In this document: positions 1-63,180 of the stretch, one piece after another
How the letters are laid out: each line of letters starts with the position of its first letter
Position numbering within the stretch: position 1 is the first letter of the stretch
From: Oscillospiraceae bacterium
GTDB taxonomy: Bacteria > Bacillota > Clostridia > Oscillospirales > Oscillospiraceae
Direction of reading: 5' to 3'
NCBI GenBank assembly: GCA_031261585.1
Contig: JAISJJ010000126.1
Location: forward strand, 1-63,180
Length of the DNA stretch: 63,180 bases
Translations under genes and position numbers: made by a program
The notes under the pieces: generated by a model
Seen by the model: the letters and a program-made list of their open reading frames with translations, nothing else
The model's database searches: none
Told to the model about the DNA's origin: nothing

Positions 1-8070: not shown

Positions 8071-8158
8071 GAACGCGGCGCGGGATATCCGAATAACCCC
8101 GCGAGGTCAGTCATCGCAATCCCGCCACATGACAGAAAGAACAACAAAGAGGTAGAAA

Positions 8159-10045
8159 ATGAAGAGAGAATCCAAACCCGCAAAACCCAAGATACACCCG
8201 ACGCGGCTCGAACTGCTCGGCATGTTCATTCGCGGCTCGAAACGGCACTTCGCGCTGTCCATCGCGCTCAATGCGGTGGCGGTCGCGATATCGTTTGTGA
8301 CGCCGTTGCTCGTCGGATACATCGTCGACTACGTGACGTACCTGAAAACGGGTGCGGACAAGCCCGTCAACCGCACGATTGAGTTGATCATCGGAGCGAC
8401 ACAGCGCGTATTCGGCACGTCGTCGGTACTGCTGACGGGCGCGATAGCCGTGTGCGTGTGCGCGGTGTTCGCCGCCGTGATCACGTTTTTGTACCGCCGC
8501 ATACTTGCGACGGCGAGTGAGACGTTCGTCAAGACGGCGCGCGACACGCTGTTCGACCACGTGCAGCGGCTGCCGTTCAAGTGGCACACGGAGCATCAGA
8601 CGGGCGACATCATCCAGCGGTGTACGTCCGACGTGGAGACGACGCGCAACTTCATCACGAACCAGCTCGTGACCATACTGCGCACGATAATCATGATGGT
8701 GGCGGCGATGTACATACTGTTCACGATCAATGTACCGCTCGCCGTCGTCGTCGCGGCGTTCATACCCGTGATCGTCGTGTACTCGTACTTCTTCTCGAAG
8801 AAACTCGCGAAACAATTCCTCGAACTCGACAACGCCGAGGGTGCGCTGACGATCAACGTGCAGGAGAACCTCACGGGCGTGCGCGTGATACGAGCGTTCG
8901 GACGAGAGAAGCACGAGACGGAGAAGTTCGACGGGCTGAACGACAAGTATTCCGACATCTGGGTGCGGTACGGCAAGACCATGTCGCTGTTTTGGAGCGT
9001 GGGAGACGCCGCGTCGGCGGCAAATCTGCTCGTCGTCGTCGCGGTGGGTGCGATTTTCGCGGCGCGCGGCTCGATAAGCATCGGCGACATGCTCGTGTTC
9101 ATCACATGCACGCAGCAGATCATGTGGCCTGTGCGTCAGATGGGGCGCACGCTGTCGGAGATGACGAAAGCGAGTGTGTCGCTAAAACGTCTCGGTGAGA
9201 TTCTCGGTGCGGAGGCGGAGACAGAGCCTGAAACCGCGCTGAAACCGCCGATGAACGGCGATATCGTGTTCAACGATGTGTCGTTCGAGTACACACCGTC
9301 GCAGGTTGCGGCGCAAGAGGGCGAAGCGGAGACAGAGACGCGCGTGCCGCACGACGTGATCCGCCACCTGAACCTAACGGTCAAGGGCGGTACCACGCTC
9401 GGCATACTCGGCGCGACGGGCAGCGGCAAGAGTACGCTGACGTACCTGCTCACGCGCCTGTTCGACGTACCCGACGGCGGCGGTAGCATAACCGTCGGCG
9501 GCGTGGACGTGCGCGCGATAAATCGGCACTATCTGCGCGAAAATATCGGGCTGGTGTTGCAGGAGCCGTTCCTGTTCTCGAAAACCATCGCGGAGAATAT
9601 CGCGATCACCGAGGACGGCGAGACTGACACCGACCGTGTGCGCGCAAAAGCGCGTGTAGCATCGATAGACGACGATATCGCGGCGTTTGAACACGGTTAC
9701 GAGACGAAGATCGGGGAGCGCGGCGTGACGCTGTCGGGCGGTCAGAAGCAGCGTGTGGCGATTGCGCGGACGCTGATGAAGGAGTCGCCCGTCATGATCT
9801 TCGACGACTCGATGTCCGCACTCGATATGGAGACGGATCGGCGCATACGCGACGGACTGCGCGCCGCGACGGGTACCGCGACCGTGATCATCATCTCGCA
9901 CCGCGTCGCGACGCTCATGACCGCCGACAACATCGCCGTACTCGAGGACGGACATATATCCGAGTTCGGCACCCACGCGGAACTGCTCGCGCTCGGCGGG
10001 CATTATCGGCGGGTATACGATATACAGTCGTCAATTGACAGTTGA
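8159..10045 (+). CDS. ABC exporter, fused permease/ATPase (type I exporter half-transporter)
   Basis: 628 aa: six-TM N-terminal half, then Walker A GATGSGKST, signature LSGGQKQRVAIAR and Walker B VMIFDDSMSALD. Confidence 0.9.
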   Translation: MKRESKPAKPKIHPTRLELLGMFIRGSKRHFALSIALNAVAVAISFVTPLLVGYIVDYVTYLKTGADKPVNRTIELIIGATQRVFGTSSVLLTGAIAVCVCAVFAAVITFLYRRILATASETFVKTARDTLFDHVQRLPFKWHTEHQTGDIIQRCTSDVETTRNFITNQLVTILRTIIMMVAAMYILFTINVPLAVVVAAFIPVIVVYSYFFSKKLAKQFLELDNAEGALTINVQENLTGVRVIRAFGREKHETEKFDGLNDKYSDIWVRYGKTMSLFWSVGDAASAANLLVVVAVGAIFAARGSISIGDMLVFITCTQQIMWPVRQMGRTLSEMTKASVSLKRLGEILGAEAETEPETALKPPMNGDIVFNDVSFEYTPSQVAAQEGEAETETRVPHDVIRHLNLTVKGGTTLGILGATGSGKSTLTYLLTRLFDVPDGGGSITVGGVDVRAINRHYLRENIGLVLQEPFLFSKTIAENIAITEDGETDTDRVRAKARVASIDDDIAAFEHGYETKIGERGVTLSGGQKQRVAIARTLMKESPVMIFDDSMSALDMETDRRIRDGLRAATGTATVIIISHRVATLMTADNIAVLEDGHISEFGTHAELLALGGHYRRVYDIQSSIDS

Positions 10046-10358
10046 CAGTTGACAATTAGGACGGGAATAAGACGTGGGCAAACACCGCCGCTTGCGAGCG
10101 GCACCCCCTTTTCGAAAGGGGGCAAGGTTGGACGATGGTTGCGGAGACGCTGGAAAGCGGTCGTAGGGGCGATTAGTAATCGCCCGTCCAACGTCCAAAC
10201 GTCCTCCGTCTAAACGTCCCTCGTCCCTGCCCCCTTTCGGAAAGGGGGTGCCGTCCGCAGACGGCGGGGGTTTGCCCCGTCCATCGTCCCCCGCTCTAAC
10301 CTCTAACATCTAACCTTTGCTCGTGCCGTCCGCAGACGGCGGGGGTTTGCCCCGCTCG
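10031..10358. repeat. mosaic intergenic repeat block
   Basis: Contains TTGACAR heptamers (10031-10060), CCCCCTTTTCGAAAGGGGG and CCCCCTTTCGGAAAGGGGG palindromes, GTAGGGGCGAT..ATCGCCC (10163-10185), the heptamer run tctaacc/tctaaca/tctaacc, and a 32-nt exact direct repeat (10248-10279 = 10323-10354). Confidence 0.85.
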
Positions 10359-10408
10359 GCGCGAATGAAACCAACTGCATAAAACAAAACCACAGAGGAG
10401 AAGAAAAA

Positions 10409-12244
10409 GTGAGTGAAATTACGGAAGAACAACTCGAAAATCTGCAACATAAGCGTTTTCAGCCGAAATTGTGGCTGAGATTTCTCAAATACCTCGCGCC
10501 GATGAAATCGGTGTTCATAGCCTGCGTGATACTCGGCATAGCCGTCGGCATACTCGAAGGCTCGTACCCGATGTTTACGCGGTACGCTGTCGACCATTTC
10601 ATCACAGCGCAGACGACGCAGGGGATCGGCGCGTTCGTCGCCGTGTTCTCGGTGACGATGATCGCGGTGACGTTTATCAACTACTTCTGGTTCACGTTCG
10701 TGGTCAAGATCGAGGTCGGTGTCACGAAAACGATGCGCGCCGCGCTGTTCCGCCATTTTCAGGATCTGTCGGTCGACTTTTTCTCGAAAAACTCGGTCGG
10801 CTACCTCATCGGTCGGTTCGTCAGCGACATCTCGCGCATAGCGGAGTTCGCGTCGTGGAGTGCGCAGGTGTGCGTGTACATCATCGCGCTCACCATCGCC
10901 ATGCTCGTGTTCATGTTCTCGCTGTCGTGGCAGCTCGGACTTATCGCGATCGTCATGATACCCGTCACCGTCGGGTTGACGTGGATCGTCGAGCCGCGCA
11001 TCGTGAAACTCAGCCGCCGCAGCCGCGAGTTGAACTCGCGCATATCGGGCGCGTTCAACGAGGGCATCACGGGCGCGAAAACCGCGAAAACGCTCGTAGC
11101 GGAGGGCAAATTCACGCGCGATTTCAAGGGTTTGACGGGAAAAATGTTCACAGCGTCCCGCAATGTCGCGACGCTGAACGGCGTGTGGCAGCCGATACTC
11201 ATGCTGATCGGCACCGTGGCTGTCGGCTCGGTGCTGTACCGCGGCGGTGTGCTGGTCGAAAAGGATTTGATGGCGTACGGCGTACTCGCGGCGTTCATCT
11301 CGTACGCTCGGCAGTTCGTCGAGCCGCTGTCGCAGATAGCGGAGGTATACAACGAGATGCTGTCGTCGCAGACGTCGCTCGAACGCGCGATGCTGCTCAT
11401 GGACACCGCGATCTCCGTCGCGGACTCGCCCGAGGTTATCGAAAAGTACGGCGACGCGCAGCACCCACGCCGCGAGAACTGGGAACCGCTGCACGGCGAT
11501 ATCGAATTTCGCAACGTGTCGTTCCGCTACCCCGACACCGAGCAGTACATTCTGCGCGATTTCAGTCTGAATGTGCCGCGCGGGTCGAGCGTCGCCATCG
11601 TCGGCGAGACGGGAGCGGGCAAATCGACGATTGTGAACCTCGCGTGTCGGTTCTTTGAGCCGACGAGCGGCGAGATTCTCATCGACGGCACAGACTATCG
11701 CGAACGCAGCGTCCTGTGGCTGCACTCGAATCTCGGCTACGTCCTGCAAGACCCGCACCTGTTCAGCGGCACGATCCGCGACAACATACGCTACGGCAGA
11801 CTCGACGCGACGGACGCTGAGGTCGAGACTGCGGCGCGGCTCGTGTCCGCCGACGGCGTGGCGAACCGCTGCGACAAGGGCTACGACACCGAGGTCGGCG
11901 AGGGCGGCGCGCAACTCAGCACGGGCGAAAAACAACTCGTATCGTTCGCCCGCGCGGTACTCGCGAACCCGCCGCTGTTCGTCCTCGACGAGGCGACATC
12001 GAGCATCGACACCGAGACAGAACGCCTGATTCAGGACGCGATATCGCGCGTGCTGACAGGGCGCACGTCGTTCATCATAGCGCACCGACTGTCCACAATC
12101 GTGCGCTGTGACCTGATACTCGTCGTCGAGGACGGCGAAATAGTCGAGCGCGGCACCCACGCGGAGTTGATAGCACTCGGCGGACGGTACAAGGCGTTGT
12201 TCGATGCAATGCGGCTCGAGGAAGCGATGGCGGTCGGGGGTTGA
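10409..12244 (+). CDS. ABC exporter, fused permease/ATPase; partner of 8159-10045
   Basis: GTG start with AGAGGAGAAG RBS; 611 aa. GETGAGKST, LSTGEKQLVSFARA, LFVLDEATSSID. Confidence 0.9.
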   Translation: MSEITEEQLENLQHKRFQPKLWLRFLKYLAPMKSVFIACVILGIAVGILEGSYPMFTRYAVDHFITAQTTQGIGAFVAVFSVTMIAVTFINYFWFTFVVKIEVGVTKTMRAALFRHFQDLSVDFFSKNSVGYLIGRFVSDISRIAEFASWSAQVCVYIIALTIAMLVFMFSLSWQLGLIAIVMIPVTVGLTWIVEPRIVKLSRRSRELNSRISGAFNEGITGAKTAKTLVAEGKFTRDFKGLTGKMFTASRNVATLNGVWQPILMLIGTVAVGSVLYRGGVLVEKDLMAYGVLAAFISYARQFVEPLSQIAEVYNEMLSSQTSLERAMLLMDTAISVADSPEVIEKYGDAQHPRRENWEPLHGDIEFRNVSFRYPDTEQYILRDFSLNVPRGSSVAIVGETGAGKSTIVNLACRFFEPTSGEILIDGTDYRERSVLWLHSNLGYVLQDPHLFSGTIRDNIRYGRLDATDAEVETAARLVSADGVANRCDKGYDTEVGEGGAQLSTGEKQLVSFARAVLANPPLFVLDEATSSIDTETERLIQDAISRVLTGRTSFIIAHRLSTIVRCDLILVVEDGEIVERGTHAELIALGGRYKALFDAMRLEEAMAVGG

Positions 12245-12287
12245 CAACGCGAATCATGCGTTGTACACTTGTAGCAGAACTTGACAA

Positions 12288-12428
12288 GGCGACCGCGCAG
12301 GGTCGCCCCTACGCAAGACAAAACACGTGAGCGAAAACAAGACCCTGACGCGCACCGCAGAGCGATATTGCAGAATGAAGAATTTTGCGTAGGGGCGACC
12401 CTGCGTGGTCGCCCTGTATCGGTTTGCC
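12288..12428. repeat. partial copy of mosaic module Y plus a GTAGGGGCGACC hairpin
   Basis: 12288-12365 aligns with 56208-56285 (ggcgaccNcgcagggtcgcccctac..acacgtgagcg..aagaccctg..cgcacc). GTAGGGGCGACC..GGTCGCCC lies at 12389-12414. Confidence 0.75.
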
Positions 12429-12474
12429 ACAGTCTCAATTCAGAACTTTCATTAACAATCAAAGGAGAAACAAA

Positions 12475-13020
12475 ATGGATTACTTTAAGGATTACTTTGA
12501 GCGAGAAGCAGCCTACAAAAAGCTGAAGCCCTCCGATATAGCGGACATATCTGACGATGATCTGTTAGGTGCGGTTATGACATGGATGATTGAGTTGTTA
12601 GACGGCAAGTGGAGTGACGAATACAGCATTGTTTCCGCAATGCCGAAACCCTGCATGCTGATTTGGGCAAGCAGCAGTAATTACAACCAGATACACAACA
12701 TGGGTTTGGAAGCAGTATACTTAGAGCATAATTATCGGCAGTTTGCAGAGGCTGCCGCCGAGGGATACGAGGTTATCGGCGCAGATAAATTGGCTGTTGC
12801 AATCAGGAAGGCAAATGAGCGTATTGGACAAATTGTCAAAACCGTTATGCCTGACGGCGACACCTACGATGAAAAGGCGGATAAGTTGATCTTAGACGCG
12901 TTCGAGGAATATATCGATGAGTTTGAGAATGAGTTTTACGAAGCGACAAGAATATACGACAACAATAGACTGAGTGCCGCGTACATCAGAAAACACGCGG
13001 AGTGTTTCGGTGCGCAATAG
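12475..13020 (+). CDS. hypothetical protein, possibly DMP19/DUF4375-like; low-GC
   Basis: Track ORF 12385-13020; real start is ATG 12475 behind AAAGGAGAAA. The central segment NYNQIHNMGLEAVYLEHNYRQFAEAAAEGYEVIGADKLAVAIRKA resembles the NGG..Y/F...GL..IGA pattern of DUF4375 (recollection, weak). A/T-rich third positions contrast with the neighbours. Confidence 0.6.
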   Translation: MDYFKDYFEREAAYKKLKPSDIADISDDDLLGAVMTWMIELLDGKWSDEYSIVSAMPKPCMLIWASSSNYNQIHNMGLEAVYLEHNYRQFAEAAAEGYEVIGADKLAVAIRKANERIGQIVKTVMPDGDTYDEKADKLILDAFEEYIDEFENEFYEATRIYDNNRLSAAYIRKHAECFGAQ

Positions 13021-13029
13021 ACGACGGAA

Positions 13030-13065
13030 CAACCCCGAAATGCCGACACCTGCATTTCGGGGTTG
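13030..13065 (+). terminator. 14-bp stem hairpin between the two islet genes (no U-run)
   Basis: CAACCCCGAAATGC cgacacct GCATTTCGGGGTTG. Confidence 0.4.
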
Positions 13066-13096
13066 CGAAATGTAGTAAACGGAAAGAGAGCGCGTT

Positions 13097-13609
13097 ATGA
13101 TTTGGCGTTATTTGGCACTGATTCCGCTTTGCGGGTTTTATATAGCTGTGCAATTGAAATGGCAGCGCACCCGCGACGCGAAGAACACAAAATGGATGCG
13201 CGCGGTGCAGTGCGCCATTACCGTCGCGATTAACGTGTGGTTTTTGGTGATGCTGAGCAGGTTCGGAGCGGACGCAAACGTAGCAGAGACGGTCGAATCA
13301 ATCATATATATCGTGGTTTCGCCGCTTTTATTGTTAGTCTCGTTCAATCGGGAGAGGACACAGGGTCCCGACGACGAACGCAAGCGCGGCGAGACAACGT
13401 GGCTGTTTCTGCTGGCGGTTGTGTCACTTGTCAGAGCGACGCGAATGTTGTTGTTCGGCGATACCGAGTGGACGCTGAACCACCCTATGATAAACCGCAG
13501 TCTGATTGTGCTGTTTGTCGCGGGTATATTGGTTTGCATAGTGATTCCCGCAGTTTTACTGATTGTTATCGCAATCCGCAAAAAGCGGTCAGACAGAGAC
13601 GACCGTTGA
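13097..13609 (+). CDS. hypothetical integral membrane protein (170 aa, 4-5 TM)
   Basis: GGAAAGAGAG RBS. Hydrophobic segments LALIPLCGFYIAV, AITVAINVWFLVML, IIYIVVSPLLLLV, WLFLLAVVSLV and LIVLFVAGILVCIVIPAVLLIVIAI. Confidence 0.6.
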   Translation: MIWRYLALIPLCGFYIAVQLKWQRTRDAKNTKWMRAVQCAITVAINVWFLVMLSRFGADANVAETVESIIYIVVSPLLLLVSFNRERTQGPDDERKRGETTWLFLLAVVSLVRATRMLLFGDTEWTLNHPMINRSLIVLFVAGILVCIVIPAVLLIVIAIRKKRSDRDDR

Positions 13610-13620
13610 CCTTTTCAATA

Positions 13621-13655
13621 AAAATCGGAGTTGTGCAATCCACAACTCCGATTTT
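13621..13655. terminator. bidirectional rho-independent terminator between convergent genes
   Basis: AAAATCGGAGTTGTG caatc CACAACTCCGATTTT, with A-run and T-run on either side. Confidence 0.75.
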
Positions 13656-13660
13656 CTCAT

Positions 13661-15946
13661 TTACAGCCGATTCCGCTGTATCTTTCCGTTAATCGTCTTG
13701 GGCAGTTCGTCGCGGAACACGACGATGCGCGGATATTTGTACGGCGCGGTGTGCGTTTTTACGTAGTTTTGAATCTCTTTCGCGAGTTCGTCGTTCGGCT
13801 CACGCCCGCTGTTCTTCGTCAACACGATGCTCGCCTTGACGACCTGACCGCGCACCTCGTCGGGTGCGGACGACACGCCGCATTCGAGGACGTACGGCAG
13901 TTCCATGATTACCGACTCAATCTCGAACGGTCCGATACGGTAGCCCGAGGACTTGATCACGTCGTCCACGCGTCCGACGTACCAGAAGTAGCCCTCCTCG
14001 TCGCGCCACGCCGTGTCGCCCGTGTGATAAACGCCGAATTTCCAAGCGTCGGAGGTCTTTTTGTCCTCCAGATAGTAGCCGAGGAACAGCCCCGCGGGCT
14101 TGCCGTTATCCACGCGCACGACGATCTCGCCCGTCTCACCCGACGCCACGGGGTTGCCCTCGGGGTCGATTACATCGAGTGTGTACGCGGGGTTCGCCTT
14201 GCCCATGGAGCCGATTTTCGGGGTCATGCCGACGAAGTTGCCGATCAGAATCGTCGATTCCGTCTGCCCGAAGCCCTCGTAGATCGACAGACCCGTCGCC
14301 TCCTTGAACTTGTAAAACACCTCGGGGTTCAGAGCCTCGCCCGCCGTCGTCGCGTGGCGGATACTGCTCAAATCGAACTTCGACAGATCCTCGCGGATCA
14401 GAAAACGGTAGATCGTCGGCGGCGCGCAGAACGTCGTGATGTTGTGCTTCTTGAACAGCGGCAGTACGTCGTTCGCGTCGAATCGGTCGAAATCGTACGT
14501 GAAAATCGCGCCCTCGCACAGCCATTGCCCGTACAGCTTGCCCCACAACGCCTTGCCCCAGCCCGTGTCGGAGATCGTGAAGTGGATGCCGTTCGGGTCG
14601 ACGCGGTGCCAGTAGTACGCCGTCGCGAAATGTCCGAGACCGTAGGTGTGCGAGTGCGTCACGAGTTTCGGATAGCCCGTCGTACCCGACGAGAAGAACA
14701 TGAGCATCGGGTCGTCGCCGCCCGGCGTGTCGTCCGTGCGCGGGAAGCGCGAACGGTACGTCTGGTACTCTGTGTCGAAGTCGTGCCACCCGTCAACCGC
14801 GCCGTTGCACATGACGCGCAGACGCACGTCCGTACAGTACGCCATCGCCTTTTCCGCTTCGAGATACGCGTTCGACTGCGAGGTCGTGATGATCGCGGAG
14901 ACGGAACCCGCCTTGAAGCGGTAGTCGAAGTCCTTTTCGAGCAGTTGGTCGGGCGCGGGGATCATGATCGCGCCGATTCTGTGCAGCGCGAGGACGTTCA
15001 CCCAGAACTGCCAGTTGCGTTTCAGCACGAGCATCACGTGGTCGCCCTTTTTCACGCCGAGCGACACGAGATAGTTCGCCGCGCGCGCGCTCAGCCGCGA
15101 CATGTCCTCGAACGTGAACCGACGCTCGTTGCGGTCGCGGTCGATGTGCAGCATCGCGAGCTTATCGGGCGACTTATCGGCGAGAACGTCCACCACGTCG
15201 AACGCGAAGTTGTACCGCGCCGTGTTCTTGAACCGAATCGCGAGCGGACCGCCGCTCTCGTCCTCCTCCACGTCGATGAAGTTGTTGAAGATGAGCGGCT
15301 CGTTTTTCGCGAGCGGCGTGATCGTCTCTCCGCGTGCAGAAATAGGTTCTGCGTTCTCGCCGCTTATCAGCACCGCGCAGAACACGCAGTCCGCACCGCC
15401 GACGGCGATCTCGCCGTGCGGGAAACTGCTGTTGTAGTAGATGGAGTCGCCCGCGCCGAGTACGACGCTGTGACCGCCGATCTGTACCTTGAGCTGCCCC
15501 TCCAACACGAGGTCGAACTCGTGTCCGTCGTGGCTGTGCAGTTCAATGGGCGCGGACTGCAACGCGGGGTCGAATTTGTACGTGACCCAGTGCGGCGTTG
15601 CGAGTTTGTCGCGGAACAGCGGCGCGATCTCGCGAATCTCCACGCCCGGTTCAGTCGCGGTGACGCGTCCCTCGCCGCGCCGCGTGACGGTGAAACCCGT
15701 GAGCCGCGCGGTACTCTCGCCCTCGACCAGTTCCGCCATCTCAACGCCGAAAAACTCGGCGCAGTTGCGGATAAACGAGTACGGCAGATCGACCGTACCC
15801 GACTCGAAGCGAACGTATTCCTCCTCGGAAAACCCCGTTTTCTCAGCGGTTTCCGCGGTGGTCAGATTCGCGATTTCGCGCAGTTCCCGCACGCGCGCGG
15901 CGATGCTCAAAAGGTCGGTCTGCGCGCTCTTGGCAGTCTGTTTCAT
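13661..15946 (-). CDS. fusion protein: XRE HTH + cupin + AMP-forming (medium-chain-type) acyl-CoA synthetase
   Basis: Track ORF 13661-16030; start is ATG 15946 behind GGGAGGA. N-terminus LLSIAARVRELREIANLTTAETAEKTGFSEEEYVRFESG (HTH); HSHDGHEFDLVLEGQL..GDSIYYNSSFPHG (cupin); adenylation motifs FFSSGTTGYPKLV, GFGQTES, YHTGD, GRVDDVIKSSGYRIGPFEIE, PKTINGKIQR. Confidence 0.9.
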   Translation of the reverse strand: MKQTAKSAQTDLLSIAARVRELREIANLTTAETAEKTGFSEEEYVRFESGTVDLPYSFIRNCAEFFGVEMAELVEGESTARLTGFTVTRRGEGRVTATEPGVEIREIAPLFRDKLATPHWVTYKFDPALQSAPIELHSHDGHEFDLVLEGQLKVQIGGHSVVLGAGDSIYYNSSFPHGEIAVGGADCVFCAVLISGENAEPISARGETITPLAKNEPLIFNNFIDVEEDESGGPLAIRFKNTARYNFAFDVVDVLADKSPDKLAMLHIDRDRNERRFTFEDMSRLSARAANYLVSLGVKKGDHVMLVLKRNWQFWVNVLALHRIGAIMIPAPDQLLEKDFDYRFKAGSVSAIITTSQSNAYLEAEKAMAYCTDVRLRVMCNGAVDGWHDFDTEYQTYRSRFPRTDDTPGGDDPMLMFFSSGTTGYPKLVTHSHTYGLGHFATAYYWHRVDPNGIHFTISDTGWGKALWGKLYGQWLCEGAIFTYDFDRFDANDVLPLFKKHNITTFCAPPTIYRFLIREDLSKFDLSSIRHATTAGEALNPEVFYKFKEATGLSIYEGFGQTESTILIGNFVGMTPKIGSMGKANPAYTLDVIDPEGNPVASGETGEIVVRVDNGKPAGLFLGYYLEDKKTSDAWKFGVYHTGDTAWRDEEGYFWYVGRVDDVIKSSGYRIGPFEIESVIMELPYVLECGVSSAPDEVRGQVVKASIVLTKNSGREPNDELAKEIQNYVKTHTAPYKYPRIVVFRDELPKTINGKIQRNRL

Positions 15947-15970
15947 GGAATATCCTCCCGATTGGGGCAT

Positions 15971-16253
15971 AAAAAATCCCGCCCCAAAGATGATTCTTTG
16001 AGACGAGATTTGAAAATCCCGCGGTACCACTCAAATTGCGCCTTGCACGAGGCAAGTTCGCCGCTCGCGGATCCATACAGACCCTGTCCTGTGACGGGAA
16101 CACCCGTGAACACCTACTCGCTTGCGCGTTCGGCAATTCAGGCTCGGAAGTGATGGGCTGACGTTCTCTCGCGCACCGTCTCGCACCAACCGACGGCTCT
16201 CTGGAAGCGCGGCGGAACAGCCGTCTTCGTCATAGCTTTTAGAATATTGAATT
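15971..16253 (-). promoter_or_regulatory. T-box riboswitch leader (tRNA-sensing transcription attenuator)
   Basis: Minus strand: AUGACGAAG..CUUCCGAGCC (K-turn region); AGAGAG + CCGUC-GGUUGGUGCGA-GACGG (Stem I distal); AAUUUGAGUGGUACCGCGGG (T-box). Antiterminator: UUUGAG/CUCAAA + bulge UGGUACC + GCGGGAUUU/AAAUCUCGU. Competing 17-bp terminator: AAAUCUCGUCUCAAAGA/UCUUUGGGGCGGGAUUU + U-run (15971-16011). Confidence 0.8.
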
Positions 16254-16259
16254 TTATTT

Positions 16260-16288
16260 AGAATAACACGCCGCGCGCGCGTTGTCAA
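16260..16288 (-). promoter_or_regulatory. sigma-A promoter for the T-box leader
   Basis: Minus strand TTGACA (16288-16283), 17 nt, TATTCT (16265-16260). Confidence 0.5.
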
Positions 16289-16315
16289 GTGGTGCAATCA
16301 GCCAATATTGCGCGG

Positions 16316-17071
16316 TCAACGCCCGAACATTTGGTACAGTTTGACGAAATCGGGTCGCCCGGCAGACTGCATGAGGTACGCGCCGCGCTGTGAAGCGGGT
16401 CTGCGGTTCTGATTGAGATTGGCGATGATCTCGCCGCCCGACAATCTGCCGACACCGTGTCCGTAGTACGAGCCGTCGCCCATGTCGATGACGTTCTCGC
16501 CCTGCCACTCGGGTGTCAGGAGATTCACGTCGGGGTTTGCGAAATAGCGGCGGTCGCCCGCGAGGTAATCGGGGAATTGCCGCATCGAACCCGTCTCCGC
16601 GAGCGCGCGCGTGAGTTTGTGCCAGTTCATGAGCGAGATGCCCGAGAACGCGCGGTCGAACGCCGCGTCGCCGACGACGGCGATCAGCGCGCCGAAGTAG
16701 ACGATCTGCATCGCCGTGGCGCACTCCGTGCCGTACGCGGTGCCGTTTTGGTAGATATCGCGCACGGCGGCAGACGGTTGCGCGCCCGGTCGGAGGTCGA
16801 AACCGCCGTCCATCGTGCGCACCCAGTACCGCATGTTGCAATACGAGTCGCGGAACACCTCGAAACGCAGCCCCGAGCGCAATAGTCTTGCCGCCGAGTT
16901 CACGATCTCGCGCCGCATCGCCAGCTCGAAATCGAGGACGTTGACGCTCGGATAGTCGTATCGCGCGCCGCTCTGCGCGAGTGCGCGCACGCACGAGGAC
17001 TCGATGCCGCCGCTCGTGTAGCGCGCGGCGATCTCATTCACGGGCGCGGCGTTGCCGTTAATCGTTATCAT
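16316..17071 (-). CDS. tgl: protein-glutamine gamma-glutamyltransferase (spore-coat transglutaminase)
   Basis: 251 aa, collinear with B. subtilis Tgl: YDYPSVNVLDFELAMRREIV, YWVR, AVRDIYQNGTAYGTECATAMQIVYF, YFANPDV, EWQGENVI, YYGHGVG. Confidence 0.9.
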   Translation of the reverse strand: MITINGNAAPVNEIAARYTSGGIESSCVRALAQSGARYDYPSVNVLDFELAMRREIVNSAARLLRSGLRFEVFRDSYCNMRYWVRTMDGGFDLRPGAQPSAAVRDIYQNGTAYGTECATAMQIVYFGALIAVVGDAAFDRAFSGISLMNWHKLTRALAETGSMRQFPDYLAGDRRYFANPDVNLLTPEWQGENVIDMGDGSYYGHGVGRLSGGEIIANLNQNRRPASQRGAYLMQSAGRPDFVKLYQMFGR

Positions 17072-17969
17072 GTGTTATATCCTCCCGATTTGCGCGGTGC
17101 GCGAGCAGTTGTTGGTATTCGAGGTCGGTGAGCGGCTTTTTCGGCGTGCGTCCGCGCGGCTCGATCTCACGCCGCAGGAACTTCGCCTCGCGGTCGTGCC
17201 GCACCGAGTAGGGTTTCGAGGTGGAGTTGAAATGCTCCGCCGTCGCGTACAGGTACGGGCGGTGTTCCGTGAGCCACGCGAGATATTCCTCGTACAGCGC
17301 GCGTCTGCCGTCCTTTGTGACGGGATCGTCGAAACTCATGAGCTTGCACGTTAGCTCAACGTCCGCGGGGTTGTCGGACAACAGATGTTTCGCGACGTAC
17401 GAGAGCGCGTTCGGTTCCGCCGTGAGGAAAAAGCCCCACGCGAGGTCGTGTACGTTCAGCCCGAGTCTGTTGCGCCGAAATATCAGCCCCGCCGCGATTT
17501 TCATCGTCTCAGGGTCGTCGAAACGGTCGGCGAAAAACGCGACGGCGGCGTCAATCGCGGCGTCGTAATCGTCGCGCCCCGCGCTGGGTCCGTCCCAGTC
17601 CGCACCCGTCGTGATCATCCAGCTCAGCGCGTCCTGCGTGGGGCGAATCACGCCGTCGAGGTCGGCGATGTTATGTTCGTACAGTGCGGCGCGGGATTTG
17701 TCGCCCGCCTTGTGCGCCGTGATGTACAGCGCGTATTTTTCACGCGCGGTAAGCGAATCCGTGAGTTCGAGACGCTCGATATCGTCCCGCAAGATGTAAA
17801 TCACAGGAAAACTTGTCGCGTCGTCTTGAAGTAAAAGCTCGGCGCGCTGCCGATTTTCGCCGACCGTGTTCACAAAGCGGCGTTTCAGCGAGGTCGCACC
17901 GTGTGCGTGCCAGTGACGGTCAAGCGCACCGAACATTCCGAATGAGCCGAGGGTGTTTCCGCCGTTCAA
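17058..17969 (-). CDS. hypothetical protein (303 aa) translationally coupled to tgl
   Basis: TTG start behind AAAGGGGAG. Its stop overlaps the tgl start by 14 nt. Codon usage matches the neighbours. No family recognised. Confidence 0.7.
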   Translation of the reverse strand: MNGGNTLGSFGMFGALDRHWHAHGATSLKRRFVNTVGENRQRAELLLQDDATSFPVIYILRDDIERLELTDSLTAREKYALYITAHKAGDKSRAALYEHNIADLDGVIRPTQDALSWMITTGADWDGPSAGRDDYDAAIDAAVAFFADRFDDPETMKIAAGLIFRRNRLGLNVHDLAWGFFLTAEPNALSYVAKHLLSDNPADVELTCKLMSFDDPVTKDGRRALYEEYLAWLTEHRPYLYATAEHFNSTSKPYSVRHDREAKFLRREIEPRGRTPKKPLTDLEYQQLLAHRANREDITHDND

Positions 17970-18075
17970 TATAATCTCCCCTTTAAGTTTAGTTGCTCGG
18001 CGTAGTCCGCCGCGTCCATATCATTTTAGTAGTGGAGCGCGCGTTTTGTGAGCGGTAAATATTTCGGGAAAGTGA

Positions 18076-18105
18076 TGTATATAGCCCGATATGGCGGCAA
18101 TACTA
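18076..18105 (+). promoter_or_regulatory. forespore (sigma-F/G-like) promoter candidate for the small ORF
   Basis: TGTATA (18076-18081), 14 nt, GGCAATACTA (18096-18105). The -10 fits the Bacillus sigma-F pattern GGnRAYAMTW at every specified position. The -35 has one mismatch to WGCATA and the spacer is 1 nt short. Confidence 0.35.
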
Positions 18106-18133
18106 ACGGCACTATCGCAGGAGGTGATTAATC

Positions 18134-18271
18134 ATGTCGAAGAAAGACAAGAGCTCCAAGGCTTCAAGCAGCACGAGCACAGCCTCAACGTCGAAGAAGC
18201 CGCAGAGCACGTCGCAGAACAACGCACAGAACAACGCGCAGGATTGCGACGGCAAACAGACGAGCAAGTAA
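18134..18271 (+). CDS. small hydrophilic protein (45 aa), minor-SASP-like composition
   Basis: Not in the track (<60 aa). GCAGGAGGTGA RBS 6 nt before the ATG. MSKKDKSSKASSSTSTASTSKKPQSTSQNNAQNNAQDCDGKQTSK*. A perfect terminator lies 28 nt downstream. Confidence 0.55.
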   Translation: MSKKDKSSKASSSTSTASTSKKPQSTSQNNAQNNAQDCDGKQTSK

Positions 18272-18298
18272 CAAAAGACGACCGTACAAAAGCACAGT

Positions 18299-18326
18299 AA
18301 AGCGCACTCCGAAAGGAGTGCGCTTT
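18299..18326. terminator. bidirectional intrinsic terminator shared by two convergent small ORFs
   Basis: AAAGCGCACTCC gaaa GGAGTGCGCTTT (12-bp perfect stem). Confidence 0.75.
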
Positions 18327-18373
18327 ACCGTTGCGCCTAAAACCGTGCCGAGGGATTCGGCGAAAAGTGAATC

Positions 18374-18511
18374 TCACGGATTGCGCAAAGGCTGTCGTTT
18401 TGCGTGTGATAAGCGCATATCGTGGTCGTCGTCCCAAAGTTTCATGCAGCGCACACATATGCAGTGGTATCGGTGATGACCGAAGATACACAGAAGCCCC
18501 AGAAGTTCCAT
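18374..18511 (-). CDS. small Cys/His-rich protein candidate (45 aa)
   Basis: Not in the track. Minus strand AACGGAGGGCAACGAA-ATG. MELLGLLCIFGHHRYHCICVRCMKLWDDDHDMRLSHAKRQPLRNP*. It has its own consensus-like promoter and shares the 18299-18326 terminator. Confidence 0.4.
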   Translation of the reverse strand: MELLGLLCIFGHHRYHCICVRCMKLWDDDHDMRLSHAKRQPLRNP

Positions 18512-18543
18512 TTCGTTGCCCTCCGTTTTATTGTGTTGAGAAT

Positions 18544-18572
18544 ATTGTACTGTATTTTCAAGCTGTTTTCAA
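18544..18572 (-). promoter_or_regulatory. sigma-A promoter for the 18511-18374 small ORF
   Basis: Minus strand TTGAAA (18572-18567), 17 nt, TACAAT (18549-18544). Confidence 0.5.
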
Positions 18573-18602
18573 GGCGAACACGACGGCAGCGACGCACGGT
18601 TC

Positions 18603-18769
18603 CCGCATTTACTTTTCCACTCGTCATTGCGAGCCGCGCGAAGCAATCCAGAACCCCCGGCTCCTCGTCAAAACCCACATAACGCGGGATAGGACGTGGG
18701 TTACGGGGGACTGGATTGCTTCGTGCGCTCGCAATGACGAGTTGGAACGCGTGAAATAAGAAAATGCGG
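18603..18769. repeat. 167-nt foldback (MITE-like) element, inverted copy of 39944-40095
   Basis: Arms cgtcattgcgagccgcgcgaagcaatccag / ctggattgcttcgtgcgctcgcaatgacg. Termini ccgcattt / aaatgcgg. 18603-18651 equals the reverse complement of 40047-40095 with 1 mismatch. Confidence 0.85.
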
Positions 18770-18828
18770 TAGTTGTGAGCTTGTCTGTCGCGCCTGTTCA
18801 GCCGCGAAAAATAATTTTCAAAAAGGGG

Positions 18829-18857
18829 TTGACAAACGCTAACTACTACTGTATAAT
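18829..18857 (+). promoter_or_regulatory. consensus sigma-A promoter of the PadR operon
   Basis: TTGACA (18829-18834), 17 nt, TATAAT (18852-18857). ACTACTACTG / ATACTACTGCTAC direct repeats and an ATAAC-caata-GTTAT inverted repeat overlap it (possible operator). Confidence 0.6.
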
Positions 18858-18904
18858 AACCAATAGTTATATAACAATACTACTGCTACGGAGGTGAAAC
18901 GCGA

Positions 18905-19234
18905 TTGAACAACATAAACAAGACGCTGTACAGCAGGGGGGTGCTTGAATTGTGCGTACTAACACTGCTCGCGCGCGGCGACTGCTACGGTTACGACGTG
19001 TCCGAGCGCATCCCAAAGACCATCGAGCTTGCGGAGGGTGCGGTGTACCCGATTCTGCGGCGCATGAAGCTCGACGGGTTCGTCACAACGTACCTGTCGG
19101 AGGACAGCGGGGGACCGCCGCGCAAGTACTATCGGCTCACGGACGAGGGGCGGCGCGAATACGAGAGCGCGAGAAACGATTGGATCGAGTTTTCGGAGTC
19201 GATCACAAAAATGTTGGAGGGCGAACAAGAATGA
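18905..19234 (+). CDS. PadR-family transcriptional regulator
   Basis: TTG start behind GGAGGTGA. LELCVLTLLARGDCYGYDVSERI..EGAVYPILRRMKLDGFVTTY..PPRKYYRLTDEGR. Confidence 0.85.
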   Translation: MNNINKTLYSRGVLELCVLTLLARGDCYGYDVSERIPKTIELAEGAVYPILRRMKLDGFVTTYLSEDSGGPPRKYYRLTDEGRREYESARNDWIEFSESITKMLEGEQE

Positions 19235-19935
19235 AAAAAGCTGATTTTCTCTATGAGTTGCAGACGAATCTGCAAAAATCGAGGGTGTCTGACGCGGACG
19301 ACATACTCGCGGAGTACGAGCAGCATTTTGACCGCAAGATGCAGGACGGATACACCGAGGACGAGATTTCACAGCGGCTCGGGTCGCCCGAGGATGTCGC
19401 GTCGCTGTACGACGCGGGCAATCCCGCCGTTCGGACGCAGTTTATCGTAAAGGGCGGCATCGCGTTGGCGGATATCGGCATTGCGTTCGTCTGGATACTG
19501 GTTTTCGGCATGATCGCCGTGATGTTCGCGGCGGCGGCGGCGTTTGTCGGCACGGGTGCGTTCATCGCCACGGGGACGGCGTTCCCGTTCACCGACGTGG
19601 CACCGCTCGCGATGCCCGCGATCACGCGGATTCTCATCGTCGCGGCGGAATTTGGGGCGGCGGTACTGTGCGCGCTCGGCGGGCTGTGGTACGCGCGGTT
19701 GTTCGGCAGGCAGATAAAGTCGTACAAACGGTTCCGCTCAAACGCCCTGAACGGCGCGAAACTGCCGCCCGTGCCGATATTTCCGCTGACGAGCTTGGCG
19801 GTTCGCAGACGCGAGCGCGCCGTCATACTCGTAGCGGCGGCGTTGCTCATACTCGGTCTCGTGGCGGCGTACACGGTGAGCGCGATATCCGCGCACAGCT
19901 TCGAGTTCTGGCACGTCTGGCAGTGGTTCGCGTAA
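19231..19935 (+). CDS. DUF1700-type membrane protein (PadR-associated)
   Basis: Track ORF 18952-19935 is an upstream extension. ATG 19231 overlaps the padR stop (ATGA). MKKADFLYELQTNLQKSRVSDADDILAEYEQHFDRKMQDGYTEDEISQRLGSPEDVA followed by 4 TM segments. Confidence 0.8.
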   Translation: MKKADFLYELQTNLQKSRVSDADDILAEYEQHFDRKMQDGYTEDEISQRLGSPEDVASLYDAGNPAVRTQFIVKGGIALADIGIAFVWILVFGMIAVMFAAAAAFVGTGAFIATGTAFPFTDVAPLAMPAITRILIVAAEFGAAVLCALGGLWYARLFGRQIKSYKRFRSNALNGAKLPPVPIFPLTSLAVRRRERAVILVAAALLILGLVAAYTVSAISAHSFEFWHVWQWFA

Positions 19936-19968
19936 GCGCGCAAAATATCAAATAAGGAGTAATTGACA

Positions 19969-20202
19969 ATGGGAAAACTCATGGACACGCAAAAGAAGAT
20001 CGAGCACGGCGTTGTGATCGGCTACAAGGCGGTTGAGAACGGTGTTGTATCGGGCTACAAGTCGATAGAGACGGGTGTCGTCTCGGGCTATAAGGCGATA
20101 GAAGCGGGCGTTGTGTCGGGTTATAAGGCGATAGAGGGCAAATTTGAGAAGATGTTCTCGTCGGACGGCGACGATACAACATCCGAGAAAGGCGGGGAAT
20201 AA
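19969..20202 (+). CDS. small protein with four 11-residue GVVSGYKAIEx repeats
   Basis: ATG 19969 with AAGGAG 9 nt upstream. Repeats GVVIGYKAVEN GVVSGYKSIET GVVSGYKAIEA GVVSGYKAIEG differ mainly at synonymous sites in the DNA, which argues for real coding. Confidence 0.65.
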   Translation: MGKLMDTQKKIEHGVVIGYKAVENGVVSGYKSIETGVVSGYKAIEAGVVSGYKAIEGKFEKMFSSDGDDTTSEKGGE

Positions 20203-20204
20203 GA

Positions 20205-20306
20205 GTGAAACGTCATAAAAAACTGTGGATAACGCTGTCGGCGGTAGTTGCCGCACTGTTTGGCGCGGGCTTGATAGTGCTGCGGCTCAGACACGATTCA
20301 TTCTGA
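20205..20306 (+). CDS. possible 33-aa single-TM peptide
   Basis: GTG 20205, directly after the previous stop. VKRHKKLWITLSAVVAALFGAGLIVLRLRHDSF*. Not in the track; weak RBS. Confidence 0.3.
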   Translation: MKRHKKLWITLSAVVAALFGAGLIVLRLRHDSF

Positions 20307-20323
20307 GCGGAGGGGGATTGTAC

Positions 20324-20971
20324 ATGAAACGCCGATTGAGACGACTTGCGGCATACACGTTCGGGCGAGAGCACATGACGGCGCGCACCATCAGGTACGC
20401 GAAGCTGTCCATGCTCCTGAACGCCGTCCTCGCGATAGGCAAAATCGGCGTAGGCGTGTACTCCCTCTCGATTTTCGTCTGCGTAAACGGGTTTTACAAC
20501 GTCGGAATCGCGCTCGCAAAGCACACCGCAGTCAAAGGTCACAGCGAATCGGAGCAGCGGGGACATTACGCGCGCGTCGGTTGGATTATACTCGTGACAA
20601 GTGCGGTTTATATGGTTTACTGCGCGAACATGGCGATTCGCGGGCGCGCGAACGTGACCTACGACATGATTACGTCGCTCGCGATCTCCACGTTCTCATT
20701 CGCTGAGATTGGCGCGGCGATTTACGGTGTCGCGGCGGCGCGAAAGATGAAAAGTCTCGCGATATCGGCGGCGAAGCGCGTAAGTCTTGTCACCGCGCTC
20801 ATCTCACTCGTGCTGACGCAATCCGCGCTCTTGGGATTAACGGAGACGGAAAACGTGGTGCAGTACTGCGGGTGGACGGGGCTGATAGTAGGCGGTGTCT
20901 CCGCGATTATCGGGCTGAGCATGATAGTGCGCATGAGACGCGAGGTGAGAGAGGACAAGCTGTGCGGGTGA
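20324..20971 (+). CDS. hypothetical polytopic membrane protein (215 aa)
   Basis: Track ORF 20225-20971; ATG 20324 sits behind GGAGGGGGA. Five to six hydrophobic helices. Confidence 0.7.
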   Translation: MKRRLRRLAAYTFGREHMTARTIRYAKLSMLLNAVLAIGKIGVGVYSLSIFVCVNGFYNVGIALAKHTAVKGHSESEQRGHYARVGWIILVTSAVYMVYCANMAIRGRANVTYDMITSLAISTFSFAEIGAAIYGVAAARKMKSLAISAAKRVSLVTALISLVLTQSALLGLTETENVVQYCGWTGLIVGGVSAIIGLSMIVRMRREVREDKLCG

Positions 20972-20984
20972 TTATTGGAAATGC

Positions 20985-21018
20985 AAAAACGGAGCAGACG
21001 ACGGTCTGCTCCGTTTTT
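20985..21018. terminator. bidirectional rho-independent terminator
   Basis: AAAAACGGAGCAGAC gacg GTCTGCTCCGTTTTT. Confidence 0.75.
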
Positions 21019-21095
21019 ATATGCCAATAATGCGAATCGTGTGTTGAATCGAACCAACGTGTCGTAGGGGCGGGTCTTGACCCGCCCGTCGTTGA

Positions 21096-21830
21096 CTACA
21101 CCAATGCCATGACCGCGCTCATTGTTTCGCCTATCGGTTCGCGGATCACGATGTCCGCGCTGCTGTCGTACTGCGTCGGCGATTTATTCAGCAGTACGAG
21201 CGTGTCGCCCGCAAAGTACCGCACGAGACCCGCGGCGGGGTACACAGCGAGCGACGTGCCGCCCACTATGAGCGTGCGCGCCTTTGAGATTGCGCGCTGA
21301 GCCGCCGTCATCACGCGCTCGTCCAGTCCCTCCTCGTACAGCACGACGTCGGGGCGGACGATGCCGCCGCATTTTGCGCATTTCGGCACGATGTCGTCGG
21401 AGTGCATAATGTAATCGAGCGTGTACGTCGCGCCGCACTTGACGCAGTACTGCCGCGCGTTAGAGCCGTGCAGTTCGAGGACGTTGTGACTGCCCGCGTC
21501 CTGATGCAGACCGTCGATATTCTGCGTCACGACGGCGGTCAGCAGACTGCGCGATTCGAGTTCCGCGAGCGCGTAATGCGCGGGGTTCGGTTTCGCGTCG
21601 GGCGCGACGAGATTCGCCTTGTAGTAGCGGAAGAACAGCTCGGGTTCCTCGACGAAGCACGTGTGGCTTATCAGATCCTCGGGCGATCTGCCGTAGACCT
21701 CACGCGCGGCGTACAGACCCGTCTCGGAGCGGAAATCGGGGATACCGCTCTCGGTGGACACGCCCGCGCCGCCGAAGAACACGACGCCGCCGAGTTTCAG
21801 CGTGTCCGCGAGTTTTTGAATGTCCGTCAC
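21096..21830 (-). CDS. cobB: NAD-dependent protein deacylase (Sir2 family)
   Basis: GAGVSTESGIPDFRS, VTQNIDGLH, HGS..QYCVKCG..CAKCGG (Zn ribbon), GTSLAVYPAA. Confidence 0.9.
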   Translation of the reverse strand: MTDIQKLADTLKLGGVVFFGGAGVSTESGIPDFRSETGLYAAREVYGRSPEDLISHTCFVEEPELFFRYYKANLVAPDAKPNPAHYALAELESRSLLTAVVTQNIDGLHQDAGSHNVLELHGSNARQYCVKCGATYTLDYIMHSDDIVPKCAKCGGIVRPDVVLYEEGLDERVMTAAQRAISKARTLIVGGTSLAVYPAAGLVRYFAGDTLVLLNKSPTQYDSSADIVIREPIGETMSAVMALV

Positions 21831-22849
21831 GCGGTCACCCCCTGAATATTTATGATGCCGCTGATCAGCAATATGTATACGACGTAGATCGCGAAGATGA
21901 TCGCGCCCTGCCAGCGGTAGAGTTTGCGCCCGACAGCCGTCGGCAGTACCGCGAGAACCATGATACCGAGCGAGAACGGCAGGTCGAGACGCTGTGTCTG
22001 TTGCGGTACGGCGAGATTGCCGCGCGAGACGAACGAACAGATCGAGAGAATCAGCGTGTTGTCGAGGATATTCGCGCCGACGATATTGCCGATGGACAGC
22101 GCGTTCTGCTTCTTGATCACCGCCGTGATCGAGGTCACGACCTCGGGCAGCGACGTACCTATCGCGACGAACGTCACGCCGACGACGGCGGGCGGGATAC
22201 CGACCGTCTCCGCGAGCCGCTGTCCGTTGTCCACGAGCAGGTTCGAGCCGAGGACGAGCGCGGCGGCACCGACAATGAATTTGCCGATGTTGATCAGAAC
22301 CGAGAGGTTCGTCTGCGGAATCTTGACGCGCGAGTCGTCTCCGTCGTTCGACTTGATGTTGACGACCATCGACACGCCGAAGAGCGCGAAGAGCACCAGC
22401 CCCTCGGTGACGTTCAGCCTGCCGTCGAGACTGAACGCCAGCAATAGCGCGGTCACACCGACCATTATCGCGCCTTTGAGCTTGAACGAGCCGTCGAGCA
22501 CCGCCCCGGGCGTGAACATGGCGAGTATCGCGAAGCCGAGACCGATATTCGCGACGGGTGAGCCGACCGCGTTACCGACGGCGATCTCATTGTAGCCCTT
22601 TGCCGTCGCGATTACGGAGGTCAGCAGTTCGGGCGCGGTCGTCGCGAACGATACGAGCGTCGCGCCGATGACTACCTTCGAGACACCCGTCGCGTCGGAC
22701 ACCCACGCCGCCGCGTCGACGAATATGTCGCCGCCTTTTATGACGAGGGCAAGCCCCACGATGAAGAGTATTATCAGCAGCCATATCGAGTCGGGGTTTA
22801 TGCCGAGAAACGCGGGCAGGGGAACAGGTAACGCCGCTGTCAGTGTCAT
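21827..22849 (-). CDS. calcium/sodium antiporter (CaCA family, YrbG-like)
   Basis: Track ORF 21827-23434 over-extends into spo0A. Start is ATG 22849 (MTLTAALPV..). Two alpha-repeats: GATLVSFATTAPELLTS and FVAIGTSLPEVVTS. 4-nt overlap with cobB. Confidence 0.85.
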   Translation of the reverse strand: MTLTAALPVPLPAFLGINPDSIWLLIILFIVGLALVIKGGDIFVDAAAWVSDATGVSKVVIGATLVSFATTAPELLTSVIATAKGYNEIAVGNAVGSPVANIGLGFAILAMFTPGAVLDGSFKLKGAIMVGVTALLLAFSLDGRLNVTEGLVLFALFGVSMVVNIKSNDGDDSRVKIPQTNLSVLINIGKFIVGAAALVLGSNLLVDNGQRLAETVGIPPAVVGVTFVAIGTSLPEVVTSITAVIKKQNALSIGNIVGANILDNTLILSICSFVSRGNLAVPQQTQRLDLPFSLGIMVLAVLPTAVGRKLYRWQGAIIFAIYVVYILLISGIINIQGVTA

Positions 22850-22892
22850 GTCATACCTCATAAATAATGATTTAGTGCCACTAATGAAAGAT

Positions 22893-22921
22893 ATTATACT
22901 ACACCGCGCGGCAGAACGCAA
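22893..22921 (-). promoter_or_regulatory. sigma-A promoter candidate for the antiporter-cobB operon
   Basis: Minus strand TTGCGT (22921-22916), 17 nt, TATAAT (22898-22893). Confidence 0.45.
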
Positions 22922-22935
22922 GCACCGATGTGCGG

Positions 22936-23724
22936 TTAACCGAATCTCAGCTCGCGGCGTTGCAGGCTCAGGCGGTCGGCTATCATCGCTATGAACTCGC
23001 TGTTCGTCGGTTTGCCCTTGATGTTCGACACCGTGTAGCCGAAGAATTTTTGCAGTGTCTCCAAGTCTCCGCGATCCCACGCGACCTCTATCGCGTGGCG
23101 AATCGCGCGCTCGACGCGGCTCGGTGTCGTTGCGAAACGCTTCGCAACGGTAGGGTACAGCACCTTTGTCACCGAGTTGATGATGTCGGGGTCGTTCACG
23201 GCGAGGACGATAGCCTCGCGCACGTAAGCGTAGCCCTTGATGTGCGCGGGAACGCCGATCTCGTGGATCACGTCCGTCACAAGAGCGTCGACGCTCGGAT
23301 CGGGGCGCGCGCCGCGTGTGTCGCGCGGGTCGCCCGATATGCGCGTATGCCCCGCGACGGTGCGAATCCGCGAGAACAACGCCTGAACATCGAACGGCTT
23401 GTGCATGAAGTACGACACGCCGAGCGCGGAACATTCCGCCAGTGTGTGGTCACTGCAAAAACTCGACATGACGATGACGGCGGGGCGATCCTGCTCGGGT
23501 ATCTCCGCCACGCGGGTGAGCAGCGACAGCCCGTCAACCCCCGACAATACCACGTCGAGCAGCAGCACGTCGGGTTTGAGCTTGTGAACCGCGTCGAGTG
23601 CTTCCGCACCGTCGGCGGTGGTGAGCGCGACGACGGCGTCGCCCTCGTCCGTGAGCATCCCCGAGATCAGCGTGCGGTAGTCCTCGCTCATGTCGGCGAT
23701 AATGACCTTGATCTTGCTTTGCAT
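22936..23724 (-). CDS. spo0A: sporulation master response regulator Spo0A
   Basis: Receiver domain [26 protein letters not shown]. Signature C-terminal domain [64 protein letters not shown]. Confidence 0.95.
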
Positions 23725-23963
23725 GTGTTGTTCCTCCGTACAGACAATTTTATCTAAGTACCCATAATTTACCAGAAGTTAGCGTAAAATGCAAGAAAAA
23801 TTTTTGGCGAATCGGCACCACTTTTCGGGTTTGTTGACAACTCCCGTCGACAGGCGTGAAACATCTGCAATTACTGCGAATGTTGTCGATTGCACCCGCT
23901 TTAATGTGACATTTCCCGAGCGTCGGGGAATGTCGGAATTTGCCCTGCGATTACCGAAAAACA

Positions 23964-25253
23964 TCAGATATTTGCCGTCAGACCGAGGGTGAGGATACCG
24001 ATATTTTTCGCGAAAATTTCGGCGAATTGACCAATCGGAAGCGGGTTGGTGCCGTGACCGACCTCGACGGTGTAACCGGGGCGGTCGTACGTCTGAATAT
24101 ACCAGTCCTTGTAACCCGCGTAGGACGAATCGGGCGGCGTTATCTCGGCGGTATAGCCCGAAACCTCGGCGAACAGCTCGGCAATCTCACGCGAACGCGG
24201 CGGCTCCATGTCGAGATATTTCCAGTAGATGACCTCGCCCTGCGTGTGATACGACAGCGTGAGCTTGAAGTCGTGCCGCAGCGTCAGATCACGCACGGCG
24301 CGCGATTCGGGAGCCTGCAATGGTGCATCGCCCACGAAATCGCGCGGTGCGGGTTGCGTGAACCCCTGAGCGTACTTGATCTCACGCGCGCGCTCCCAGT
24401 TCGCGGGGTATTGGAGGTTTGTGTCGATGCCCTCGATGTTCGCTTTCCAGCCGCTCGGGAACGGTATCGCGGGGAAATTTTGCGCAATGCGTCTCGCGTC
24501 GTCGTACAGCGCGCCCGAGTTCAGCGCGCCCGTGACGAGCTCCACACCGTCGGGGTTAACGAGCGGCATCACGAACAGCCGTGACAGCGCGTACAGCGAT
24601 TTCGCGTCGATACCGTAGATCGCGCCGTCCGCCGCGTACGCCTTGGCGTATTCCTCAAGGAATTTGAGCAGCAGCGGTGTGGTGATCCACTCGTTGCCGT
24701 GGTGCGCCGCGTTGTAGAACACCTCGTGGGTGCTGCCCGCGCCGATCTCCGCGCACAGCAGATCATGACCCGCGACGGACTGCCCGACAGTGTTCCACGT
24801 CACGAACGGGTACCGCGCGGCGATACCGTCGGCAATTACGGCGACGGCGACCGCGCTGTAACGAATATTTGTCGCGGTGATGTCAAATGCTAACGGCACG
24901 GTTAGCGTACTGCCTATGTGCAGATTCTCGGGCGTGACGCGGGGGTTCGCGGTGGTGATCGCCTGCACCGTGGTGCCGTGTTCCACCGCGATTTTATAGA
25001 GCGTGTCGCCCGACGCGACAGTGTGCGTGACGTAGCCCGTGAGGTACGGCGTGAGCGCGCTCCACGTTTTCGCGCCGACGATACCGTCCTGCACAAGTCC
25101 GCGCGTCGCCTGAAATTTGCGCACCGACGACGCTGTGTCGGAGCCGAACACGCCGTCGACGGCGGTGGGGAAACCCGCGCGGGTGAGCGCGGTCTGTAAT
25201 AGGTCGGTCTGCGGTGTGCGGTCGCCCTGCCGCAGTGTGCGGAGTTTTTCCAT
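23964..25253 (-). CDS. PG-binding + LysM + M14 zinc carboxypeptidase (gamma-D-glutamyl-diamino-acid peptidase-like)
   Basis: LQTALTRAGFPTAVDGVFGSDTASSVRKFQ (PG_binding_1); HTVASGDTLYKIAVEHGTTVQAITTAN (LysM); AAHHGNEWIT..PLVNPDGVE (M14 zinc site). Confidence 0.85.
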   Translation of the reverse strand: MEKLRTLRQGDRTPQTDLLQTALTRAGFPTAVDGVFGSDTASSVRKFQATRGLVQDGIVGAKTWSALTPYLTGYVTHTVASGDTLYKIAVEHGTTVQAITTANPRVTPENLHIGSTLTVPLAFDITATNIRYSAVAVAVIADGIAARYPFVTWNTVGQSVAGHDLLCAEIGAGSTHEVFYNAAHHGNEWITTPLLLKFLEEYAKAYAADGAIYGIDAKSLYALSRLFVMPLVNPDGVELVTGALNSGALYDDARRIAQNFPAIPFPSGWKANIEGIDTNLQYPANWERAREIKYAQGFTQPAPRDFVGDAPLQAPESRAVRDLTLRHDFKLTLSYHTQGEVIYWKYLDMEPPRSREIAELFAEVSGYTAEITPPDSSYAGYKDWYIQTYDRPGYTVEVGHGTNPLPIGQFAEIFAKNIGILTLGLTANI

Positions 25254-25443
25254 GTTATCTGCCTTTCGATATAGAGAATGGAGTCTATAAAGAAAGCTAT
25301 GAAAAACGGCGCGGGCGTATGTGTGGTGAACCAGTCCTATTTTACGGAATTAACGACAAAATGTTACACGCAAAGTTCGGATAATCGCGGGCATAATGAC
25401 TATTGCCTGATGAATCGCGTCATGGCGGAAAGAGGAAAGACGT

Positions 25444-26517
25444 ATGGTAAAACAGAAACGCGCGTCGAGCTGCGGACTCGGCGCGAGAGATAAGCGTAAT
25501 CGCGTGACGCGGCAGGCGGTATCGCTGCTGCTCGCGCTGGTTTTTATATGCACGGCGGGCTTCGGAGCCATGGCGGTTCACGCGGAGAACCTCGTACCCG
25601 TCGGGCGTACCGTCGGTATCAGTCTCGAATCTGACGGTGTCGTCGTGGTCGGCGTACCCGAGAAATGTTCCGACGATATGACGGCTTCCCCCGCGCGCGC
25701 GGCGGGATTCAAAGCGGGCGACATCATTGTACGCCTTGGCGCGAACATTGTCAAGACCTGCCTTGATTTGAAGGATGCCACAACGCGAAACGGGGACACA
25801 AAAGTCGCCGTACACGTACTGCGCGGCGGGGTTGCGCGCCAGCTTGAAATAACGCCCGTAAAGACCGCGAACGGTGAGTTCAGTCTCGGCGTCTGGGTGC
25901 GCGACGGCATATCGGGTATCGGCACCGTGACATTCTATAACCCCGAGACGGGACAATTCGGCGCGCTCGGACACTCGGTGTCGGATTCGGAGACGGGGGT
26001 GCTGATCCCCGTGCGCTCGGGTTCGATCTCGCGCGCGTCGGTCAGCGATGTCGCAAAAGGTAAGACGGGCGCGCCGGGACAACTCCACGGGCAATTCAGC
26101 TTTGACGACAAGCTCGGCGAGGTCTTGAACAACACGCAGCACGGCATATTCGGCACGGCGCGGGGCGCGTTCGACGACGGACCCGTATTTGAGACGGCGA
26201 CGGAGAGCGAAATCCACACGGGCGACGCGTACATCCTCTCAAACGTCGCGGGTACGGAGGTGCGCCGATACACAATCGAGGTCACGCGCGTATATAAGGG
26301 CGGCGAGTCGGACGAGCGGTCGATGCTCGTCACCGTCACCGACCCCGAACTGATCGAGGCGACGGGCGGTATCGTTCAGGGCATGAGCGGCAGTCCGATC
26401 ATTCAGGACGGCAAGATTATCGGCGCGGTCACGCACGTGCTGATCAACGACCCGACGAAGGGTTACGCCACGTCGATAGAGAAGATGCTCGCGTCGGCGG
26501 TCGGCATCAACGCGTAG
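25444..26517 (+). CDS. spoIVB: SpoIVB signalling serine peptidase (S55)
   Basis: TM anchor, PDZ (AGFKAGDIIVRLG), GIGTVTFYNPETGQFGALGH, GAPG and GMSGSPIIQDGKIIGAVTHVLINDPTKGYA. Its stop overlaps the convergent NTPase gene by 11 nt. Confidence 0.9.
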   Translation: MVKQKRASSCGLGARDKRNRVTRQAVSLLLALVFICTAGFGAMAVHAENLVPVGRTVGISLESDGVVVVGVPEKCSDDMTASPARAAGFKAGDIIVRLGANIVKTCLDLKDATTRNGDTKVAVHVLRGGVARQLEITPVKTANGEFSLGVWVRDGISGIGTVTFYNPETGQFGALGHSVSDSETGVLIPVRSGSISRASVSDVAKGKTGAPGQLHGQFSFDDKLGEVLNNTQHGIFGTARGAFDDGPVFETATESEIHTGDAYILSNVAGTEVRRYTIEVTRVYKGGESDERSMLVTVTDPELIEATGGIVQGMSGSPIIQDGKIIGAVTHVLINDPTKGYATSIEKMLASAVGINA

Positions 26518-27031
26518 CGTTCAACGCGAACCGCTCACGCAACAGTTTCGGCACCTCGTCGCGGTTGTCCGCCGTGACGGTGATCACCTCGACCTGAGCG
26601 TGCGCGCGCACCGCGTCGAGGAACGGCGCGTTGCGCAGTTTGACCACGCCGTACACAGGCACGTCGCCGTCAAGCAGACGCAAAACCGCCGCTTTGAACA
26701 GCGGGGCGCGTTCCTCCATGGTGCCGAGCTCGTCCATCAAAATGAGTTCGCGTTTGCCCGAGTTCAGCAGCACCTCGGTGCCGAAACCGTCGAACACCTC
26801 GGCGTAAATTTCAAGATCGTCGCCGATTACGCGCGCGCAGGGGACATTCTCCCACTCCTCGCGCGCAATCCGCGAATCCGCGCGGTACATACTCAAAACG
26901 CGGTCGCCCTCACGCCTGTCGTACGCGGTGACGATGCCGTCGTAGTCCGCTCCGTACTCGCGCAGAAATTTATTCAGGGCGGTGGATTTGCCGATGCCGA
27001 TCTCGCCCGTCAAAAACACGTGTTTTGCCAT
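26507..27031 (-). CDS. P-loop nucleoside-triphosphatase (THEP1/NTPase_1-like)
   Basis: Track ORF 26507-27190 over-extends. ATG 27031: MAKHVFLTGEIGIGKST.., Walker B LILMDELG. Confidence 0.75.
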   Translation of the reverse strand: MAKHVFLTGEIGIGKSTALNKFLREYGADYDGIVTAYDRREGDRVLSMYRADSRIAREEWENVPCARVIGDDLEIYAEVFDGFGTEVLLNSGKRELILMDELGTMEERAPLFKAAVLRLLDGDVPVYGVVKLRNAPFLDAVRAHAQVEVITVTADNRDEVPKLLRERFALNATR

Positions 27032-27039
27032 CGCGCAAC

Positions 27040-28005
27040 CTACATTTCTACATATTTGCCCGTCTGCGACACGTCGTACGCGCCGATTGCCGCGATATCC
27101 TCGCGGAAAGCGTCCGAACCCGCGTAGTCGAGCATGACGCGCATCATCGGACGCTGCGCGTCGGACAGGCGGAACACAAAATCGTACCATTCGAGTTGCA
27201 GCGGCACAAAATCAACACCGACAGCCGTGCGCGACGCGCTCTCGCACCCGAATCCCACGTCAGCCGCACCTTTTGCGACGGCACCGACGACGGCGAGGTG
27301 TGATGTCTCCTCGCGCTCGTAGCCCGCGATTGCGGACGGCTCAATGCCGAGTTGCCGCAGTTTTTGGTCGAGCAGAATACGCGTGCCGCTGCCGCGCTCA
27401 CGCGTGACGACGGTCACGTCGGGATTGGTGAGATCGCTCCACTGCGCGATGTTTTTCGGGTTGCCCGCGCGGACGAACAGCCCCTGTTGCCGCCCCACGA
27501 GCCGCAGTACGCCGACGGGAACGCCCGGCAACAACCGTTTTATGTACGGCGTGTTGTAGGTGTCCGTCTCCGCGTCCCACATGTTCGCGGCGGACGCGGT
27601 GGTGCGCCCCGTGTACATCGCGACAAGCCCGTTGTAGCTGCCGAGATAACTGCGCAACAGCGTCGGCGAACCGCGTCTCCGTGCGGACGCCGCCTTCGCG
27701 AACAGCAGTTCAAGGCACGGGTCCTGACCCGCGACGATGATCGTGTCGCGCGCGTCGCGCCGAAACGACGTGCGGTTCACGTCGGCGGGCGGTTCGGGTC
27801 GCGACTCCTGACGCGCCTCGGCACCTGCGGGCAGACTGCCGACTTTTTTCGAGCCGATATACGCGTCGAGGTCAGCCTGCGCCACGCGCACCTGCTTGCC
27901 GACCTTGGACGACGGCAGTTCACCGCGCCGAATCAGCGCGTAAACGGTCGTACGGTTGAGATTGAGCCGCTCGGCTATCTCGGCGGGGGAGAGAAATTCA
28001 CTCAA
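27040..28005 (-). CDS. transcriptional regulator: excisionase/MerR-like HTH + PBP-like (oxyanion-type) ligand-binding domain
   Basis: TTG start overlapping the DUF364 stop (ATTGA). LSPAEIAERLNLNRTTVYALIRRGELPSSKVGKQVRV, then a ~230-aa periplasmic-binding-protein-like domain (..VVTRERGSGTRILLDQKL..). Confidence 0.8.
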   Translation of the reverse strand: MSEFLSPAEIAERLNLNRTTVYALIRRGELPSSKVGKQVRVAQADLDAYIGSKKVGSLPAGAEARQESRPEPPADVNRTSFRRDARDTIIVAGQDPCLELLFAKAASARRRGSPTLLRSYLGSYNGLVAMYTGRTTASAANMWDAETDTYNTPYIKRLLPGVPVGVLRLVGRQQGLFVRAGNPKNIAQWSDLTNPDVTVVTRERGSGTRILLDQKLRQLGIEPSAIAGYEREETSHLAVVGAVAKGAADVGFGCESASRTAVGVDFVPLQLEWYDFVFRLSDAQRPMMRVMLDYAGSDAFREDIAAIGAYDVSQTGKYVEM

Positions 28006-28775
28006 TGCGCAGCACCTAAATCAACTTTCCGCAGATTTACCTTTTGTCCGACGGCGTGCATCTTGCCGCCGCTGCCGAGGGAGATATCGCGCGCGGCGTT
28101 GCCGTCACGCACGGCGAAACCCGCGATATCGTCGATGCCGAACGCGTGCAGAATCGGCGTGACGGGGCAGGCGGGACCGACGAGCGTCACATGCGCGTTT
28201 TTCGAGAGTTCCAGAAAACGCGGCAGCGACTTCTCGACGAGGGTATACGTGGAGATCAGCACAAAATCGCTCACGGGCAACAGATAATCCGCCGCCTGTT
28301 CGGGATAATCGCCGTCTTTCGGGTTGAATTTCTCGATGATCGAGCAGTTCGACACGGGGGTGAAGAGCTGGTCGATGTACGGAAAATGCCCGATGACCGT
28401 GACGTTTTTGTCACGCACCTCGCGCTGCAACTGGATAAACGGGTCGTTCGCGCGATCCTCGTACCCCTTGTGTTCCGCGATGTTCAGACCGAGCGCGCGC
28501 AGTTTGTCGAGGTCGTTGTAGTAAGCGTTGATAGCCGCGAGAGCCAGTTCCGCCTCGACGAAATCCCACGATTTGATGCACTCCGCGAGCTCGCGCAACG
28601 GCATACCGATGTGCTTGTGCGGCAGCATGGCAGAACGCCACGTGTCCTCCATCGAGCTGCAAATCCCGACGCCGTTACCCGAGCGCACATACGCGTGGTT
28701 CGCGCCGAGAATATAGTCGTCGGCAAGCGCGTTCTCGTCGATGCCGTCAAGCAGCGCGTCATACAGTTCCCACAT
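28002..28775 (-). CDS. DUF4213/DUF364 protein (Rossmann-like, putative metal-chelation domain)
   Basis: MWELYDALLDGI..ILGANHAYVRSGNGVGICSS..ELALAAINAYYN..VTVIGHFPYI..VLISTYTLVEKSLPRFL..VTLVGPACP is the typical family layout (recollection). Confidence 0.8.
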   Translation of the reverse strand: MWELYDALLDGIDENALADDYILGANHAYVRSGNGVGICSSMEDTWRSAMLPHKHIGMPLRELAECIKSWDFVEAELALAAINAYYNDLDKLRALGLNIAEHKGYEDRANDPFIQLQREVRDKNVTVIGHFPYIDQLFTPVSNCSIIEKFNPKDGDYPEQAADYLLPVSDFVLISTYTLVEKSLPRFLELSKNAHVTLVGPACPVTPILHAFGIDDIAGFAVRDGNAARDISLGSGGKMHAVGQKVNLRKVDLGAAH

Positions 28776-28833
28776 AGATTAAGTCTCCTGTTCTGCAACA
28801 ATTTTCGGGGTTTTGCGCACGTTTCGCGGTTTG

Positions 28834-28967
28834 TGTAGGGATCGATTGGGCGATTGATAATCGCCCCTGCGGTTCTGCCCCGCAACCCACGTCCAACCCC
28901 ACCCCCTTTCGGAAAGGGGGTGCCGACCGCAGTCGGCGGGGGTTTGTTCCCTCGTCCAACTCTCGTC
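28834..28967. repeat. mosaic repeat inserted inside the metal operon
   Basis: GGGCGATTGATAATCGCCC hairpin, CCCCCTTTCGGAAAGGGGG palindrome, GCCGACCGCAGTCGGCGG palindrome, ggtttgttccctcgtcc tail. The same modules occur at 10229-10280 and 45750-45805. Confidence 0.85.
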
Positions 28968-28978
28968 GCGTGCGGTAT

Positions 28979-29980
28979 CTATTCCAGCCGTTCCCCCGAG
29001 CGCAATTTCGCCCTTGCGTCAGATAACTGCCTGTCAATCCGCTCAAATTCCGCCGCGGCTTCACGTTCACGCGGCGAGGTCTCGATGACGCGGAAGATAC
29101 CGCCGTTTTTGATCACAATGCGCCTGTCCGCACCGAGCGCGAGCAGGGGGTCGTGCGTCGAGATCAGCACAATCTTCTCGCGTTTTGCCAGAATCGCGAC
29201 GGCGGCGCGGCGGTCAACACCCGCGTTCTCAATCTCGTCGATCAGCACGATCGGGCTTTGCGAGATGAACGCGCAATCTGCTATCATCAGCGCGCGGGAC
29301 TGACCGCCCGACAACTGCGTGACCTTTGTGTCGCTGCCGAACGACTCGCCCGCGAGCGAATTTGCGCACTCAAAGCACTCGCGCAACACGGTCTCGTCTG
29401 TCTCGATACTGCGCGACCGCGCGTGCATCTCGAGAAACTCCATGACGGACAGATCCATGACGAAATTCATGTTCTGCGACAACTGCGCGACGAGTTTGCC
29501 CTCGAGCGTGAATCGCTCGTCCTCGGGCACGGCGGCACCGTCGATCAGCACGCGCCGAGCCGTCGGCGTGTCGCCCTGCGCCAGACACTCAATGTCGGCG
29601 AGCAGGCGCGATTTGCCGCTGCCCGTGGGTCCGACGATGCTCACGACGCTGCCGGGGAGAATGTCGAGCGTGATATCCTCGGGCGCGCCGTTCTTGTCCG
29701 TGCCGCCGATGATGGTCAGGCAACCGATACTCCGCGCGGGTTCCGATTCGGTCATCGTGCCGAGAAACGACGCGAGTTGGTCGGCGATCTCCTGCCGCGT
29801 GATGCCAAATTCGTCGAGCCATTGCGCGTCCACGTCCATAAGCGCGTCCGGCAGGGGTTGCGATTCGTCGAGCGGAGGGATATTCAGATTCTCGAAAAAG
29901 TCCTGCGCGACGGGATATCTTTCACGCAGTTCCGACAGCGGAACGGTGTAGATTAAATCGTAAAAATCCGTGTTATTCAA
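28979..29980 (-). CDS. soluble ABC-type ATPase with a ~100-aa N-terminal extension (no membrane domain)
   Basis: TTG start. GPTGSGKSRLL (Walker A), LSGGQSRALMIA (signature), IVLIDEIENAGVD (Walker B), STHD (H-loop). Confidence 0.8.
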   Translation of the reverse strand: MNNTDFYDLIYTVPLSELRERYPVAQDFFENLNIPPLDESQPLPDALMDVDAQWLDEFGITRQEIADQLASFLGTMTESEPARSIGCLTIIGGTDKNGAPEDITLDILPGSVVSIVGPTGSGKSRLLADIECLAQGDTPTARRVLIDGAAVPEDERFTLEGKLVAQLSQNMNFVMDLSVMEFLEMHARSRSIETDETVLRECFECANSLAGESFGSDTKVTQLSGGQSRALMIADCAFISQSPIVLIDEIENAGVDRRAAVAILAKREKIVLISTHDPLLALGADRRIVIKNGGIFRVIETSPREREAAAEFERIDRQLSDARAKLRSGERLE

Positions 29981-29989
29981 GTCAACGTC

Positions 29990-30670
29990 CTATATATCGT
30001 ATTCTATATGCCGCATCATGCCCATCTGGTAGCCCTCGCCTATGCGCGTCTCGCCCGTGCAGTAGGCGCAGGCGGCGGCGGGGGTCGTGAAACGCAGACG
30101 CGTGTCGGTCAATGTCGTGATCGTGTGCGCGCTCTCCGCGACTTTGCCGAGCATGAACGCGCCCTGACCCGTTATACCGTTCACAAACAGGATTTTCGCG
30201 TCGCCGTTCGCCTGTTTCACGCTCCAAGAGAACACCTCGCGCTCCGCCTGAGACACGATATCGCCCTTGGTGACGACGACGACGTCCGCGAATTTCAGCA
30301 TCGGACCGATCTTGCGCGGTGTGTGTACACCCGACAGACAGTCAATCACGCACACGGACAGTACGCCAGAGATGTGCGGACTGCAACGGTTGCACAGCCC
30401 AGCGGACTCGGTAACGAGATAGTCGAGATCGCGGCGCAGACCCCACAGGACACCGCCCTCGACGTTGTTTACAAAGAAATGGTCGGGGCAGAACTTGCCT
30501 GAAAACCCGACTTGAACGGGGACATTTGCGGCGTCATACCGCGCCTTGTCGAAGCTCGTGAGGCAGTCGAACTTGACCACCCCGAGTTTGCCGCCGAGAC
30601 TCTCGGCAAGGCGCAGTATAACGGACGTTTTCCCCGATGACGGCGGTCCCGCCACGGTGATGAGTTTCAT
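29990..30670 (-). CDS. G3E-family P-loop GTPase (HypB/UreG/CobW-like metallochaperone)
   Basis: VAGPPSSGKTS (G1), LVTESAGLCNRCSPH (ExxG + Cys pair), VVTKGD (NKxD-like), and a C-terminal CAYCTGE motif. The ATG abuts the SBP stop (TAAATG). Confidence 0.8.
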   Translation of the reverse strand: MKLITVAGPPSSGKTSVILRLAESLGGKLGVVKFDCLTSFDKARYDAANVPVQVGFSGKFCPDHFFVNNVEGGVLWGLRRDLDYLVTESAGLCNRCSPHISGVLSVCVIDCLSGVHTPRKIGPMLKFADVVVVTKGDIVSQAEREVFSWSVKQANGDAKILFVNGITGQGAFMLGKVAESAHTITTLTDTRLRFTTPAAACAYCTGETRIGEGYQMGMMRHIEYDI

Positions 30671-31840
30671 TTAGTGTGCTTGTGCGGGGATAAAGGAGTT
30701 CGCTGTCAGCGCGTGATAACCCTCATCGGAGAGGTCGTAGCCGTAGAACAGCTCATAGTAATCCGTGATCTCGGCTTGCAGGTCAAAGCTCACATAGTCG
30801 GGGTACAGCACGTTGAGCAGCAGCAGCACGCTCAGGTAACGCTGAATCGACGGGGGACCGCCGAACCAGTTGTACGGACCCTGCGGGATTTCAAAGTAGT
30901 TGCCGCTCTTAACAGCGTCGAGATCAGCCCACAGCGGGTCTGTCGCGACCTCGGCGTAGTAGCTGTTCGGCGCGAAGATGATGTATTCGGGGTTCCAGAG
31001 GTAGATCTGTTCGAGGTCTGTCTCGTTGCCGCTGCCCTTGGACGACGGCGATTCGACGACTGCGATATTGTTCGTGAGATAGTCGAGAACCTCGGCGTGG
31101 AACGAGGTGAACGGTATCACGTTTGTGCCGAGATCGCCCGTGAGGTACAGCACGTCGACCTTGTTGTCGCCGATAGCGGTGACTGCGGTGTCGGCGAGTT
31201 CCAGCACGTGTTCGATGTACAGCGCGAGTTCTTCGCCACGCGCTTCACGGTTGAGGATTTTGCCGAGTTCGCGGAACGCGTTCGCCGCGCCCTGTTTGCC
31301 GTCCTCTTGACGGAGGAACGCCGTGATGTGGATTGTCGGGATATTTACCGCGTTCTGGATATTGTCCATGTCCTCGGCTATCGTCTTTTTCGGCTCGCCG
31401 AGGTCGATGATGATCTGCGGGTCAATCGCGGCGAGTTCTTCGAGGTTCAGATCGTCCGAACCGTAGAACTGACCGACTTCGGGCAGGTCATTAAGGTATG
31501 ACGGCAGATATTTTGCGTTGTCGCCCTTGTACGGCGACGCGATTGTGACCATCAGGTCGGGGGCAATCGCCACGAGGAACATCTGGGCGAGCGCGCCAGA
31601 CGCTGAGATGCGCGTGATCTTGCCGGGCAGGGTCACTTCACGACCCGCCGAGTCGGTGTAAACCCAATCGGCAGCGGGTTCGGGCGGATCTTCGGACGGG
31701 TTCTCAGACGGTTGCTCCGACGGCGAGACGTCGGGCGTGGGCGACGCTGCGGGGTCTTTCGCGGGGCTGCACCCTGCGAACAGGGACATCGCGAGGACGA
31801 GCGCGAGCAGTAATGCGAGCAGTTTCTTCGTGTTTTTCAT
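30671..31840 (-). CDS. ABC substrate-binding lipoprotein, cluster-A/FecB-BtuF type
   Basis: Lipobox LFAGC. Pro/Glu/Ser-rich linker. Class III PBP body typical of siderophore/haem/cobalamin binders. Confidence 0.85.
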   Translation of the reverse strand: MKNTKKLLALLLALVLAMSLFAGCSPAKDPAASPTPDVSPSEQPSENPSEDPPEPAADWVYTDSAGREVTLPGKITRISASGALAQMFLVAIAPDLMVTIASPYKGDNAKYLPSYLNDLPEVGQFYGSDDLNLEELAAIDPQIIIDLGEPKKTIAEDMDNIQNAVNIPTIHITAFLRQEDGKQGAANAFRELGKILNREARGEELALYIEHVLELADTAVTAIGDNKVDVLYLTGDLGTNVIPFTSFHAEVLDYLTNNIAVVESPSSKGSGNETDLEQIYLWNPEYIIFAPNSYYAEVATDPLWADLDAVKSGNYFEIPQGPYNWFGGPPSIQRYLSVLLLLNVLYPDYVSFDLQAEITDYYELFYGYDLSDEGYHALTANSFIPAQAH

Positions 31841-31909
31841 GGTACTCCCTTTTCGTTTTTATTTGTGTATCGCGTATTTCAGAAAGCGGTTGTAATCCGC
31901 TATTGCTGA

Positions 31910-32683
31910 CTAAAATATCGGCTGCACCGACGTAACACCGTCGACGTGGCGCAGTTTTGCGCGTATGCCGTACAGAGCTTCGATCATAGGCTCGTCGAGC
32001 GTCTCGTCGGGCGTTCCGAACGCGGCGACGGCACCGTCGACCATCGCGAGCACCTGATCCGCGAACATGAACGCGTGGTCGGGGTTGTGCGTACTCTGCA
32101 CGACGGTCAGACCCTCGCGCGCGAGGTCGCGCACCTGTTTCAGCACGCGCAGACCGTTGCCGTAGTCGAGACTGGCGGTCGGCTCGTCCATGATGACGAC
32201 GCTCGCCTGCTGCGCCAACGCGCGCGCGATCAGCGTCAGTTGCCGCTCACCGCCCGATATGCGCAGATACCCGCGATCACGCAGATGCAGTATGCCGACG
32301 CGTTCGAGAGACTGCTCCGTCACCGCGATCTGCGCCTCACGCGGCGAGTTGAGCAGTCCGACGCGCGCCGTGGTACCCATCAGCACCATGTCGAACACGC
32401 TGTAATTGAACGACGGCGAGTGCGACTGCGGCACGTACGCGATCTGTTGCGCGAGTTGGCGCGGAGAGATGCTGCGTATCGGCTTGCCGCCGAGCGTAAT
32501 CTCGCCGCGATACCGCGTCTCCAATCCGAGCATACAGCGGAACAGCGTACTCTTGCCCACGCCGTTCGGACCCAGTACCGCGAGCATCTGCCCGACGGGT
32601 GCGTCAAAGCTCACGTCGCGCAGGACATCGTGCGTACCGTACGAGAACGACAGGTTGCGCACGGACAGCATATTTTCGCTCAT
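31910..32683 (-). CDS. ABC transporter ATP-binding protein (FecE/BtuD type)
   Basis: GPNGVGKST, ISGGERQLTLIARAL, VVIMDEPTASLD. Confidence 0.9.
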   Translation of the reverse strand: MSENMLSVRNLSFSYGTHDVLRDVSFDAPVGQMLAVLGPNGVGKSTLFRCMLGLETRYRGEITLGGKPIRSISPRQLAQQIAYVPQSHSPSFNYSVFDMVLMGTTARVGLLNSPREAQIAVTEQSLERVGILHLRDRGYLRISGGERQLTLIARALAQQASVVIMDEPTASLDYGNGLRVLKQVRDLAREGLTVVQSTHNPDHAFMFADQVLAMVDGAVAAFGTPDETLDEPMIEALYGIRAKLRHVDGVTSVQPIF

Positions 32684-33777
32684 ATCTCCTCACGCTCCCG
32701 TGTGATCATCCAGATGAAGAACGGCGCGCCGATGATCGCGGTCAGTATGCCTATCGGTATCTCCGTAGGCAGGAGGTTGCGCGAGAAGTTGTCGACAATC
32801 AGCAGGAACAGCGCGCCGCCGACCATCGATGCGGGCATCAGATGGCGGTAGTTACTGCCGACGAGCCTCCGCATCAAATGCGGCACGACGAGACCGACCC
32901 AGCCGATAAGTCCCGATATGGACACGCTCGCCGCCGTAACGAGCGTCGCGCAGACGATCACGAGAAACCGCACTTTTCCGACGGACACGCCCATCGTGCG
33001 CGCCTCGTCGTCGGACAGCGTGAGCAGATTTATGCGCCAGCGTATCAGCAGCAGGGGTATCAGCCCGACGAGCATCGGGATAATCGCGAGTTTTACGCTC
33101 GCTATGCGCGTTTTTGCGAGCGAACCCATCATCCAGTACGTTATCTCGGGCAGAATATTGTTCGGGTCGGCGACGAGTTTGATGAACGACGTGACGGCGT
33201 TGCACAGCGACGACACCATTATGCCCGCGAGAATGATGCGCAAAACCTGACTGCCGCGCGCGACGCGTGAGATGAGCATCACGAGCGTGATTGTGATTAA
33301 ACTCGCACCGAACGCGAACAGCATGACCATGCGCGAGCCGAGTTGCAGCAGTATCGCGAGTGCGGCACCCATCGCGGCACCCGCCGACGCGCCGAGTATG
33401 TCGGGCGACGCCATGGGGTTCTGAAAAACGCCCTGATACGCGGCTCCCGCCGACGACAGACAGCACCCGACGAGACACGACAGGACGATGCGCGGGAACC
33501 GCACGTTCCACAGTATCGCGTTCGTCGTCGCGGACACCTCGGGTATGTTGATCTGCTGCTTGAATATCGGGATCAGCGCGCGGTTCAGCAACCCCGCGAG
33601 TTTCGCCCACACCGCCGCGAGCAGTTCGGGCGGCTTGATCGGGTATCGCCCGATCGCGAACGAGACGAACAGAGCGGCGATGACGAGCGCGCCGATAACG
33701 GCGATGACAAGCGAGTGCGCGCGGTTTTTCGACCGCTCAATCGCGTTTTGTTCAGCTTTTATTCCGCGCACCGTCAT
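32680..33777 (-). CDS. FecCD/BtuC-family ABC permease
   Basis: 365 aa, 9-10 TM; RFPRIVLSCLVG, GASAGAAMGAAL, GIPFFIW-like C-terminus. 4-nt overlaps on both sides. Confidence 0.9.
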   Translation of the reverse strand: MTVRGIKAEQNAIERSKNRAHSLVIAVIGALVIAALFVSFAIGRYPIKPPELLAAVWAKLAGLLNRALIPIFKQQINIPEVSATTNAILWNVRFPRIVLSCLVGCCLSSAGAAYQGVFQNPMASPDILGASAGAAMGAALAILLQLGSRMVMLFAFGASLITITLVMLISRVARGSQVLRIILAGIMVSSLCNAVTSFIKLVADPNNILPEITYWMMGSLAKTRIASVKLAIIPMLVGLIPLLLIRWRINLLTLSDDEARTMGVSVGKVRFLVIVCATLVTAASVSISGLIGWVGLVVPHLMRRLVGSNYRHLMPASMVGGALFLLIVDNFSRNLLPTEIPIGILTAIIGAPFFIWMITREREEI

Positions 33778-34640
33778 CTCTCGTCCCGAACGCGCGTGTC
33801 CCAGAGTATGAACCCGTAGCGGTACACGGATTCACGCGTCGCCGCGCCGTTGCGCTCCAACCACTGTAAAACCTTGGCGGTGTCGTCGTCGGATTCGCGC
33901 CCGCACAGATCGGCGAGACGCTGAGCGTCGCGGAGTGTCGGCGCGTATGTTTCGCTGCGCTCGTCGGCATAATAGTACGTCTCGGGGTAGTACCCTCGGT
34001 GCCACAGCAGATTCACCAGCGCGTAAAACCCGTCGCCCGAGAAGCGCGACGGCGATGTTGAGCCGAACACCTCGCGCATGACGCGCGGGGTCAGCGAATC
34101 TGACGTGTTCGCGAACGAGCAGTTGCAGCAGAACGCGCGCGACATGCGTATGAGCTTGTCGAGACAGCCGCGCCCCGTGCTCGCGGGCGTGATCGACGTG
34201 AACACGAGGTCGAATTGCCCGACCAAGCCCGCCGCGTCAATGTCGAACGTCAGAAAATCCTCCGCGCGGAACGACGTGTTCGTCAACCCGCGCGCGGCGC
34301 ATATCTCGCGCCCGTACTCGACGAAGCGTCGGGAGAAGTCGATACCGAGCGCGTATTTCGCGCTTTCCGCGAACTCAGCGACGAACAGACCGGGACCGCA
34401 GCCCACATCGGCGACGGAATCGCCCGCGCCGAGCAGTCCGCGCCCGCGCAGATACGCGGAGGTCGTGCCGACGCGTTCGAGCATATTCTGTTTGCCGCCT
34501 GATTCAATGCCGCGAATCCACTCCTCGGCGCGCTCGTCCCACGTCTCCGCCGACACCGCGGATTTACCGGGGCGGGAACGCGACGCCCATTGACCCTCAA
34601 AATACTCGCGGAGATTGAACGCACCGTCGCTCTCGCCCAT
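33774..34640 (-). CDS. class I SAM-dependent methyltransferase
   Basis: Motif I VADVGCGPG, acidic loop GIDFS, FDLVFTS. First gene of the operon. Confidence 0.8.
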   Translation of the reverse strand: MGESDGAFNLREYFEGQWASRSRPGKSAVSAETWDERAEEWIRGIESGGKQNMLERVGTTSAYLRGRGLLGAGDSVADVGCGPGLFVAEFAESAKYALGIDFSRRFVEYGREICAARGLTNTSFRAEDFLTFDIDAAGLVGQFDLVFTSITPASTGRGCLDKLIRMSRAFCCNCSFANTSDSLTPRVMREVFGSTSPSRFSGDGFYALVNLLWHRGYYPETYYYADERSETYAPTLRDAQRLADLCGRESDDDTAKVLQWLERNGAATRESVYRYGFILWDTRVRDER

Positions 34641-34704
34641 ACGTCACCGTCCAAAAACTGATATATTATCGTTTGTTGCTGTTTGTTGTTGTTTTGTTAA
34701 CGAC

Positions 34705-34733
34705 ATAATACACTATTACGGGACAAAAATCAA
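34705..34733 (-). promoter_or_regulatory. sigma-A promoter candidate for the metal operon
   Basis: Minus strand TTGATT (34733-34728), 17 nt, TATTAT (34710-34705), followed by a CA-rich leader. Confidence 0.4.
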
Positions 34734-34807
34734 TAGCTTATTTAAGAAAACCGCAATTAATCTCCAAATACGATTTGCTCATTAAGCCAAAATTAACCGT
34801 AATTTCA

Positions 34808-34836
34808 TTGACATTTCAGCGAAAGGGTGGTACGAT
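34808..34836 (+). promoter_or_regulatory. sigma-A promoter placed for a leaderless xpaC transcript
   Basis: TTGACA (34808-34813), 17 nt, TACGAT (34831-34836). ATG 34843 lies 6 nt after the -10. Confidence 0.5.
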
Positions 34837-34842
34837 AGGGGC

Positions 34843-35493
34843 ATGAAAAAGAAAATTCGTAAAACTTCATCAATCCCGATCTACGCTGTCGCCGCCGTGT
34901 GCGTGATCTGGGGCGTGTTCCTGCCGATGTATCGCGCGGGTAATCTCATCGTGCTTGCGGTCGTCGCCGTCGCCGTGTTCGTGCTGTTGACGCTGTTGAC
35001 CACGAAAACGGAGTACGTCGAGATACCCGCACCGCCCGTTGAGACAGGCGACGCGGAGATCGACGCGCTGCTGCGCGCGGGCAGAGCCGCCGTACGTGAG
35101 ATGCGCGACATCGCGTCGCGTGTGCGGAGCGGTGCCGTCGCGACGAAGATCGGGCTGATCGCCGACGCGACGAACCGCATCTTCAACAACCTCACGGACG
35201 ACGCGTCAGACTACCGCGCGACGCGTCGGTTCAACGAGCTGTATCTGCCGACGGTGCAGAAGCTGTTGCGCGAGTATGCCCGATACGAGACGCAGGCGGC
35301 GCACGGTGAACTCGTGAGCGATACGATGGCGCGCATCGAGTCCGCGCTCGACTCAATCGACGTGAGCTTTGAGAAGTTCTACGACTCGCTGTTCAAGAGC
35401 GAGGCGATGGACATCGAGACGGACATCACGGTGTTGCAGGATTTCCTAAAACGCGAAGGAGTCGGCAATTATCAGTTAACAATTAACAGTTAA
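34843..35493 (+). CDS. xpaC: XpaC-like (5-bromo-4-chloroindolyl phosphate hydrolysis family) membrane protein
   Basis: Two N-terminal TM helices plus a helical cytoplasmic domain. Sits directly upstream of a TelA/YaaN homologue, as in B. subtilis xpaC-yaaN. The last five codons (LTINS*) are encoded by the heptamer array. Confidence 0.75.
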   Translation: MKKKIRKTSSIPIYAVAAVCVIWGVFLPMYRAGNLIVLAVVAVAVFVLLTLLTTKTEYVEIPAPPVETGDAEIDALLRAGRAAVREMRDIASRVRSGAVATKIGLIADATNRIFNNLTDDASDYRATRRFNELYLPTVQKLLREYARYETQAAHGELVSDTMARIESALDSIDVSFEKFYDSLFKSEAMDIETDITVLQDFLKREGVGNYQLTINS

Positions 35494-35586
35494 CAATTAA
35501 CAGTTAACAGTTAGGACGCGAGTTGCGGGGGTTTGCCAACATCCCACGTCCCCGCTCTGACATCTAACCTCTGACATCTCATCTCT
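35474..35586. repeat. TTAACAR heptamer array + GC hairpin remnant + TCTGACA/TCTAACC heptamers
   Basis: agttaacaattaacagttaacaattaacagttaacagtta, then ggacgcgagttgcgggggtttgcc, then tctgacatctaacctctgacatctcatctc. Confidence 0.8.
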
Positions 35587-35607
35587 ACAAATAAAGGAGT
35601 TACTATC

Positions 35608-36765
35608 ATGTCCGACATCAACTACACACCTACGCTTACGCTCAACCCCGAGGAGCCGAAAACGCCCGCGTCGGCTATTGCGGCGGCGGCTGCCGCGGTT
35701 GCCGCCGAGGAACCCGCACCCGTCGCGAAGCTCGATCTGTCGCAGCTCAGCGAGGAGGAGCAGAAGATCGTCATCAGTTTCGCCGACCAGATCGACGTGC
35801 GCGACACGAACGCCGTTTTGACCTACGGCGCGGCGGCACAGCACAACATCGCGAGCTTTTCGGAGACGACGCTCGATAACGTGCGCACGAAGGACATGGG
35901 CGAGGTCGGCGATATGCTGACGAGCCTTGTCGTGCAGCTCAAAGGCTTCAACTACGGCGACGAGGAGAAAAAAGGTATCTTCGGCATCGGCAAAAAGGTG
36001 CGCAACAAGATGGAGACGATGAAAACGCAGTACGACGCGTGCGAGAAGAACGTCGACAAGATCGCCGAACTCTTGGAGAAGCACCAGATGACGCTGCTGA
36101 AAGACGCGGCGATGCTCGACAAGATGTACGACCTCAATCAGGCGTACTTCAAAGAGCTGACGATGTACATTCTCGCGGGCAAGCGCAAACTCGAACAGTG
36201 CCGCGCGACGGAACTGCCCGAGTTGCAGAAGAAAGCGCAGGAATCGGGGTTGCCCGAGGACGCGCAGGCGGTTCAGGACTACGCGAACATGCTCAACCGC
36301 TTCGAGAAGAAGCTGTACGACCTCGAACTCACGCGCATCATCTCGATACAGATGGCACCGCAGATACGCCTGATACAGAACAACGACAGCCTGATGGTCG
36401 AGAAGATTCAGACCTCGATTGTGAACACGATACCGCTGTGGAAGTCGCAGATGGTACTCGCGCTCGGTATGCACCACGCGCATCAGGCGATGTCGGCGCA
36501 GAGAGAGGTCACGAACATGACAAACGAGCTGCTGAAAAAGAACGCCGACGCGCTGAAAATCAGCACCGTCGAGATCGCGCAGGAGTCCGAGCGCGGCATA
36601 GCCGACGTGGAGACGCTCGTGCATACGAACAAGACGCTCATCGACACGCTCGAAGAGGTGCGCACGATTCAGGCTGAGGGTTCGCGCAAACGTCAGGAAG
36701 CTGAGGTCGAACTCGGCAAGCTCGAGGGCGAATTGAAGCAGAAACTGCTCGACCTGCGCAAGTGA
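35608..36765 (+). CDS. telA: TelA/YaaN-family toxic-anion-resistance protein
   Basis: LSEEEQKIVISFADQIDVRDTNAVLTYGAAAQHNIASFSETTLDNVRTKDMGEVGDMLTSLV is collinear with B. subtilis YaaN; coiled-coil C-terminal half. Confidence 0.9.
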   Translation: MSDINYTPTLTLNPEEPKTPASAIAAAAAAVAAEEPAPVAKLDLSQLSEEEQKIVISFADQIDVRDTNAVLTYGAAAQHNIASFSETTLDNVRTKDMGEVGDMLTSLVVQLKGFNYGDEEKKGIFGIGKKVRNKMETMKTQYDACEKNVDKIAELLEKHQMTLLKDAAMLDKMYDLNQAYFKELTMYILAGKRKLEQCRATELPELQKKAQESGLPEDAQAVQDYANMLNRFEKKLYDLELTRIISIQMAPQIRLIQNNDSLMVEKIQTSIVNTIPLWKSQMVLALGMHHAHQAMSAQREVTNMTNELLKKNADALKISTVEIAQESERGIADVETLVHTNKTLIDTLEEVRTIQAEGSRKRQEAEVELGKLEGELKQKLLDLRK

Positions 36766-37406
36766 GGAAACTACTGAAAAACCGCGCGTTCGCGATACTC
36801 CTGTCCGCCGTAATCATTGCGGTATCGTTGTACGGCGGCATCAACCGCAGCGTCACGCGCGAGATCAATCGGGTGGAAGCGTTGTTTTATCGGGGCGTAC
36901 CCGACACGGCGCAGGGGTATACTAAGCCGTCAATCGAGTCGCAGATCAATCAGTATGCAGGGAAAGCGTTGGGGCTTATCAGCGTTGCGAACAACTACCC
37001 CGAGACGGAGTTGTGGCGTAATCGGTTGCGCGACGCGCGCGACGCGTGGATAGGGTACGGCGGCGGGTTCAACTCCGCGTTCACCGACATCACGTCCCGC
37101 ACGGTATCGGCAGGACGCATGCGCGAGACGTTTGAGGAACTGTACGCCGTGCTGATAATGCAAAACCTGTCCGAGCAGGAATTGCGCACCGTGAGCGACT
37201 GCGCTCAGGGGTTCCGCGGCGCGGCGGCATACGCCGACGAACTCGGCGCGGAGTACAACGAACATGTGTTTGCGCTGCAAGACATCGTGATAGGCGGCGC
37301 GAAGCTGATGTACCGCGTCGGCACGTTGCAGTACGTGTCTAAAACGACGACGACGTGGGACGACGATAGCTTGGGGTTCACTACGACAGTAGAATGGAGG
37401 AGGTAG
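36762..37406 (+). CDS. hypothetical N-terminally anchored membrane protein (occupies the position where a LemA gene usually precedes TPM)
   Basis: GTG start overlapping the telA stop. One TM (AFAILLSAVIIAVSLYGGI). No LemA signature recognised. Confidence 0.65.
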   Translation: MRKLLKNRAFAILLSAVIIAVSLYGGINRSVTREINRVEALFYRGVPDTAQGYTKPSIESQINQYAGKALGLISVANNYPETELWRNRLRDARDAWIGYGGGFNSAFTDITSRTVSAGRMRETFEELYAVLIMQNLSEQELRTVSDCAQGFRGAAAYADELGAEYNEHVFALQDIVIGGAKLMYRVGTLQYVSKTTTTWDDDSLGFTTTVEWRR

Positions 37407-37410
37407 AAAA

Positions 37411-38520
37411 TTGAAAAAGATTACAGCGTTTTTGGTTGCGGCGATTCTGTGTGCCGCGTTCGTAATACCCGCGCTTGCGGTGGTCGTCGATCAGTCGCCC
37501 GAGTACTATGTCGCGGACTACGCGAATGTGCTGTCGGCGGCGACGCGCAACAAGATCATCGACTCGAACCACGACGCGGGCAACGGGCTTGAAGCACTGT
37601 GCGACGGCGCGCAGATCGTCGTCGTGACGATAGACTATCTCGACGGCATGAAATCGCAGGAGTACGCGCTGACGCTGTTCAACAACTGGGGCGTGGGCAA
37701 CGCGCAGAAAAACAACGGCATGTTGCTGCTCTTGGTCGTGCGGGAGAATAAGGGGTGGCTCGCTGTCGGCGACGGCGTGGCGAAATACTGGACGTCAGAT
37801 CGCACAAACGACCTGCTGAACAACTATTTCTGGGACGATGTGGACGCGGGACAGTACGACAGAGCGGTGAACAAGGTTCTCGAACCGCTGTTCTCGTGGT
37901 ACGCCGACCAGTACGGGCTGTTCGCCGACGATCCCGCGTACGACCCCGGTTATGACCCCGGGTACGACCCCGGGAGACCAATTCCAGATATCCCGTGGCA
38001 GCCCGAACCCGTGTACCCCGTGACGAGTCCGAATTTTGCCCCGCTCATCGTGATTCTCGTCATCGTACTGATCATCATCGCAGTTGCGGCATCGAGTGAC
38101 CGCACGCGTTACGGCGCGTACTACCACTCAATCGGCGTGCCTGTGCCGCGATACCACTGGTGGTACATGTGGGGCGGCACACGTCCGCACCGCGTGTGGT
38201 ATAACAACCGCTACAACAGACCGCCACCTCGCGGCGGTCCGCGTCCCCCGAGCGGGGGCTCACGCCCGAGCGGTGGATCACGTCCGAGCGGCAATTCGTC
38301 ACGCGGCAACGGTTACGGCGGCTTCGGCGGCAGCGGCGGATCATCGGGCGGCAGTTCGCGCGGAAGCGGATTCGGCGGCTTCGGCTCGTCGGGTGGTTCA
38401 TCAGGCGGATCGTCAGGCGGCGGATTCGGCGGATTCGGCGGCGGCGGTGGCGGCGGCAGTAGCGGCGGCGGCGGTGGCGGCGGTCACAGCTCAGGCGGCG
38501 GCGGTGGCGGTCGGAATTGA
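37411..38520 (+). CDS. TPM-domain protein (YgcG-like) with TM segment and Gly/Ser-rich tail
   Basis: TTG start behind GGAGGAGG. YVADYANVLSAATRNKI..IVVVTIDYLDG..EYALTLFNNWGVGN..NNGMLLLLVVRENK; TM LIVILVIVLIIIAVAA; ~100-aa GGS/GGF tail. Confidence 0.85.
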   Translation: MKKITAFLVAAILCAAFVIPALAVVVDQSPEYYVADYANVLSAATRNKIIDSNHDAGNGLEALCDGAQIVVVTIDYLDGMKSQEYALTLFNNWGVGNAQKNNGMLLLLVVRENKGWLAVGDGVAKYWTSDRTNDLLNNYFWDDVDAGQYDRAVNKVLEPLFSWYADQYGLFADDPAYDPGYDPGYDPGRPIPDIPWQPEPVYPVTSPNFAPLIVILVIVLIIIAVAASSDRTRYGAYYHSIGVPVPRYHWWYMWGGTRPHRVWYNNRYNRPPPRGGPRPPSGGSRPSGGSRPSGNSSRGNGYGGFGGSGGSSGGSSRGSGFGGFGSSGGSSGGSSGGGFGGFGGGGGGGSSGGGGGGGHSSGGGGGGRN

Positions 38521-38532
38521 CAGATAACAGAT

Positions 38533-38576
38533 AAAGGACGTGGGTTGCGGATTTGCCGCAACCCCCGTCCTTTTTA
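38533..38576 (+). terminator. rho-independent terminator (repeat-family hairpin)
   Basis: AAAGGACGTGGGTTGCGG atttg CCGCAACCCCCGTCCTTT + TTT; preceded by cagataacagataa heptamers. Confidence 0.75.
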
Positions 38577-38648
38577 TATGCGAATCACGAGTTTGCATGT
38601 GCGCAAACCGTAACGGGGCGACACTGCGTGTAGTCGCCATGTCGTGGG

Positions 38649-39773
38649 CTATTCCATCGCGTCCACGCGTTCGAGCAGCGCGATAAATCGCGGCTCGTCG
38701 CGCAGAGCCTCGCTTATATGCGGAATACGCGACAGTTCGAGTTGTATACTCGCCTTTGCGCCGTCGGTGTACGGTGTCATGTCAATCTCCGCGTACCGCA
38801 TAATAGGCGACTCGAACCGCACGACTTTGCCGTTCCACGTCGCGTCCGCGACGCACAAGTCTGCGCACTTTTCGAGCCAGTCGAGCGCGGACGCTTTGTC
38901 GCCGATCGACAGGTAATTCGACGCGATAATTACACAGTTTGCGTTGATAACGGGGTACTCGCCGCCGCCGTAGATAATCTCCGAGATGTCGAAATATGCC
39001 CGCGAAACGGCGATTGCGTCCTCGATTTGACCGCGCCGTGCGTATGTCGTCGAGAGTCCCATGAGTTCCGCTTGCAACACGCCCATGAGTTGCTGAATGT
39101 TTCGGCAGTTCTGCCGCGACTGCTCGTCCGCGTCGCCCACTTCCGACGACAAAATCTGTGAGAGCAAAAGCCCGCGCGACGTGAGATACTCGGGCAATGT
39201 CGCCGCATACTCCCGCGCCTTGGCGTAGTCGCCGATTCTTAGGTGCGCGTTAAAGAGCGTGCCGCCGACGAATCGCGCCGTCTCCGCGTCCGCGCCGTAC
39301 TCGGTCAAAAGCCGCGCCATGCGCTCGATTTCCGCGAGAATTTCAGGGTCGTCGCTCATGCCGTTGCCGCGCAAGATACACTCGCGCAACAGTTTTCGAT
39401 TGTTCGGATACCGCGCGAGTGCGGCGTGAAGCCGTTCGTAATGCTCACGTTCTATCGCGTCAATCTCCGCCGCGAACGCGCGAACGTCGTAGTCGTCGCG
39501 CGGGGTGAGCGGGCGACCGTACATCTCACGCTCAGTGTCGTCGATGAGGTTCTGCACCTCAGCGTCCTCGTTCGCGTTGTCAATGCCGAGAAGCGTATCC
39601 GCGCTCACGCCGAATATGCTCACGAGCGGCGCGAGCTGCGAGATGTCAGGTGCCGCGATGCCGTTCTCCCACTTCGACACGGCTTGCGCTGTGATGTTCA
39701 GCCGCTCGGCAAGATCCTCCTGCGTGAAACCGCGCTCGCGGCGGAGCCGTTTGATTGTCTGCCCGATGTCCAT
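38649..39773 (-). CDS. XRE HTH regulator with a ~300-aa helical-repeat (TPR-like) C-terminal domain
   Basis: IGQTIKRLRRERGFTQEDLAERLNITAQAVSKWENGIAAPDISQLAPLVSIFGVSADTLLG, then repeated helix pairs. Confidence 0.85.
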   Translation of the reverse strand: MDIGQTIKRLRRERGFTQEDLAERLNITAQAVSKWENGIAAPDISQLAPLVSIFGVSADTLLGIDNANEDAEVQNLIDDTEREMYGRPLTPRDDYDVRAFAAEIDAIEREHYERLHAALARYPNNRKLLRECILRGNGMSDDPEILAEIERMARLLTEYGADAETARFVGGTLFNAHLRIGDYAKAREYAATLPEYLTSRGLLLSQILSSEVGDADEQSRQNCRNIQQLMGVLQAELMGLSTTYARRGQIEDAIAVSRAYFDISEIIYGGGEYPVINANCVIIASNYLSIGDKASALDWLEKCADLCVADATWNGKVVRFESPIMRYAEIDMTPYTDGAKASIQLELSRIPHISEALRDEPRFIALLERVDAME

Positions 39774-39908
39774 GCGCGTTTACCTCCGTAAATTCGGTAC
39801 CGTGAGTGTATTGTACCGCAGTCGCCGCAGATTGTAAAGCGAACAAACGGCAAGTAGCACACAACCGTTGGTTGTATGCTCACGGATTGGAACATGCGCA
39901 AACCTTTC

Positions 39909-40122
39909 GTAGGGGTCGATCTTGACCGACCCGTTGCTACTTTTCCGCGTTCCAACTCCCGTCATTGCGAGCGCACGAAGCAATCCAGAACACGCAACCT
40001 CGTCCAACCTCGCGTTTTACGAGGGTTTGGACGAAGAAACGGGGGACTGGATTGCTTCGCGCGGCTCGCAATGACGAGTGAAAAAGTAAATGCGGTAGCC
40101 GTGGGGTCAAGACAGCCCCTAC
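39909..40122. repeat. GTAGGGG hairpins flanking a 152-nt foldback element (39944-40095)
   Basis: GTAGGGGTCGATCTTGACCGACCC (39909-39932). Foldback arms cgtcattgcgagcgcacgaagcaatccag / ctggattgcttcgcgcggctcgcaatgacg. GGGGTCAAGACAGCCCCTAC (40103-40122). Confidence 0.85.
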
Positions 40123-40170
40123 GACAACGCGTATCCGCAATTGTAATTTCAGCGGTGTGTCCGCTCCACA

Positions 40171-40204
40171 TAAAACAAGCGGAGCGGGGAAAACCCCGCT
40201 CCGT
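40171..40204 (-). terminator. rho-independent terminator after yloV
   Basis: Minus strand ACGGAGCGGGG tttt CCCCGCTCCGCT followed by TGTTTTAT. Confidence 0.6.
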
Positions 40205-40222
40205 TACGATGATTATTACACC

Positions 40223-41854
40223 TTATTCCACGCTGATGATGTACCGATACACGGGTTGACCGCCGACCGCCGACGTGATCTCCGCTGACGGCAGACGCGA
40301 CTCGAACGCCTGCGCAAGCTCAGCCGATTCCTCGTCCGACGCGCCTTCACCCGCGAATATTGTGACGAAATTCGGGGATTCGACGGACGCGAGCGCGGTC
40401 GTGACCGTGTTCTGCAACAGCTCGTCGAACTCGTCGCCGCAAAAATACATACTATCGTCGAGCAACCCGAGGAACTGCCCCGTCTTGATGTCCAAACCGT
40501 CGAACGTCGAATCGCGCGCCGCGTGCGTGATCTGGATCGTGCGCACCGTCGCGAGCGCGTCCGTCATAGCGGTTTCGAGAGTGTCGGGTTCCTCGTCCGC
40601 GTCGAACACGAGCATCGCGGAGATGCCCTGCGGTATCGACTTTGACGGTACGACGATAACCGTGCGCGTCGACAGCGGCACGACCTGTTGCGCCGCGAAG
40701 ATGATGTTGCTGTTGTTCGGGTACACAAACACGATCTCGGCGGGAACGCGCTCAACGGCGTTGAGAATGTCCTCCGTCGACGGGTTCATCGTCTGCCCGC
40801 CCGTGATAATACCGTCCGCGCCGAGGTCACGGAACAGTGCGGACAGCCCCTCGCCCGAGCTGACGGCGACCATGCCGTAACGCTTCTCGATCTCGACGGG
40901 TTTTACGTCCTGCGCTTCCGCTTCGACGAGCTTCTGCGTGTGCTGTTCGCGCATGTTCTCGATCTTAACGGTCAGCAGTCCGCCGAACGTCAACGCCTCG
41001 GTGAGTACGACACCGGGGTCGTTCGTATGCACATGCACCTTGATGATCTCGTCGTCGTCCACGACGACGATACTGTCGCCGCGCGCGTCGAGAAATTCGC
41101 GCAACGTGTCGGGGTGCTTTTTCGTCTCACGCGCGACGATGAACTCCGTGCAGTACGCGAACGTGATCTCGTCGGTGCTGAACGACGTGAAATCGGCGGA
41201 GTCGCGCGGTTCGGTGTCGCCGCCGTTCGACGCGATGGTCTCGCCGCGCAGTGAGCGCAGCATCGCGTCGAGAATATACACGTAACCCTTGCCGCCCGAG
41301 TCGATAACGCCCGCTTTTTTCAGCACGGGGTTGAGATTTATGGTGTCCGCGAGCGCGATTTTCGACGCGGAGAGGGCGTATTCCAAAACGTCCTCGATAT
41401 CGCGCGTCTCAGCGGCGCGCGCCGTCGCCGCCTCAGCCGCGAGACGAGCCACGGTGAGTATCGTACCCTCGGTGGGCTTGCGCACGTTCGCGTACGCGGC
41501 GTCGGAACCCGCCTGTAACGCGCGGGAGAACGTGACCGCGTCCGCCACGTCCAATTCGCGCAGTTCGTTGGACACGCCGCGATACAGCAGCGACAGAATA
41601 ACGCCAGAGTTGCCGCGCGCGCCGCGCAACAACGCCGCCGCCGTGACCTGCACAGCCTTGCCGATGGTGTCTGATGCCGATTCCGCGAGCTTTTCCGCGC
41701 CTTTGGACATCGTAAGGCTCATATTGGTGCCTGTGTCGCCGTCAGGCACGGGGAATACGTTCAGTTCGTTGATCTCGGTCTTGTGGTTCTCGATTGCGGC
41801 GGCGGCGTTTTGGATCATGCGCGTGAACGCCGCGCCTGTGATAAATTCAGTCAA
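40223..41854 (-). CDS. yloV: DAK2-domain fusion protein YloV
   Basis: INELNVFPVPDGDTGTNMSLTM, ARGNSGVILS, GGKGYVYIL, plus a C-terminal DegV-like half. Confidence 0.9.
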   Translation of the reverse strand: MTEFITGAAFTRMIQNAAAAIENHKTEINELNVFPVPDGDTGTNMSLTMSKGAEKLAESASDTIGKAVQVTAAALLRGARGNSGVILSLLYRGVSNELRELDVADAVTFSRALQAGSDAAYANVRKPTEGTILTVARLAAEAATARAAETRDIEDVLEYALSASKIALADTINLNPVLKKAGVIDSGGKGYVYILDAMLRSLRGETIASNGGDTEPRDSADFTSFSTDEITFAYCTEFIVARETKKHPDTLREFLDARGDSIVVVDDDEIIKVHVHTNDPGVVLTEALTFGGLLTVKIENMREQHTQKLVEAEAQDVKPVEIEKRYGMVAVSSGEGLSALFRDLGADGIITGGQTMNPSTEDILNAVERVPAEIVFVYPNNSNIIFAAQQVVPLSTRTVIVVPSKSIPQGISAMLVFDADEEPDTLETAMTDALATVRTIQITHAARDSTFDGLDIKTGQFLGLLDDSMYFCGDEFDELLQNTVTTALASVESPNFVTIFAGEGASDEESAELAQAFESRLPSAEITSAVGGQPVYRYIISVE

Positions 41855-41868
41855 TCGTTCTATCCTCC

Positions 41869-42222
41869 CTACCCAATTATCATTGAGTCGACGAAGATAT
41901 CAACGCGCTCAACGTCAATTCCGGCGGCGGACTCGACCTTAAAACGAACCTCTGACTGTATGCTCTCGCAGACCACAGGGATGTTCACATCACGCCCGAC
42001 AGCGATGTGCAACTCAATGGAGATGGTATTGTTATCATTATATGTCACCCGAACGCCGCGGCTCATGGATTCGCGCTTTAACAGGTGAACAATTCCGTCT
42101 GTGACACTGAGCACCGTCATACCCTTCACGCCGAAGCAGTTTGTGGCGGCTTCGCCTGCGAGCATCGTAAAAACATCGCGGTCAATCGTCACCGCGCCGA
42201 ACTTTGTCTGAGTAACAACCAT
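41869..42222 (-). CDS. Asp23/Gls24-family envelope-stress protein (YloU-like)
   Basis: Track ORF 41869-42396 over-extends. ATG 42222 sits behind AAGGAGGT. AVTIDRDVFTMLAGEAATNCFGVKGM..VNIPVVCESIQSEVRFKVESAAGIDVERVDIFVDSM. Confidence 0.85.
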   Translation of the reverse strand: MVVTQTKFGAVTIDRDVFTMLAGEAATNCFGVKGMTVLSVTDGIVHLLKRESMSRGVRVTYNDNNTISIELHIAVGRDVNIPVVCESIQSEVRFKVESAAGIDVERVDIFVDSMIIG

Positions 42223-42257
42223 TTGAATATGATACCTCCTTGAATGAAACTTTCGCC

Positions 42258-42286
42258 ATTGTAGCACACACGTCCGAAAAACGCAA
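42258..42286 (-). promoter_or_regulatory. sigma-A promoter (extended -10) for asp23-yloV
   Basis: Minus strand TTGCGT (42286-42281), 17 nt ending in TGC, TACAAT (42263-42258). Confidence 0.5.
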
Positions 42287-42318
42287 GAGAAATTCCGCGA
42301 CAGGACAAAATTTGCGTG

Positions 42319-42349
42319 AAAAAAGCAGGGGCGGGTAAATGACCCGCCC
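42319..42349 (-). terminator. rho-independent terminator after the GrpB-TadA gene
   Basis: GGGCGGGT aaatg ACCCGCCC, with the T-run on the minus strand (A-run at 42319-42324). Confidence 0.65.
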
Positions 42350-42405
42350 GCCGAAAACACGTGATAATTCGCAAAATTGCAGCGCGGAACGGTCAAGTAC
42401 GTCCT

Positions 42406-43380
42406 CTAAACGGGGTTTCGCATACCCCTGAAAAACTCCGACAGCACCGCACCGCACTCGTCGGCGAGTACACCGCCCGTGACCTCCGTGCCGCCGCCGA
42501 ACTCGACGAACATGTTGAGGTTGCCCGACACCGCGCCGCCGTTCTCGTCCCGCGCACCGTAGAACACGCGCGACACGCGCGCCGCGATTATCGCACCCGC
42601 GCACATCGGACACGGTTCGAGCGTCACGTACAGCGAGCAGTCCGTGAGCCGCCAGTCGCCGACAGCGTTCGCCGCGTTGCGCATAGCCTCGATCTCCGCG
42701 TGAGACGCGATATCGCGCAGTCCCTCACGGCGGTTGTGTCCGTGACCGAGGATTTTCCCGTCAGGCGACACGACGACGGCACCGACGGGTGTCTCGCCGT
42801 AATCCGCAGTCCGCCGCGCAAACGCGAGCGCGATACTCATAAAATGCTCGTTGCCGTCGTAAGATTTCGGCGCGAAACAGGGGACACCGACTTTTCGGTA
42901 AATCCCGAGGATAAACGCCTGCTTGTGCGCGATATACGCGTCGATATCGTGCGGGTACAGCCGCGCACCCTCGGTTTTTACGCGCGCGTACTCGTCGCGG
43001 TCGTCGTCGTGCGCGCGCAGCCAATCGCGCAACGCGAGATGACGCGCGAGTTCCGACGAATCGGACGCGCAGACGTAGAGGTTGTGCCGCATCAGGTGCC
43101 GCTTGCCGTCGTAGTGAAACGCTTCGCGCCCGCGGATACCGTAATCGCCCCTGTGCGTGTATCCGATGCCTTCGAGTTTCTCGCGCGTCGCCCGAAATTC
43201 GCCCGCCGCGATCACAACATCGATGTCGATCGTCGGTTTCGCCGCGAGATCGGGTACCGACGTGCTGCCGACATGCTCGATTCGCGCGTCGTCGCCGAGT
43301 GCCGCCGCGAGTTCCGCGCGGATTTTCTCAAATTCGAGCCGCCACAGAGGGTCATACGGCGCGACGGTGATTGTTATCAC
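42406..43380 (-). CDS. tadA: fusion: GrpB (UPF0157 nucleotidyltransferase-fold) domain + tRNA-specific adenosine deaminase TadA
   Basis: N-terminal half PYDPLWRLEFEKIRAELAAALGDDARIEHVGSTSVPDLAAKPTIDIDVV..HLALRDWLRAHDDDRDEYARVK (GrpB). C-terminal half PVGAVVV..HAEIEAM..LYVTLEPCPMCAGAI (CDA zinc site). Confidence 0.85.
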   Translation of the reverse strand: MITITVAPYDPLWRLEFEKIRAELAAALGDDARIEHVGSTSVPDLAAKPTIDIDVVIAAGEFRATREKLEGIGYTHRGDYGIRGREAFHYDGKRHLMRHNLYVCASDSSELARHLALRDWLRAHDDDRDEYARVKTEGARLYPHDIDAYIAHKQAFILGIYRKVGVPCFAPKSYDGNEHFMSIALAFARRTADYGETPVGAVVVSPDGKILGHGHNRREGLRDIASHAEIEAMRNAANAVGDWRLTDCSLYVTLEPCPMCAGAIIAARVSRVFYGARDENGGAVSGNLNMFVEFGGGTEVTGGVLADECGAVLSEFFRGMRNPV

Positions 43381-44231
43381 TGCAAACCGTGATACTCGGG
43401 GACGCTATCCGTGCGGAACCGCTCGATCATCTCGGCGGTCAGCGCGACGCCGTTGTCACGCTGCTCAATCTCGTCCGCTGTCAGCCACAACGCTTCGGAC
43501 AGTTCGATCTCGTCGACGGTTATTGTGTCGTCGCCGTCCACCTCGCAGAAAAACCCGTTCAGCAGCGAGCTGGAAAAGCCCCACGGCTGGGATTTGTAGT
43601 AGCGCAGATTTTTCACGCGCAGACCAGCTTCCTCCATGACCTCGCGGCGCACAGCGTCCTCAAGCGTCTCGCCCGTCTCGACGAAACCCGCGATCAGCGC
43701 GTACGCGCCGGGTCCGCGGTTCTTGTACCGCGTGAGCAGCAGTTTGTCGCCGTTCGTCACCGCGACGATCACGACGGGCGCGATCTGCGGGTACAGCACG
43801 AGACCGCACTCGGGGCAGATAATCGCGCGCTCCGTCTGTGAGTGCTCGGTGTGCGCGCCGCAACGTCCGCAGAATTTCCGCGCGTCGTACCACAGGTACA
43901 GCGAGTGCGCCGTGATACCGACGAACGCGTCCGCGCGGTCGGGCATCATGTGGAAGATGAACGTCGGGCGTTCTATGTAGCCCTCGGGCAGTTCTTCGGG
44001 CGAGAGTTTCGCCGTCGGCAGAAAATAGCGGTTGTGGTCGACGGAGAACAGGTACCGCAACGGTGTCTGAGGGTTGCGCAACTCCTCGTAGCGTATGTAG
44101 CGCGGGGTGTTGCCCGATTCGAGCGCGGTGATGTTCTGCCCGTCGAACGGCAGCACAAAGTCGCCGTCATGCGGCGACGCGATGGTGTCATACTCCACGT
44201 GATATACACGGGGCAAGATGTCCTGAATCAT
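43377..44231 (-). CDS. nudC: NAD(H) pyrophosphatase / NAD-cap decapping Nudix hydrolase
   Basis: Zn ribbon FCGRCGAHT..ICPECG. Nudix box GFVETGETLEDAVRREVMEEAGL. SQPWGFSSSLL. 4-nt overlap with the downstream tadA fusion. Confidence 0.9.
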   Translation of the reverse strand: MIQDILPRVYHVEYDTIASPHDGDFVLPFDGQNITALESGNTPRYIRYEELRNPQTPLRYLFSVDHNRYFLPTAKLSPEELPEGYIERPTFIFHMMPDRADAFVGITAHSLYLWYDARKFCGRCGAHTEHSQTERAIICPECGLVLYPQIAPVVIVAVTNGDKLLLTRYKNRGPGAYALIAGFVETGETLEDAVRREVMEEAGLRVKNLRYYKSQPWGFSSSLLNGFFCEVDGDDTITVDEIELSEALWLTADEIEQRDNGVALTAEMIERFRTDSVPEYHGLQ

Positions 44232-44280
44232 TTTCCCGATTTCCCTTACAATTTATTTGCACAGGGCGGTAAACCCACCC

Positions 44281-44402
44281 CGTCGCTTTTGTTGCGGCGA
44301 CGCGTGACATACGACAATTGCACATCTTTGCGCGGCGGGTCGGTCAAGACCGACCCCTACGATTACGCCGCAACCCGCGTCCCCAATTGTTAACTGTTAA
44401 TT
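44281..44402. repeat. repeat-family hairpins + TTAACAR heptamers
   Basis: CGTCGC..GCGACG hairpin; GGGTCGGTCAAGACCGACCCCTAC (44338-44360); ccgcaacccgcgtcccc; aattgttaactgttaattg (44385-44402), which contains the ireB stop. Confidence 0.8.
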
Positions 44403-44645
44403 GTCTTTCCCCAGATACGACTTGACCATCTCGCACAGGAGTTCGTCGCGGTCGAGCTTGCATATAAGGTTGCGCGCGTTGCGGTGGTTCGTGATGTACG
44501 TCGGGTCCTCGGTGATGATATAGCCGACGATCTGGTTGATGGGGTTGTACCCCTTTTCGAGCGACGCTTCGTACACCGTCGTGAGGATCGCCTGCGCGTC
44601 GGTACCTGACGACAGCGGCGAAAACTTCTTGGTTCCTGAATCCAT
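44397..44645 (-). CDS. IreB-family regulatory phosphoprotein (UPF0297/YrzL)
   Basis: Track ORF extends to 44687; ATG 44645. [59 protein letters not shown]. Confidence 0.8.
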
Positions 44646-44731
44646 GTGCGCACCTCCAAAAGTAATTTGTTGCCCATATCTTACCACATTTGGCGCGGAA
44701 TAGTGTTACAATTGCGTTACAATTTTGCGGA

Positions 44732-45118
44732 CTATCCCCTGAATTGAAACGGCTTCGGCAACAGTTGATTGAGATGATAGCTCACCCACGCGCCGCTGTT
44801 GCGCGCGGCAAGCACCTCAATATCGGGCGCAAACTCCTGCAACAACTGGCGACACGAGCCGCACGGGTAGCAGTACTGCTCGCTGTCCGAGACGATAGCG
44901 ATCCTGCGGAACGAGCGGTGTCCCTCCGCGACCGCAGAGGACAGCGCGACCGCCTCCGCGCATAACGTCGCGCCGAATGACGCGTTCTCGATGTTGCAGC
45001 CCGTAAACACGAGCCCGCCGTCGCACTCGATAGCCGCACCCACCGCGAAATGCGAATAAGGGCTGTACGAGTGTTGTTTTGCGCCGCGCGCAAGGTCAAT
45101 GAGTTCTTTGTCTGTCAT
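44732..45118 (-). CDS. cdd: cytidine deaminase
   Basis: ATG 45118. YSPYSHFAVGAA, CAEAVAL and PCGSCRQLLQEF zinc-ligand motifs. Confidence 0.9.
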   Translation of the reverse strand: MTDKELIDLARGAKQHSYSPYSHFAVGAAIECDGGLVFTGCNIENASFGATLCAEAVALSSAVAEGHRSFRRIAIVSDSEQYCYPCGSCRQLLQEFAPDIEVLAARNSGAWVSYHLNQLLPKPFQFRG

Positions 45119-45180
45119 AAATCCCACCCCCATGATGTTTTTGACTGTTTTATTACGGATATGGCTCGCGACTTGCCAAT

Positions 45181-45832
45181 ACCTGTCATTCAGAGCACCC
45201 CCCCTGTCATTCTGAGCACCCCCCTGTCATTCTGAGCGAAGCGAAGAATCCCCTTGATTTTCGATTAATCTCGCGACGTGCGTCGCAGACGATGCTCTGC
45301 GTTTCGATAGCTTGTCCGCGCTCGCCGCGCGGCGTTACTTTCCGTCGGGGGAAAGTAACCAAAGCCCGTTGGAGGGAACGCACCGCGCCGTTATCGCTTC
45401 CGTGAGACGCGAGAACGGCAGCGGCGGCGATGGTGGGCAAAAATCGCGAGTTCCTTTAACCGAGGACGACAGTATTGCGGAGTTCGCATCTCATCACTCC
45501 AAAACCAATAGTTTCTGCTTCGCTAAGGCGAGAAAACTGCGTCACGTCACGCTAAAAGACACTGCGGTTCGTTTTGCTGCCGCCCTGCGGTGCGTTTCAG
45601 GGGCTTGGTTCTCTCGCGCGTGTATCGGTTTGTGTAGGGGCGACCCTATGTGGTCGCCCTGTTGGGCTATGCGAAATCCTTACGGGCGACCAATGGTCGC
45701 CCCTACGGCGCGTTATCCGACGCAATCCGCAACCCCCGTCCAACCCTTGCCCCCTTTCGAAAAGGGGTGCCGACCGCAGTCGGCGGTGTTTGTTTCCCTC
45801 GTCCCCAACTGTTCATTAGTTAATTGTTAACT
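45181..45832. repeat. ~650-bp mosaic repeat block (left member of an inverted pair with 56041-56665)
   Basis: Three tandem cctgtcattcNgagcacccc units (45181-45240). Module X (45222-45367) and module Y (45541-45708) are reverse-complement matches of 56473-56615 and 56161-56328. Also CCCCCTTTCGAAAAGGGG, GCCGACCGCAGTCGGCGG and a heptamer tail. Confidence 0.85.
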
Positions 45833-48800
45833 GAAGTAGTACACGCCGCTTTCGAACACGGGCATGTGGCGTTCGCCCTCGATGTTGCGCCCTACGAGGT
45901 CTCCGCGCCGCTCGATGTGTCCCATCTTGCCGAACACGCGCCCGTCAGGGGAGTACAGCCCCTCGACCGCCGCCATCGAACCGTTGGGGTTCACCGATAT
46001 GTCCATCGACACGGTGCCGCCGATATCGCAGTACTGCGTCGCGATACCGCCGCCCGAGATGATCATTTTCAGCGCGTCGTCGGGTGCGACGAAACGCCCC
46101 TCGCCGTGCGACAGCGGCACCGCGAACACGTCGCCCACGTTCGCGCGGCTCATCCACGGCGACGCGACGGACGCGACGCGCGTGTACGCGTACCGCGCCA
46201 TGTGCCGCCCGATGATGTTGTGCGTGAGCGTCGGCGCGTTCTCGTCGGGTTCCGCGATCCAGCCGTAGGGGACGAGACCGAGCTTGATGAGAGCCTGAAA
46301 ACCGTTGCAAATACCGAGCATCAGCCCGTCGCCGACATTCAGCAGACCGTTCACCGCATCCGACACCTCGCGCGCGCGGAAGAACGCCGTGATGAACTTC
46401 GCGGAGCCGTCGGGTTCGTCGCCGCCCGAGAACCCGCCCGGCAGAACGACGATCTGGCTGTTGCGTATCGCGTCGGCGGCACGTGTTATCGAGTCGCGCA
46501 GCGCGTCGGGCGTGAGGTTGCGCACCACGAGGACGTCGGCGTTCGCACCCGCGCGTGTGAGCGCGGCGGCGGTGTCGATCTCGCTGTTCGTGCCGAGGAA
46601 ACTCAGCACCGTGGCGCGCGGTGCCGCGAATTTGTGACCCGCGACGATGGTGTGCCGCTTGTTCGCGGCAATGCTCGGCGCGTCGCCCGTGTGCTCGGCG
46701 CGCGTCGGGAACACGGATTCGAGCGTCGATTCGCTCAAAGTGAGAAGCTCGGCAATCGCGACGCTCTCGCCACCGATGCGTATCACGGGTTCCGCGATTG
46801 TGCGTCCGACGATGTGCGCGCCGCCAACGGGCGACGCGAGTTCCGCGAGTATGCCGCCCGCGAATGAGTGCGGAGCAATCGCGAGCGTGTCCGCGTCAAT
46901 CTCCGCGCCGATATTGTTACCGAACGACATCTTCGTGACCGCTTCCGCGACACCGCCCGCGTCAATCGCCCACGCGGCGACGATCGCGCCCGACTTGACG
47001 AGCGCGTGTATCTCGCGCCACTGCTGCTTCGTCTCGGGCAACGTACCGCGCGGCGTGAACAGCGCGAGAGTGTGGTCGGGAGCCTTAAATTCGGGCGAGA
47101 TTATCGTGCGCGCATCGGCGGGTGCGACGGCGAACGAGACGAGCGTAGGCGGCACGTCGAGTTCAAGGAAACTACCCGACATGCTGTCCTTACCGCCGAT
47201 TGCGGCGGTTTCCAACCCGATTTGCGCTTCGAGCGCGCCGAGCAGAGCCGACAGCGGCTTGCCCCAGCGCGTCGGATCGTCGCGCAATTTCTCGAAATAC
47301 TCCTGAAACGTGAGATACACCGCGTCGGGGTCAACGCCCGCCGCGACGAGCTTCGCGATGCTCGTAATCACGGCGAATTTCGCGCCCGCATACGTGTCGC
47401 GGTCGGATAAAAACGGGTCGAAACCGAACGCCATGACGCTCGCCGTCGTCGTTTTTCCGTTCGGCACGGGCAGGAGCGACGCCATGACCTGCGTCGGCGT
47501 ACGCTGCGTGCGCCCGCCGTACGGCGCGAGTACCGCCGACGCGCCGACGGAACTGTCGAACAGCTCAGCCATGCCGCGCTGCGACGCAAACTGTAAATCT
47601 GACGCGGTATTGCGCAGACGCTCAATCGGATTTATCGGCAGTTTCGCTATCAGCGGTTCGGGCGATTCGTAAATCTCGGCGTGCGCGTGTTTCACCGCGC
47701 CGTTCGAGTTCAGAAACGCGCGCGACAGGTTCGCGACCGTCGCGCCGCCGTATTTCAGCACCATGCGCGGTTCGGCGGTGACGCGCGCGACGACGTACGC
47801 TTCGAGGTTCTCACCAGCCGCTTTTTCGATGAACGCGTCAGCGTCCGACGCGGCGACGACTACCGCCATGCGCTCCTGCGACTCACTTATCGCAAGCTCC
47901 GTCGCGCCGAGACCGTCGTATTTTTTGCGCACCTTAGACAGGTCGATTTCCAAGCCGTCGGCGAGTTCGCCGATCGCGACGGACACGCCGCCCGCGCCGA
48001 AATCGTTGCAGCGTTTGATCATCCGCGTGACCTGAGCGTCGCGGAACAGACGCTGAATCTTGCGCTCCTCGGGTGCGTTGCCCTTCTGCACCTCGCTCGC
48101 CATCGTGACGACGCTCTCGCGCGTGTGCGACTTGGACGAACCCGTCGCGCCGCCGATACCGTCACGCCCCGTGCGCCCGCCGAGCAGGATTACGACGTCG
48201 CCGGGCGTCGGCGTCTCGCGGCGCACGTTCGCAAGCGGCACCGCGCCGACTACCGCGCCGATCTCCATACGTTTCGCGGCGTATTTCGGGTGGTAGAACT
48301 CATGCACGAGACCCGTCGCAAGCCCTATCTGGTTGCCGTAGCTCGAATAACCGTGCGCCGCCGACGTGGTGATGCGGCGTTGCGGTAGTTTGCCCGTGAG
48401 CGTGTCGCCGACTGCGGCGCGCGGGTCGGCGGAACCCGTGACGCGCATCGCTTGATACACGTATGCGCGCCCCGACAGCGGATCGCGTATCGCGCCGCCG
48501 ATGCACGTCGCCGCACCGCCGAACGGCTCGATCTCCGTCGGGTGGTTGTGTGTCTCGTTTTTGAACATTAAAAGCCATTTTTCGGTTGCGCCGTCGTTGT
48601 CCACATCCACGACGATTGAACACGCGTTGATCTCGTCCGACACGTCGAGATTTGCGAGCAACCCGCGTTTTTTCAACGCTTTTGCCGCGATTGTCGCAAC
48701 GTCCATGAGCGTGACGGGGCGCGTGTCAGCGGCATCGCCGTACACCTCACGGCGCAGGTCGAGATACAGCGAATAGCCCGACTGCGCGGCACCGTGAACG

Positions 48801-49525
48801 CCGATATCGTCGAGCGAGGTGAGAAACGTCGTGTGACGGCAGTGGTCAGACCAGTATGTATCGACGAGCCGCAACTCCGTCTCCGTCGGGTCGCGGTGTT
48901 CCTCGTCGCGGAAGTACTGTTGCAGACACCTCAGATCGTCTATGTCCATCGCGAGTGCGTACTCGCGCAGATAGTCGGTGAGCGCGTCGCCCGAAGCTGT
49001 GCGGAAATCGTGCAAAATCGGAGTCTCGGGCGGTTCGGGGTACGATTCGCGCAACGTCTCGGGCTTATCGTGCGACGCTTCGCGGGACTCGACGGGGTTG
49101 ATCAGCAACCGCCGCAACGCGTCGCGGTCGGATTCAGTCAATTCACCGTAAAACGCGTACACAACCGCGCAACGCACGGTCGGGCGGGTACCGCGCGTTA
49201 TCATCTCGGCGCATTGCGCGCACGAGTCGGCGCGCTGGTCGTACTGCCCGGGCAGCGACTCAACGGCGAGGACGAACGGCGCGTCGAGTTCGGGCAAAAT
49301 CTCGGGATACAGCAGATCGATGGCGGGTTCCGACAGCACTTTCGACGCGATGCCGCCGATTGAATCGTCGTCCGCGCCCTCAATGTCGTATCGGTTGAAC
49401 ACGCGCACCGCGCTGAGCGTCGCGATGCCGAGAAAATCGCGCGATTCGGCGAGCAATGAGCGCGCTTCAACGTCAAATTGCTCGCGCTTCTCCGTGAAAT
49501 ATCGGTAAACCATAACTTGTCGCAC
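45827..49525 (-). CDS. purL: phosphoribosylformylglycinamidine synthase, single-chain (PurS-PurL-PurQ fused)
   Basis: 1232 aa. ETHNHPTEIEPFGGAATCIGG, GGRTGRDGIGGATGSS, and a C-terminal glutaminase domain ICNGFQALIKLG..SHGEGRF. GTG 49525 or ATG 49513 as start. Confidence 0.95.
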   Translation of the reverse strand: MRQVMVYRYFTEKREQFDVEARSLLAESRDFLGIATLSAVRVFNRYDIEGADDDSIGGIASKVLSEPAIDLLYPEILPELDAPFVLAVESLPGQYDQRADSCAQCAEMITRGTRPTVRCAVVYAFYGELTESDRDALRRLLINPVESREASHDKPETLRESYPEPPETPILHDFRTASGDALTDYLREYALAMDIDDLRCLQQYFRDEEHRDPTETELRLVDTYWSDHCRHTTFLTSLDDIGVHGAAQSGYSLYLDLRREVYGDAADTRPVTLMDVATIAAKALKKRGLLANLDVSDEINACSIVVDVDNDGATEKWLLMFKNETHNHPTEIEPFGGAATCIGGAIRDPLSGRAYVYQAMRVTGSADPRAAVGDTLTGKLPQRRITTSAAHGYSSYGNQIGLATGLVHEFYHPKYAAKRMEIGAVVGAVPLANVRRETPTPGDVVILLGGRTGRDGIGGATGSSKSHTRESVVTMASEVQKGNAPEERKIQRLFRDAQVTRMIKRCNDFGAGGVSVAIGELADGLEIDLSKVRKKYDGLGATELAISESQERMAVVVAASDADAFIEKAAGENLEAYVVARVTAEPRMVLKYGGATVANLSRAFLNSNGAVKHAHAEIYESPEPLIAKLPINPIERLRNTASDLQFASQRGMAELFDSSVGASAVLAPYGGRTQRTPTQVMASLLPVPNGKTTTASVMAFGFDPFLSDRDTYAGAKFAVITSIAKLVAAGVDPDAVYLTFQEYFEKLRDDPTRWGKPLSALLGALEAQIGLETAAIGGKDSMSGSFLELDVPPTLVSFAVAPADARTIISPEFKAPDHTLALFTPRGTLPETKQQWREIHALVKSGAIVAAWAIDAGGVAEAVTKMSFGNNIGAEIDADTLAIAPHSFAGGILAELASPVGGAHIVGRTIAEPVIRIGGESVAIAELLTLSESTLESVFPTRAEHTGDAPSIAANKRHTIVAGHKFAAPRATVLSFLGTNSEIDTAAALTRAGANADVLVVRNLTPDALRDSITRAADAIRNSQIVVLPGGFSGGDEPDGSAKFITAFFRAREVSDAVNGLLNVGDGLMLGICNGFQALIKLGLVPYGWIAEPDENAPTLTHNIIGRHMARYAYTRVASVASPWMSRANVGDVFAVPLSHGEGRFVAPDDALKMIISGGGIATQYCDIGGTVSMDISVNPNGSMAAVEGLYSPDGRVFGKMGHIERRGDLVGRNIEGERHMPVFESGVYYFS

Positions 49526-49532
49526 CCTCTGA

Positions 49533-51161
49533 TTAATTATATTTCTGCAAAAACGTCCACTCCGTGATGCGGCGGAACACGCCGCTCGGTGAGAGCGGGA
49601 GTTCGCGTATCGCGCCGCGCGCCGAGTAGACCGCGTGTTGCATGAACGCTATCGGTATGATGGGACATTCGCTGTATATCTTGCGGCAGAGTGCCTGCGC
49701 CGCGCCCGCGCGTGTCGCGTCGTCGGGGGACGCGAGGAAATTGTCGATAAGCTCCGCGTAATCCGAGCCGCCCATATTCCCGAAGTTCAGCGCGCCGCCG
49801 TTGGTGAGCAGTTCCGTGAGGTCGAAATTCGCGGGCAGACGCGTCTCGCCGTAGTACAGGTCGAACGAGCCGTTGGCAAGCCGCGTCGCGAACACGGAAT
49901 ACGACACCTCGGTCACGGCGACATTCACGCCGACGCGCTGCAACGCGTCCGCGACGGATCGGGCGGCGGCGACGCGGGCGGGGTTCTCCTGCGCGACGAG
50001 CAGGGTCAGTTTGACAGGCTCGTAGCCGTCAAAAGTCGGGTAGTCGAGCCACAGATCGTTGTCGGTGTCGTACATGCCCGCGTCGTGCAGCAGGTTGGAC
50101 ATCTCGACGGCGGGTATGTGCGTCTCGCTCGGCACCCACGACGCGTTGTACAGCGGGTGCGCGGGGGAAAACGCCAGAGGAGCCGCGATTGCGCGCCCGT
50201 CGAGCGTGTTTGACACGATGGTCTCGCGGTCGACGGCGAGAGCGATGGCGCGGCGCACGCGGGAATCGGCTACGGCGGCGGTGCGCGGATTGAAACCGAT
50301 GTACTGGAACGCCGTCGTGTCGTAGTAACGCGACTCGTGGTCGCGGCGAATCTGCGGCGTGAGCGACCCGTTGGGGTCGACGGCGATGAGGTCGATTGTC
50401 AGCGCGGTGAAGTACTCGCCGATACTGCTGTCGGGACATTCGACGAGGTGGATCGTCTTGACCGACAGCTTGTCATAGTCGCGGTAACTCTCGAACGCGA
50501 CGAGCATCGCGTCGCCGTCCGCCGACACGTAGCGGTACGGACCCGAACCGATCGGTATCGCGCCCATGAAGCCGTACTTCACGATGCCGAAATCGAGCAG
50601 CGTCGGCAGCGCGTAGTCGGTTTTTTTGAGTTTTATCGTCAACTCGCTGAACCCCGTCGCCTCACAGCTCGCGATATTGCGGAGCCGAGACTTGTACCGC
50701 GCGGAATCCCGCGCCTGATTCACCGAGTACGCGGCGTCGTACGCGTCGAGTATCGTGCCGTCGGTCATCGCGATGTCGCCGCGCAGTTTGAACACGTAGG
50801 TCATGCCGTCCTCCGTCGAGTACTCCGCGCACAGCAGCGGAACGGCGGCGAATTTCTCATCGAGCGTGAACAGCCCCTCGTAGCACAACTGCGCGAGTTG
50901 GGTGTTGTTCGCGTCCGTCGAGGTGATCGGGTTTAAGGACGCTGACGGCGTGTACCGCAACGAGAATCGGTCGTCTCCGAGGTCGGGTGCCGCGCTCGGC
51001 AGCGGTTGAACGGGGGAGGTCGTCGGCTCGGACGGCGGTGTCGACGGGTCGGGAGACACCTCCTCAATGCGGAATATGCCGCAGGAGGTCAGCGTCACGG
51101 CGCACAGCAACGCGGCGATTGCGGTGACGAATGTGCGCCGCGGCACGAGTGTCTTACGCAT
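49533..51161 (-). CDS. ABC substrate-binding lipoprotein, family 5 (peptide/nickel type), orphan
   Basis: Lipobox LTSCG. ~540-aa SBP_bac_5-like body. The start overlaps the secA stop by 8 nt. No cognate permease or ATPase in the window. Confidence 0.85.
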   Translation of the reverse strand: MRKTLVPRRTFVTAIAALLCAVTLTSCGIFRIEEVSPDPSTPPSEPTTSPVQPLPSAAPDLGDDRFSLRYTPSASLNPITSTDANNTQLAQLCYEGLFTLDEKFAAVPLLCAEYSTEDGMTYVFKLRGDIAMTDGTILDAYDAAYSVNQARDSARYKSRLRNIASCEATGFSELTIKLKKTDYALPTLLDFGIVKYGFMGAIPIGSGPYRYVSADGDAMLVAFESYRDYDKLSVKTIHLVECPDSSIGEYFTALTIDLIAVDPNGSLTPQIRRDHESRYYDTTAFQYIGFNPRTAAVADSRVRRAIALAVDRETIVSNTLDGRAIAAPLAFSPAHPLYNASWVPSETHIPAVEMSNLLHDAGMYDTDNDLWLDYPTFDGYEPVKLTLLVAQENPARVAAARSVADALQRVGVNVAVTEVSYSVFATRLANGSFDLYYGETRLPANFDLTELLTNGGALNFGNMGGSDYAELIDNFLASPDDATRAGAAQALCRKIYSECPIIPIAFMQHAVYSARGAIRELPLSPSGVFRRITEWTFLQKYN

Positions 51162-53916
51162 CGCGACCGTGGCAGTCCTTGTACTTCATCGGCAGACCGT
51201 TCGGACGCTTCTTGCCGCACGGGCAGGGGTCGTTGCGCCCGATTTTCGCGCCCGTCTTGACGGGTTGCTGCTTGACGGTGCCGTCGCCGCCGATGTTCGC
51301 CGACTGTTCACGCGCGTTTTTCGAGACACTGCGGCGTTCGAGCGTCTCCTGACTGCGCAGACGCACGGTGAACAGACGCTTCACAACCTCGCCTTTTATG
51401 GCTTCGATCATCTCGTCGAACACCTCGAACCCCTCGCGCTTGTACTCGTCGACGGGGTTCGTCTGGGCATACGCGCGCAACCGCACACCGTCGCGCAGAT
51501 CCTCCATCGCCTCGATGTGTTCAATCCAGTACTCGTCGACGACGCGCAGGAGAATCACGCGTTCAAGTTCGCGCATCACGAGGATATCGGTGTTCGGAAT
51601 GAATCCGAGGTCGGCTTCTTTCTTATCGTACACCGCCGTGGCGGTCTCAAACAGCGTGTCCGTCAACTCGGCGTGCGAGAAACCGCCGTGCGTGAACGGG
51701 ATAGCGTTTTGTTTCAGGAACAGCGGCTCGAATTGCGATGTTATCTCGCGCAACGTCTCGTCGTCGTCCACCGTGGAGGGTACCGCGTCGTCAATCACGT
51801 CGCGCAGCATACTCATCACGTTGTCGCGCACGGATTCGCCGTCCAGCACCTTTGTGCGCTGGTCGTATATCAGCTTGCGCTGGGTGTTCATCACGTCGTC
51901 GTATTCGAGTACGTTCTTGCGCATCTGGAAGTTGCGCGACTCGATCTTGCGCTGGGCGTTCTCAATCGCGTTCGAGAGAATCTTCTGGTCGATCGGCGTG
52001 TCCTCGTCGATTTTCAGCGTTTCCATCATGCCGAGAATACGCTCGGAGCCGAACAGACGCATGATATCGTCTGTCATCGAGATGAAGAATTTCGACGCAC
52101 CGGGGTCACCCTGCCGTCCGCCGCGTCCGCGCAACTGGTTGTCGATACGGCGTGACTCATGACGCTCGGTGCCGACGATGAACAGTCCGCCCGCCGCGAT
52201 GACGCGCTCGTACTCCTCGTCGGTGGATTTTTTGTGGAACGCGAGACGCTCCGTGAACTGCGCGCGCGCACTCAGAATCTCCGCGTCGTCCGTGTCGGCG
52301 TGACCGTCAGCTTCGGCGACGAGTTCCTCCGTCAGACCCGACTTGCGCAGATCGGTCAGCGCGAGATACTCGGGGTTGCCGCCGAGCTTGATATCGGTGC
52401 CGCGTCCCGCCATGTTCGTGGCTATCGTCACCTGAGCGTACTTACCCGCCTGCGCGACGATCTCGGCTTCGCGCTCGTGCTGTTTCGCGTTCAGCACATT
52501 GTGCTTGATACCGCGTTTTTTCAGCAGACCCGACAGATATTCGCTCTTCTCAATCGACACGGTGCCGACGAGGACGGGTTGTCCGCGCTTTTGGCACTCG
52601 TCGATCTGCTCGATGATGGCGCGGTACTTGCCCGCGTCGGATTTGTACACCGCGTCGGGATTGTCGATGCGGATTACTTTCTTATTCGTCGGAATCTCGA
52701 TGATGTCGAGCTTGTAAATCGCGCCGAACTCCTCCTCCTCGGTCAGCGCGGTACCCGTCATGCCGCTGAGTTTGTCGTACATGCGGAAATAGTTCTGGAA
52801 TGTCACCGTCGCTTGGGTTTTCGACTCGTGCGCGACCTCGACGTGCTCTTTCGCCTCGATCGCCTGATGCAGACCCTCGTTGTACCGTCTGCCGTACATG
52901 AGACGCCCTGTGAACTCGTCGACGATGATGACCTCACCCTCCTCGACGACGTAGTCGATGTCGCGCTTCATGATACCGTGCGCGCGAACCGCCTGATTGA
53001 TGTGGTGCGCGAGCGTCGAATTTTCCAGATCGGCGAGATTTTCGAGGTTGAAGTGGCGTTCGGCTTTCGTGATACCGCGCGCCGTCAGCGTAGCGGACTT
53101 CGCCTTTTCGTCCACGACGTAATCCGCGTCGTCGCTGTCGTCCGCGTCGCTCTTCTCGTCGAGTGTCGCGAACACTTGGCGGCGCAGTGCGGACACGAAC
53201 GAGTCGACCTGCCCGTAAATCTCGGTGCTCTCGTCGCCCTCGCCCGCGATGATGAGCGGGGTGCGCGCTTCGTCGATGAGAATCGAGTCCACCTCGTCGA
53301 CGATGACGAAGTTGAACCCGCGCTGTACGGTATCTTTCCTGTACAACGCCATGTTGTCGCGCAGGTAGTCGAAACCCATCTCGTTATTCGTGCCGTATGT
53401 GATGTCGGCGGCGTAGGACACGCGCCGTTCGGGGTTTTTCATGCCGTTGATGATCAGTCCGACATCAAGCCCGAGAAAGCGGTGAACCTTGCCCATCCAC
53501 TCGCTGTCGCGCTGAGCCAGATAGTCGTTGACGGTGACGATGTGTACGCCCTTGCCCGCGAGCGCGTTGAGGTATGCGGGCATGACGGCGACGAGCGTCT
53601 TGCCCTCGCCCGTTTTCATCTCCGCGATACGCCCCTGATGCAGCACCACGCCGCCGATGAGTTGTACGCGGTACGGGCGCAGACCGAGTACGCGGTCGGA
53701 CGCTTCGCGCGCGACGGCGAACGCCTCGGGGAGAATGTCGTCGAGCGTCTCACCCGCCGCGAGCCGCGCCTTGAACACGTCGGTTTTCGCGCGCAGTTCA
53801 GCGTCGGACAGTGCGCGGTACGCGGTCTTGTACGACTCGATTTTGTCGATGATCGGGTTCAGAGCGCGCACCTCGCGCTCGCTGTGCGTGCCGAAGATTT
53901 TTGAAACAATGCTCAT
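51154..53916 (-). CDS. secA: preprotein translocase ATPase SecA
   Basis: ATG 53916 (track ORF extends to 53973). IAEMKTGEGKTLV, VTVNDYLA, TNMAGRGTDIKLGG, and a C-terminal zinc finger CPCGKK..KDCHG. Confidence 0.95.
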   Translation of the reverse strand: MSIVSKIFGTHSEREVRALNPIIDKIESYKTAYRALSDAELRAKTDVFKARLAAGETLDDILPEAFAVAREASDRVLGLRPYRVQLIGGVVLHQGRIAEMKTGEGKTLVAVMPAYLNALAGKGVHIVTVNDYLAQRDSEWMGKVHRFLGLDVGLIINGMKNPERRVSYAADITYGTNNEMGFDYLRDNMALYRKDTVQRGFNFVIVDEVDSILIDEARTPLIIAGEGDESTEIYGQVDSFVSALRRQVFATLDEKSDADDSDDADYVVDEKAKSATLTARGITKAERHFNLENLADLENSTLAHHINQAVRAHGIMKRDIDYVVEEGEVIIVDEFTGRLMYGRRYNEGLHQAIEAKEHVEVAHESKTQATVTFQNYFRMYDKLSGMTGTALTEEEEFGAIYKLDIIEIPTNKKVIRIDNPDAVYKSDAGKYRAIIEQIDECQKRGQPVLVGTVSIEKSEYLSGLLKKRGIKHNVLNAKQHEREAEIVAQAGKYAQVTIATNMAGRGTDIKLGGNPEYLALTDLRKSGLTEELVAEADGHADTDDAEILSARAQFTERLAFHKKSTDEEYERVIAAGGLFIVGTERHESRRIDNQLRGRGGRQGDPGASKFFISMTDDIMRLFGSERILGMMETLKIDEDTPIDQKILSNAIENAQRKIESRNFQMRKNVLEYDDVMNTQRKLIYDQRTKVLDGESVRDNVMSMLRDVIDDAVPSTVDDDETLREITSQFEPLFLKQNAIPFTHGGFSHAELTDTLFETATAVYDKKEADLGFIPNTDILVMRELERVILLRVVDEYWIEHIEAMEDLRDGVRLRAYAQTNPVDEYKREGFEVFDEMIEAIKGEVVKRLFTVRLRSQETLERRSVSKNAREQSANIGGDGTVKQQPVKTGAKIGRNDPCPCGKKRPNGLPMKYKDCHGRDA

Positions 53917-53981
53917 AAGTGATATGTCAGCCTTTCGGGTGGTTAGCAGTAAGATTTTCGCGGATATACACATGCACCGTT

Positions 53982-54010
53982 ATTATAGCACATATCGAAC
54001 CCGAGTAAAA
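53982..54010 (-). promoter_or_regulatory. sigma-A promoter candidate (extended -10) for secA
   Basis: Minus strand TTTTAC (54010-54005), 17 nt ending in TGC, TATAAT (53987-53982). Confidence 0.4.
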
Positions 54011-54050
54011 GCAAAATTTTTGTAACAGCGCGCAGACGTTTCGGGACACC

Positions 54051-54131
54051 GTAGGGGACGCCGCCCTCGGCGTCCCGTCACCGCAAATGCGTAAACCAGA
54101 GACGCGGGACGCCGAAGGCGGCGTCCCCTAC
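54051..54131. repeat. long GTAGGGGACGCCGCC hairpin module (second copy of 7938-8011)
   Basis: GTAGGGGACGCCGCCctcGGCGTCCCG ... CGGGACGCCgaaGGCGGCGTCCCCTAC. Confidence 0.85.
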
Positions 54132-54175
54132 GGTTTGCAAGCGTATTCGTCCGCAATAACGAACACTTAACAAAA

Positions 54176-54259
54176 AGACGAGAGTTACAGCAAAACCGAA
54201 CCCTCGTCCTATCCCCGTTAATTGTTAATTGTTAATTGTTAGTTGTTAATTATCAATTG
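54176..54259. repeat. GC hairpin remnant + TTAACAR heptamer array
   Basis: agacgagagtt..aaccctcgtcc followed by gttaattgttaattgttaattgttagttgttaattatcaattg. The ispF stop lies in the array. Confidence 0.8.
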
Positions 54260-54716
54260 CCACCGCCGCCGTCGCGCTTATCCCTTCGCCGCTGCCCGTG
54301 AAGCCCATGTGTTCCTCCGTCGTCGCCTTGACGCTCACGCGGTCAATGTCGCAACTCAGCGTTGCGGCGAGAACGGTGCGCATCAATTCTATGTGCGGGG
54401 CGAGTTTCGGGGCTTGCAGCACGATTGTGATGTCGCAGTTGCCGAGCGTGTACCCGCGTTCGCGCGCCATCGCGTAACACTCGCGCAGCAGCACGAGACT
54501 TGATACGCCGCGATACCGCTCGTCCGTGTCGGGGAAGTGCTTGCCGATATCGCCGAGCGCGAGCGCGCCGAGAATCGCGTCGCACAGCGCGTGAACCGCG
54601 ACATCCGCGTCCGAGTGTCCGTCGGGACCGAAATCGCTCGGCACAGTGACCCCGCACAGCACCATGGCGCGCCCCGCGACGAGCCGATGCGCGTCATAAC
54701 CGAAGCCTATTCGCAT
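54246..54716 (-). CDS. ispF: 2-C-methyl-D-erythritol 2,4-cyclodiphosphate synthase
   Basis: MRIGFGYDAHRL..GHSDADV..HALCDAILGALALGDIGKHFPD. Confidence 0.95.
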   Translation of the reverse strand: MRIGFGYDAHRLVAGRAMVLCGVTVPSDFGPDGHSDADVAVHALCDAILGALALGDIGKHFPDTDERYRGVSSLVLLRECYAMARERGYTLGNCDITIVLQAPKLAPHIELMRTVLAATLSCDIDRVSVKATTEEHMGFTGSGEGISATAAVAIDN

Positions 54717-55384
54717 GGGAGCACCTTGAATAACGCTTCCGCGACCGTCAAATCCTCGGGCGTGGTGATTTTTATGTTCAGCCGCGAACCCGCGACGGTA
54801 TGCACCGCCGCGCCGAGAGCTTCCACAAGCGACGCGTCGTCCGTCGCGTCACCTCCGCGCTCAATTGCGGCTTTCAGCAAGTCCATGTTAAACACTTGCG
54901 GTGTCTGTGCTTCGTACAGTTCCGAGCGGTCGGGCGTCTCGCGGATCACAGAGTTTTCGACGCGCTTGATCGTCGAGGTCACGGGTACGACGGGGATCGC
55001 GGCGTGGAACTTTGCCGCGCGCTCGATTGCCGACGTGATGATCCCGTCCGACACGAGCGGGCGCGCACCGTCGTGAATCGCGGCGAGATCGCACTTTTTC
55101 GACGCGGCGTATACCCCGTTGCGCACAGATTCGCCGCGCGTGTTCCCGCCCGCGACGACGGCTGTGAGTTTTTCGATTTTGTACTCTGTCGCAAGCGTTT
55201 TGACGCGTTCGATATGCTCCTCGCGCGTGACGACTACGATCTCGTTGACGCGGGCGTTGTGCTGAAACGCCGCCATCGTCCGCGCGATTACGGGAATGCC
55301 ACAGAGAAGCGCGAACTGTTTGTCCGCGCCGAAACGAGCGGACTGTCCACCCGCGACTATGATTGCCGAGACAAAGCCCCGCAT
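54707..55384 (-). CDS. ispD: 2-C-methyl-D-erythritol 4-phosphate cytidylyltransferase
   Basis: ATG 55384 (track ORF extends to 55438). AIIVAGGQSARFG..DKQF, VVVTRE, IHDGARP, TPQVF. 10-nt overlap with ispF. Confidence 0.9.
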   Translation of the reverse strand: MRGFVSAIIVAGGQSARFGADKQFALLCGIPVIARTMAAFQHNARVNEIVVVTREEHIERVKTLATEYKIEKLTAVVAGGNTRGESVRNGVYAASKKCDLAAIHDGARPLVSDGIITSAIERAAKFHAAIPVVPVTSTIKRVENSVIRETPDRSELYEAQTPQVFNMDLLKAAIERGGDATDDASLVEALGAAVHTVAGSRLNIKITTPEDLTVAEALFKVLPCE

Positions 55385-55397
55385 TACGTTTATTCTC

Positions 55398-55871
55398 CTA
55401 CGCGAATATGAGATCAAGGCTCTGCTCGACCTCTTCATAGCTTGAATCCTGAGACAACACCAGTTCGGATATCAGAATCTGTTTCGCCGAGTGCAGCATC
55501 TTGCGCTCACCCGTGGACAATCCGCGCTCACCGTCGCGCGCAATCAGACCTTTGATGACGCGGGCGACTTCGGTCAAATCGCCGCTCGTGATGCGCTGCA
55601 TATTCTCACGATAACGGCGGTTCCAGTTTGCCGTCATCTCAATATCGAGCGCGGGTATCGCGTCGATGAGGTCGCGCGCGACACACGGCTCGCACACAGG
55701 GCGCACGCCGACCGCGTCGCAATTCTCAACAGGGAACAGCACGGTCATGCCGCCGCGCATACGCATGAGGTAGTAACTGCGCGTCACCCCGCCCATCTTG
55801 CGCTCTTCAATGCTGTCTATGATGCCCGCTCCGTGCATAGGGTGCGCAATTTTATCGCCGATATTGAACAT
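55398..55871 (-). CDS. carD: CarD/CdnL-family RNA-polymerase-binding transcription factor
   Basis: MFNIGDKIAHPMHGAGIIDSIEERKMGGVTRSYYLMRM. Confidence 0.9.
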   Translation of the reverse strand: MFNIGDKIAHPMHGAGIIDSIEERKMGGVTRSYYLMRMRGGMTVLFPVENCDAVGVRPVCEPCVARDLIDAIPALDIEMTANWNRRYRENMQRITSGDLTEVARVIKGLIARDGERGLSTGERKMLHSAKQILISELVLSQDSSYEEVEQSLDLIFA

Positions 55872-55912
55872 TAATACTCCAAACTTATATCATCTATGAT
55901 CTGCTTGATGCT

Positions 55913-55942
55913 ATTATACACCCTTTTTGATAGAAATAGCAA
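55913..55942 (-). promoter_or_regulatory. sigma-A promoter (extended -10) for carD-ispDF
   Basis: Minus strand TTGCTA (55942-55937), 18 nt ending in TGT, TATAAT (55918-55913). Confidence 0.5.
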
Positions 55943-56040
55943 GCCTTTTGCGCACAAATTTAGAAAGTTTGTGAATTTTGCCGAAGAATCGAGCGCGATT
56001 TCGCGCCGAGACATGCGCATATTGCGAATACTTTCGCGTT

Positions 56041-56665
56041 TGGCGGCAAAGCTAAACCGAAGCGGACGGGGAACAAATACCGCCGACTGCGGTCGGCGAC
56101 GGCAGATAACAGATAACGGATATCAGATAACAGATACGGACGGGAGTTGCGGGACAGTGCCGTAGGGGCGACCATTGGTCGCCCGTCGAGGTTGTTCGCG
56201 CCACAACAGGGCGACCACGCAGGGTCGCCCCTACACAAACCACAACACGTGAGCGGGAACCAAGACCCTGCCACGCACCAATGTGCGGCAGCGAAACGAG
56301 CCGCAGTGTCTTTTGATGTGACGTGACTTGTCAATTAACAATTAACAATGAACAATTAACAGTTTCGAGGGTTTGGACGAGAGCTGCGGGAAACGTAAAT
56401 GAGTTAGGGTAGCGGTCAATCCAAGCCCCCCGTAATTGTTAATTGTCAATTGTTCATTGTTAATTGCCATCGCGGGCTTTGGTTACTTTCTCCCGAAAGA
56501 AAGTAACGCCGCGCGGCGAGCGCGGACAGAGTTGCGAAACGCAGAGAATCGCCTGCGGTGAAGCCGCAAGATGAATCGGCAATTGAGGGGATTCTTCGCT
56601 TCGCTCAGAATGACAGAGAACAGCAGGGGCGATGCGGACATCGCCCCCTACGAGGACGCGAGACG
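56041..56665. repeat. ~625-bp mosaic repeat block (right member of the inverted pair with 45181-45832)
   Basis: CCGCCGACTGCGGTCGGCG palindrome; CAGATAA heptamers (56103-56136); module Y' (56161-56328); a heptamer-armed composite palindrome (56331-56468); module X' (56473-56615); GGGGCGATgcggacATCGCCCCCTAC hairpin. Confidence 0.85.
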
Positions 56666-56711
56666 CGAAACAGTCAACGTGCGATTCGCATACTGAACTA
56701 TCGGGAGAGTT

Positions 56712-59700
56712 ATGGCAGACGACGGCTTCACATTACGGGAGATCAGGCGCGATATCGCGGCTGTACGCAACGCCACGGCGCGCGAGACGGACACGCCCGC
56801 GCTCGATTGGCTGCGCGACAACCGATATCTCGCGGAGCGCGAGTACTCTGCCGCAATGTCGGACATTCGCGGCGCGCGGGTATCTCGGCGCGGGTTAACG
56901 TCGGTGTTCGCGGCGGCGCGATATATAGTGCGCGGGTGCGGCTGCGAGGTCACGGAGGACGCGATCACGCGCGCACTGTCAGAGCGCGAACCGTTGCGGG
57001 AACAGGAGATCGCGCTGATAATTCCCGCGCTGAAACTCGCGTTGATCCGCGATATCGCGCATTGTGCGGACGAACTCACGATATCACGCGCGTTCACCTC
57101 TCTGCGCGAACTCGCGGCGCGCGATTACGGCGCGACGCTCGAGCGCGTGAGCGTGGTCGACCGCGAACTGCGACGCGATCCCGCGCGAATCTATGCCGAG
57201 ATGGACGCGGACACGCGCCGCGACTACCGATTCGAGGTGGCGCGTCTTGCGCGGCGCAACGGGTTGAGCGAGGGCGACGCGGCGGCGCGCATTGTGGCAC
57301 TCGCGCGGGAAAACGGCGCGCACGTCGGCGAGTACATCTTTGAGACACCGCTCGGACGCGCAAAACCGCGCCGCGACGGGCGATTGTACATCACGGCGTT
57401 TATCGCGCTGCCGCTTGTGCTTGCAGCGGCAGTCGGCGTGCTGTGCGGTGCAGTTTCGGGCATAATCGCGCTGATACCGCTGTCCGAGATCGTCAAAACC
57501 GCGCTCGACACGTGCGTTCTGCGCACACACCGCAGTCGGCGCGTGTTCCGCATGGCGTTTGAGGACGGCGTACCCGACGGCGCGCGCACGCTCTGCGTCG
57601 TCTCGATTCTGCTCACGGGCGCGCAAAAGTGCGAGACGGCGGCGGGATTGATTGAGGAATACCGTCTCGCAAACCGCGACGCGGGCGCGAATCTGACGTT
57701 CGCGCTGCTCGCCGACCTGCCCGAGTCGAAATTCGCGCACACGGAGAGCGACGATGCGATTATCGCCGCCGCCGTGTCCGCAATTGAGCGGTTGAACGCA
57801 AAATACGGCGGCGGGTTTCACCTGTTCCTGCGCGGGCGGACGTTTTCATCGCGTGACGGGATTTGGCGCGGACGCGAGCGCAAACGCGGTGCGATTGAGG
57901 ATTTGACGCGGTATCTGCGCGGACAATCCGAGCCGTTCGCCGCTATTGCGGGTGAAAGACCGAGAGATGTGCGGTACGTACTCACGCTCGATGAGGACAC
58001 GCGCCTGACCGTCGGCTCGGCGCGCGAGATGATAGGGGCGATGGGACATCCCCTAAACGCGCCCGTAATCGACCCGCAAAAACGCGCCGTCACGCGCGGA
58101 TTCGGCATCATGCAGCCGCGTGTTGTGACCGAGCTCGCCGCGTCGACCGCGACGGGGTTGACACGCCTGTTCAGCGGCAGGGGAGGACTGGACCCGTATG
58201 GCGGCGCGGGCGGCGACGTGTATGCGTCACTATGCGGAGCGGGGACGTTCGTGGGCAAGGGCATTTTCGACGCGGACGCGTATCTCGCGACGCTTGATAA
58301 TCGGTTCCCGAACGAGACGGTGCTGTCGCACGACATTTTGGAGGGCGCGGTTCTGCGGTGCGGGTTCATAGGTGACGTGCAGCTCACGGACGGATTCCCC
58401 GCGTCGTCCGCGCCGTATTTCGCGCGGCTCGGACGGTGGGTGCGCGGAGACTGGCAGAACGCGCGGTTTATCGTGATGCGCGGCATACCGCCGCTCGACC
58501 GATTGAAAATCGCGGACAATCTGCGCCGCAGTCTACTGCCCGTGATCACGGCGGCGACACTGACGACGGCGGCACTCGCGCGCGGATTCGGGGTTGCGGC
58601 GATAATCGCCGTCGTATCGCTCGTGTTCGGCGATTTGACTGCGATATTGCGCGGACTGCGACCCCGCGCGGTGCGGCGGTACTTCTCGTTCATACACGAC
58701 GGCGCGGGTATGCGTATCGCGCGGGTTTTCGCGCGGCTGATGCTGCTCGCGGCGGACGCGTCCGTGTGCGCGCGGGCGATTGTGACCGCGTTGCGGCGCA
58801 GTCTGTTCACGCACCGTAAAATGCTCGAATGGACGACGGCTTCGGACGCTGAATCGCGCGCGGGCGGACTGTTCGCGTGTGTGCGGCTGTGCCTGCCCGC
58901 GCTGCTGTGCGCCGTCGCGGTGATTTTGTTCCCGCGGTCGCCGTTCGCGGCGGTTTGCGCGGTACTGTGGCTGTCGTCGCCGCTGTTTATGCGCGCGCTC
59001 GGACGGCGCAGAACGCGTAAATCCGCTCCGATACCTGAACTTGCGGGATACGCCGCCGAGATGTGGCGGTACTTTGACACGTTTTTGACCGAGCGCGACA
59101 ACTTCCTGCCGCCCGACAATGTTCAGGAGACACAGGGGCGCAAAATCGCGCACCGCACGTCGCCGACGAACATCGGACTCGCGCTCTGCTCATGTCTCGC
59201 GGCGCACGATCTGGGGATAATCGGCGCGAACCGAGCGGTTGAACTGATTGAGCGCGCACTCGGCACCGTCGAGCGGCTCCCTCGATGGCGCGGACACCTG
59301 TACAACTGGTACGACACGGAGACGCTCGAACCGCTTGCGCCGCGATACGTCTCGTCGGTGGACTCGGGCAATCTCGCCGCGTGTCTCATCGCGGCGGGTG
59401 AGGGATTGCGCGAACTCGACCGCGCCGATCTCGCCGAGCGGTGCGACAAACTGTTGCGGGAACACGATTTTGCGGCACTGTACGACGAGCCGCGCAACCT
59501 GTTCCGCGTCGGCTTTGACGCGGACAGCGGGCAGTACTCCGAGAGTACGTATGATCTGCTCGCGTCCGAGTCGATGCTGCTGAGTTTCACGGCTATCGCG
59601 ACGGGGCAGGTGCCGCGAAAGCACTGGAAACAGATGTCGCGCGCGCAGGTGGGCTATCGCGGTTATCGCGGCATGGCGTCGTGGTCGGGTACGATGTTCG

Positions 59701-62700
59701 AGTACCTGATGCCGTTTTTACTGCTGCCGCTCGAACCCGATTCGCTGCTGTACGAGAGCGCGCGGTTCGCCGTGTTCGCGCAAAAATCGTCGCATACGCA
59801 GGGGCTTTGGGGCGCGAGCGAGAGCGTATACGGCGCGTTGAACGCCGCGAACGACCACTGCTACAAGGCTCACGGCGTGCCGACACTCGCGCTGCGCCGT
59901 GGCGCGGAGTATGACCGCGTCGCCGCGCCGTATGCGTCGTTTCTCGCGCTCAGCGTCGAACCGCGCGCGGCGGCGGAGAATTTGCGGCGTTTCCGCGATA
60001 TCGGCGCGTTCGGCGCGTTCGGATTCTGCGACGCGGTGGATTTCACGCGCGGCGACGCGGAGATTGTGCGCGTGTACATGGCGCACCACGTCGGCATGAG
60101 CCTGATCGCGCTCGCGAATCACTGTGCGGACGGCGCGATGACGCGGCGGTTTACGGCGAATCCTACGATGCGCGCACATCGCGAACTGTTGCGGGAACGT
60201 GTGCCGCGCGGGTCGGCGACGATCTCGAAGCAGGGCAGGGCGTTCGCCGACAGAGCAGAGCGTTCGCCCGAACAGCCGCGTGTTCAGGCGCGCGGCGAGA
60301 GCGTTATCACGGACATCGACGCATATCTGCCGCCGTGCGCCGCGCTGAAAAACGGTGATTTCGCAACGCTTATCGCGGCGAACGGGCAGAGCGTGACGCG
60401 GTACCGCGAATTTTCGCTGACGCGCTGTGAGTTCGACGCGTCGGCGCGGCACAGCGGCGTTTTGTTCTTCGCGCGCGCCGAAAACGCGCTGATACCGCTG
60501 CAACCCGCGCCGTATATCGACTGCGGCGCAACGTATTCCGCGCGCGTGTCGGCGGACTCGCTGTCGATTGAGACGGTGTGCGGGTATTTCACCGCGACGG
60601 TGACGGCGCGCGTCACAGAGCGCGGCGAGATGCGCACCGTGACGCTGCAACCGACTGCGCCGCAACCGATTGAGCTGTTCTGCTTTTTTGAACCCGTGCT
60701 GTCGCGCGATGAGGATTTTCGGGCGCACCCCGCGTTTTCCAAGCTGTCGCTCGAATTTGAACGGTGCGGCGCCGCGCTCGTGATACGCCGCCGACCGAAG
60801 TCGGACGAGGACACGCCGCACTGCGCGCTCGCGGTGTCGCGCGGCGCGGAATTTGCCACATCGCGCGAGGAGACGTTGGGGCGGCAGGGTTTTGCGGCGT
60901 TACTCGGTGATGCGCCGTTCAAAATATTCCGCGCGACACCCGAACCGTGCGTCCTCGCGCGCGTATCGCTCGACGGGGGCGGTACCGTGACGTTCGCGCT
61001 CTCGGCGGCGTTCGACATGGAAAGCGCGGTCACAAACGCGTTGAAAACACTCGAAAATCACGTTATACCGCACGATACACAACCGCCGCCGCTCGCGCGT
61101 GAACTGCTGCCGCGACTGCTGTACCGCGATCCCGCGCGCCGTGTGCCGCAATCGGGCGTTGACGCGCTCGAACACGGGCGCGGCGCGCTGTGGAGTTGCG
61201 GGATTTCGGGCGATTTCCCGATCGTCGTGTGCGATATCGACGAGTTGCCGCAACGTGTGCGCGAATTTGCGGACGCGCACCGTTATCTGAGCGCGCGCGG
61301 TGCGGCATTCGACCTCGTGTTCGTCACGGACGAGGGCGGCGACGATTACAGCGCGCACCGACGGCGCAGTGTCGCGGACTGCCTGCGGGAACTCGGTTGT
61401 GAGGACATGTACGGTGCGCGCGGCGGTGTGTTCGTCGCGGAAAAATCGTCCGACGGCGCGCGTCTCGCGATGGCGGTTGTGCGTGTTGCGTATCCGCTGG
61501 ATAACATAGGGCGCGAGACGGCGAAACCGCTGATTCGCAAGGTGTTGCGCAGAGCCGAACCGCACACGGTGACGCACAATTGGAACGATGACGGCAGTTT
61601 CACGTTCGCGGGAACGCCGAGTGTCGCGTGGAGCCACGTGCTTGCGAACCCGCATTTCGGCGCGACTGTCACGGAGTCGGGCGTGTCGCACGTGTGGAGC
61701 CGCAACGCGCGGCAGAACATGCTGACCCCGTGGCGCAACGACCCGCTCGACAGCGGCGTTACGGCGTTTATCGAGATTGCGGGTGTGCGCGTTCCGCTGT
61801 TCTCAGACGGCGGCGACTGCCGCGTGACGTACGGGTTCGGGTGGGCGCGGTGGGAGCGCGATATCGGCGCACAGACTGTTCGCGCGACGGCGTTTGTGCC
61901 GCATGACGCGAACGCGCTCGTAATATATATAGAGTGCGGCGCGGCGACCGTCGAGTTCGCGGTTGACCTACTGCTTGCGGACAGTCTGAACGCGGAACCG
62001 ACCGTCGTCACCGAGCGGCGCGGCAACGCGATTTTCGCGCGCAACCCGATGAACCGCGACTTCCCGAACGCCGCCGCGCTCGCCGTGAGCGCGGATATCG
62101 CGGGGTTCACGACCTCGCGCGCGTCGCACGGCGCGGGGGAATGGGACGGCGCGGTCGGGTGCGGATTTCCCGCGTGTGCGGCGGTGCGCGTCAATGCGGA
62201 CGGCGCGGCGGTCATCGCGTTCGGCGACGCTGACGACGCGGTGCGGCTCACGGATATCTGCGCGGTGCGCGACGCTCTGCGGCGAACGACGGAGCATTGG
62301 CGCGAAATCACGGGTGCGGTACGGATTGAGACGCGATATCCCGCGCTGGATCGGTATGTGAACGGGTGGAGCGTGTATCAGACGCTCTGTTGCCGCGTAT
62401 ACGCGCGGTGTTCGCTGTACCAGTGCGGCGGCGCGTACGGGTTCCGCGACCAGTTGCAGGACGTTGAGGCGTTGATGCTCACACAGCCGCAGATCGCGCG
62501 TGAGCACATTTTGCGCTGTGCCGCGAAGCAGTTCGAGCGCGGCGACGTGCTGCACTGGTGGCACGAGGGGACGGGGGAGAACGGGCGCGGTGTGCGCACG
62601 CGCTGTTCCGACGATCTGCTGTGGCTGCCCGACGCGGTTGCGCGGTACGTTGAAGTGACGGGCGATCACGCGATTCTCGACGAGACTGTGCCGTTCCTGC

Positions 62701-63180
62701 GCGCGCCAGAGTTGCGAGATGGGGAGAATGAGCGGTACGAAGATGTGCCGAATTCTCTTGAATCCGCAAGCGTTTACGAACACTGCCGCCGCGCGCTCAC
62801 GCTCGTGCTCGAACGCGGTGTCGGTGAGCGCGGACTGCTGCACATGGGCGGCGGCGACTGGAACGACGGAATGAACCTTGTCGGTATCGGCGGGCGCGGC
62901 GAATCCGTGTGGCTCACGTGGTTTTACGTGTCCGTCGCGGAGAGATTCGCGAAGATATCGGACATACGCGGCGATTTTTCAACGTCGCAGACGCTGACCG
63001 CCGCCGTCGAGCGTCTGCGCACAGCCGCGAACGGCGCGTGGGACGGCGATTGGTTCGCGCGCGGTACGCTCGACGACGGCGCGATGTTCGGTGTGCGCGG
63101 CGACGCGGAGTGCGAGATCGACTCAATAGCGCAGTCGTTCGCCGCGTTCGGCGGCGGCGATACCGAGCGCGTACGGCACG
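56712..63180 (+). CDS. cyclic beta-1,2-glucan synthase-like giant protein (GT84-type glycosyltransferase + TM block + GH94 phosphorylase-like domain); 3' end beyond the window
   Basis: Not in the ORF track. The frame containing ATG 56712 (GGGAGAG RBS; in-frame TGA at 56694) stays open for >2150 codons to the window edge. Every track ORF in this interval is in another frame or on the other strand. MADDGFTLREIRRD..WLRDNRYLAERE; LTLDEDTRL; GIMQPRV; RWVRGDWQ; multiple TM helices; GGGDWNDGMN and IDSIAQSFA (GH94-type) near the end. Confidence 0.85.
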   Translation, partial: MADDGFTLREIRRDIAAVRNATARETDTPALDWLRDNRYLAEREYSAAMSDIRGARVSRRGLTSVFAAARYIVRGCGCEVTEDAITRALSEREPLREQEIALIIPALKLALIRDIAHCADELTISRAFTSLRELAARDYGATLERVSVVDRELRRDPARIYAEMDADTRRDYRFEVARLARRNGLSEGDAAARIVALARENGAHVGEYIFETPLGRAKPRRDGRLYITAFIALPLVLAAAVGVLCGAVSGIIALIPLSEIVKTALDTCVLRTHRSRRVFRMAFEDGVPDGARTLCVVSILLTGAQKCETAAGLIEEYRLANRDAGANLTFALLADLPESKFAHTESDDAIIAAAVSAIERLNAKYGGGFHLFLRGRTFSSRDGIWRGRERKRGAIEDLTRYLRGQSEPFAAIAGERPRDVRYVLTLDEDTRLTVGSAREMIGAMGHPLNAPVIDPQKRAVTRGFGIMQPRVVTELAASTATGLTRLFSGRGGLDPYGGAGGDVYASLCGAGTFVGKGIFDADAYLATLDNRFPNETVLSHDILEGAVLRCGFIGDVQLTDGFPASSAPYFARLGRWVRGDWQNARFIVMRGIPPLDRLKIADNLRRSLLPVITAATLTTAALARGFGVAAIIAVVSLVFGDLTAILRGLRPRAVRRYFSFIHDGAGMRIARVFARLMLLAADASVCARAIVTALRRSLFTHRKMLEWTTASDAESRAGGLFACVRLCLPALLCAVAVILFPRSPFAAVCAVLWLSSPLFMRALGRRRTRKSAPIPELAGYAAEMWRYFDTFLTERDNFLPPDNVQETQGRKIAHRTSPTNIGLALCSCLAAHDLGIIGANRAVELIERALGTVERLPRWRGHLYNWYDTETLEPLAPRYVSSVDSGNLAACLIAAGEGLRELDRADLAERCDKLLREHDFAALYDEPRNLFRVGFDADSGQYSESTYDLLASESMLLSFTAIATGQVPRKHWKQMSRAQVGYRGYRGMASWSGTMFEYLMPFLLLPLEPDSLLYESARFAVFAQKSSHTQGLWGASESVYGALNAANDHCYKAHGVPTLALRRGAEYDRVAAPYASFLALSVEPRAAAENLRRFRDIGAFGAFGFCDAVDFTRGDAEIVRVYMAHHVGMSLIALANHCADGAMTRRFTANPTMRAHRELLRERVPRGSATISKQGRAFADRAERSPEQPRVQARGESVITDIDAYLPPCAALKNGDFATLIAANGQSVTRYREFSLTRCEFDASARHSGVLFFARAENALIPLQPAPYIDCGATYSARVSADSLSIETVCGYFTATVTARVTERGEMRTVTLQPTAPQPIELFCFFEPVLSRDEDFRAHPAFSKLSLEFERCGAALVIRRRPKSDEDTPHCALAVSRGAEFATSREETLGRQGFAALLGDAPFKIFRATPEPCVLARVSLDGGGTVTFALSAAFDMESAVTNALKTLENHVIPHDTQPPPLARELLPRLLYRDPARRVPQSGVDALEHGRGALWSCGISGDFPIVVCDIDELPQRVREFADAHRYLSARGAAFDLVFVTDEGGDDYSAHRRRSVADCLRELGCEDMYGARGGVFVAEKSSDGARLAMAVVRVAYPLDNIGRETAKPLIRKVLRRAEPHTVTHNWNDDGSFTFAGTPSVAWSHVLANPHFGATVTESGVSHVWSRNARQNMLTPWRNDPLDSGVTAFIEIAGVRVPLFSDGGDCRVTYGFGWARWERDIGAQTVRATAFVPHDANALVIYIECGAATVEFAVDLLLADSLNAEPTVVTERRGNAIFARNPMNRDFPNAAALAVSADIAGFTTSRASHGAGEWDGAVGCGFPACAAVRVNADGAAVIAFGDADDAVRLTDICAVRDALRRTTEHWREITGAVRIETRYPALDRYVNGWSVYQTLCCRVYARCSLYQCGGAYGFRDQLQDVEALMLTQPQIAREHILRCAAKQFERGDVLHWWHEGTGENGRGVRTRCSDDLLWLPDAVARYVEVTGDHAILDETVPFLRAPELRDGENERYEDVPNSLESASVYEHCRRALTLVLERGVGERGLLHMGGGDWNDGMNLVGIGGRGESVWLTWFYVSVAERFAKISDIRGDFSTSQTLTAAVERLRTAANGAWDGDWFARGTLDDGAMFGVRGDAECEIDSIAQSFAAFGGGDTERVRH

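Follow-up and report, generated by a model that had tools for sequence, protein, structure and literature searches.

The window, by which we mean the whole stretch of DNA analysed (63,180 nucleotides of contig JAISJJ010000126.1, assembly GCA_031261585.1, from an Oscillospiraceae bacterium), carries on its minus strand a monocistronic gene for a 761-aa protein, preceded by a promoter and a structured leader and bounded on the 3' side by a hairpin (Table 1). The neighbouring genes are unrelated. The sequence-only reading of this locus had described the protein as a fusion of an XRE-type HTH, a cupin and an AMP-forming acyl-CoA ligase, and Pfam confirms this composition, with HTH_31 (35.6 bits), HTH_19 (34.4 bits) and Cupin_2 (46.5 bits) all over their cut-offs, followed by AMP-binding and AMP-binding_C. 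The 3' hairpin consists of 10 bp (13650-13626), lies after the stop codon of the fusion gene and is shared with a convergent gene ending at 13609. It was not picked up by a consensus terminator scan; an A-tract and a T-tract flank it on opposite sides, and its earlier description as a bidirectional terminator is therefore fair.

Table 1. Features of the T-box and ligase locus, in coordinates of the window.
Feature	Coordinates	Strand	Details and basis
Promoter, sigma-A type	16260..16288	-	TTGACA 16288-16283, 17-nt spacer, TG-extended TATTCT 16265-16260
T-box leader	15996..16242	-	RF00230 match, model positions 1-219
Stem I	16142..16236	-	K-turn, GGCUG/CAGCC helix, AG bulge, distal loop
Specifier AUC (Ile)	16152..16154	-	Followed by A16151; Rfam register and orthologue conservation
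Antiterminator and T-box core	15997..16037	-	UUUGAG/CUCAAA, bulge UGGUACC 16029-16023, GCGGGAUUU/AAAUCUCGU
Intrinsic terminator	15971..16011	-	17-bp stem 16011-15995 with 15990-15974, loop AUCA, U-run to 15971
RBS GGGAGGA	15953..15959	-	Read directly
CDS, HTH-cupin-acyl-CoA ligase fusion	13661..15946	-	761 aa, Ile-type clade; ATG at 15946
XRE-type HTH	15719..15904	-	aa 15-76, acidic; Pfam HTH_31, HTH_19
Cupin_2	15374..15547	-	aa 134-191; invariant H139, E143, H177
AMP-forming acyl-CoA ligase	13682..15181	-	AMP-binding aa 256-625, AMP-binding_C aa 675-755; Pfam
Gly464 codon	14555..14557	-	In SDTGWGK; aligns with Acs Val310
Hairpin CGGAGTTGTG-gattg-CACAACTCCG	13618..13650	.	A-tract on one side, T-tract on the other; read directly

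All leader elements that had been listed from the letters were found at their places on the minus strand. The K-turn at the base of Stem I is formed by the strands AUGACGAAG (16233-16225) and CUUCCGAGC (16150-16142), with a core pairing of GAAG 16228-16225 with CUUC 16150-16147. At the top of Stem I the AGAGAG bulge (16202-16197) is followed by CCGUC-GGUUGGUGCGA-GACGG (16196-16176), in which GGUUGGUGCGA (16191-16181) is the distal loop. The motifs AGUAGG and CCCGUCA, read directly, make up the middle elements of the leader, and the T-box core sequence AAUUUGAGUGGUACCGCGGG is located at 16037-16018. The promoter hexamer is not peculiar to this genome, as TTGACA also occurs upstream of 65 of 66 Ile-type and all 42 Val-type leaders of other species (the two types are defined below).

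A scan of the whole window with Rfam at the gathering threshold returned a tRNA as the only match and no RF00230. With permissive filters the leader matched the entire RF00230 model (positions 1-219) with 76 bits and E 7.9e-17, a score that falls below the gathering score of 93 bits (Rfam 15). The RF00230 match proposed as a check of the sequence-only reading is thus borne out in its overwhelming E-value and its coverage of the full model but not in its score, which stays under the curated cut-off. Orthologous leaders score between 67 and 104 bits against the same model, several of them above 93. Stem I, with its K-turn, AG bulge and distal loop of the tRNA-elbow-platform type, aligns with high posterior probability, and the covariation anticipated for orthologous leaders is strong in this stem: compensatory changes were found in 18 of 24 pairs and 92.5% of cells are paired. 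The covariation score was reached in 0 of 500 shuffles, and slid controls gave 30–47% pairing. The claim of a complete T-box is upheld by the full-length match, the scores of the orthologous leaders and the covariation of Stem I. A search of the specifier loop for the S-turn (AGUA/GAA) found no GAA before the codon, and in the Rfam alignment 6 nt are missing where the consensus has aaAGUA.

The 3' part of the leader had been proposed to fold into two mutually exclusive structures, and folding agrees. The minimum free energy fold of the leader includes the 17-bp terminator, a truncated transcript forms two helices separated by the 7-nt UGGUACC bulge, and the 5' arm of the terminator is the 3' arm of the antiterminator. 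The antiterminator geometry was recovered in 109 of 118 leaders, mutual exclusivity with the terminator in 102 of the 109 leaders having that geometry, and terminators were present in essentially all of the 119 leaders examined. Judged by its sequence, the leader is a T-box riboswitch of known kind, attenuating transcription.

The amino acid to which the switch would respond is indicated by the specifier. The Rfam alignment sets AUC-A-CUUC under the consensus codon, so that the AUC triplet stands one base above the lower helix with a purine (A) next to it. AUC is kept in approximately 72 of approximately 75 species-level loci with readable leaders, while its flanks vary, and it is replaced by GUA or GUC in the leader of a paralogue. 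The earlier assignment of an isoleucine specifier is thereby corroborated by both register and conservation, even though the base 3' of the codon is C and not the usual purine in about one third of the orthologues. A codon in the upstream internal loop AGAGAACGUCA, which had been left as an alternative, can be dismissed: the codon lies in a compact loop (5'-AC / 3'-C-AUC-A), which is bounded immediately above by the covarying helix GGCUG/CAGCC (16222-16218 paired with 16160-16156). The CGU and GUC triplets fall in a stretch that is variable among orthologues and partly base-paired, and we rejected them as specifiers. The +1 register (UCN, Ser) was also rejected, because the Val leaders in the same register would then read UAG or UAA.

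The pairing of leader and gene is widely conserved. A T-box core was found upstream of the gene in 75 of 80 species-level loci. Peptide patterns specific to the Ile-type clade were used to collect the loci, and these frequencies therefore describe genomes having that copy. The Ile T-box and ligase arrangement, with a Val-tuned twin, occurs in dozens of species of gut and rumen Clostridia, and the same pairing is present in the closest relative, and also in Sporobacter termitidis DSM 10068 and in three large genomes. In most loci (at least 48) a paralogous copy stands in tandem, preceded by a Val (GUA/GUC) T-box. The protein tree separates the sequences by leader type in 104 of 104 cases and in 20 of 20 bootstraps, with the window protein placed in the Ile-type clade. 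The whole protein family comprises at least 591 species representatives, at present annotated as "AMP-binding protein", "acetyl-CoA synthetase" or "XRE regulator". A third, ancient Leu-type clade was expected and not found in the tree; two leaders with CUC specifiers precede proteins nested within the Val and Ile clades. What looked like a third copy upstream in three loci (L034, L040 and L044) proved to be an unrelated FadD-type ligase outside the family.

The catalytic ligase motifs of the window protein are all intact and conserved. The best solved structure for residues 233-758 is that of MacsMa (3ETC, 594 bits), and the ligase has the features of the Macs type: ANL ligase domains, a glycine (G560) in place of the Acs gate Trp414, and the alternate pocket tryptophan, W446, which corresponds to MacsMa Trp259 (the YW of 3ETC). 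The roles of the gate glycine and the alternate tryptophan in the Macs pocket have been described (PMC10455477), and the preferred substrate of MacsMa, from Methanosarcina acetivorans, is 2-methylbutyrate (PMC10455477). The best NCBIfam model for the ligase domain is MbcS (NF047394), the Staphylococcus aureus enzyme that selectively activates 2-methylbutyrate and isobutyrate (PMC10026030). Its score of 421.8 bits compares with an equivalog cut-off of 850, and the window protein is therefore not an MbcS orthologue.

Within the ligase domain a single residue separates the two types of paralogue, position 464, which is glycine in the Ile type and alanine in the Val type. The corresponding residue of Acs is Val310, which we take to be an acyl-pocket residue. 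The Val-type enzyme, for which the predicted acid is one carbon shorter, thus has a pocket wall with one extra methyl group. Taken with the homologues and the Ile specifier, the Gly464/Ala contrast makes 2-methylbutyrate the most likely preferred substrate of the Ile-type ligase. In one locus (L159) a Leu leader precedes a Val-type (Ala464) enzyme, which does not fit the notion that pocket size simply sets the substrate.

A different acid would lead to the same amino acid. Some anaerobes possess a route from propionate to isoleucine, in which propionyl-CoA is reductively carboxylated to 2-oxobutyrate and IlvBCD complete the synthesis; the Ile-type enzyme could activate propionate for this route, with an oxidoreductase partner needed here too. 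MacsMa also adenylates propionate (PMC10455477), but both of the nearest characterised enzymes prefer 2-methylbutyrate, the partner oxidoreductase in related operons (see below) is named as the branched-chain type, VorB, and the smaller Gly in the Ile type and the larger Ala in the Val type are the wrong way round for a C3 acid against the C4 isobutyrate. We regard propionate as a quite improbable substrate.

The gene contexts in related genomes suggest the pathway in which a 2-methylbutyrate ligase would act. In six loci (L009, L042, L044, L052, L066 and L068) the Ile T-box operon runs on into genes for a P-loop NTPase, a ferredoxin delta subunit, VorB and a TPP beta subunit, that is, into a VorB-type 2-oxoacid:ferredoxin oxidoreductase (VOR; VorB match 548 bits, cut-off 399). 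This linkage is limited to 6–7 of the 80 loci, and none of the genes identified in the window is a VOR gene. In another locus (L088) the ligase gene is followed by AzlCD.

These results lead us to consider it probable that the locus is a tRNA-Ile T-box controlling a ligase that activates 2-methylbutyrate for isoleucine synthesis. In the proposed mechanism, tRNA-Ile (anticodon GAU) would be read through the AUC specifier. When the tRNA is charged, the 17-bp terminator would form and transcription would end ahead of the gene. Accumulation of uncharged tRNA-Ile would let the acceptor end of the tRNA pair with the UGGU of the bulge and stabilise the antiterminator, and the 761-aa gene would be transcribed. 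The ligase would convert 2-methylbutyrate to 2-methylbutyryl-CoA, which a VOR-type 2-oxoacid:ferredoxin oxidoreductase would reductively carboxylate to 2-oxo-3-methylvalerate, and transamination would yield isoleucine. In many relatives the sister gene behind the Val T-box would play the corresponding part, leading from isobutyrate to valine. The sequences themselves show the anatomy of the RNA with its conservation and covariation, the specifier, the division between the paralogues and the gene contexts, whereas substrate, flux direction and response to tRNA charging are inferred. Four independent comparative lines give good support to the 2-methylbutyrate hypothesis of the sequence-only reading: the tandem paralogue with its Val T-box, the Gly/Ala difference in the pocket, the 2-methylbutyrate preference of the nearest homologues, and the VorB-type operons. 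A catabolic role, with the ligase working in reverse during amino-acid fermentation, was rejected because it would make no sense under a switch activated by scarcity of the amino acid.

A further possibility is that, under the same T-box, 2-methylbutyryl-CoA primes the synthesis of anteiso branched-chain fatty acids and so spares isoleucine from degradation. This is the role in S. aureus of MbcS, the best NCBIfam match (PMC10026030; PMC11167679), and in the window, as in several genomes, the gene stands alone with no VOR genes beside it. The VorB-type genes co-transcribed with the ligase in the six loci would be unneeded for an enzyme that supplied only a primer, and the separate Val-tuned copy and the AzlCD linkage point to amino-acid homeostasis. 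As the explanation of the locus the primer role appears rather unlikely, although it is compatible with the rebuilding of isoleucine and the two are not mutually exclusive.

The function of the N-terminal half has to be considered separately. The sequence-only reading had assigned to the HTH-cupin a second, ligand-dependent layer of transcriptional control, and one might go further and regard the protein as mainly a transcription factor, in which an XRE-cupin is joined to a sensor enzyme, as in BirA, and the T-box sets the level of the regulator. The module does have the HTH_3-type plus cupin layout of PuuR-like regulators, with Pfam matches to HTH_31, HTH_19 and HTH_3. A PDB search with the single sequence of this half found nothing, and a search with the family profile matched 1Y9Q (E 4.5e-9), a Vibrio HTH_3 protein deposited as a transcriptional regulator and the closest solved N-terminal relative. 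PuuR is the best NCBIfam model, with a score of 26.7 against a cut-off of 211. Moreover, 15 of the 16 clade-specific residues lie in the HTH-cupin half.

Other properties of the module speak indirectly against transcriptional control. The net charge of the HTH is between -2 and -8 in all 104 proteins, with S-E-E-E-Y as the "recognition helix", compared with +1 to +3 in DNA-binding HTH domains and -4 in the non-DNA-binding domain of HppE. K-mer and palindrome searches upstream of 108 leaders, aimed at an operator at the family's own promoters, recovered promoter and leader motifs only, with no palindrome enriched, which gives no support to autoregulation by the HTH. The conserved catalytic motifs also argue against a mainly regulatory protein, which we consider highly improbable, and the proposed second transcriptional layer is not supported, given the family-wide acidity and the lack of a conserved operator at these promoters. 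The match to HppE spans the whole HTH-cupin module, and H139, E143 and H177 align with the H...E and PH positions of HppE. For the N-terminal HTH-cupin, a role as a sensor that binds a ligand or a metal is more likely than one as a regulator that binds DNA.

We may speculate, tentatively, on a wider system, in which hundreds of species of gut and rumen Clostridia would possess a dedicated, specifier-labelled salvage pathway from branched short-chain acids to branched-chain amino acids, controlled by tRNA charging and comprising paralogous Ile and Val ligases, VOR and occasional Leu versions, and in which the HppE-like, non-DNA-binding HTH-cupin, previously undescribed, would sense the cognate amino acid or 2-oxoacid in a metal-dependent way and gate the enzyme allosterically. 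If this possible though doubtful scheme is true, ANL-family enzymes would have a regulatory domain of a new kind; the present analysis in any case draws attention to an adenylate-forming enzyme whose HTH-cupin module calls for explanation. In the rumen and gut, many fibre-degrading Clostridia need or gain from isobutyrate, 2-methylbutyrate and isovalerate, a physiology known for decades, and branched short-chain acids are exchanged among community members. The riboswitch specifier itself would tell which amino acid each paralogue serves, and therefore allows predictions for each paralogue of substrate, one specificity residue and partner oxidoreductase. Such predictions would improve metabolic models of branched-chain acid cross-feeding, and the locus itself would extend the T-box regulon to precursor salvage.

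Compared with known T-boxes, such as B. subtilis tyrS and glyQS or the Firmicute ileS and ilv leaders, the window's leader shares the K-turn at the base of Stem I, the AG bulge, the distal loop, the position of the specifier, the Stem II/F-box elements, the 14-nt T-box sequence, and an antiterminator with a 7-nt UGGNACC bulge that competes with a terminator and its U-run. Unlike them, it has a compact specifier loop devoid of the AGUA/GAA S-turn, and its cargo is an acyl-CoA ligase fusion where theirs are tRNA synthetases, classical biosynthetic operons or transporters. Neither such a cargo nor its link to the pathway was found in the searchable literature. The two-domain HTH-cupin layout is common to 1Y9Q, PuuR and HppE, all of them weak matches; the HTH of the window protein is strongly acidic, unlike that of PuuR-type repressors, and its HTH-cupin differs from all three in being fused to an ANL-family ligase.

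Among the ligases, MacsMa has the same Macs pocket signature and GWGK at the position-464 motif, but is archaeal, lacks the HTH-cupin extension and has no described link to a T-box or to amino-acid synthesis. The two acids of MbcS are those predicted for the Ile-type and Val-type paralogues; in contrast to the window protein, MbcS is a single enzyme for both acids, supplies fatty-acid synthesis and lacks an N-terminal module. For reductive carboxylation in rumen and gut anaerobes, PMC7356843 cites the carboxylation of isovalerate to leucine, and the searchable literature assigns neither genes nor regulation to the acid-activation step in these organisms. The six VorB-type loci resemble this physiology in that the predicted acid activation and a ferredoxin-dependent 2-oxoacid synthase are encoded together in one Ile T-box operon.

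The motifs that the sequence-only reading had noted upstream of the ATG at 15946 on the minus strand were all found in place on direct reading. At the curated Rfam thresholds the whole window contains no match to the T-box model RF00230, and its sole Rfam match is a tRNA. When the region 15900–16350 was searched with permissive filters, the leader matched all 219 positions of RF00230 with 76 bits (E = 7.9e-17). This full-model match falls below the curated value (a gathering score of 93 in the Rfam release used). The 17-bp terminator is present in the minimum-free-energy fold of the leader, and a transcript cut before the 3' arm of the terminator folds into a helix, the 7-nt UGGUACC bulge and a second helix, an antiterminator that uses the strand later captured by the terminator. 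Apart from the missing S-turn and the sub-threshold Rfam score, the window RNA has all the structural hallmarks of a T-box, and mechanistically the leader is a known kind of riboswitch.

The Rfam alignment assigns AUC to the consensus codon; A comes next, and then the CUUC strand of the K-turn helix. A covarying helix, GGCUG/CAGCC, closes directly above the specifier and leaves a compact loop (5'-AC / 3'-C-AUC-A), unusually small in the window leader. The usual S-turn (AGUA/GAA) is absent from this loop, which accounts for part of the deficit in the Rfam score. AUC is invariant in the orthologous leaders; the triplet before it and the base after it both vary, the latter being C rather than the usual purine in about one third of the leaders of Ile type, that is, those with AUC. 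Register and invariance both agree with the isoleucine specifier originally proposed. CGU and GUC, offered at that time as alternatives, lie in a stretch that is variable and partly paired and were rejected, as was a +1 register, in which the leader of the paralogue described below would read UAG or UAA.

The orthologous leaders also bear out the proposed T-box by covariation in Stem I. Across the window and 69 species the alignment has 24 consensus pairs, and compensatory changes occur in 18. The proportion of paired cells is 92.5%, compared to 76% in column shuffles and 30–47% when partners are slid by 1–3 columns. The covariation score is 0.495, compared to 0.19 in column shuffles (0 of 500 reached the observed value) and at most 0.154 with slid partners.

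When one genome per species was scanned, at least 591 species possessed a relative of the fusion protein. All 120 homologues among the matches listed share its three-part architecture at 61–78% identity, and derive mostly from metagenome-assembled genomes of Oscillospiraceae and other Clostridia, together with Sporobacter termitidis DSM 10068. We kept 80 loci for comparison, retrieved with the Ile-clade-specific peptides GDSIYYNS and TISDTGWG, so that frequencies refer to genomes having an Ile-type copy. In 75 of these loci the gene is preceded, at a distance of 100–400 nt, by the T-box core TGGTACC(G/A)CG. Read with a K-turn-anchored pattern that is not conditioned on the codon, nearly all leaders contain ATC, in the context CC-ATC-A/C-CTTC-CGAGC. 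Those that the patterns missed were T-boxes with AUC (loci L040, L051 and L047) or were truncated at a contig end, and L053 and L067 are the sole loci with no leader. AUC leaders are also present at the closest relative (76% identity), in S. termitidis (locus L085, leader at about 9640–9960) and in three large genomes. RF00230 scores of the orthologous leaders range from 67 to 104 bits, several exceeding 93; every leader is preceded by a near-consensus promoter of its own, and essentially all of the 119 leaders examined have a strong terminator hairpin with a U-rich tract behind it. At one locus (L063) a match to a group II intron domain (44.9 bits) occupies the place expected for the Ile leader, about 180 nt ahead of the fusion gene.

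The protein in the window has 761 aa and comprises HTH_31/HTH_19 (aa 15–76), Cupin_2 (134–191), AMP-binding (256–625) and AMP-binding_C (675–755) domains. The neighbouring genes encode a TGL transglutaminase, ABC exporters, a DMP19-like protein and unassigned ORFs; since none is related to the ligase function, we regard the unit as monocistronic. The TGL gene makes it probable that the organism forms spores. The window also carries an 82-nt tRNA gene of tRNA-Tyr type (54.6 bits); its variable arm is long, and the anticodon read from the aligned loop is GUA.

Coordinates of features in the window and in comparison loci from other species (L handles, locus-internal numbering)
Feature	Sequence	Position	Strand	Remark
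Promoter TTGACA-17-TATTCT, TG extension	window	16288-16260	-	consensus scan
T-box leader	window	16242-15996	-	RF00230
Specifier-loop strands	window	16151-16155 and 16223-16224	-	Stem I alignment A2, columns 21-22 and 100-104
Cupin with H139, E143, H177	window	15374-15547	-	
10-bp hairpin, A- and T-tract flanks	window	13650-13626		after stop codon
Protein-glutamine gamma-glutamyltransferase (TGL, spore-coat cross-linking family) gene	window	16316-17068	-	ends just upstream of promoter
tRNA gene	window	7188-7269	+	
Val T-box	L004	5308-5552		
Val T-box	L014	5342-5596		
VOR-linked stretch	L042	5263-7983		
VOR-linked stretch	L044	5315-8031		
VOR-linked stretch	L052	5315-8028		
VOR-linked stretch	L066	5408-8194		
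VOR-linked stretch	L068	5247-8003		
VOR-linked stretch	L009			
T-box before P-loop/VOR genes	L055	5349-5597		
AzlC and AzlD genes	L088	12340-13388		
ACT/metallo-beta-lactamase gene	L002	5269-6708		
ACT/metallo-beta-lactamase gene	L012	5243-6682		
ACT/metallo-beta-lactamase gene	L024	5412-6842		
ACT/metallo-beta-lactamase gene	L031	5257-6696		
ACT/metallo-beta-lactamase gene	L040	5419-6870		
ACT/metallo-beta-lactamase gene	L041	2634-4073		
Group II intron domain	L063	30-95		
CUG-CUC-G leader	L159	4806-5057	-	
AUC-UC-C-CUUC leader	L192	2964-3228	-	
S-turn T-box, GAA-G-CUC-G	L167	1520-1753	-	
FadD-type ligase upstream of Ile unit	L003, L019, L029, L032, L034, L037, L039, L040, L044, L047, L048, L051, L053, L061, L067			

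Central to our interpretation of the Ile unit became a second T-box, found about 250–300 nt downstream of the Ile-type gene in at least 48 of the 80 loci, with GUA or GUC (Val) as the triplet at the specifier position. These Val leaders also match RF00230 (80–99 bits) and drive a paralogue of unchanged architecture and about 65% identity; the window itself contains no Val-type copy. In a neighbour-joining analysis of 120 proteins, the 69 proteins behind Ile leaders and the 35 behind Val leaders separate perfectly, and the window protein falls in the Ile clade. The best split places 104 of 104 proteins correctly both for the full length (104 in 20 of 20 bootstrap replicates, between-type distance 0.374) and for the N-terminal half (likewise 104 in 20 of 20, distance 0.55), and 103 of 104 for the ligase domain (93–104 in 20 replicates, distance 0.30). 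There are 16 strictly clade-discriminating positions, 15 of them within residues 12–218, and the N-terminal module is clearly paralogue-specific. The sole discriminating ligase residue is 464 in the motif SDTGW[G/A]K: every Ile-type protein has Gly there and every Val-type protein Ala.

Our functional conclusions on the ligase and its pathway are all drawn from sequence. The best solved homologue is 3ETC (MacsMa, 594 bits), an enzyme that prefers 2-methylbutyrate (PMC10455477). W446 of the window protein corresponds to Trp259 of MacsMa, whose role as the replacement of the gate Trp414 of Acs is documented, as is that of the gate itself (PMC10455477, PMC6122825). The best NCBIfam model is MbcS, which activates 2-methylbutyrate and isobutyrate selectively (PMC10026030); the score of 421.8 bits is below the cut-off of 850, and the protein is therefore not an MbcS orthologue. 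In an alignment with E. coli Acs, G560 lies opposite Trp414 and residue 464 opposite Val310. The latter reportedly lines the acetate pocket, a result attributed to Ingram-Smith et al. in 2006. Because residue 464 aligns with this pocket residue, Ala464 would make the wall of the Val-type enzyme one methyl larger than Gly does, and the predicted substrate of the Val-tied enzyme is isobutyrate, one carbon shorter.

At six loci (L009, L042, L044, L052, L066 and L068), a minority of the 80, genes for a branched-chain-type 2-oxoacid:ferredoxin oxidoreductase (VOR) run on after the Ile-type gene on the same strand with no second T-box in between; the gaps are about 0–140 nt wherever a start could be assigned to the following gene. 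The window shows no such linkage. The order is P-loop NTPase, 2x[4Fe-4S] ferredoxin delta subunit, VorB-type alpha subunit (548 bits on NCBIfam VorB, cut-off 399) and TPP-binding beta subunit. The oxidoreductase would be the second enzyme needed to convert the acyl-CoA to the 2-oxoacid from which the amino acid is made. The P-loop NTPase is CbiA/ParA-like and about 220 aa long. At L055 a separate T-box (73 bits) directly precedes the P-loop/VOR genes, with an ambiguous specifier, GCA-U in the Rfam register or UGC-A with a 5-bp lower helix. In the 4.2-Mb genome of L088 the next genes after the Ile-type copy encode AzlC and AzlD, whose family takes its name from branched-chain amino-acid transport, and a Val (GUC) T-box with a second copy lies 3 kb beyond them. 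A 479-aa protein encoded directly after the fusion gene in six loci combines an ACT domain (AHAS small-subunit-like) with a metallo-beta-lactamase fold; it matches no NCBIfam family and could be an amino-acid-sensing hydrolase.

If the amino-acid logic of the Ile and Val leaders holds, Leu-tuned versions might exist. A metagenome scan with the K-turn frame unchanged and a CUN codon returned at least 120 stretches, 22 with a T-box core among the matches listed. One CUC leader (L159, 50 bits) precedes a protein with the Val-type signature (Ala464), and another (L192, 92 bits, CUC in the Rfam register), which retains an AUC displaced by 2 nt, precedes an Ile-type protein (Gly464). Both look like recent specifier switches, and the matches listed revealed no third, ancient Leu-type clade of the fusion. 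A canonical S-turn T-box with a Leu (CUC) specifier (L167, 110.9 bits) precedes an unfused FadD-type AMP-binding ligase. In 15 of the 80 loci an orthologue of this ligase (51–56% identity) is encoded immediately before the Ile unit; at L067 there is no T-box within 730 nt before this gene. These upstream ligases are often accompanied by an Amidohydro_2 gene, and five have an N-terminal extension of about 280 aa. Leu-tuned acid ligases thus exist, as sporadic specifier switches and perhaps as a different enzyme family.

The family profile of the N-terminal half matches 1Y9Q (HTH_3 + cupin, E = 4.5e-9); its match to PuuR is weak, and that to HppE extends over the entire module. In alignment, the invariant H139, E143 and H177 of the cupin fall opposite the H...E and PH residues of the iron enzyme HppE, which are its iron ligands, and this suggests a metal site. 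The HTH has a net charge of -2 to -8 in all 104 proteins, with S-E-E-E-Y as the consensus of its 'recognition helix', whereas the DNA-binding comparators from the profile search have charges of +1 to +3; the non-DNA-binding domain of HppE is likewise acidic (-4). Motif enrichment upstream of 108 leaders revealed nothing beyond promoter and leader elements. Neither result supports the suggestion that the HTH-cupin adds a layer of transcriptional control. Our preferred guess, and only a guess, is that the module senses the cognate amino acid or 2-oxoacid.

In the open-access literature searched we found no relevant paper that connects T-boxes with acyl-CoA synthetases or names genes for the activation of 2-methylbutyrate or branched-chain acids, and within it this conserved T-box cargo, an acyl-CoA ligase fusion, is undescribed. 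The sequence-only reading had called the cargo non-canonical, which holds for the gene itself but not for the logic: as in known T-box systems, the control appears to be canonical after all, with the T-box switching on what would be a pathway for making the amino acid that it senses.

Follow-up and report, generated by a model that had tools for sequence, protein, structure and literature searches.

A type II ABC importer combined with a conserved G3E GTPase-ABC ATPase module in an Oscillospiraceae locus probably linked to molybdenum or tungsten

The Oscillospiraceae contig JAISJJ010000126.1 (GenBank assembly GCA_031261585.1; 63,180 nt, hereafter the window) encodes a nine-gene locus that combines a type II ABC importer with a G3E GTPase and a soluble ABC ATPase. 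The locus is very likely linked to Mo or W, and the metal can be named because riboswitches, ModE-type regulators and mod, moe and nif neighbours accompany the system across genomes. We interpret it, on balance, as an operon for acquiring and delivering molybdate/tungstate, active when the metal or the pyranopterin cofactor is in short supply. The new part of the locus is the cytosolic GTPase-ABC module, for which our searches brought up neither a curated family nor a published account. A preliminary description, made from the DNA letters alone, had suggested that a metal or metallocofactor is imported and then inserted or processed by a pathway matching no described system, and that view holds.

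Gene content and organization

All nine open reading frames of the preliminary description, with their coordinates and junctions, were confirmed, and all are co-directional on the minus strand. Pfam and NCBIfam profile searches, a check that it had asked for, agree with every one of its family calls (Table 1). Genes overlap by 4 nt at the methyltransferase/permease, permease/ATPase and DUF364/regulator junctions, and the stop codon of the substrate-binding protein (SBP) gene abuts the ATG of the GTPase gene. Intergenic gaps measure 9 nt (GTPase/soluble ABC), 203 nt (soluble ABC/DUF364) and 8 nt (regulator/NTPase_1), with an additional gap of 69 nt between the importer ATPase and SBP genes. The soluble ABC and regulator genes have TTG start codons, and the NTPase_1 frame is open to 27190, with homology beginning at the ATG at 27031. 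A promoter-like site lies about 65 nt 5' of the methyltransferase gene. The repeat noticed earlier in the 203-nt gap is a dispersed element with other window copies at 10060-10350, 45727-45804 and 56064-56097, and it is not specific to the system.

Table 1. Features of the locus and of one gene outside it, in window coordinates
Feature	Position	Strand	Evidence
Class I SAM-dependent methyltransferase (Methyltransf_31/25)	33774-34640	-	Pfam
FecCD permease, type II importer	32680-33777	-	Pfam FecCD, 292 bits
Importer ATPase	31910-32683	-	Pfam ABC_tran, 106 bits
Lipoprotein SBP, Peripla_BP_2	30671-31840	-	Pfam; lipobox LFAGC
G3E-class GTPase	29990-30670	-	cobW, 42.8 bits vs cut-off 20.7
Soluble ABC ATPase	28979-29980	-	ABC_tran at residues 101-249, after ~100-aa N-terminal extension
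Spacer, dispersed hairpin-forming intergenic repeat	28776-28978 (203 nt)	-	RNA fold z-score -2.6
DUF4213 + DUF364 protein	28002-28775	-	Pfam; PDB 3L5O, E 8.5e-71
HTH_17 + PBP_like regulator	27040-28005	-	Pfam, 210 bits
THEP1-like NTPase (NTPase_1), accessory P-loop protein	26507-27031	-	88.6 bits
Promoter-like site TTGATT-17-TATTAT	34705-34733	-	consensus scan only
AhtL-like Mo/W bis-pyranopterin oxidoreductase, outside the operon	1639-4383	+	Pfam Molybdopterin, Molydop_binding, AhtL-like_1st

Conservation and genomic neighbourhood

The eight genes other than the regulator occur on six independent contigs (L005, L018, L081, L083, L084 and L087); the arrangement is not due to chance. The GTPase-ABC pair occurs in many anaerobes of both domains, ranging over Clostridia, Geobacter, Chlorobi, Methanosarcina and Bathyarchaeota. 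Its neighbours include ModABC, ModE, ModD, MoeA, regulators with HTH_17 and TOBE domains, and nif genes, as in the cluster NifH-NifB-NifD-NifK-NifV-GTPase-ABC-DUF364 of L012, and an explicit Mo or nif marker lies within 10 kb in only 29 of the 89 loci compared. The co-occurrence of GTPase, ABC-like ATPase, DUF364 and HTH-PBP regulator, raised in the preliminary description, was borne out in part: the GTPase-ABC pair does recur with DUF364 or with an SBP_bac_6 protein, but the regulator, the least conserved part, is present at full length in only 3 of the 89 loci.

This context bears on whether the genes form an ordinary locus for uptake of corrinoids, haem, siderophores or Ni/Co, equipped with a Co/Ni chaperone of CobW/HypB type, a reading that we regard as highly improbable. 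Permease and importer ATPase do have NCBIfam matches to BtuC and to corrinoid/haem ATPases, and the Ni chaperones UreG and HypB are the nearest solved relatives of the GTPase. The NCBIfam matches, however, all fall far under the curated cut-offs, BtuF-type proteins reach at most 28 bits against the SBP family profile, and annotation of the neighbours through ORF clustering and Pfam turned up no genes for hydrogenase, urease or cobalamin. Rfam scans of the window and of 48 related loci likewise gave neither cobalamin nor NiCo riboswitches.

Regulation

Three loci that share the window's gene order have a Moco/Tuco riboswitch (RF01055) directly 5' of the first gene, which encodes the methyltransferase (L005, 42.8 bits; L081, 62.6 bits; L084, 55.6 bits); Rfam scans covered 48 loci and found the element in these 3. 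The P3 stem, which has been tied to Moco rather than Tuco (PMC2408646), is retained in each of the aptamers. The three operons thereby resemble the known Moco/Tuco riboswitch regulon (Regulski et al. 2008, PMC2408646), although the window's gene set lies outside the classes described there (molybdate transporters, Moco biosynthesis enzymes and Moco-dependent enzymes). The window differs further in having no riboswitch: one tRNA was the sole match of its Rfam scan, and its leader is too short to leave room for one.

The window instead encodes the HTH-PBP regulator, which is absent from the sister loci with the riboswitch and is presumably the molybdate/tungstate sensor of the operon. It matches the C-terminal, PBP-like part of archaeal MoeA (NF011068) at 182 bits. 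The preliminary description had associated HTH_17 plus PBP_like with Mo/W sensing, and TaoR, which regulates Desulfovibrio aor and tup in response to tungstate, has just this architecture according to later papers (Rajeev et al. 2019 via PMC10102598, PMC11980592, PMC12327845). The likeness lies in the architecture (HTH_17 with PBP_like, PF12727); the window regulator has other target genes and is embedded in the operon that it presumably controls.

In the Methanosarcina locus L074, a ModE box, ATTATGTTTGTTTGAACACAAC, lies where the FecCD gene begins (four matches on two strands, representing two sites, vs 0.14 expected). The box has almost the same sequence as the ma1234 site bound by ModE in EMSA (PMC12327845), and one neighbouring operon matches an M. 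acetivorans operon with a ModE-bound promoter.

The importer and its ligand

The best solved relative of the permease is HI1471 (MolB, 2NQ2; 206.6 bits, vs 192 for FhuB, 190 for HmuU and 130 for BtuC). The SBP family profile matches MolA (3PSA/3PSH) at 105 bits (E 2e-29), whereas siderophore, haem and B12 binding proteins all score 66 bits or less. By sequence, the SBP belongs to the MolA clade, and the permease, of predicted FecCD/BtuC fold, is MolB-like. MolBC-A of H. influenzae (HI1470/HI1471/HI1472) is a type II ABC importer for molybdate/tungstate with Mo-responsive expression (PMC4031551); its FecCD/BtuC-fold permease and Peripla_BP_2-type SBP are the nearest ligand-defined solved relatives of the window proteins. 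With this precedent, the combination of an oxyanion sensor and a chelate-type importer, which had appeared to be an odd pairing, is no longer odd, and the imported species is probably an oxyanion. The SBP differs from MolA in its low identity, and three PDB entries whose molecule names are not ligand-specific are closer to it: 4PAG, 4OVK and 4HN9, of which two are described as 'Periplasmic binding protein' and one as a generic 'iron complex transport' protein. Moreover, the Haemophilus descriptions considered here are confined to molABC, and partners such as a GTPase, a soluble ABC, DUF364 or a methyltransferase do not appear in them.

The importer could alternatively take up an iron chelate, with the GTPase and the SufC-like soluble ABC handling Fe or Fe-S for iron-rich Mo/W enzymes, nitrogenases or hybrid cluster protein; Mo/W-responsive regulation would then merely coordinate iron supply with Mo/W-cofactor demand. 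We consider this unlikely. Comparable importers have been called 'Fe ABC transporters': the Adams and Lessner groups annotate FecCD-type systems controlled by Tuco riboswitches or ModE as iron transporters, and higher cellular Fe has been reported in E. limosum (PMC11725836, PMC12327845). Seven Desulfuromonadales-type loci also adjoin a gene for hybrid cluster protein, a non-Mo enzyme. However, W limitation raises expression of E. limosum 'FetABC1', whose genes follow a Tuco riboswitch (PMC11725836), and this fits a W scavenger more simply. The SBP profile scores and the best solved relative of the permease also favour MolA and MolB over iron-chelate systems, a homologue of the methyltransferase adjoins genes for Moco biosynthesis, and ModABC, ModD, ModE and MoeA are encoded nearby, with no iron regulator or siderophore gene seen among the module neighbours.

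The GTPase-ABC module

The GTPase resembles G3E GTPases (UreG, HypB, MeaB, COG0523/CobW/ZigA) in its P-loop, ExxG G3 motif (ESAG) and NKxD-like TKGD, and its Cys-Pro-(Asp)-His coincides in position with the CPH site of UreG. If the presumed metal is Mo or W, it would share with Zur-regulated COG0523 proteins induction when that metal is limiting. Nevertheless, it falls far under the curated HypB and UreG cut-offs of NCBIfam, matches UreG/HypB in the PDB at E about 1e-6 only, and, unlike COG0523, has no CxCC motif. Across 79 orthologues, most of the P-loop, C61-P-D-H64, ESAGLCNRC, KGD and C201xxC204 are conserved in at least 95% of the sequences. The extra CxxC motifs among them (LCNRC and the C-terminal CxxC), both recognized in the preliminary description, distinguish it from known G3E proteins, as does a context of Mo/W/nif rather than Ni, Co, Zn or B12. 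Just four subfamilies are named in a review of this class from 2022 (PMC9164220); judged from its sequence, the window GTPase represents a G3E subfamily without prior description.

A further difference from known G3E proteins is that the soluble ABC ATPase is an obligate partner of the GTPase. The two genes adjoin in 86 of the 89 loci, and they are fused in the single proteins P0231 (613 aa) and P0233 (509 aa), both from metagenome gene calls. The ATPase aligns over its full length at 57-70% identity and has intact Walker A/B, Q-loop, LSGGQ and H-loop motifs. Its AF2 model (pLDDT 89) predicts an N-terminal domain of ~95 aa with six short helices, and a structure search returned an ordinary nucleotide-binding domain fold. 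SmsC and SufC-type ATPases among its structural neighbours are in line with the iron reading, as are the CxxC motifs of the GTPase, since Fe-S carrier proteins have ligands resembling such motifs. The module is also comparable to SufBC2D/SmsCB and NifQ/NifEN-NifH, in which a soluble ABC-type or P-loop NTPase and a scaffold or carrier build or load a metallocluster, and it shares with the latter a location in nif clusters. It has no homology to SufB/D, NifQ or NifEN, however, and the resemblance would be functional only. We tentatively propose a chaperone role for the GTPase-ABC pair, with the GTPase as the metallochaperone.

DUF364 and a possible organic ligand

A third partner, DUF364 or a cytoplasmic SBP_bac_6 protein, is found in 76 of the 89 loci; DUF364 is present in 30, and SBP_bac_6 takes its place in 48. 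SBP_bac_6 is a family of Fe(III)-binding proteins like SfuA, which would favour iron, although the match is weak. In the window's lineage the third component is DUF364, a close relative of Dhaf4260 (PDB 3L5O) in which both Pfam domains are present. The published link of DUF364 to Mo/W/V transport genes (PMC2954201) is confirmed here, and in M. maripaludis a DUF364 gene within the modABC operon is cofit with nifH (bioRxiv 10.1101/2024.03.05.583561). Several residues of the Dhaf4260 pocket (PMC2954201) are changed in the window protein: G37, N83, G129-H130 and E148 are kept, and G39, R42 and T133 are not.

Conservation of the methyltransferase and DUF364 suggests that the system also involves a small organic molecule. 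In the strongest form of this idea, the two proteins would make a 'molybdophore' or 'tungstophore', the importer would take up the metal-chelate, and the NTPases would release or process it, which seems to us quite improbable. Azetidine/aminocarboxypropyl chemistry is the basis of nicotianamine-type metallophores. The only characterised DUF364 enzyme, Orf5, acts on a SAM derivative, cyclising methylated SAM to methyl-azetidine carboxylate (PMC12930334), and the retained E148 has been proposed to contact the ribose of an adenosyl ligand (PMC2954201). Bulky chelates are the usual cargo of type II importers, the methyltransferase occurs in 23 of the 89 loci, and Radical SAM-Peripla_BP_2 fusions (L045, L051) hint at an organic substrate. 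Orf5, however, uses 4''-methyl-SAM in a natural-product pathway whose B12-radical SAM partner is absent here (PMC12930334). The operon has neither an exporter nor further biosynthetic genes, and most importer-bearing loci have no DUF364. The replacement by SBP_bac_6, the loss of G39 and R42, and the presence of DUF364 in plain modABC operons (among the loci compared here and in the bioRxiv study above) likewise argue against such a ligand.

Proposed mechanism, accessory genes and a possible client

For a molybdate/tungstate operon, we infer the following roles. The SBP, FecCD permease and ATPase would form a MolBC-A-type importer that carries the oxyanion, of Mo or of W, inward, and the TaoR-type regulator would sense it and control the operon, as the Moco riboswitch may do in sister genomes. 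In the cytoplasm, the G3E GTPase and soluble ABC ATPase would act as one two-NTPase machine and, with DUF364 (or SBP_bac_6 in other lineages), capture the metal on the Cys/His sites of the GTPase. The metal could then be handed to MoeA (Moco/Tuco) or, in diazotrophs, to the nitrogenase cofactor pathway, in a manner analogous to COG0523 chaperones induced by Zn limitation.

The methyltransferase and THEP1-like NTPase would be accessory. The former has a family-specific C-terminal domain and belongs to a family of 109 proteins, mostly from Oscillospiraceae; its AF2 model (pLDDT 90) retrieved with Foldseek only generic small-molecule methyltransferases (TM about 0.5). The homologue beside Moco biosynthesis genes is 45% identical and adjoins the operon moeA-mog-mobB-moaA-moaC in L089. 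In 14 of the 89 loci the cluster ends with NTPase_1. The gene at 1639-4383, earlier described as an orphan molybdoenzyme and a conceivable client, encodes a Mo/W bis-pyranopterin oxidoreductase, and it is a possible client of the operon: in L085 its homologue lies 2.3 kb downstream of ABC-DUF364-NTPase_1.

Gene content of the operon

The nine minus-strand open reading frames (ORFs) are present as in the preliminary description, with matching overlaps and gaps, and Pfam and NCBIfam searches confirmed every family call made there. The NTPase ORF stays open to position 27190 but shows homology only from the ATG at 27031 onward. At 34705-34733 of the window is a promoter-like sequence. The 203-nt spacer between the soluble ABC ATPase and DUF364 genes (28776-28978) is one copy of a dispersed, REP-like repeat that is GC-rich, hairpin-forming (RNA fold z-score -2.6) and intergenic, with further copies in the window at 10060-10350, 45727-45804 and 56064-56097. 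Sporulation genes in the window (a SpoIVB-like ORF, recognized by inspecting its translation, and DpaA) mark the host as a Clostridium-type spore former; its closest relatives are Oscillospiraceae MAGs.

Genes of the operon (window coordinates) and RF01055 riboswitches in related loci (L numbers)
Feature	Sequence	Position	Strand	Assignment
Methyltransferase	Window	33774-34640	-	Class I SAM methyltransferase (Pfam)
Permease	Window	32680-33777	-	FecCD (Pfam)
Importer ATPase	Window	31910-32683	-	ABC_tran (Pfam)
Substrate-binding protein (SBP), lipoprotein	Window	30671-31840	-	Peripla_BP_2 (Pfam)
GTPase	Window	29990-30670	-	cobW-class G3E (Pfam)
Soluble ATPase	Window	28979-29980	-	ABC_tran, N-terminal extension ~100 aa (Pfam)
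DUF364 protein	Window	28002-28775	-	DUF4213 + DUF364 (Pfam)
Regulator	Window	27040-28005	-	HTH_17 + PBP_like (Pfam)
NTPase	Window	26507-27031	-	NTPase_1, THEP1-like (Pfam)
RF01055	L005	4943-5104		42.8 bits (Rfam)
RF01055	L081	5171-5328		62.6 bits (Rfam)
RF01055	L084	2616-2767		55.6 bits (Rfam)

Elsewhere in the window (13661-16030, minus strand) is an unusual 789-aa fusion of HTH_31/HTH_19, cupin and AMP-binding enzyme domains. A homologue occurs in locus L086 (1-1067), a few kb from a GTPase-ABC-DUF364 module.

Conservation of the GTPase-ABC pair

A one-genome-per-species scan recovered at least 438 loci, 80 of which were retrieved. Contig look-ups gave 10 extra loci, and the comparison set, based on tblastn and ORF clustering, comprises 89 loci including the window. 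Counting features that lie no more than 10 kb from the soluble ABC gene, we found a G3E GTPase gene in 86 of the 89 loci, directly upstream in nearly all, and a third partner in 76 (a DUF364 protein in 30, a cytoplasmic SBP_bac_6 protein in 48, both in 2). Less frequent neighbors are FecCD or Peripla_BP_2 importers (36/89), class I methyltransferases (23/89) and THEP1-like NTPases (14/89). What is conserved across the loci is the GTPase-ABC pair with DUF364 or SBP_bac_6, rather than the suggested quartet of GTPase, ABC, DUF364 and regulator genes; the HTH-PBP regulator is found as a full-length protein resembling TaoR, the tungstate-responsive regulator of Desulfovibrio, in just 3 of 89 loci. 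All eight non-regulator genes occur together on six contigs (L005, L018, L081, L083, L084 and L087).

The pair is found in Clostridia, Negativicutes, Spirochaetes, Desulfuromonadales/Geobacter, Desulfobacterota, Chlorobi and Ignavibacteria, and among archaea in Methanomicrobiales, Methanosarcina and Bathyarchaeota. The GTPase family is compact, with 392 representatives (clustered at 50% identity; E <= 1e-3) among 1.84 billion cluster representatives. Two database proteins, P0231 (613 aa) and P0233 (509 aa), are single-chain GTPase-ABC fusions in which each half shares 43-55% identity with the corresponding window protein, which by the Rosetta-stone argument suggests that the GTPase and ABC proteins act together. 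In P0233 the ABC part has no helical N-terminal extension. These genuine fusions were found solely by the search of cluster representatives; ABC ORFs of 468-615 aa in our own ORF calls were rejected as GTPase fusions, being spurious upstream extensions in high-GC DNA without a G3E motif.

The soluble ABC family shares 57-70% identity over its full length, including the extension, with all catalytic motifs intact. The 333-aa window protein does not fit a membrane-associated transporter ATPase: its constant neighbor, in 86 of 89 loci, is the GTPase and not a permease, and only 36 of 89 loci have a FecCD or PBP2 gene within 10 kb, which then comes with a separate importer ATPase. Its predicted structure (pLDDT 89) is an ordinary nucleotide-binding domain following six short helices, and a Foldseek search with the full-length model matched nothing more specific than generic nucleotide-binding domains. 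The N-terminal extension has no Pfam match and, searched as a profile, no PDB match. It may be related to the N-terminus of the SBP_bac_6 partner, which is DUF1858-like (2FI0, E 8e-6), as the two align in hhalign with E 4e-4 at just 35% probability.

The G3E GTPase

The GTPase is, by its motifs, a true G3E protein, with a mostly conserved GPPSSGKT P-loop and TKGD, a fully conserved ESAG, and a PF02492 (cobW) score of 42.8 bits against a cut-off of 20.7. It falls short of the curated NCBIfam subfamily models for hypB (40.5 versus 121.2 bits) and ureG (28.6 versus 204.2 bits), and it differs from COG0523 proteins in having LCNRC (CxxC) without CxCC and without the COG0523 C-terminal domain. The Cys pair within ESAGLCNRC (C93xxC96) and the C-terminal CxxC (C201xxC204), first seen in the window protein alone, are kept in at least 95% of 79 aligned orthologues, as is C61-P-D-H64, at the position of the CPH nickel site of UreG.

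A 2022 review of NTPase metallochaperones recognizes only four G3E subfamilies (PMC9164220), and NCBIfam holds no model for the GTPase subfamily, the ABC subfamily, the SBP_bac_6 partner or DUF364. We found no description of a GTPase and soluble ABC module, with or without DUF364 or SBP_bac_6, and as far as curated libraries and searchable literature show, it is undescribed. Taken together, the genes can be read as a candidate G3E metallochaperone system that has acquired a new partner and a new metal context.

The importer

The importer and the regulator are of known kinds. The permease (FecCD, 292 bits) has as its best PDB match MolB (HI1471, 2NQ2; 206.6 bits), with a modest lead over FhuB (192) and HmuU (190). 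A profile of the SBP family matches MolA (HI1472, 3PSA/3PSH) over the full length at 105 bits (E 2e-29), with just three PDB entries ranked higher, none of which has a ligand-specific name. MolA is therefore the nearest SBP of defined ligand; siderophore, haem and B12 binding proteins of the BtuF, FhuD, FepB and HmuT types score at most 66 bits, which argues against membership in the BtuFCD, siderophore or haem groups. MolBC-A of Haemophilus influenzae (HI1470-HI1472) is an established type II molybdate/tungstate importer (PMC4031551, PMC4245157). Since it carries oxyanions, a chelate-type importer fold beside an oxyanion sensor is not anomalous, and the pairing that the preliminary description considered odd has a precedent. 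Judged by homology, the importer probably transports a Mo/W oxyanion.

Regulation and genomic context

Independent lines point to molybdenum or tungsten as the metal. Rfam gathering scans covered the window and 48 related loci, and the sole recurring riboswitch was RF01055 (Moco/Tuco), with one M-box elsewhere in L026. RF01055 lies directly upstream of the methyltransferase, the first gene, in the three tabulated loci, which share the window's gene order; the Rfam scan of the window, where the operon leader is ~65 nt, gave no riboswitch, RF01055 included. All three aptamers keep the P3 stem, which according to Regulski et al. goes with Moco and not Tuco (PMC2408646), and these relatives' riboswitches favor Mo; W stays a possibility in view of the TaoR-type regulator and the gut-type lineage. 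The scans of the window and the 48 loci gave no riboswitch for cobalamin, NiCo or any other transition metal, and an ordinary uptake locus for corrinoids, haem, siderophores or Ni/Co has little support.

In place of a riboswitch, the window has a regulator that shares the architecture of TaoR, with HTH_17 at the N-terminus (55.7 bits, residues 4-51) and PBP_like at the C-terminus (PF12727, 210.5 bits, residues 111-294). TunR, whose sensor is ModE-like and whose DNA-binding domain is XerC/D-like, was rejected as a match for the HTH + PBP_like regulator. The matching architecture is that of TaoR, which is described as tungstate-responsive, with HTH_17 and PBP_like domains (PMC11980592, PMC12327845, PMC10102598).

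Genes for ModA, ModB, ModE, ModD, MoeA or HTH_17+TOBE regulators lie near the pair in 22 of 89 loci and nitrogenase genes (NifH, NifDK, NifB, NifV) in 11, together 29 loci. A Bathyarchaeota locus (L012) has the order NifH-NifB-NifD-NifK-NifV-GTPase-ABC-DUF364, and in L038 the importer and methyltransferase genes sit between nifH and nifDK-like genes. In Methanosarcina sp. T3 (L074) the order is FecCD-ABC-PBP2-PBP2-SBP6-GTPase-ABC-NifV-NifV, where SBP6 denotes SBP_bac_6. The box ATTATGTTTGTTTGAACACAAC at the start of this FecCD gene has 4 matches over two strands (2 sites) versus 0.14 expected, and is nearly identical to a site upstream of M. acetivorans ma1234-1224 that was bound by ModE in EMSA (PMC12327845). 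By synteny with L074, the ma1234-1224 cluster appears to contain the SBP6-GTPase-ABC trio. The window also encodes a Mo/W bis-pyranopterin oxidoreductase (1639-4383), and in L085 a homologue of this enzyme is encoded 2.3 kb downstream from the module.

The NifD/NifK-like genes that accompany NifH in L034 (17013-20753) and L038 (1888-9265) score 261-367 bits against a curated nifD/nifK cut-off of 653 and may encode uncharacterized nitrogenase-like enzymes; a FecCD importer and a methyltransferase lie in or beside this cluster. L005 has a second Moco riboswitch (3957-4112, minus strand, 47.8 bits) in opposite orientation. It is followed after ~195 nt by the gene for a surface-repeat protein of more than 1250 aa, which one would not expect behind a Moco riboswitch, and a small flavoprotein-like gene (4295-4873; sequence inspected) lies between the two aptamers. 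In L081, an intergenic 142-nt stretch far from rRNA operons (14082-14223, minus strand) scores 56 bits against the bacterial SSU rRNA model, of which it covers a discontinuous part; it may be a leader that mimics rRNA, or the match may be due to chance.

A hybrid cluster protein gene adjoins SBP6-GTPase-ABC, mostly divergently upstream, in L057, L059, L065, L066, L069, L073 and L076. These loci are of Desulfuromonadales type, with some Clostridia; a gene for an 80-aa Zn-ribbon protein often follows the trio, and L059 has a Crp-family regulator as well. This neighborhood is left unexplained by a Mo/W function. An iron supply coupled to Mo/W demand is a less likely reading, supported by this neighborhood, by the Cys-rich GTPase and by the iron annotation under which comparable systems have been published (PMC11725836, PMC12327845). 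It is weakened by the affinities of the SBP and permease to MolA and MolB, by the mod/moe neighbors and by the finding that W limitation induces FetABC1 in E. limosum (PMC11725836).

Proposed role in molybdenum and tungsten supply

The most probable scheme is the following. When Moco/Tuco or the oxyanion runs short, the riboswitch or the TaoR-type regulator would lift repression of the operon, and the MolBC-A-like importer would then scavenge molybdate or tungstate. In the cytoplasm, DUF364 or SBP_bac_6 together with the GTPase-ABC machine would capture the metal and deliver it to cofactor assembly, a role akin to that of the COG0523 chaperones induced by Zn limitation. The sequence comparisons establish the gene content, its conservation, the Mo/W-linked regulation and context and the GTPase-ABC fusion, from which the transported species, metal binding, the hand-off and the choice between Mo and W are inferred.

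To our knowledge, the intracellular routing of scarce molybdate and tungstate, including allocation between Mo and W, is an open question, as is heterometal supply to nitrogenase cofactors in organisms that lack NifQ. The GTPase-ABC family is a concrete and widely conserved candidate, present in at least 10 bacterial and archaeal lineages, including genera with genetically tractable species (Methanosarcina, Geobacter and Acetobacterium). Two reviews mention no NTPase metallochaperone that is dedicated to Mo or W (PMC9164220, PMC11672702). We tentatively advance the possibility that the pair with DUF364 or SBP_bac_6 is a fifth functional G3E metallochaperone branch for group-5/6 oxyanion metals (Mo, W and perhaps V) in anaerobic bacteria and archaea, where it would fill a gap in cytoplasmic trafficking by supplying MoeA and, in diazotrophs, also the pathway to the nitrogenase cofactor; Tuco- and ModE-linked 'Fe ABC transporters' would then be MolBC-A-type Mo/W importers. 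Published examples under Tuco riboswitches or ModE boxes that may be so reassigned are E. limosum fetABC1/2 (PMC11725836) and M. acetivorans ma1234-1224 and ma1200-1197 (PMC12327845). More generally, where gut or methanogenic microbes have iron-annotated importers in their W- and Mo-regulons, these may in fact import Mo/W. If so, the tungsten and molybdenum economy of the gut microbiome and of anaerobic nitrogen fixation would need to be reread.

DUF364 and the methyltransferase

The DUF364 protein matches both PF04016 and PF13938 (92.1 and 61.6 bits) and is a close homologue of Dhaf4260 (3L5O, E 8.5e-71). Of the Dhaf4260 residues, Glu148, proposed to bind an adenosyl group, is retained, whereas Gly39 and Arg42 are not (PMC2954201). 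The only characterized DUF364 member works on a SAM derivative (PMC12930334), and in M. maripaludis the DUF364 gene of the mod operon shows cofitness with nifH (bioRxiv 10.1101/2024.03.05.583561). DUF364 azetidine-carboxylate synthases of the Orf5 type cyclize (methyl-)SAM and have a B12-radical SAM C-methylase partner; Pfam searches found no such partner in the operon. A metallophore pathway, with the compound built by DUF364 and the methyltransferase, is possible, although there is no exporter and most loci have a binding protein in place of DUF364.

For the methyltransferase substrate, Foldseek ranked the thiol S-methyltransferases TmtA and GtmA at the top (TM ~0.5) among hundreds of near-equal matches, a result that is not interpretable. 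A lone homologue of 45% identity in L089 (9001-14486) lies upstream of a Moco-like riboswitch (41.7 bits with our own covariance model) and the operon moeA-mog-mobB-moaA-moaC-MOSC, a connection between the methyltransferase family and the pyranopterin cofactor that does not depend on the transporter.

Two loci (L045, 4985-6805; L051, 1635-3419) encode a ~600-aa fusion of radical SAM and cytoplasmic Peripla_BP_2 domains, its gene lying between the methyltransferase and the SBP6-GTPase-ABC genes, beside modABC. This fusion is a hint that some variants of the system act on an organic substrate.
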